From Vicugna vicugna (lineage: Eukaryota), in assembly GCA_013265495.1 (NCBI GenBank), contig PNXW01001157.1, forward strand, positions 45,241-65,240: a stretch of 20,000 nucleotides of DNA, written 5' to 3'. Positions within the stretch are counted from its first letter, which is position 1. Every line of letters starts with the position of its first letter. Both the position numbers and the translations under genes were made by a program. The notes below the pieces were generated by a model that saw only the letters and a list, made by a program, of their open reading frames with translations, did no database searches and was not told where the DNA came from. Positions 1 through 20,000 of the stretch are shown one piece after another.

Positions 1-85
1 CTAATAGGCTTGTGTTGTAGCCTTTGAAGAACATTCTTATTTCTTTCTTCCCTATCTGCATTAATGCTCCTAGGATGTTTCCCTG

Positions 86-619
86 TCTTTGGAAATTTGC
101 TAGAAGACTCATGGGGTTCAGCAGATAGTTGTCTTCATGGTGAAGATTCATAAGAGCGGTGCAGGAAGGATCCACAACAGGATTATAAGGGAAAAGATGC
201 AGACAGAGTTGGGGAGAATCCATGTCCAGGCTTCCTTATGCGCTCTCCCTCCCATGAGAGGTCACACAGAGTGCACGCTTCCCCCGGAACAAAATGCAGC
301 AACCTGTGTGCATTGTTTGTGCCCAGGGAAGTGTGTTAGGCACTCAGCACCTGACCTGAGGTTTTTACTGAGGACTGGCCACACAGATAACCTCTGTTTA
401 GAACATACTGGAATTCTAGACCTTAGGTAGAAAGTTGGAGGTCAGCATAGGACATACTGTTGCACAGACATTCTAGGGAGAATGAACTGACCTCATTAGT
501 TAACCGGTGACTAGGGGCACTCAGAGCCAAGTTTCCAGGGGCCAGATGAAGTCCGACCTTACAAGCAAGCCAATCTAACGATAGTCGTCTCTGAGCTTTT
601 GTGTTAACTCTTCCATACA
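86..619 (-). mobile_element. MER21-family (ERVL-class) LTR remnant
   Basis: Diverged match to recalled MER21-type consensus (gtcacacagag.., cccagggaag..ggtttttactg..ctggccac, ..tgttaactctt..aca terminus). Left boundary approximate. Confidence 0.65.
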
Positions 620-2001
620 CTACTTATATATAAAACCTTTTTTACTTTTAAAAAGACTTTGAAGTAATAACTGGTTAATATCTAGTGCAGTGAGATCATG
701 CAGCTTTATACTGATATGGATGAGCTTTAAGGCATTTGGGGGTTTTAAGTCTCTGCCTTTAGCTTTTGCTGCAATGATAAGAAAAGAAACTGGGGTTGAG
801 TCGGAATAATGTTCTTAGAGTTGAGAGTAGAGCAGGGAGGTGGTGGCATGTCCTGCTGCCCAGATGGCCATCATGCTACAGACCAAGGGGTCTGCTGTGG
901 TGAGCGTCTGGGTGAAGGTCTCCATCCTCTGGCTAGTTGGTTATTTCAGACCATAATTATCTCTACATAAAGCATACGTGCATATGCAGGAGTTCAGTAG
1001 TTTTTACTAAGCACTCACATGATGTTTAACATACTAACCGGTTTCACCCCTCCCTACAAGAACATTAACTGATCAGTCTTAGTCTGCTTTTAAACATGGG
1101 AAAGTCAAGGCTGTGTTTGTCATCTTGACATTTCCTATATTACTAATTCAGTCACCTCAGCGCTCAAGTTTCCTGTCTGTGAAGCACTTCCATAGCCTCC
1201 ACGTGTGGGCTTTGAGGTATATATGGCCTTCAAGAAAAACTTCTCATTTCAAAAAGTAAACTCCCTCTGTGTGGGTCCCAGAAGGGCTCCACTTTAGAGA
1301 GTGCTCTCAGGTGGTATGACTTTCCATCCCAGTGGCTGCTGAACAGTGAAGAAGAAAGGAATTCATTGACTCAAGGGCACAATCTAGAAGTTAAAGTTAA
1401 AGGGGGATGAATCCTATATAGTTCTCATTAACATATATAATCGATAATATTGTCTAGTTTTGTGGAATGACTTTATAATAAAATGCATAAGTTTTGAGAA
1501 CTTGTACCTGTGTTGGGGGCTCTTTGACATTTTCAATAGTTTACTTTCAGCGGCTATTTTATTTACTGACTTCCTACTAGGTTCACATGCTTGCTTTTCC
1601 CTCTCTTTTTTATTAATGTGCTGCTGCTGTTCTGCAATAGCAGTGGTTTGTTTGTATTTATTTTCAAAACCTTTGCATGGAAACGTATGGTTTTTGTCTT
1701 TTGTGTACGTGTGAATGAGCCACATGCTGATGTGTGCTTCTGAGTACCTTCACACATGTACTCTCTCTCTGCTTGCAAACAAAAATAAAGATAAGGGACA
1801 GTATTTATGTAAACTGGAATACTGATAAAGAATACATACCAAATATGTTTACACTTACATAGTATTTAAAGTTGGCTCAGTACATTAGACGGAGCTCATG
1901 TAGCATTTACTTAAATCTTGTGTTTTACTCTGGTTTTTCAAATGTGGGATGAATGGATGACATGGGATAAATATATACTCTGAAAAATATAAATAATTAT
2001 A

Positions 2002-2075
2002 CATACTCTGACAAATACATGATCTCATTACATCTCAAATTCATACTCTAATAAATACATGATCACATTATATCT
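2002..2075. repeat. Degenerate 40-bp-period direct repeat (2 copies)
   Basis: catactctgacaaatacatgatctcattacatct (2002-2035) versus catactctaataaatacatgatcacattatatct (2042-2075). Confidence 0.75.
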
Positions 2076-2343
2076 GATACATGACCATGAACTCTTTCCT
2101 ATGTTTTATCATTCAAACTCATGGCTTTCCAGTTTTGAACTTTATTTTTTCCTCATCGTAGGACATATAATCAAAGTAGTTTCCTAGAAATATTTTTTAC
2201 ATTTCTATTTTGGATTCTATATTCTAAAACCAAAGTGCCCATATCGAGACCTCAGGCTGATGTTTATTACAGCATAGTGATCACAGTCATCATTCAAGTT
2301 GTGCTTTGTGGATAATACACACATTATGGAGTTTTCTTTATAG

Positions 2344-2412
2344 AAAATGTGGAGGACAGCATGATGTAGAGGATGTACCTTTACACAGGTAAAGCTCAGG
2401 GTCAGAAGGAAG
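2344..2412 (+). pseudogene. KIF21A: KIF21A-like exon (~exon 25), disrupted
   Basis: tag|AA AAT GTG GAG GAC AGC (ENVEDS) ... GAG GAT GTA CCT TTA CAC ... TCA GGG TCA GAA GGA AG|gtaaga. It is 69 nt versus 61 expected from the recalled human peptide. TAG at 2367-2369 in the upstream frame and TAA at 2390-2392 in the downstream frame. Confidence 0.85.
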
Positions 2413-2775
2413 GTAAGAGAGTCTTCAGAAACTTAATAGATTTGACTTATTTCTTTAATATTTTAATATATTTAGCTGTTGCTTCAAACAATTACCTTAA
2501 GACAAATAATTTTGGAGTTTATGACTAAGTGAAGACACTAGAAACAGTAATAGGGAAACCAAACTGAGTAACGCTTAAAACTTCAAAACCTTTAAAAATA
2601 ATGGAATATTTAAAGAAGGAAAATGAATTATTTTAATTCGCTTTGATTTTGCATATTGTCATTCTGTGCTTTCCACAGGCATAGGAATTTTTTCCCCATA
2701 TTTATACTGAGAGAGGACATATAGTTTTCTATAGTAACTTCCCTTTTCATCTTGTGGTTAATTATTTGCTCATAG

Positions 2776-2830
2776 CTCACTGTCTTCAGACCTTATGAAG
2801 CTTTGTGGTGAAGTGAAACCTAAAAACAAG
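2776..2830 (+). pseudogene. KIF21A: KIF21A-like exon (~exon 26), intact 55 nt
   Basis: catag|C TCA CTG TCT TCA GAC CTT ATG AAG CTT TGT GGT GAA GTG AAA CCT AAA AAC AAG|gtaagg = [18 protein letters not shown]. Confidence 0.93.
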
Positions 2831-3469
2831 GTAAGGAGAACTGAAAACACCAGGTAACATTTTTACTGCTGTTCTTTATGATTTCTATTGAACACGGAGG
2901 GCGCAGGCTCGGCTCTTCACAGGCTCACAGGTGGGCATGCTTTCACCGAAGCTTTCACGTGTGAGAAAGTGTTTATTATACTCCCCTTAGGAAAAAAGAT
3001 ATATTGAACAGTTTCTCCTTTATGGGGCTTGTGACCTACTCTATTCTTGCACTTTTCCCACCAGATAAGATATGATTATGTAGAGCAATCTTTCAAAATA
3101 GTTAGATTGATAGGAGATTTTTGAAATTTAGCATTCTAATATGTTCTTCTGTGTTCCTTATTTATTTTGCTTAATTGTATCCAGAGGTGGTTTGAATAGG
3201 CCAACTCTTAATCATCATTTTCTTTTAAAAACTGAGGCTATAATGGATACTTGTGAAGTTTAAAAAATATGAGTAATATACTGTTAAATGTGTAAGATGC
3301 ACACGATATATTTCAGATTGCGTGTTGGCAGCTACTGGGTGAATTATAACCACCTTAAGATGTTTTTCGGATTTTTGCAGTGCTTGGTAAATATCTGTTG
3401 AATGAATGGGTGGAATCAGGACCTGAAAGATCAGTACTGTGCTAGTGGACAGGATGGACTTGAGGCCCA

Positions 3470-3745
3470 CAGTGGTCAGCCAGGTGATGCAAATGAATAT
3501 TTCAGTTGGATGTAAGACAATTAGCAGGGGTCAGCATGATTACCTGAAGAGGACATGCCCCATCTAAAACAAGTGCCACCACTCCACTATTGCTCATTTT
3601 TGCCATGATGGAATATGGGCCTTAGAGAAGCCTTAAATATGGATTTCAATGGAGAATTTCTTTATCTTTGAAATACTGGGCTTGCCAATCAAAAAACATC
3701 TGCAGGCTTCATGTGTGGTCCTTGAGCTACTGGCTTGGTAACGTG
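3470..3745. mobile_element. MER103-like hAT-Charlie DNA transposon remnant
   Basis: Motifs gatgtaagacaat, catgccccatctaaa, ttgccatg..gggcc..agagaagcc..ggattt and aaaaacatctgcaggc..gtggtcc match the recalled MER103C consensus. Confidence 0.6.
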
Positions 3746-4235
3746 TGGTTTGCGTCTTATTATTCTAAGTGACTAAGCAGAAGGTACCCAGACTCAAAGA
3801 AAACATTCTAGTGTAGTTTGGATCCAGTCTTAAGTGGGGGAGAAAATCTCTTAAGGTGACTTTGGGTCTCAGGCGCTGTGAAGGCCTCGCTATTCATGCC
3901 CTTGCAGGATGCCAGGGAGAGACGTGAAGGCGGGGCCTCAAGGCCGTCTCCTGAAAACACCACTGTGGTTAGGAAGCCCGGGGAAAGATGGTTCCACTGG
4001 CAGCGGAGAGGACTGGCAGGATGAAAGGCTGGCCTGCAGGGCTTGTTCTTCTTTCTTTTTCTTTTTGGCAGTGAAGGGTCATCATCTTTATCTGCATTGG
4101 ACACGATATTTAAAATATGAGTCTTGCCAGTTCTGAGAAGAGAAGTGCTCCCAAACCTGCATATACCCAGCACTCTCTTCTCCAAACACAAAGGAGCCCA
4201 CAGCATTTCTCAGAGGGATGCTCAGCTGACAGCGC

Positions 4236-4552
4236 TGAAGGCAGCCCCCGCCAGGGCCAGTGTGACAGTAATGAGAACCAGGAGACCCACAACGTCTTCT
4301 TCCTGTAGTTCTGGGCTCCGTGAGGTCTTGTTCAAGTGCTGCCTTCTAGCAAGCCTCGACCCTCCAGCCCGCCGCCCAGCTGGCCGCCCTCGCTGCTCCG
4401 CAGCTGCCGCTCGTCCTCGGGCTGCGCGGCGCTCGCGGGGGAGCCCGGCCGGCCGGGCCGGGAGGCTGCCAAGGGCGCGTGGCCGCTGGCGGAGGCGGGC
4501 CCGCAGGGCCCGGGGTGGGGGGATGCGGCGCTCGCTGCCCAGCCGGCTCCAC
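4236..4552 (-). pseudogene. TMEM163: Processed (retro)pseudogene of TMEM163 (zinc transporter-like protein), exon 1 and exon 2 coding part
   Basis: Minus strand gives (GTG)EPAG..GHAPLAA..QPEDERQLRSSEGGQLGGGLEGRGLLEGST*TRPHGAQNYRKKTLWVSWFS/ITVTLALAGAAF, matching recalled TMEM163 QLEEERQVRISESGQFSDGLEDRGLLESSTRLKPHEAQNYRKKALWVSWFSIIVTLALAVAAF. The exon1/exon2 junction (4355|4354) has no intron. Start codon is GTG, TGA at 4334-4332, 1-nt deletion near 4273. Confidence 0.9.
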
Positions 4553-4750
4553 TGCGCGGGGCGGCGGATCCCGGCAGCGAAGATGAGCCCCGTCAGAAGT
4601 GCGAGGCCCAGCGGCTGGGAGCGAGTGGAGGGACGGACCGAGGGCGGGCGGGCGCCCGGAGCGGAGGTGCGGGCTGCAGGGGGAAGGAGGGGGTTGGTGC
4701 GCGTCTGCAGGACTTACTTTCCGGAAGTTTTCTCGGGCTCTCCGCCACTC
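4350..4750. promoter_or_regulatory. CpG island-like segment (TMEM163 5' region carried by the retrocopy) with ETS and GC-box motifs
   Basis: Very GC- and CpG-rich (11 CpG in 4381-4440 alone) within AT-rich intron. CCGGAAGT at 4721-4728; overlapping GGGCGG at 4642-4651. Activity not demonstrated. Confidence 0.55.
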
Positions 4751-4785
4751 CTTTTGAACAGCAAAGATGCCTAAAAGGATCTCAA

Positions 4786-4925
4786 ATCATTTATTCTTCA
4801 CTCATTGAATAAACAAAATTGACTACGTATTTTAAATAGGTCTGTACCAGCACTATGTTAAATGCAGAGCATGCGAAGTTGAATACAGCAGGGTGTCTGC
4901 GCTCTAAAGGTTTATAATCTGGTAA
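4786..4925 (-). mobile_element. LINE-2 3' end fragment
   Basis: tcatttattcttcactcattgaataaaca..ctgtaccagcactatgttaaatgc..ctgcgctctaaaggtttataatctggt resembles the antisense L2 tail. Confidence 0.55.
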
Positions 4926-5334
4926 ACACCTTGATTATCTGTTAATACATTAGTGATAACAACCAACTGTAAGCATTAACAACAAGATAGTCCCTTGGTT
5001 TTCCAGGAGTATGGAAGGGAATGCTTATGGCGAACTTAGATTCTAGGGAAAATTAACCTTCTCCTGTCTCACCATGCTGCCAAAAGCTAGGATGGGCTGG
5101 CGCTGGCTATCCAGCAGGCAGATTAAACATCCAGTTAAGACATCAGGGGGCAGGGTCATGGAAATGGAGATACAAATATAAAAATTGATATTAAAATAAA
5201 ATTTACATTAAATAAATCATCTAAGCATGGGAAAAATCAAAATTTAGTTGAAAGTCCTTGCAATTATCTTTTGGTTTAATTTCTTTCTTTCTTTTTTTAA
5301 ATGAGACATCGAGGGAGCTGGCCATGAGTGTCAG

Positions 5335-5538
5335 GATAGCACAGTAATGTTAGAGGCAGATTGCCTAGTTTTGAATCTGACTTTGCCACTTACTGTGTGT
5401 CTTTGGACATTTAGCTTCTGTGTGCCTCAGTTTTCTCATTCGTGAATTGGGATGATGATAGTATATGCTAATGTAATAAAGTGTTTAGAACAATTTCTGG
5501 CATCCAATAAGCATAATCCAAATGTTGGCTATGATTAT
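5335..5538 (+). mobile_element. MIR SINE
   Basis: MIR core: ttgaatctgactttgccacttactgtgtg..ctgtgtgcctcagttttctcatt..aaagtgtttagaacaatttctggcat..aaatgttggctat. Confidence 0.8.
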
Positions 5539-5640
5539 GACCCCTGAAAGTCTTATCTGGCTGTAGCTCTGGCGTATCACTGTCTTACATGCTATGTTTG
5601 ACACACTTGCTAGGAAAAGACATGCTAAATATTTTTACCT

Positions 5641-5789
5641 TCAGACACTAATGCAGGAGATGCCTCCTTGCCTGGCCCTCTTACACCTGTTGTGGAAGGG
5701 CAAGAGATTGGAATGAATACTGAGACCAGCACTTCTAGGGAAAAAGAGCTCCCTCCCCTGTCTGGCCTCCCTTCTAAGGTAGGTAGCAT
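5641..5789 (+). pseudogene. KIF21A: KIF21A-like exon (~exon 27), 5'-truncated
   Basis: Translates to [49 protein letters not shown], ending AT|gtaagt. The expected N-terminal [20 protein letters not shown] part is absent. A usable acceptor tttttaccttcag ends at 5644. Confidence 0.9.
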
Positions 5790-6470
5790 GTAAGTCTGGC
5801 CCAGCTACACTAACTTCCTTTCTTTTGACTTTTTTTTAAAATATGCATGTTGCTAATTTCTTGCTTCTATTTTTTTTGATTATGTAAATAAGATCTTCAG
5901 TTTTCAAAGTAATTTCTGCTAGGTGTGGTGTCCCCTAATTTTTTGTATTCAGAATAATTTAAATGAGATGATTTTGTTGAAATTGCTTTGTCCTATTTCT
6001 AAGTTTTAGGGTCTTTCTTAAAGAGTATCATTTTTATTAAGGCTGAGATGTGAATTACAGACAAAATTTATTAAGAAACAGATGTAGGTTAAAGTGACAC
6101 CTATAAAGTCATTACATCAAACAGAACCTTGAAGACTCTTCAGTTTGCTCTAAATCATGGTACATCCTCATTCCAAGAGCCTGGGCAGGTGTGTAGACTT
6201 TTGCTGACACTGTTAAAGAAAAATGCAGATGTCGATTACCAGCTTAATACATTTTGAACTTTCCTAATTCTTTGTCTTGAAGACATTGCATGTCTGGATG
6301 TCTGGGATGAGTGTGTACACAAAGTAGTGTTATTGTGTTATTAAAGAGTTGAAGGAGGGAACATTTCACATCTATGATAATCTTAACAAGAAACATTCTA
6401 TTCAAAACAGATTTTATTTAGAAATTGTTCATAATTATCTTGAGAAGTAAGATTTTCCTACACAGGCCAG

Positions 6471-6490
6471 TGTGTGTGTGTGTGTGTGTG
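6471..6490. repeat. (TG)10 microsatellite
   Basis: Directly visible. Confidence 0.95.
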
Positions 6491-7606
6491 TTTGTTGTTA
6501 GTTGTATTAAAACTAGATCAGTCATTCACTGGTAAAGATGTTTAATGACTTTTTTTCAAACTAACTCTCACATATGATCTAGCAATTGATTTATTGGATG
6601 AACACATGACTGCACTGAGAAATAGTGCCAAAAAAGTGGCACACACTAGATGACTCTGCAGCTAATAAAATATAACAAACTCCCCACCCCTAGCTTGAAT
6701 ATCTCTTTCCCATAACTTTCTCCATCTTATGAAGGTATTTTCATTGTCTTCCATTCAGTAAGCCCATCTGCTACCTTTAGTTCTAAAATTAATTTTGATG
6801 GTGGCAGAACTTTCTCGCTGTGCTTGAGGTGGCCTGTGTGATTAACAATTGAATTTGCTGATACAGATTGCTAACCAGTATGGCTTATGGCTTCAGTGCT
6901 TTTTTGATAAGATAACAGTAGAAGAAATGCTTTTGGTGAAGATAGTGATACAGAACTGAGATCAGATTTTAGGAACTCCCAGGTGTTCAGCATTTAGTCT
7001 GTCAGATGAATAGAGACTTTTGGAACTTCAAGATTAAATCTATGACCTGGAATCCAGAATTCAGGTAATACCTTCTTTTTGCCTTTTTCTTTTAAATAAT
7101 GTTATCATTTGTGACAGGTTGTGGAAAATATCTTATACATACTGTCTCTTCACATGACTTATTTTCAAGTTTTCATCAATTAAGATGCTTGTGTAATTCT
7201 GTACATATTTAAGAGATGGTCATGTGCTGGTGCAATGACTCTTATAACCCATTATTGCAGGACTTTGATTGCATAAAATAAAATAATTTACCTAAGTAGG
7301 CCTTATGATTTAAGTGATGCAGAACTTCTAAAATGTAATTTCCTCTGGTTAGAAAAATCAGGCACATGAAGTTTAGTTACATTTAGTTCTCACTTTCAAG
7401 TAGGAATCACTGTAAGCCCATTCTGAGCATCCTGCTTTCTAATTCTTTAGTGTTTTTTTCCTTATTAGTATAACTAGCCAAGGACAGCAAAATTTCATTT
7501 CTTTCCAATTAAAGTTTATTACCACTATACACAAAAATCAGTCTTAAATTGTTAGTTACATAGCCATCATTCAAGAATATTTTTTAACCAAAATTTATAT
7601 AGCTAA

Positions 7607-8099
7607 TGTTGACTGAAATAAACATGCAGCCTAAAAGTTAAAAGTTATGTTTTATTTGTCGGGTGGGCTCGAGCCGGGATGACAGCCTCTCAGATCGCTC
7701 TGAGGGACTGCTTCCAAGAGGTAGGGGAGGAGCTAGGATATATAGAAGCTTTACAACAAAGACCAGGTAGTTGGAACAATAAAGGATTGCTTGTTATCTA
7801 AAGAGAATCAGGCATCTCAAGTTAAAGAATTTAGTGCTTTTCTATTTATGGGAGGAAGCAAACATTTGGGCTCACTGAATTCATTCCTTTGACAAGCACC
7901 TAGCTATCTAGGGCCAGTATCCTGTCCTTTCTTATTCTGAGTCTGCTTAAAGGGCACCATTGTGAGTGGCTGCAGGGGTGGGCTGCAGACCTGTCCCCAC
8001 TAGGGGGTGGCGGCAGCCGCTGATGACTTGGTTTCAGCATTCTATGTTTACTGATATGTTTGCAGTATTTTCATTCACATTGCAGTATTTTCGTTCACA
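7607..8099 (-). mobile_element. ERV1-class solo LTR (MER41-like, artiodactyl type)
   Basis: TG...CA termini flanked by a 4-bp target-site duplication CTAA (7603-7606 and 8100-8103). Minus-strand AATAAA near the 3' end (forward ttttatt ~7651-7657). GC-richer than flanks. Family name is from memory. Confidence 0.8.
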
Positions 8100-8591
8100 C
8101 TAACTAATACTTAAATACTAGTTAAGTAAAATATTTTTGTGCTCACCTGTAGTATTTTTTTCTGACTCTGTAATAATAATTAATTAAATTTTCTTGTTTC
8201 TCATATTCTGATATTCTAATATTTTTGTTCTTGCAAAATTGTAAAGGCTATTTTTCTTCAACTAAAGCAGTTTTAATCAAACTTAAGCACATTTAAAATT
8301 TAAAAATTCATGTTAGCCTTTTGGTCGTATAACATTGATGTTTATGTTCAAAGATAACAGGCTTATATATTTTTGATAAGATTGACAATTTAAAAATTAA
8401 ATATAAAGTTGTCAAGCTCCCATTAATTAAAAATAACTTGTGTAATATTTTCCTATCCCAGTTCTATCTTTTATTCCCTAGTAACCTTTTTCAAGTTCTA
8501 GTTAGTAATCTATTAAAAATTTAGGTTGAATTGCCAAAGTTATATGTATATATTTAAAATTAGATGACTACAGAATCTTTTTTTCTCTTAG

Positions 8592-8695
8592 TTCCAGACA
8601 GTCGTCTCTATCAGAAAAACCAACAGAGCCTCCCCCATAACAAGGAGAAGGGCATGTGAGAAAGCAGAAAACCCAAAGACCAAGGAACTAAGGCA
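8592..8695 (+). pseudogene. KIF21A: KIF21A-like exon (~exon 28), frameshifted, GC donor
   Basis: ttag|T TCC AGA CAG TCG TCT CTA TCA GAA AAA CCA ACA GAG CCT CCC CCA TAA (stop at 8638-8640). Homology continues one base shifted (ITRRRACEKAENPKTKELR). The phase-2 donor position reads ca|gccagt. Confidence 0.88.
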
Positions 8696-9752
8696 GCCAG
8701 TTGCTAATGCTTTTTTACCTGATAGATTGTATAAAATGTCAGCTGCACTGAGATGCTAAAGGACAGCAGTGGGATGATTTTCCATATTCAGGCTGGCTCT
8801 GGGATTTCAACTTAAGACAGTCAAATCAGCTGTTGGCTTGTGGTCTTCTGATTTTCTTGGCCACACACATACCTGTAAATAAAATCAAGCAACTGTTCCT
8901 GATCATGTACTCTGATTTATTTTTCAATTATTTGTGTATGTCATTGTAGAGCTAATATAGCTTTGAGGAGAGGTTTATTAAAACTGTAATTCAAATAGTC
9001 TTCTAGAAAACTTTGAAATTAACTTTGACTGTTATCTGATAAAACAGATATTGATTTCACCTCTTTAAATTGGTTGAAAAAAATCTAGTGTTAGAAGATG
9101 TGTGAGTTATGCTATTTTCTTGCTGTTCTCTCATATTTAAATGGATATTATCCTTAATTTTTTTTTTGTTGAAATCTTTTAAAAGCTATGTGTGTGTTTT
9201 CTGAGGGTTAACTTGTTTTGTGAGGCTTAGTCTGCCTAACAGTATATAATATAATCCGATGGTCCACTTACCTGGGCATTTGTAAATTGCAACACCACAA
9301 CATGCAGAAAGTTATAAATGGGTTAGAGCCACTGTACCTTTCTACCATGTGGCACACTCACCTTTCCCTCAGGTCACCTAACGAACTGCATATGGCAGGT
9401 AGATCCCTGACATGGTCTTGAGTGAGAGCATCAATGGCAATCTCCTTTCAAATATTGGCAAAGCTAAGTCTTCAATATAAAATAAATATAAAAAGAAGTC
9501 TTGGGGTATTTTCTATACCCAAGTGAATAACCTTATACCATCCCCCTACCCGTACCATCATGCACACTCTCTACTTTGACCACTGGTTTAGCTGCCTTGA
9601 ATATCATGGAAATTATTCTAATCATCCTTGCTTCCTGTATTTAAAGATGTAATTTACCTTTTTTTTTACTGAATCAAATATCTCAAGAATAATTAGGAGA
9701 TAAGGGATGGAGCAAATAAGTAATTTAAAAATAAATGAATTTATCAGTTGAA

Positions 9753-9812
9753 TAAGCAAATCCCTCTTAATCTCTCAGGGTCTGTTTCCTCATCTATAAA
9801 GTGAGCATCTTG
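9753..9812 (+). mobile_element. MIR core fragment
   Basis: cttaatctctcagggtctgtttcctcatctataaagtgag resembles the MIR core. Confidence 0.55.
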
Positions 9813-9939
9813 GTCTCAATTGTAAAATTGTATAATTTTAAATTTGCCTTGCTTTATTCATACCAAGTTTAGATTTCAGCAGACAGAACTTTTTCTTTAG
9901 TGCCATCTTGTGGCCAATGTAACACAATCCAATGGGAAA

Positions 9940-10135
9940 TTTTTTTTTCTTTACTTTTTTTATTGAGATGTGTCCATTTCCAGTGTAGAGCACAATTTTT
10001 CAGTTGTACATGAACATACATATATGCATTGTCACATTCTTTTTCACTGTGACCTACCACAAGATACATTTCCCTATGCTATGCAGCAGAATCTTGGTTA
10101 TCTATTCTACAGATGCCTGTCAGTATCTACAAATT
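9940..10135 (-). mobile_element. 5'-truncated LINE-1 3' end, antisense
   Basis: T-rich tail (9940-9961) followed by ttcagttgtaca..tatatgcatt..cacattcttttt..ttccctatgctatgcagcagaatcttggttatctattcta, typical of an artiodactyl L1 3' UTR in reverse. Confidence 0.7.
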
Positions 10136-10286
10136 TGAAAAAATTTTAATTAAATTGTTCAGAGTGCATTTTATCTTATGAGAAAGAAAGGAAAGAAAGA
10201 ATTCTTTAATGAGAACCTTTTTTTTAAAAAAGCATATTTCTTATAACATTTCTAACAAGTAAAAGCCAACAAAGCCGCCTACTTAA

Positions 10287-10433
<147 letters not shown>

Positions 10434-11212
10434 TAAGTTATTATGTAAAAGAGTCCCAACTATTGATTATAATATTCCTGAGCTTTTCAATACAATCTTG
10501 AGAGAACATTTAGCCCTCTCTCTGTGTGGGAGATGGAGTCTGACTTGTGAACTCGTGCTGTACTTTATGTGTTTTTCCAGTGGGGAATGAACCATATACA
10601 CAAAATTAGATGAATTTATTTTCCTACTGAACATTATTCCCTGCTGTAGATTTGCAATGCTCCACTTCAGCACTTGCCTTGCCTTTTCCTTTTGCAGGTC
10701 AATTAGAATTGAAATATCTTTGCGATCACTTGAAGTTGAAATTTCTTGGGATTCTTCACCTTCGTTGAGCCCATAAAAGCCTCTAATCCGGCTAGCCTGT
10801 ATTGAAGAGGCAAACTATTTTACCTTTGGTGGATATAACATCTTACAGAGACCGTGTCACATATGTGTAACATGTTACCATTTGGTTGTTCCACAAATCC
10901 ACCACAAAACTTGAGTCATTTTGTTCTTGGAAAAAAAGAGTACCATTATGGGTGGAGGGGGTAGAACTCAGGGTGGACTGTTGGGGAAGAAAATTTGGAG
11001 GGCTATGGAAAATATAATTTTCATCAAATTTGAAGTGAAAAAATATTCCCACATTGAGCCAGAATCTCTCTTGTAAGAATTTCATAGTAACAGTGTTGCC
11101 ATAAGGTATTTATTAACTCTGACTTGTCTGCTTTGATTTTGAATTATAACATTGTGGATGTATGTCCTTGATGTCCAGTCTCCCACACCAATTTGTTTTC
11201 TATGCTATGATT

Positions 11213-11258
11213 TTCATATATATATATGAATCGTTCATATATATATATATGAACGATT
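11213..11258. repeat. Adjacent perfect AT-core palindromes
   Basis: ttc(at)6gaa at 11213-11230 and aatcgttc(at)7gaacgatt at 11229-11258. Confidence 0.9.
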
Positions 11259-12551
11259 TTGAAATTTACAGAATACTGCCTGGTATGTTTAGATCATGCT
11301 AAATGGCTCTGTAGACTTAGAGAGATACAACATTATTTTGAAATAATCTTTAATCTACTTAATTTATGGGTAAAATTCTTGATTAGATTTTAATATAGTT
11401 TAATCAGTAGATGATATGTCCTTTAAAATGATCTAGTTAGGTGATGTTTTTAAATTTAAAAACAAATATTAAAAGATTCTTGAACATTGTTAAATCATAC
11501 CTCTCAGTTAATTGAGAAAAGAGTAGAACATTAGGAATGTCTTTAGGAAGTCCATTTTCACTAGTGATATGAAGAATTGCTAAATTTTGTCTACCTTGTA
11601 TTTACAGTAGTAACATTTTGTCAGTCTTTTGGTAATCGTGACAGTCTAATCATAGTTCCATGTTTTTTACTGAAATAGTTTATGAGCTGCCAATCATTTG
11701 ACTGCATTACCATCTCTATAAAATAAAACTTAGAATGACTTACTACCCCAAACCCTCACCTACCTTTTGAATCAATTTCTTTGGGCCCCTTTTTGAGACT
11801 AGCATATTTCACCTGCTAGAAGTTAGGTCCCACACATTGTTTCTGATGACGTGACATGCGAGCACCCACTCTGTTCTCATCCTTCCCAAGCCTACTGTAT
11901 GACACTACATGCTAAATATTCAGTATCATAATAACCAGCCTTACTGTCAGTCCTGGAGAACTGAGGGTCAGGCTGACAGGAATGGCTCAGCTATTTTTAA
12001 AATCCCACCAAAACCTCCCCGCTGTTACTGAGGGACTGGCTAGGCAGAAGGCCACCATGTTTTTGAGATGAGTTAAATCAAAGTTTATTAAATTTTGACT
12101 GATTCGCTCCCCACGCATTCATGTATTTGTGTAACTTTCATATGAGACTCTACAGTAATTATCAAGAGGAATGAAATTCATTAATGTTTAGTGAAGTGGG
12201 AAAAGTTTCCTGGTACTAGTCAGATTAAATAGCACCTTGAAGTGATGGACTTCAGTTACCTGACGGTGTTCCTCTTCAGGGCCTACATTTTAGAAAGCAA
12301 GGACAGATAGGTTCCATGAATCAGTAATAGACCCCCCCAAATCTTGGTAGAAAACATAAGAACAAAATATTTTAGCTAATTTAGGTGTCTATTGAACTTG
12401 CTGATATCCAGCTCAAAAAGGAAAGCAGGGCCCACTAAAGGAAATGTTTGCTGTGTTTCTATTATTCATACCAATGCATCAGCTCAGCCTCAGTGTCCGC
12501 CTGTTACCATCTGTAGTCTTTCTCCTCACAATTCTGACTCTTTCCTTGTAG

Positions 12552-12590
12552 GTCTGATGACAGTGACTCTTCTCTGTCGGAGGTACACGG
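12552..12590 (+). pseudogene. KIF21A: KIF21A-like cassette exon (~exon 30), 39 nt, donor lost
   Basis: ttccttgtag|G TCT GAT GAC AGT GAC TCT TCT CTG TCG GAG GTA CAC GG|ggactt = SDDSDSSLSEVH. The donor dinucleotide at 12591-12592 is GG rather than GT. Confidence 0.87.
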
Positions 12591-13246
12591 GGACTTTCTC
12601 TCTTTCCTACTTTATGGCCTTTCAGTGATGTTTTAAAATGCCTTCCTAGAAACTTTAAGCAAGTCTCATTTTTGTTGCATTCATAAATGATAAATGTCAG
12701 TGCACTAATATTTTTAACCATAAATTTTAATATATATTAAATATATTTTTATGATCATAACTCTCAAAGTAGTGGCAGATTTTTTTGTATAATAACATAA
12801 AAAATTGTGCTATTTGTTTTCTGTCTATAACCTAAAAGTTTTCTTTAAAAGAAATTAAGTTCTAAGAAAATTAATTTCCTCAATGAATATTGCCCCCTCA
12901 AAGTGTGGGAGATGAATAAGGTAGTTTTCGTGTTGGTTTATCGATCTTAAATAAGCAGTTTATGGCAGACTTTGTGATGAAAAAAAGATATGCAAAGGGA
13001 AAAATGATACTATGATACCTAAAATATAGAAAGAAATAGAAAGAAAAAGTTTTTAAAAAATAATAAATATTTTAAACTAGTAAATGCTATTTTAGAAATA
13101 ACAATGTTGCATTTTTTTCACATTATGGATTTTTTTGGACCCTTAATTTATTTTTCTTTCTATCATTTCCTCTTTCTACTAATCATTTTGTCTCCTTTCT
13201 CTTTGCACTTTTCCCCATGTTTTATGGCCATTTTCCTGATCATCAG

Positions 13247-13261
13247 TAGATCCTCCAGAAG
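13247..13261 (+). pseudogene. KIF21A: KIF21A-like microexon (~exon 31), 15 or 12 nt via NAGNAG acceptor
   Basis: Long pyrimidine tract, then cag|TAG|ATCCTCCAGAAG|gtaggc, encoding (S)RSSR(R). This is the peptide between SEVH and GIINP in recalled KIF21A. Confidence 0.85.
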
Positions 13262-14539
13262 GTAGGCAGGGGAAGGGAGAGGAAATTAATGTCATTCAAA
13301 GAATTCCAAGATTTTACTGGTTTTGCTTGGAACAAAAATAAGCATTATTTTTTCCTTCAGATTAGATATATTGAGTAAGTTTGCAATATTTAACCTTAAC
13401 TTAAACTATTTTAAAGTTGATTTACATATTTCAAAATGTGAATAGATTAATTTTACTAGAAAAGAAATACCATGGATGTATGTTTCCAATTTCTGTTTCT
13501 TTCTATTATCTTTGATATAAGGTAATCTCTATAAAATATTAACCCTAATATTCTGAATATATGAGAGTGTTTTTCAGTATCTAATGAATAAAATTCTCAA
13601 TTTACTGTTGAAATTGTTTTTCTTCAAAGGTCTGAAAAAATAAAAGACGTAAGAATGAAAAAGAGACATCCTCTAGGGCTGCGCCATACATTAAATCACT
13701 GGAGGCAAATATTTACTTTTGTAATATTACAACCTTTGACATGACAGAATTGTGTTGGATGTTATGTCATGAGGGGAACACTTAATAGACTCTTAGGATA
13801 AAGAGAGTAATCTGAATGAAGGCAATTTTTTGGAGACATAATATTATATAACTGAGGGTGCTGTTTAGTTTTTTCTCCCTTAGGATGACTTGAGTCATTA
13901 AATGCAGATCATGCAGCTCTTAGGCTGTTAACGTGAAGTTTTTTTCTTTATAATCAGCTTCTTAGATTATGCATACATACATACATATTCTGTTTTTGAA
14001 GTAACAGTAGCAGTTGACTGTGTATTAGATCATAGTTTTCAACATGTGAAGCAATAGTTACAATTTGATGGCTTCAGTTCATAGCTTTTAAACCCCACAT
14101 CAGTTAAGATTTTGAAATGGCAGATTCAGACTTTTGAGAAGGTTTTGCTCCCATTTCAGTTCTGGTTAAATTCTTAGATTACCAACAAGTTACTGAGCAT
14201 TAGTTTCAAAAACCTCAAATTGATGCATGTATGCAAATAATACTTTGGATTTTGTCATTACACGTCCATGTGATTACAGTTCCTGGTATTATTTCTAGTA
14301 ATGAGGAACTTCCTTCATTTTTTGAAATCATTATAACTAAACCCTAAAAATAAAGGATTTTTAAAAATCCTGAGCCTAAATTTACTTCCGTTAAATTTCT
14401 GTTCATTGGCCTTTCATCAGCCTTCTTGAGCCATATTAGAATTAATCCAGTACATCTTTTTATAGGTATCTGACAGATCTTTTAAATATTCAGCCATTTA
14501 ACTGTGCTTTTGTATGCTCTCTGTAATGAAAGCTCTCAT

Positions 14540-14760
14540 ATCATCTCAGAAGTTTTAGATTCATCTGTTCCTAATAAGATATAGTCTAGGATCTGCTTCC
14601 ACAGTTTTGGAAAATCTCCCATTTTTCAGAGTTCTTCTTAGAATGTGGCATCCGGAGCTCAACCTCACTCCAGATGTGGCCTCAGCAGAATATAGTAACT
14701 CTCTTGCTTTCTTCTGAAATATTTACCTCTATTGCACAAGTCATTGAAAATGTTGGTAGG
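14540..14760 (-). mobile_element. L3/CR1 LINE fragment
   Basis: ttcttagaatgtggcatccggagctcaacctcactccagatgtggcctcagcagaatatag resembles antisense L3/CR1 sequence. Boundaries approximate. Confidence 0.45.
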
Positions 14761-15779
14761 GGAATCAAAAATTGTTAAGCCACTGATCTCATATCAATAA
14801 ACAAGCTTCTTTAGCTTGTAAATTGAGTTAAGTCCCTTTCCTACTTGGGGCATTCTCTTCTCTCTTCAACTTAAATTTTATGTTTAAATTTTTTCCATTG
14901 AATATTTTAGTGCTAGGTATGTACTTAAATGACCTTTGTTTGTAATTTTTTCTAGGCAGTGCATTGCTTTAATATATCAATTTAATACACAGGCCATGTC
15001 TGTCTTTGTTTCTGAGGACAGATTGACTAGGCATTGAAGGCCTCTTTCCAGACTGGCAGGAACATGGACCCTTTAGGTGTGATTCCTCAACCACTGGTGG
15101 AACTACCTTCCTACAATAGGGTTTTACTTACTTCATCTGCAAGGATATCATTTGAAAAGCTTTTTGTATGGACCTTTTTGGAGTCAACATATGTTGTGAA
15201 TATGACATTCCCCTAATATGCTGCCTGTTAATTCTACAAAGAACTTCCCCATGAGATTAGTGAGCTCATGTTATCTCTTATAGATGAACATCTAAGTGTT
15301 TATAATTATGTAATGTTTTCCTCTGTGAGACTCAACAAGAGTTACCCATCTGTAATCTCTGAAATCCACTATGTTTCTCCTTTCTAGAAAACTGGGTCTA
15401 TGTGTTTTATCCCCTTTATTGATCCTTTTAGTGTCCCAACAATGATTTTGCCTCCACAATGGTGTATACTTTCAAAACCTTGTGACATAATGTTTCAGAA
15501 ACAGAAGTACTGGAACTCATTGAACAAGTCTTCATTATCAGTTCTAACTTATCTTGGGCTTATATTTCTTCTGAATTATCCCTGCCCCTTGCATCATGAA
15601 GGTTGTTCTCACTCATCAAGAAGAAGGAAACAGACAGCTTAGTTTCATGCCTGCACCTGCCCTCATATTATGCCACCTGTCTTAGATGATGGGCATATTT
15701 CAGCATAATTTTTCTTATGCTCTGAGCAAAGTTACATTCATCTTATATACTTATCATGTCTTAATTCACACTCATCTTT

Positions 15780-15915
15780 AGTCTTCCTCTTACATTTATT
15801 TCAGTTCAGATCCTGTCTTAAATTCCTTTAGGATAGGGACAGTGTTTTGATAAACTTTCTATTTCCATAGTTCATAGTCCAATGGCATAAAGCAGAAACT
15901 TCAGAAATATTAAAT
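15780..15915 (+). mobile_element. LINE-2 3' fragment
   Basis: ttcctttaggatagggacagtgttttg..atagtccaatggcataaagcagaaacttcagaaatatt resembles the L2 3' end. Confidence 0.45.
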
Positions 15916-16545
15916 TTATCAGAAAGCTCCCTAAAGAGCCTCACTGTTCTCTTAAAATTTTACTCTTAAAATTTTTTTCTTTTACACTTTTAAGAGTTTT
16001 TAAAGTTTTTGCTATTTTTGAGCCATTCTCCCTTTAGAATTTCTGTCTATGTAAATATTCATATATTTCTTCAAATTGGTTTGAAATTTGCTTTCGTAGT
16101 ATTTTAGGTGGTATGTGTTACGCTTTCTCCAGGATGTATTTTTGGACATAGAATTATATTCTAGCCTGATAGAGAGTCACATCTTCCAGTCAGCCATCAT
16201 TTATACTTTCTTACCTGTCAGAATTCACTATACCTGAACAGCTCCCAATATTACTTCATGAAATTTGAACAAGATGAAATTACTAATAAGAAAATCCGGA
16301 TGCAGCACTGGCTTTGCTCCTTGCAGAAGGCACCTGCTAACTGACACCTGATTAGTCGGTGCACGCCATCACTGCTTTTACTGTTTCACACTGTGTCCCT
16401 TTGCTTAAAAAATGAGACAAGGAGCAGTATGGATTTAATTACTATTACTTGGAAAGACTTCTTAAAGTCAGAGAAAAAAAATTAAAGTAGTTTCATGATA
16501 CAGCTACTGAAGTAAAGCTTTGTTTTTTTTTTTCTCCCAGCTCAG

Positions 16546-16679
16546 AGGCATAATCAACCCACTTCCAGCTTCAAAAGGAATTGGAATGCCCCACTTCGGT
16601 GTGTGCACGTAGCTGAAGGGCACACACAGCTGTGCTCTGTGTGAGGGCTACTGATGCTCTTCTCTTCACTGGATCAAAG
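16546..16679 (+). pseudogene. KIF21A: KIF21A-like exon (~exon 32, start of WD40 domain), frameshifted
   Basis: ctcag|A GGC ATA ATC AAC CCA CTT CCA GCT TCA AAA GGA ATT (GIINPLPASKGI), then PLRCVHVAEGHT and AVLCVRATDALLFTGS in shifted frames. It is 134 nt versus 137 expected; the read-in frame hits TAG at 16610-16612; donor gtactg. Confidence 0.9.
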
Positions 16680-17028
16680 GTACTGGTTGTTGTGTCATGT
16701 GGGTACATAACAGATCTTTTAAAAAATGATTACGTTGAGCTGGTTTTGAAAAAAATGTCAAACTGCTTAAGATTCATAGGAATCTGAGAGATAATCTGGT
16801 TCAATCCCTGAATTATATAAAATACAAAATCACTGCATGGTTGGTAAGAAAGTAAAACCTCTTTTGATGCACTGTGAGTAGAATGGCACGGGGATACATC
16901 TCTCTATGGTAATTGAGCATCTAATGCATGCAAAGCCCTGAGCTTAGTAATGCAGGCTGCGTAAAAATCTATGAAAGGCCATTGCAGAATACAGTGTGAC
17001 AGAGAGAGTAAGGTGGGTAGCGGCCACC

Positions 17029-17258
17029 ATTTCTTGAGCAGTCCCTGTATGTCAGAGGCTGTACTGGACAGTATGCAAATTACATCTCACTTATTTCTCA
17101 CAACAACCCCAATGACGTACATATTGCATCCTCATTTTACAGATGAAAAAATTGAAAATTTAAGAAGTTAAATAATTTCCCCAGCTACACTTAGAAAGTG
17201 GAGGAGCCAGGATTGGAAACCTAGGTCTACTCGTCTCCAAACCTGCACTCTTAACCCC
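17029..17258 (-). mobile_element. MIR SINE, antisense, near full length
   Basis: ttgagca..tatgtcagaggc..tctcacaacaacccc..cctcattttacagatgaaaaaattga..gttaaataatttcccc..gtggaggagccaggattggaaacctaggtct..ctcttaacc. Confidence 0.85.
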
Positions 17259-17494
17259 TTTGGTAAAATGGCAGGCAACTAAAAAAATCAACTATAAATG
17301 ATTGGAAAATTTATAGACTAGGTTTTGGGGTTTCAGAAAAGGGAGAGATTATGCCAAGCTGTAAAAAATAAGGAAAGCTTTGATAAGGAGGTGTTTAAGA
17401 TGAGTCTTACAGGATTGTTGCTATTGACAGGTAAGGACAGGCAACTAAGGTCAGAGAAGAGCAGAAGCAGAGACGTGGAGGCAGATGTGGATTT

Positions 17495-17626
17495 GGGGGG
17501 AGGGGGGTTGTATAGCGCAAGTGGTAGAGCGCGTGCTCAACATACACGATGTCCTGGGTCCAACCTCCAGTACTTCTCCTAAGCAGAAATAAATGAATAA
17601 ATCTAATCCTTAAAAAAAAAAAAAAA
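17495..17626 (+). mobile_element. tRNA-derived SINE resembling camelid Vic-1
   Basis: G-rich head, Pol III A box (tagcgcaagtgg), degenerate B box (gggtccaacc), ccagtact..aaataaat body and A15 tail (17612-17626). Confidence 0.8.
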
Positions 17627-18383
17627 GGAATTTGGAAATTAAATCCTATTGAGTTGAAATGTAGAATATACATGACAATGGGCAATGAGACTAGGAAGGT
17701 GAGAAGGAAGCATGTATAAGAATTTGGGGAGCTAGTTAAAGATTTTTAGCATTTAGGGATGTTCCAAGACTCAGTTTAATCAGAAAAATTTTTGCTCATT
17801 TTCTATGAGGGAAATAAAAGAGTTTAGCTTATGCGTTGTTAATAATTGCAAGCAATTCCCCTATTAAAAAAAATTTACTCTACAAAAACATAATTTTCTA
17901 ATGATTCAAGTTAAATTGATTTCTCCAGTATAATTACACATTCAGCATGTCAGAAAAACAAAATAAAATAGTTTTGTGATTATGTTTTTTGAGTCAAAGA
18001 TAAAATCCATCCATAAGTGACTCCTGGAAAGAAACGTATGTGTATTTATGAGTATGGAGTGTTGTCAGGAGGTAAGAGCAGATTTTGAAATGGCTGATTT
18101 AGGATGGCTGTTTAAAATTCAGGGGCAATTTGGAGCAAGACTCTTTTCACATATCTATTTCAAAATTTTGTGTAATTACTTTTTTAATACCGTGTGATGC
18201 ATCCCTAGCTTTCATCCAATCCTTTACACCTGCTTTGCCCTTGAACCTGTGGCAAGTTAGAAGTTAGGAGTTAGGATGCCTGTTTCAGGTTAATGGAATA
18301 ATTACTGTTTCCTTATCTATTTTTTTCTCATAAAAGTCTAATTTAGTTCATATTGACAGTATTGCCTCTTTTTTTTGTTTTAG

Positions 18384-18564
18384 ATTGTACTTTTAAAGTA
18401 TGGAATCTGGTGACTGGGCAGGAGATAATATCACTGAGGGGTCATCCCATCAATGTCATATCTGTAAAATACTATAATTATACAAGTTTGGCCTTCACAG
18501 CATCAGCATCTTATATTAAGTTGTGGGATATCAGAGACTCAGCAAAGTGCATTCAAGTGCTAAT
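18384..18564 (+). pseudogene. KIF21A: KIF21A-like WD40 exon (~exon 33), open but diverged, 181 nt
   Basis: ttttag|AT TGT ACT TTT AAA GTA TGG ... CTA AT|gtaagt = [60 protein letters not shown]; 13 of 60 residues differ from the recalled human sequence. Overlaps ORF 18353..18568. Confidence 0.93.
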
Positions 18565-19630
18565 GTAAGTAACTTAAAGAGAAGCAGCATAAGGGGCAAA
18601 TAGCCCTTGTTTATAAATATGAGAAAAGATAGGTCTGTGAATGCATTTTTGTTTATTTATACCTGTCTACTTGCAAGTAACATTACAGTGTTTACAGTAA
18701 GAATGCCAATAAAGTAAGGTTTAAAAACCTTTTGAGAAAATAATATATAAAAGCTCAATATTAAACAGGAAGGGAGAAGTCCTATTTGATCTGTGACTAA
18801 GTACACATTTCATATTTCCTCCCTAACCAAAGGAATTAAATTTTCATAGTATTTATTACTTACATAGTTACATGCTTCAAATGAATACCACTCCTTGGAA
18901 AATGGCTCAAATCACCATAGTAGATGGTGAAGAAGTACTTTCAACACTTAATTAGCATGTATTGAGTAACTGAGAGGGTTTTTTTGTTGTTTTGTTTTGT
19001 TTCTTTAGGACTTAACACTGCCTTGGGGTTAGTCCCTATTTTGTAACTTTAGGTTGTGTAGGGTGATTGGAAGATGAGTTTGTTTTCTGTGTTTCTTATC
19101 ATATATGTCTTTAAAATGTAGAGCAGATGATTCTTTTTGTTGTAAGATTGATGAACTGTTCTACATAATTAAAATTAAGGTGAACTCTGTTGGTAGTAAG
19201 AGCAGGGAGCATAGGAGTGGTTAGTTTTTACAAATTTGTAGAGTGGGGTTATTAACATTAAATTCTATTTTGCATTTTGAGAATTACTAATTATTTGCTG
19301 TATTGAATACAAGTCTCTTGAGGGAAATTTTGTAGAAAAAGAACACTGTTATCTTATGTTAGAAATTTACCCATCCAGTTGACTCAGTAAAATCTAATTT
19401 GAAAAGATTGATTATAACTTGATATTTTAGAAGTTTACTGAGAAAATGTTCCCAAATTTAAAAATACATTTGCTGCTTAGAACTTGGCTGAGGAAATAGA
19501 AGTAAGTTATGGTTAAGCAATAGTAACTAATCCATATATGATTGGGTTAAAGTAAACAAAAACTGAAAATAATTTTAAAATTCCTCAGTGTCTTTAACTG
19601 AAAAGGGCAAATCTTACATATGAAAGGAAT

Positions 19631-19987
19631 ATCAGTAGGCTCGCCCCTCAGGGGGCTTCTGGAAACTGCAGAAGAATGAATTACCTTTGTGGCACTGCAT
19701 CACTTGTTGAGTTTTTAAATCATTGTCATCTAATCTTTTCTGAATCATACTGAAGTCATCCTTAACTCAGGACTCAGAATTCCTAGTGTTTAGGAGACTT
19801 GCAAATTAAATCAGTAGGCTCGCCCCTCAGGGGGCTTCTGGAAACTGCAGAAGAATGAATTACCTTTGTGGCACTGCATCACTTGTTGAGTTTTTAAATC
19901 ATTGTCATCTAATCTTTTCTGAATCATACTGAAGTCATCCTTAACTCAGGACTCAGAATTCCTAGTGTTTAAGAGACTTGCAAATTA
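19631..19987. repeat. 179-bp-period tandem duplication, 2 copies
   Basis: atcagtaggctcgcccctcaggggg...gacttgcaaatta starts at 19631 and 19810; I see one mismatch (tttaggagac versus tttaagagac). Confidence 0.95.
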
Positions 19988-20000
19988 GGAGTTTAAAGCC

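Follow-up and report, generated by a model that had tools for sequence, protein, structure and literature searches.

Introduction

KIF21A is a kinesin-4 and the CFEOM1 gene, and it encodes an essential neuronal kinesin. By convention, segmental duplications are at least 1 kb long and at least 90% identical (PMC2978362). The human duplicated pseudogenes that lie in segmental duplications have been catalogued, with the conclusion that most of them lost their function around the time when they were duplicated (Khurana et al., 2010; PMC2978362).

The window, that is, the whole 20,000-nucleotide stretch of DNA analysed here, is the terminal 20 kb of a 65-kb contig (C586). A preliminary description had reported in it a KIF21A copy with multiple inactivating lesions, most likely a camelid segmental duplicate in neutral decay or, if it were the only copy, a gene loss. 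It had proposed a search for a second, intact KIF21A, a synteny check and a dN/dS estimate against the intact copy. On the basis of sequence comparison, the window very probably contains an unprocessed (intron-containing), partial and non-functional KIF21A pseudogene, a duplicated pseudogene of ordinary kind rather than a case of gene loss.

Identity and extent of the copy

The KIF21A-like part of C586 spans positions 41619-65240 (23.6 kb) and is colinear with the parent gene in introns and exons, over residues ~1038-1405 only. Its counterpart locates at C10921:12422543-12444903 on the parent's minus strand, with block identities of 82-88% (blastn). Across the contig, tblastn matches to KIF21A are confined to residues 1040-1404. 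The upstream 41.6 kb consists of other duplicated DNA and repeats, and its matches to the parent region are dispersed repeats only. Homology to the parent runs through the introns over the full 23.6 kb, and every intron of the covered part is present and alignable, which is not the pattern of a processed pseudogene. KIF21B was considered as the parent and rejected because the copy is colinear with the introns of KIF21A.

The copy is a fragment (residues ~1038-1405 of 1653) and one of several secondary copies in a mosaic block, which refines the preliminary description. The promoter, the motor domain and the coiled-coil stalk are absent, and so is almost the whole WD40 propeller, with six of the seven blades missing; the copy thus lacks the full open reading frame of a functional orthologue, which would encode the kinesin motor, the coiled coils and the WD40 propeller. 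Among the best 120 of 3008 database matches, no protein carries the pseudo-exon translation, the best identity being 80%. Among the papers listed by full-text literature searches there was no published account of this KIF21A pseudogene, and none linking KIF21A to pseudogenes or segmental duplication, or to camelids or copy number.

The intact parent gene

The same assembly contains an intact KIF21A at C10921:~12.412-12.483 Mb. By tblastn, all exons for residues 15-1653 are found there. Comparison with C. dromedarius KIF21A isoform X9 gives 1621 identical residues out of 1653, and the others are those of exon 1 (14 aa), which lies outside the residues covered, junction codons and a few substitutions. 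The exons are ~98% identical to annotated camelid KIF21A proteins. One of them matches KIF21A from Camelus dromedarius, C. bactrianus and Vicugna pacos at 100% identity, which confirms the camelid assignment of the preliminary description. The 80-kb parent region contains 58 N.

By Pfam matches, this gene lies between a copine gene (C10921:12.058-12.090 Mb) and an ABC_membrane_2 gene (12.643-12.645 Mb), which flank the C10921 gene and not the C586 copy. The preliminary description names CPNE8 and ABCD2 as the human neighbours; the test here covered Pfam copine and ABC_membrane_2 matches. The proposed search for a second KIF21A and the synteny check both lead to this locus. Gene loss, in which the copy would be the sole KIF21A of the species, draws on the lesions themselves and on nothing more, and a complete, frame-intact gene in conserved order, together with the restriction of C586 to residues ~1040-1404, makes it vanishingly improbable; this part of the preliminary description has to be given up.

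Lesions in the pseudo-exons

We checked the lesions base by base in an alignment of the window with the undamaged parent gene from the same genome (Table 1). In total, three exons of the copy are frameshifted and one is truncated, one carries an in-frame stop, and two donor sites are lost. In the first pseudo-exon of the window, a 1-nt deletion at 2361 is followed by a 3-nt insertion at 2366 and a 6-nt insertion at 2387, and the parental frame reads ENVEDSMM and then a stop. A 145-bp deletion relative to the parent has removed the acceptor and approximately the first 55 nt of the truncated pseudo-exon, which has a further in-frame 3-nt deletion at 5734. The pseudo-exon at 8592 has a 3-nt deletion at 8614 and a 1-nt deletion at 8630, then an in-frame stop. 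Its donor (8696-8697) is GC, and that of the small alternative pseudo-exon (12591-12592) is GG; both are GT in the parent. Three 1-nt deletions (16588, 16625, 16675) fall in the pseudo-exon at 16546. The stops and frameshifts in the exons at 2344, 8592 and 16546, the 5' truncation and the non-GT donors, all reported previously from the window, are thus borne out by alignment to the parent.

Table 1. Features of the KIF21A copy; window positions unless C586 is named.
Feature	Position	Strand	State or evidence
Partial KIF21A duplicate with introns, 3' 20 kb	1..20000	+	blastn of C586 against parent region, colinear blocks
Pseudo-exon, in-frame TAA	C586 ~42264-42428, upstream of window		alignment to parent
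Pseudo-exon, residues ~1093-1113	2344..2412	+	frameshifted, TAG in parental frame; AG, GT kept
Pseudo-exon, residues ~1114-1132	2776..2830	+	open frame, 3/57 nt changed, splice sites kept
Processed retrocopy, 713 bp, in pseudo-intron	4002..4714	-	absent from parent
5'-truncated pseudo-exon, residues ~1150-1202	5636..5789	+	GT donor kept
Solo-LTR-like interspersed repeat, ~491 bp	7609..8099	.	unaligned between parent blocks; absent from parent
Pseudo-exon, residues ~1203-1238	8592..8695	+	deletions and stop in frame; donor changed
Pseudo-exon, residues ~1239-1281	10304..10432	+	open frame, 5/128 nt changed, splice sites kept
Small alternative pseudo-exon (SDESDSS... in parent)	12552..12590	+	open frame
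Pseudo-exon, residues ~1299-1344	16546..16679	+	stop in parental frame; AG, GT kept
First WD40 blade pseudo-exon, residues ~1345-1405	18384..18564	+	no indel; AG, GT kept
179-bp tandem duplication, 2 copies, 99% identical	19631..19987	+	very end of contig

The WD40 pseudo-exon differs from the parent at 21 of 182 nt. The earlier count of 13 changes in 60 aligned residues (78.3% identity) is obtained against primate KIF21A and likewise against dromedary KIF21A, and in the codon alignment to the parent all of the changed residues (14/14) are derived on the copy. The pseudo-exons at 2776-2830 and 10304-10432 are undamaged. Frames are still open in these two and at 12552-12590, and most splice sites are retained. 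Chance alone would leave this much intact in short exons that have diverged by ~10%.

Divergence of the copy

The copy differs from the parent by a p-distance of 0.103 (10.3%; K2P 0.112) over 20,464 non-exonic sites, and at 99 of 1028 exonic nucleotides (9.6%). The pairwise estimates over 285 codons are dS 0.135 and dN 0.081, so that dN/dS, the ratio that the preliminary description had proposed to compute, is 0.60. When the 44 amino-acid differences are polarised, the copy carries the derived state in 37 and the parent in 1, with 6 left ambiguous. Because of this ratio, the concentration of changes on the copy and the similar exonic and non-exonic divergence, the substitution pattern of the pseudo-exons fits neutral decay. 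With an intact parent elsewhere in the genome, the preferred reading of the preliminary description, neutral decay of a camelid segmental duplicate, is supported.

A family of paralogous fragments

At least five paralogous fragments, the copy among them, form a family in a repeatedly duplicated mosaic block. The WD40-exon region occurs at eight genomic places, the window's own and the parent counted, and derived substitutions in it are common to four to five copies. K2P distances are 0.07-0.09 among the window, C9881 and C4396, 0.09-0.14 between these and the parent, and 0.11-0.15 to a group formed by C8145, C1036 and C5729. At the junction at C586 41,619, the non-KIF21A side is common to C3947, C9881, C3083 and C6005. 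Four window lesions are identical in the C9881 paralogue, which is 7% diverged; this copy has the same 145-bp deletion and the same 1-nt deletions at 16625 and 16675, and is without the lesions of the exon at 8592-8695. Some block copies also carry an exon of the copine gene.

We considered whether the contig could be an assembly artefact, a haplotig or an error-ridden duplicate of the true locus, whose lesions would be sequencing errors. The contig is indeed small and unplaced, several indels lie in short homopolymer runs, and the tandem duplication at its end is found in no other copy; the parent and three paralogous copies each have the 179-bp unit once. However, substitution divergence of 10% over 20 kb far exceeds haplotype and error levels, both a retrocopy and an LTR are inserted in the contig and missing from the parent, the different flank joined at 41,619 recurs in four other contigs, and the four lesions recur in C9881. 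Because the junction, the retrocopy, the 145-bp deletion and two frameshifts are shared among family copies, the damage is old and not an assembly error. Read data also speak against an artefact: 52-65% of the 31-mers sampled from window positions 9000-18900 are present in 19 of the 24 listed runs (8 studies, 3 organism labels); with the closest paralogue diverged by 7%, no more than about a tenth of them should be common to both. A haplotig is ruled out by the 10% divergence and the different flanks, and we regard an artefact of the assembly as extremely unlikely. The lesions specific to the window (8614, 8630, 8696, 12591, 16588 and the indels at 2361-2387) are documented by the assembly alone.

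The runs listed as containing these 31-mers include no RNA run, and one guessed to be RNA has 6% of those sampled; neither observation has a bearing on expression.

Inserted elements and the CpG island

The retrocopy, on the minus strand, ends in an A-rich tail (~4040-4062) and matches three pieces of C8191 that lie 2.7 and 5.6 kb apart, each flanked there by AG and GT. It is also found in the copies of C9881, C6442 and C3947. A Pfam search for its source gene with four ORFs of the insert returned no family, and the 163-aa ORF has no protein relative at E <= 0.01 among 8000 scored candidates. The solo-LTR-like repeat has TG..CA ends with CTAA on each side, and copies 88-94% identical to it occur at 23 other genomic places. 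It was inserted after the duplication.

The 5' 385 bp of the retrocopy (4330-4714) form a CpG island by composition, with a GC content of 0.78 and a CpG o/e of 0.86. In the C9881 paralogue the CpG o/e is 0.91, despite a difference of ~17% between the two segments. With CpG composition kept in two copies, something in the block could still be active. We speculate that the KIF21A fragment may be a passenger in a camelid-specific, repeatedly copied block, in which the island may be an active, germline-unmethylated promoter and could drive a multi-copy non-coding or chimeric transcript, antisense through the KIF21A-like exons; we consider this very unlikely. A function of the fragment or block as such, through a non-coding RNA or a chimeric transcript that would start from the island and possibly run antisense to the KIF21A-like exons, could appeal to the same composition and to the retention and re-copying of the block at least five times. 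Against it, the substitutions and indels of the pseudo-exons look neutral, the whole window gives no Rfam match, the ORFs of the insert have neither Pfam nor protein relatives, and duplication-prone regions typically reach many copies with no need for selection, all of which makes such a function very unlikely.

Discussion

Our findings support the idea that the window holds a non-functional duplicated pseudogene. We observe its colinearity with the parent, its lesions, an undamaged parent gene whose neighbours are conserved, and the junction and lesions shared among copies; from these we infer the order of events, their age and the lack of function, as follows. A KIF21A block of at least ~28 kb would have been copied elsewhere in the ancestor of living camelids, with one end 37 bp inside the intron that follows the exon of residues 1004-1037, and extending as far as the exon of residues 1556-1623 or beyond. 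Evidence for this age comes from residues 1177 and 1243, where the copy has the state of the non-camelid outgroups (four and three aligned species, respectively) and a derived residue is common to Camelus dromedarius, C. bactrianus and Vicugna. Lacking promoter, motor domain and coiled-coil stalk, the copied block could presumably not have given a KIF21A product from the outset; never having contained the 5' half, the copy probably lacked function as soon as it arose. While drifting, the copy would have acquired the retrocopy, the 145-bp deletion and frameshifts, and would then have been re-duplicated, together with the non-KIF21A flank, to at least five places. The window's copy may later have gained the solo LTR, more frameshifts and the two donor-site losses.

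The chief value of this result is negative, in that camelids have not lost an essential neuronal kinesin; the lesions belong to a dead fragment. In camelid studies, short reads or exon-capture probes for KIF21A exons of residues ~1038-1620 can be drawn wrongly to the KIF21A-like fragments, of which there are at least five. Several copies end contigs, so the fragments mark a duplication block that breaks assemblies. The block also preserves a small, dated history of how duplication, retroposition and LTR insertion proceeded along the camelid stem lineage.

In comparison with KIF21A itself, the copy is homologous over the linker after the regulatory coiled coil and over the first WD40 blade, but it is frameshifted and interrupted by stops, and lies outside the CPNE8-KIF21A-ABCD2 neighbourhood. 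The features of a processed pseudogene are those of the insert at 4002-4714, which is spliced and has an A-rich tail and AG/GT-flanked source exons, and not those of the KIF21A copy. As in the human duplicated pseudogenes (PMC2978362), the copy has introns, colinearity with its parent, and frameshifts and stops; its pseudo-exons are about as diverged as its pseudo-introns, it was itself re-duplicated, and its disablement probably dates from around the duplication. It differs from that human set in its camelid host and in its identity: the copy is longer than the 1 kb set for segmental duplications, and its 87-88% identity to the parent by BLAST falls below the 90% convention, which only the younger paralogue pairs (92-95%) reach, namely those with C9881 (92%) and C10023 (93-95%) (PMC2978362).

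Intact KIF21A gene and extent of the copy

The window (C586:45241-65240) runs to the end of contig C586, which is 65,240 bp long, and takes up its final 20 kb. It is AT-rich (GC 0.29-0.45), with 4001-5000 as its sole GC-rich kilobase. In a protein search, the translated open stretch 18383-18565 matched KIF21A of many vertebrates. The top identity was just 67-80% among the best 120 of 3008 matches, none of which carries the translation itself, and the stretch is therefore KIF21A-like.

KIF21A is essential in mouse, as stated in the preliminary description and borne out by a literature passage. That description had considered gene loss, with the window holding the only copy. We searched the assembly (2.03 Gb, 12,405 contigs) with primate KIF21A, followed by tblastn on DNA of the region, and found all exons for residues 15-1637 on contig C10921 (~12.412-12.483 Mb, minus strand). 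Gene loss is refuted by this intact gene, referred to as the parent. One parent exon matches KIF21A of Camelus dromedarius, C. bactrianus and Vicugna pacos at 100% identity and that of ruminants and whales at 97%, which makes the genome that of a camelid. Of the 1653 residues of C. dromedarius isoform X9, 1621 have an identical match; the remainder comprises exon 1 (14 aa, not located), intron-split codons and a few substitutions. Pfam ABC_membrane_2 matches at C10921:12,642,811-12,645,171 and copine matches at C10921:12,057,822-12,089,926 show that the parent is flanked by an ABCD-type and a copine gene, the synteny proposed for checking.

C586 contains KIF21A residues 1040-1404 only (tblastn). 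By blastn, C586 41,619-65,240 is colinear with C10921:12,444,903 down to 12,422,543 across introns as well as exons (82-88% identity), and the first 41.6 kb matches the parent region through dispersed repeats alone. The upstream breakpoint locates 37 bp inside the intron 3' of the exon for residues 1004-1037, and the contig ends in the intron 5' of the exon for residues 1404-1466. Since the copy on contig C8145 also carries the exon for residues ~1539-1615, the original duplication extended further 3'.

At the extreme end of the contig, we notice a 179-bp tandem duplication (19631-19987, two copies 99% identical), whose unit occurs just once in each of the parent, C9881, C4396 and C8145. Either an artefact of the assembly at the contig end or a very recent duplication event could account for it.

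Lesions in the pseudo-exons

The pseudo-exons, pieces homologous to parent exons, were compared against the parent. The lesions noted earlier from the window hold in full, every coordinate lying within a few bases of those in the table.

Pseudo-exons of the KIF21A copy and places of related sequence
Feature	Position	State
Pseudo-exon	C586 ~42264-42428, upstream of window	AAG to TAA stop
Pseudo-exon	2344-2412	-1, +3, +6 nt; in-frame TAG
Pseudo-exon	2776-2830	intact
Pseudo-exon	5636-5789	acceptor and ~55 nt of exon lost to 145-bp deletion; also -3 nt
Pseudo-exon	8592-8695	-3, -1 nt; in-frame stop; donor GT to GC at 8696
Pseudo-exon	10304-10432	intact
Pseudo-exon	12552-12590	open frame; donor GT to GG at 12591
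Pseudo-exon	16546-16679	three 1-nt deletions; in-frame stop
Pseudo-exon (WD40)	18384-18564	no indel; 13/60 aligned residues changed
Retrocopy source pieces	C8191:1974334-1974706, 1980351-1980473, 1983216-1983383	AG and GT flank each
WD40-exon 301-bp places	window, parent, C10023, C9881, C4396, C8145; C5729, C1036	last two partial

The paralogue on contig C9881 has the identical 145-bp deletion (short pieces compared). It also has the second and third 1-nt deletions seen in the 16546 exon and, in the donor of the 8592 exon, the change from A to C at position +3. Lesions common to copies 7% apart are therefore not assembly errors. C9881 lacks the remaining 8592-exon lesions as well as the first 16546-exon deletion, and support for such window-private lesions comes from the assembly only. 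As a second indirect line for real lesions, 52-65% of sampled 31-mers from 9000-18900 occur in 19 of the 24 listed public runs (8 studies, 3 organism labels; one run may be the assembly's source), and the sharing expected from a paralogue 7% away is ~10% (0.93^31).

Sequence evolution and age of the duplication

The copy differs from the parent at 99 of 1028 aligned exonic nucleotides (9.6%) and at 10.3% of 20,464 non-exonic sites (K2P 0.112). Generic mammalian substitution rates are 1-2.2e-9 per site per year, at which K = 0.112 would correspond to roughly 25-56 million years. The dN/dS comparison suggested earlier gave 0.60 for the pair (dS 0.135, dN 0.081) over 285 gap-free codons, including a few poorly aligned ones where one exon is cut short. 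Because the parent branch is strongly constrained and the pairwise value is ~0.6, dN/dS on the copy branch would be near 1. KIF21A of Bos, Pan and Balaenoptera served to polarise 44 residue differences: the copy has the derived state in 37 and the parent in one, and six are ambiguous. Together with the pairwise ratio, this fits neutral decay. The reading preferred in the preliminary description, a segmental duplicate decaying neutrally in a camelid, is supported.

At residues 1177 and 1243, the copy retains the state of the non-camelid outgroups aligning there (four and three, respectively), and C. dromedarius, C. bactrianus and Vicugna have a common derived residue. At residue 1321, V in the copy is one step from outgroup I and two from camelid R. 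Because of these states, the sequences point to a duplication older than the most recent ancestor shared by Old World and New World camelids, an ancestor dated to >11 million years ago in the accessible part of PMC13751797.

Insertions within the copy

The segment 4002-4714 is missing from the parent and matches three pieces over 9 kb of contig C8191. These AG/GT-flanked pieces and an A-rich tail (~4040-4062, minus strand) identify it as a processed retrocopy whose source transcript had three exons; it lies in antisense orientation relative to the KIF21A pseudo-exons. Its presence in C9881, C6442 and C3947 makes it older than the secondary duplications. Pfam and protein searches with its ORFs gave no relatives. 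The 5' 385 bp (4330-4714) has the composition of a CpG island (GC 0.78, CpG o/e 0.86); the corresponding values are 0.75 and 0.91 for the counterpart at C9881:11856400-11857300 and 0.79 and 0.92 for the source exon 1 region on C8191. Such kept composition is unexpected for long-silent DNA and hints at activity, the only sign of it in the block. Window and C9881 differ by ~17% across 4330-4714 despite the kept CpG composition.

A ~491-bp solo-LTR-like element (7609-8099; TG..CA ends, CTAA on either side) is missing from the parent, has many 88-94% identical copies elsewhere in the genome, and was inserted after the duplication. In the C8145 copy, another member (C8145:1116719-1117211) sits within the WD40 pseudo-exon, and homology to the window is interrupted there, at window position 18396-18402. 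An Rfam search of the whole window found no family.

Copy family and duplication blocks

The 301-bp WD40-exon region occurs at eight genomic places. K2P is 0.07-0.09 among window, C9881 and C4396. These three stand at 0.09-0.14 from the parent, and the values for the older C8145/C1036/C5729 group are 0.11-0.15. WD40-exon substitutions derived relative to the parent are common to all copies. The non-KIF21A side of the junction at C586 41,619 is common to C3947, C9881, C3083 and C6005 (87-90% identity over C586 30589-41618), and sequence further upstream also occurs in C3083, C9881 and C3947. This common flank argues for a single primary insertion, later re-copied with its flank. The start of C586 is a separate duplicated block, matching C7773 at 89% (C586 634-10000 with C7773:4829290-4838695) and C1057 at 98% (C586 1-6085). 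C586 1-41618 as a whole is mosaic, made up of other duplicated blocks together with long interspersed repeats.

Many copies are on small contigs or contig ends, and C9881 stops within its own copy. The segment 326-2452, including the pseudo-exon 2344-2412, is present in window and parent and absent from C9881 and C3947, whose homology skips from 325 to 2453. We also notice that C2032:38978-39995 and C7925:43139-44156 match 18794-19808 at 99% identity, much nearer than any other copy; overlapping contig ends, haplotigs or very recent duplicates could explain them.

On two contigs, the KIF21A fragments have a copine-domain exon (Pfam positions 1-54 of 61) at a distance of 8-15 kb: C8145:1100995-1101177, where it is inverted, and C4396:24497-24658. 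This exon corresponds to the one at C10921:12089765-12089926 in the real copine neighbour, so some block copies include part of that gene as well.

Comparison with known pseudogenes

The copy is an ordinary duplicated pseudogene fragment. Among the papers listed by full-text literature searches, none is on a camelid KIF21A pseudogene. Human duplication-block pseudogenes, as described in the accessible part of PMC2978362, are of the same kind, and the only difference from that description is the several-fold re-copied camelid block in which the KIF21A copy resides.

Follow-up and report, generated by a model that had tools for sequence, protein, structure and literature searches.

A TMEM163 retrocopy within duplicated KIF21A segments of the vicugna genome probably records a message that ended in intron 2

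The window, a stretch of 20,000 nucleotides of the Vicugna vicugna assembly GCA_013265495.1 (contig PNXW01001157.1, positions 45,241 to 65,240, forward strand), contains a partial duplicate of KIF21A that is interrupted by a reverse-transcribed copy of TMEM163. The identity of the host was apparent from a WD40 exon at 18383-18565, which matched the KIF21A entry 7klj with an E value of 3.6e-32 (ranking behind two designed propellers only), and from the exons on contig C10921, the source locus of the duplicates, which were KIF21A-like; an Atlas look-up of the WD40 region returned generic WD40 only. The insertion lies antisense between what appear, by motif search, to be KIF21A-like exon remnants near 2780-2830 and 5630-5790. 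Partial KIF21A duplicates form a family that comprises window positions 2344-20000 and contigs C9881, C4396, C4779, C1036, C2129, C10023, C5729, C6442, and C3947, and the WD40-exon region alone matched about ten contigs. A segment of about 2.1 kb at 325-2453 was present in the window and at the source locus and missing from C9881, C6442, and C3947, a distribution by which its lack is a shared deletion that groups these three loci. At about 17500-17630, the window also holds a short interspersed repeat with many genome matches.

Comparison with the parent gene confirmed that window positions 4704-4067, on the minus strand, constitute a processed pseudogene of TMEM163, which consists of exon 1, exon 2, and then a terminal exon derived from intron 2. 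The copied exon 1 (4355-4704, minus strand; 5′ untranslated region and first 65 codons) gave a 77% gapped BLAST match to G000:C8191:1974334-1974706 and is CpG-island-like by its CpG counts, with the start codon now reading GTG at 4552-4550. It is joined to exon 2 (4236-4354, minus strand; 89% match to the parent) without the 5.6-kb intron 1, whose removal was precise; of intron 2, the retrocopy likewise lacks the first 2,731 bases. We found TMEM163 exon homology to end at 4236, the same position as in the original prediction, with no exon-3 peptide after it. From there, the alternative terminal exon (4067-4235, minus strand) matched the parent contig at 85% over 169 bases (E 1e-45; G000:C8191:1983204 to about 1983377), the BLAST alignment spanning window positions 4227-4061. 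The exon contains a remnant of a poly(A) signal (4087-4092, minus strand), which reads GATAAA in the window copy and AATAAA in the parent, C3947, and C9794, and it is followed by a decayed poly(A) tail (4051-4066, minus strand) that was not templated by the parent.

The retrocopy is bounded by a target-site duplication, a 14- to 18-base A-rich direct repeat whose 5′ copy (4705-4720, minus strand) is decayed in the window and whose 3′ copy (4034-4050, minus strand) has a border with the A-tail that is blurred by a few bases. On C10921, we observed the same flanks with the duplicated word present once and no insertion, i.e., the empty site, and an A/G-rich tail remnant was present in all five retrocopy loci, with none at this place in the parent. 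The duplication and the empty site together placed the 3′ end of the insertion, initially considered impossible to fix, near 4034. The LINE-1 endonuclease nicks DNA at the consensus TTTT/AA. A T-tract is present at the insertion site; the sequence beyond the nick departs from this consensus, and the border is blurred.

Beyond the tail, positions 3750-4033 (plus strand) belong to an intron of the duplicated KIF21A segment and lie outside the retrocopy, because they align to the KIF21A source locus (3750-4002 matched C10921 at 87% over 254 bases) and because window positions 3000-4033 had no match in the 20 kb of parental sequence compared. Accordingly, of the 3750-4236 span originally assigned to the retrocopy, 4235-4067 is indeed derived from TMEM163, whereas 3750-4033 is host intron. 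A KIF21A origin for the whole of 3750-4235, which had been named as the alternative, thus applies only beyond the A-tail and fails for the TMEM163-derived part.

Four loci (C586, which holds the window, C3947, C6442, and C9881) carry the insertion in full and with identical borders, and its 3′ part was found at the contig end of C9794; C1036 and C2129 stop short of the insertion site, and C6005 matched the flank alone. This is a single insertion that was multiplied to five loci by segmental duplication. All four full copies share a one-base deletion in exon 2 and hence a frameshift, and the ATG is gone in three of the four, so that by their reading frames the retrocopies are dead as genes. Among the copies, the host flanks differed by 2-10%, and compared to the empty locus, the difference was 10-17%. 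Relative to the parent, exon 2 of the copies diverged by 9-11%, exon 1 by 14-18%, and the terminal exon by 12-23% (rough at the ends). At 1-2 per 10^9 per site and year, taken as the neutral rate, this divergence would correspond to an insertion age of some tens of millions of years, which probably predates the camel/llama split.

Genome search placed the parent TMEM163 on contig C8191, with exon 1 at 1974334-1974706, exon 2 at about 1980353-1980472, and exon 3 beginning at G000:C8191:2099471, which yields an intron 2 of about 119 kb. A query over exons 3-4 matched one place in the genome, i.e., the parent, and over 65 residues, the protein sequence of the parental exon 1 had one difference from alpaca TMEM163 and three from that of Camelus. 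When window positions 3000-4235 served as the query, 13 genome matches were obtained, one of which lay in sense orientation on the parent contig, 2.7 kb past exon 2. The anticipated alternative exon was thus recovered where it had been expected, within intron 2 and preceded by a pyrimidine tract and an AG. It starts 2,731 bases into the intron, behind the acceptor CGTAG, in a context where 15 of 20 bases are pyrimidines and no AG occurs over 46 bases. Among 305 YAG sites in 9.5 kb of the intron, 29 were as pyrimidine-rich, 21 had as long an AG-free zone, and 6, this site included, combined both, which makes the acceptor good, not exceptional. At the other end, AATAAA stands 20 bases before the start of the tail, and the parental sequence downstream is GU/U-rich and not A-rich; the same 9.5 kb contains 10 AATAAA or ATTAAA words. 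An 801-base parental query (exon and flanks) matched the parent and the five copies, each copy only within query positions 307-485, and the intronic flanks occurred in no copy. Another AG stands 14 bases inside the exon and was discarded as the acceptor, given that the sequence ahead of it is present in the copies. No support emerged for the exon having come from a repeat: a search that skips very common words gave six matches in the genome.

The recorded message comprises exons of 372, 120, and 174 bases, and from the parent sequence its predicted product is a protein of 109 amino acids ending in A-A-F-N-A-D-F-stop, the stop falling four codons into the terminal exon; this agrees with the length of about 110 residues and the single retained helix in the original prediction. 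The tail S-A-V-S followed by TGA (4224-4222), which had been read from the window, does exist in that frame but results from a 4-base deletion in the window copy, whereas two of the other full-length copies retain S-A-D-F-stop. TMEM163 binds AP-3 and BLOC-1 through a dileucine motif (PMC13195334), and its D124/D128 zinc site is located in helix 2 (PMC9031525). The predicted product would keep the sorting motif and one helix and lose the zinc site, and presumably it cannot transport zinc. As an aside, the alpaca reference protein (P0256) has G for D at residue 64, in the acidic dileucine sorting motif, where the vicugna parent keeps D.

We consider it very likely that the insertion derives from a TMEM163 message that was polyadenylated within an intron, and that it is a dead retrocopy of the LINE-1 type. 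A TMEM163 transcript would have been spliced from exon 1 to exon 2 and on to a terminal exon of 174 bases, which begins 2,731 bases inside intron 2 (119 kb), and would have been cleaved and polyadenylated 20 bases past AATAAA. The LINE-1 machinery would then have copied this message of ~670 bases in an ancestral camelid, either in a germ cell or in an early embryo, with the copy landing antisense in the intron of a partial KIF21A duplicate, after which segmental duplication would have multiplied it. For inheritance, a single RNA of this kind in either setting is sufficient, so that the isoform need not be germline-specific. At the parent, the likeliest role of the exon would be that of a minor early-exit message, sparing the 119-kb intron and lowering full-length output.

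The joint between exon 2 and the terminal exon needs closer scrutiny, as the first exon base is A in today's parent and G in the copies, which consequently show TTCA-GTG, and a splicing origin would need one A/G change at this base. The intron itself opens with the same GTG that the copies show. The window copy indeed lacks a GT after exon 2, as was claimed, and reads GC; the other three full-length copies read GT. Such a donor-like GTG, together with the TG on both sides, could reflect a 2-base microhomology that helped a 2.7-kb deletion, or a template jump of the reverse transcriptase, in the copy of an intron-retaining RNA. We regard this as highly improbable: Both breakpoints would have to fall within three bases of the true donor and of one of the 6 best acceptors among 305, and such a chance deletion is far less likely than a single transition, which suffices at an overall divergence of 9-20%. 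Another reading concerns what the exon mainly does at the parent, where the donor-like sites CAG/GTAATC and CAG/GTATGC stand 13 and 21 bases beyond the cleavage site (L022:3389-3405, parent C8191). With these donors and with a stop four codons into the exon, it may serve both as a terminal exon and as an internal poison cassette. That it is mainly the latter, a stop-bearing cassette that is spliced to exon 3 and degraded, while the retrocopied RNA was a less frequent side product cleaved shortly upstream of the donor, appears rather doubtful to us, given that the sole recorded molecule, the retrocopy, ends at the canonical poly(A) site.

The intronically polyadenylated message could also be the product of a conserved and regulated alternative last exon across placental mammals, a reading that adds to the preferred explanation and does not exclude it. 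The single-helix protein of ~110 residues, with its AP-3/BLOC-1 signal, would then compete with or tune full-length TMEM163. The acceptor, the stop, and the AATAAA are all still in the parent, and the human RefSeq model of isoform X3 (XP_016860551.1) likewise consists of exons 1-2 and a private terminal exon that yields a truncated product, although its tail, with 54 amino acids, is unrelated to the camelid one. Of the 303 TMEM163 proteins compared, 194 extend through the whole of exon 2, and these comprised 122 that continue canonically, 50 reading into the intron, and 22 with other tails. No camelid protein with the present tail was found among these 194, i.e., among the matches listed, with the Bactrian camel models X1 and X5 outside the set. 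After exon 2, the hamster protein ERE73884.1 ends in N-A-L-L-P-D-F-stop, and in simulations a random tail covered N-A-D-F-stop by prefix and suffix 83 times in 3,000,000, or roughly 1 in 1,600 over 22 tails, for a pattern that was picked afterwards. We treat this tail as a hint of deep conservation and a lead only: The match was defined post hoc, needs a 3-codon gap, and may be the end of a gene prediction, while the sister model ERE73885.1 ends otherwise, as do the other 21 tails. The hamster tail RDASFQS, vaguely similar, was set aside, as short tails resemble each other easily. When metagenome contigs were searched for rodent DNA of exon 2/intron 2, none of the 590 pattern matches was confirmed, and a terminal exon diverged by 12-23%, against 9-11% for exon 2, gives no sign of strong constraint. 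Overall, broad conservation of the exon seems unlikely. Other sequences inserted after exon 2, or ending there, were observed in the fur seal (P0113), in Apodemus (P0156), and in a bovid-like Logan protein (P0183), and the Bactrian camel RefSeq models X2 and X6 (P0101 and P0164) carry a different cassette between exons 2 and 3; this variety points to many private exons arising from intron 2.

Signals of the exon in present-day sequencing data were compatible with several origins. Using the parental exon with short flanks (241 bases, 21 words) as a query, 24 sequencing runs were listed. The five on record as RNA, from two studies labelled reproductive system, held 0.76 of the sampled words; nine runs guessed to be RNA held 0.71-0.76, six of unknown kind 0.95-1.00, and four were unindexed. 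These shares describe the word content of the runs, and the value of 0.76 may stem from differences between species, from pre-mRNA, or from carried-over DNA as easily as from an exon-limited contig. It fits an exon-only contig, for which about 0.69 would be expected, but we set it aside as proof, as differences between species would lead to the same value.

The copied exon-1 island has decayed slowly. In the four full copies, CpG transitions affected 5 of 100, 8 of 106, 12 of 105, and 8 of 104 sites (5-11%), compared to 38-41% in the host flank (31 of 78 for the window), the latter values being inflated by the use of a living locus as reference; the alignment is gappy. This difference suggests that the copied island stayed unmethylated in the germ line, and possibly it is promoter-like and unmethylated inside the KIF21A duplicates. 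A published example of such an arrangement is PPP1R26P1, a retrocopy carrying a CpG island in intron 2 of RB1 (PMC3839921). In both cases, a CpG island entered the intron of another gene with a retrocopy. Here, that gene is a broken KIF21A duplicate, and what was observed of the island is slow CpG decay. A farther-reaching scenario combines these elements: an alternative last exon whose conservation spans rodents and camelids and which is in use in reproductive tissue, a product of ~110 residues that brakes the zinc loading of vesicles, and a CpG island that is perhaps still an unmethylated promoter in all KIF21A duplicates. We deem this whole combination quite unlikely.

Intronic polyadenylation and alternative last exons are established sources of truncated isoforms, and that retrocopies can record unannotated splice forms is already known: Shemesh et al. 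(2006) reportedly described processed pseudogenes as such records. As in those cases, the present retrocopy preserves an exon joint and a 3′ end missing from the usual gene model; it differs in being a single camelid case, in deriving from a product of intronic polyadenylation, and in having been multiplied by segmental duplication. Equid genomes offer a parallel in LCORL, whose segmentally duplicated retrocopies (17-35 copies) supply most of the transcripts (PMC10249811). In both, segmental duplication in one family of mammals amplified a single ancient retro-insertion; here, 5 loci were found, with all four full copies frameshifted.

TMEM163 is a zinc transporter linked to hypomyelinating leukodystrophy (PMC9031525) and to platelet granule formation (PMC13195334). 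The retrocopy locates to the base an exon and a poly(A) site of this gene that are absent from the camelid proteins and the literature searched, in which no account of the short isoform was found; poly(A)-site atlases may already list the site. If the exon is not conserved, the locus would hold a retrocopy of the common type, made from a leaky message that ended early; if it is conserved, a truncated form that carries the sorting signal would constitute a new way to regulate a zinc transporter.

Follow-up and report, generated by a model that had tools for sequence, protein, structure and literature searches.

How does the N-terminal part of TMEM163, which we take to belong to a zinc-efflux membrane protein family, come to lie antisense within a copy of KIF21A? 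This question is raised by a very GC-rich stretch on the minus strand, from position ~4700 to 4230 of the window (the whole 20,000 nucleotides of Vicugna vicugna DNA analysed here, C586:45241-65240 within a 2.03-Gb assembly of 12,405 contigs), along which a TMEM163-like N-terminus is spread over three reading frames. Amino acids 8-97 of the 289-aa TMEM163 protein (P0011) match window positions 4266-4529 (C586:49506-49769, minus strand) with 59% identity, an E value of 2.0e-21 and one TGA codon, and at the DNA level the matches to TMEM163 reach E 4.3e-74. The disabled TMEM163 N-terminus that a first-pass annotation had read from the minus strand is therefore borne out by significant matches of both kinds and by a broken reading frame.

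We consider it very probable that window positions 4034-4720 (minus strand) represent a complete L1-type processed pseudogene of TMEM163 that was inserted antisense into an intron of a KIF21A pseudogene and was later amplified passively. The observations at this locus comprise two precisely lost introns, a poly(A) remnant, target-site duplications (TSDs), an empty site, disabling lesions and several paralogous copies; L1 ORF2p would be the enzyme behind the retrocopy. This element is larger than the extent of 4236-4750 given by the first-pass annotation; its insert begins at 4704 rather than at 4750, and the section from 4034 to 4235, which comprises a third segment of exonic origin as well as the poly(A) remnant and the 3' TSD, had been missed. 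The features are collected in the table.

Table. Features of the TMEM163 retrocopy and of the two KIF21A-pseudogene exons that flank its host intron (window positions)
Feature	Position	Strand	Basis and remarks
5' TSD	4705-4720	minus	AAAGTAAGTCCTGCAG in the window copy; ancestral form 18-nt AAAGAAAAAGCCCTGCAG; five-way alignment
TMEM163 exon 1-derived segment	4355-4704	minus	Aligned to parent C8191:1974334-1974705
Retrocopied 5'UTR	4704-4553	minus	152 nt
Degenerate start codon GTG	4552-4550	minus	Parent and multi-copy alignments
TMEM163 exon 2-derived segment	4236-4354	minus	Parent C8191:1980353-1980472; AG acceptor and GT donor in parent
Third segment, alternative terminal exon from TMEM163 intron 2 (putative)	4067-4235	minus	Parent C8191:1983204-1983377
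Degenerate poly(A) signal GATAAA	4092-4087	minus	AATAAA in parent
Poly(A) tail remnant AAAAAGAAAAAGAAA	4052-4066	minus	Missing in parent gene and in empty site
3' TSD GAAGAACAAGCCCTGCAG	4034-4051	minus	18 nt; five-way alignment
KIF21A-pseudogene exon, aa ~1127-1145	2774-2830	plus	tblastn with P0125; end inferred from the real gene; upstream of host intron
KIF21A-pseudogene exon, aa ~1164-1217	5635-5790	plus	tblastn; 5' side truncated by 144-bp deletion

The relatives of the insert were identified by searching the assembly with window positions 4100-4760 (minus strand), which returned nine matches. One of these is the window itself, three are full-length paralogous copies (C9881 with 83%, C6442 with 82% and C3947 with 79% identity), two, on C9794 and C10921, are short and concern flank or fragments only, and the remaining three are collinear on C8191 (1974334-1974706, 1980351-1980473 and 1983216-1983344, with E values of 4.3e-74, 9.2e-37 and 6.2e-29, respectively). 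These three pieces are separate on C8191 and adjoin without gaps in the window. The first of them contains an open reading frame of 65 aa between its ATG and a splice donor; its product has 70 matches at E<=0.001 among 284 candidates, the named ones all being transmembrane protein 163, with a Camelus bactrianus isoform as the best match (95% identity, 100% of the query, E 3.1e-28). The complete TMEM163 protein P0011 has ten matches in the assembly, six of which are exon matches that cover aa 1-272 on C8191:1974510-2181571. Since the protein is represented there exon by exon, C8191 carries an intact multi-exon TMEM163 gene. The other four matches are retrocopies that cover only aa 2-97 with 59-62% identity and contain one to two stop codons each. 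In this whole-assembly protein search, the exons for aa 109-272 were found on C8191 only, exons 3 onward having no match elsewhere in the assembly; the full transmembrane core that they encode is absent from the element in the window, which therefore originates from TMEM163 without being a gene for it.

The first-pass annotation had exons 1 and 2 fused, and their fusion is exact: parent exon 1 ends with ...GATCGAG/GTGAGC and exon 2 starts with TTGTCAG/GCTTAC, so that the window junction at 4355/4354 coincides with a GT-AG intron of 5,647 bp on C8191. The second junction, at 4236/4235, likewise corresponds to a GT-AG intron of 2,731 bp in the parent, where exon 2 ends with ...CCTTCA/GTGAGTA and the third segment starts at TCGTAG/ATGCTGA. 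At its 5' end, the insert starts at the position that corresponds to C8191:1974334. The GC-rich leader of about 200 nt that had been noted upstream of the start codon is of dual nature: its 152 nt nearest to the start codon are retrocopied 5'UTR, and the stretch from 4705 to 4750 consists of TSD and host intron and is also present in the empty KIF21A site.

The ends of the insert were read by hand from a five-way alignment of four filled copies with the empty site in the real KIF21A gene on C10921. The BLAST alignment of C10921 reaches window position 4717 and resumes at 4002. The empty site reads ...GGAAAGAAAAAGCCCTTTAGGCCAGCG..., with nothing in between, and contains a single copy of the TSD (AAAGAAAAAGCCCTTTAG); filled copies contain two, in the order ...GGAAAGAAAAAGCCCTGCAG, insert, A-rich run, AAAGAAAAAGCCCTGCAG again, GGCCAGCC.... 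In C3947, both TSD copies are still the identical 18-nt repeat. In the window, the 5' copy (4720-4705) is reduced to 16 nt by a 2-nt deletion and carries two substitutions, and the 18-nt 3' copy (4051-4034) likewise carries two substitutions. Counted from where the parent has its AATAAA, the A-rich run at 4066-4052 begins 20 nt further on. Hence, the comparison with intact KIF21A that had been proposed at the outset yielded an empty site, TSDs and a poly(A) remnant alike. In C9881 (L002 ~2220-2320), the poly(A) tail has grown to a microsatellite-like A/G-rich run of ~100 nt.

One element of the first-pass annotation that fails is the assignment of an L1 endonuclease site to the TTTT/GA motif at 4752-4757. 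The letters exist, but the motif lies at neither boundary of the insert; the stretch 4721-4760 that contains it is present in the empty site as well and is thus host DNA flanking the 5' end. It is rejected as the nick because first-strand cleavage must occur at the poly(A) end, that is, near 4034-4066. The L1 endonuclease consensus is TTTT/AA-like. Here, the cleaved strand reads ...GGGCTTTTTCTTT/CC (CTTTTTCTTT/CC), which is T-rich and non-canonical; with the start of the TSD blurred and the exact nick hidden by the adjoining A-run, the nick motif is either CTTT/CC or TTTTT/CT. A reverse-transcribed mRNA would have been inserted at an A-rich target, with the formation of a target-site duplication of 11-18 nt.

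A duplication of the 5' region of TMEM163 at the DNA level, followed by intron loss, would account for the sequence similarity between insert and parent, but for nothing else: two introns are gone exactly at their splice sites, the poly(A) remnant sits at the poly(A) site, the insert is bounded by TSDs and has a matching empty site, and it contains no flanking genomic sequence of TMEM163. We attach next to no probability to this route and regard the insert as the product of retroposition.

The third segment derives from a site 2,731 bp into intron 2 of TMEM163, on the same strand and downstream of exon 2, with the canonical exon 3 located ~120 kb further along C8191. In the parent, it is directly preceded by a polypyrimidine tract and AG, contains an AATAAA 20 nt before the position at which the A-run of the window begins, and is then followed by a T/G-rich stretch. 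The third segment thereby looks like an alternative last exon that is equipped with a separate poly(A) site. If read in frame, it would add just Asn-Ala-Asp-Phe-stop after exon 2. The template is accordingly best pictured as a short TMEM163 mRNA made up of exon 1, exon 2 and this alternative last exon with its own AATAAA, and a template that ended there would explain why the copy has a full 5' end and yet encodes only the N-terminus, the first third of the coding sequence. Such a short isoform would have to have been expressed in the germline.

It is very improbable, in our judgment, that the third segment was instead joined to the others through template switching by the reverse transcriptase, or that it stems from a chimeric RNA. 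This possibility draws on the fact that the alternative exon is used by no annotated TMEM163 isoform among those compared; by eye, the tails of the predicted short or variant isoforms show no homology to it and are unlike the third segment. Moreover, the segment begins with G in each of the four copies and with A in the parent, a mismatch at the junction for which one substitution must be assumed. It leaves unexplained, however, why the segment is collinear within TMEM163 on the same strand, 2,731 bp downstream of exon 2, and why its parent sequence starts right after a polypyrimidine tract and AG and ends 20 nt after an AATAAA; furthermore, the third-segment part of the query had no matches in the DNA search other than the parent locus and the retrocopies. 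The alternative terminal exon hence remains the preferred reading.

We also recorded word sharing between the alternative-exon region (a 401-base stretch, L043 9000-9400, corresponding to C8191:1983100-1983500) and sequencing runs. Among the 24 runs listed, six are recorded as RNA; these share 0.47-0.76 of the sampled words, and several of them are labelled as reproductive-system samples, values that have no bearing on splicing or expression.

The reading frame of the insert is broken many times over. The lesions listed by the first-pass annotation are all real: alignments with the parent and among the copies place GTG where the parent has ATG, the Arg codon CGA has become TGA at 4334-4332, in frame in exon 2, and exon 2 has lost one nucleotide at ~4273. 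That list was incomplete, as two deletions (of 2 nt and 1 nt) and a 5-nt insertion also disrupt the frame in the exon 1 part. The distribution of these changes among the copies is uneven. Only the window copy has the TGA; the ATG-to-GTG change and the 2-nt deletion are common to three copies and not found in C3947; and the exon 2 deletion, the 1-nt deletion and 5-nt insertion in the exon 1 coding sequence, and a 15-nt indel in the UTR are common to all four aligned copies. There are at least four frame-breaking indels, and since three of them are common to all four aligned copies, the disruption of the frame predates the amplification of the host segment. The TMEM163 insert has no coding function and is, in the KIF21A pseudogene, an ordinary processed pseudogene.

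As for the host, it is a KIF21A pseudogene of the unprocessed type. An open reading frame on the plus strand (18347-18568) gave 80 matches among 108 candidates, with KIF21A as the best at 80% identity and KIF21B at 59-70%. In a tblastn search, the rabbit KIF21A protein (P0125) matched the window from 2774 to 18562, its aa 1127-1419 following one another in sequence along the plus strand. It follows from this order that the retrocopy is antisense to its host and that it lies in the intron between the two KIF21A exons given in the table. The host aligns to the introns of the real KIF21A with 81-89% identity and has kept the exon-intron structure; it covers only the 3' part of the gene, namely aa ~1107-1419 in the window and the flanking sequence aligned with it; on C8145, the homology extends to aa 1646. 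A deletion of 144 bp relative to KIF21A (window ~5580-5640; in C10921, the gap lies between 12436126 and 12436271) has deprived the exon that begins at 5635 of its splice acceptor and its first 55 nt. The contiguity of the high-scoring segment pairs suggests that this deletion is common to all six copies that span the position. The exon at 16535-16679 contains a frameshift and a stop codon. The KIF21A copy in the window is dead, and the description of the locus as a pseudogene within a pseudogene, with a TMEM163 retrocopy antisense in an intron of a disabled plus-strand KIF21A copy, holds. As a side observation, window positions 7595-8106 correspond to an interspersed repeat of ~500 bp that occurs more than 30 times in the genome (91-94% identity); since the paralogs C6442 and C2129 skip 7574-8100, the repeat seems to have entered the window copy alone and at a later time.

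The intact KIF21A gene is located at C10921:12417034-12483043 on the minus strand, where 15 of the 32 reported matches cover aa 15-1638 with 79-98% identity; this list of matches comes from a stricter first search, and some exons are missing from it. The empty site (12437201-12437223) lies between the intact exons at 12438526-~12438470 (aa 1127-1145) and 12436181-12435969 (aa 1146-1217).

The window in its entirety is part of a KIF21A-derived segmental-duplication family of at least five diverged copies with 79-93% identity, members of which were found on C9881, C6442, C3947, C9794, C6005, C1036, C2129, C4396, C4779, C8145 and other contigs. Many of these contigs are small (two members, on C9881 and C8145, reside on large ones), which suggests a poorly assembled amplified region. 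All five pseudogene copies that reach the insertion site are filled, and the one functional gene is empty. Four of the filled copies (C586, that is, the window, and C9881, C6442 and C3947) are filled at both junctions; C9794 could be read at the 3' junction only, since this contig starts inside the insert. The partial copies on C1036, C2129, C1169, C3722, C6005 and C7970 end short of the site.

Over ~3.2 kb of flanking sequence, the copies differ from the KIF21A intron by K2P distances of 0.139-0.143 and among each other by 0.030-0.097; distances of 0.080-0.097 separate three copy lineages, and C9881 and C6442 are only 0.030 apart. The corresponding distances between the inserts and the TMEM163 parent are 0.137-0.151. 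These data point to an order of events in which the target of the insertion was an intron of the founder copy of a partial, unprocessed KIF21A duplicate. On the stem leading from this founder, the antisense retroposition and, probably, the 144-bp deletion took place; a burst then produced at least five copies, and a late duplication (K2P 0.03) followed. The retrocopy was thus carried passively, by segmental duplication, to at least five paralogous copies. Neutral rates in the range of 1-2.2e-9 per site per year would put these steps, as a very rough estimate, at 30-70, 18-48 and 7-15 million years.

The empty state of KIF21A could also have come about if the retrocopy first resided in the intron of the real gene, was duplicated along with it, and was then precisely excised between its TSDs, or if an empty allele became fixed at KIF21A. 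Direct repeats of 16-18 nt could indeed mediate a precise deletion, and the divergence of the insert from its parent (0.137-0.151) about equals that of the flanks from KIF21A (0.139-0.143). These two divergences are, however, not directly comparable, because constraint acts on the parent lineage and the flanks evolve more slowly than the GC-rich insert. Precise losses are rare, and the KIF21A site is a clean single copy of the TSD with no scar. We therefore deem this scenario hardly credible and maintain that the insertion into the founder duplicate is very likely the course of events.

The branching order among the copies is less clear-cut. The flanks yield a tree with unresolved branching (26, 21 and 11 shared-derived sites for the three resolutions; FastTree support 0.51), and in the insert tree C3947 is outermost (13, 5 and 4 sites; support 0.977). 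A deletion of 2.1 kb (window 326-2452), in the place of which a short inverted fragment is found, is common to C9881, C6442 and C3947; the window, C6005 and the real KIF21A retain this segment. The grouping implied by the 2.1-kb deletion conflicts with the insert tree, which hints at an exchange of sequence among the copies, be it gene conversion or a mosaic make-up, or else at a rapid burst.

The exon 1 part of the retrocopy raises the additional question of whether it is inert. CpG islands are customarily delimited by a length of at least 200 nt, a GC content of at least 0.5 and an observed/expected CpG ratio (o/e) of at least 0.6, and the 350 nt from 4355 to 4704, with a GC content of 0.80 and 49 CpGs at an o/e of 0.89, have the composition of such an island. 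In all four copies, the GC content of this part is 0.75-0.80 and the CpG o/e is 0.88-0.96, compared with 1.05 in the parent and 0.18-0.26 in the flanks. In three paralog pairs, 12.5-22% of the CpG sites differ in the insert versus 35-39% in the flanks (Fisher p values of 0.008, 0.020 and 0.002, from three non-independent pairs with 96-114 CpG sites), so that CpGs of the insert decay about half as much as those of the flanks. Non-CpG G/C sites change at a similar or slightly faster pace in the insert relative to the flanks. As indirect evidence, this pattern fits a partial protection from methylation-driven decay, as would be expected for CpG-dense DNA. In a single pair of copies, A/T sites changed ~2.5 times faster in the retrocopy (4067-4704; 33 of 207 sites) than in the flanks (126 of 1973; p = 7e-6); that GC-biased processes cause this excess would be a guess.

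Judged by its base composition and substitution pattern, the CpG-rich fragment might be more than a relic, and each copy could hold a germline-hypomethylated orphan CpG island or promoter, a notion compatible with the origin by retroposition and one that we regard as rather unlikely. The high CpG o/e kept in all four copies, compared with that of the flanks, the lower CpG-site divergence of the insert in three pairs, and the fact that its non-CpG sites are not slower all speak for it. According to the part of PMC4772013 considered here, ~3% of expressed retrocopies inherit the parental promoter, and many retrocopy promoters overlap CpG islands. On the other hand, the upstream promoter of the parent is absent from the copy, the CpG counts are small (96-114 sites), and relative to the parent, CpG sites change 2-2.5 times more than other G/C sites. 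The GC content is moreover decaying, with equilibrium values, estimated from small numbers of terminal-branch changes, of ~0.56 for the exon 1 part, where just 11 W>S changes enter the estimate, and of 0.40 for the flanks. With the same reserve, one may envision that the retrocopy brought one half of the TMEM163 CpG island, the transcribed one, into a methylated and AT-rich pseudogene intron, that this fragment persists as a self-maintaining, germline-hypomethylated orphan island in all of the at least five copies, and that antisense transcription could start from it throughout the KIF21A pseudogene family. If this doubtful proposition were true, the family would amount to a natural multi-copy experiment in which a CpG-dense sequence stays unmethylated for tens of millions of years through its sequence alone.

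When the locus is viewed in the context of known systems, the insert shares with L1-mediated processed pseudogenes the intronless copy of an mRNA, the poly(A) remnant, the TSD at an A/T-rich target, the location at another locus and the decayed open reading frame; the general mechanism by which such retrocopies arise is described in the part of PMC4772013 considered here. It differs from the usual L1 retrocopies in three respects: its template would have been a short isoform that ends at an intronic poly(A) site, it has a full 5' end but contains only the first 105 of ~289 codons, and it was multiplied by segmental duplication rather than by repeated retroposition. The KIF21A host resembles unprocessed pseudogenes and segmental-duplication families in its exon-intron structure, its intron homology and its disabling lesions; it is distinguished by its role as a host, by its restriction to the 3' part of the gene, and by its at least five diverged copies, many of them on small contigs. 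With orphan CpG islands, the exon 1 part has in common a 350-nt stretch (GC 0.80, o/e 0.89) away from gene starts and a reduced CpG decay; unlike these, it represents the transcribed part of the parent's island rather than the upstream promoter.

Full-text searches of one literature library found no paper on a TMEM163 pseudogene or retrocopy among the matches listed, as judged from their titles and abstract openings, none on KIF21A among the matches listed for its pseudogenes, segmental duplications or ampliconic copies, and none that links KIF21A to a Y chromosome transposition.

In mammalian genomes it is common for a processed pseudogene to lie within another pseudogene, and the TMEM163 retrocopy in itself matters little; its uses are modest. 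The CpG-island composition kept in several independent copies offers a small natural test of how far CpG-dense DNA resists methylation-driven decay outside its native promoter. As a copy of an mRNA, the retrocopy may be taken as a fossil trace of a short TMEM163 transcript, one with its 3' end at a poly(A) site in the intron that follows exon 2. For the KIF21A-derived segmental-duplication family, finally, it provides a clean presence/absence marker by which events in the history of this family can be ordered.
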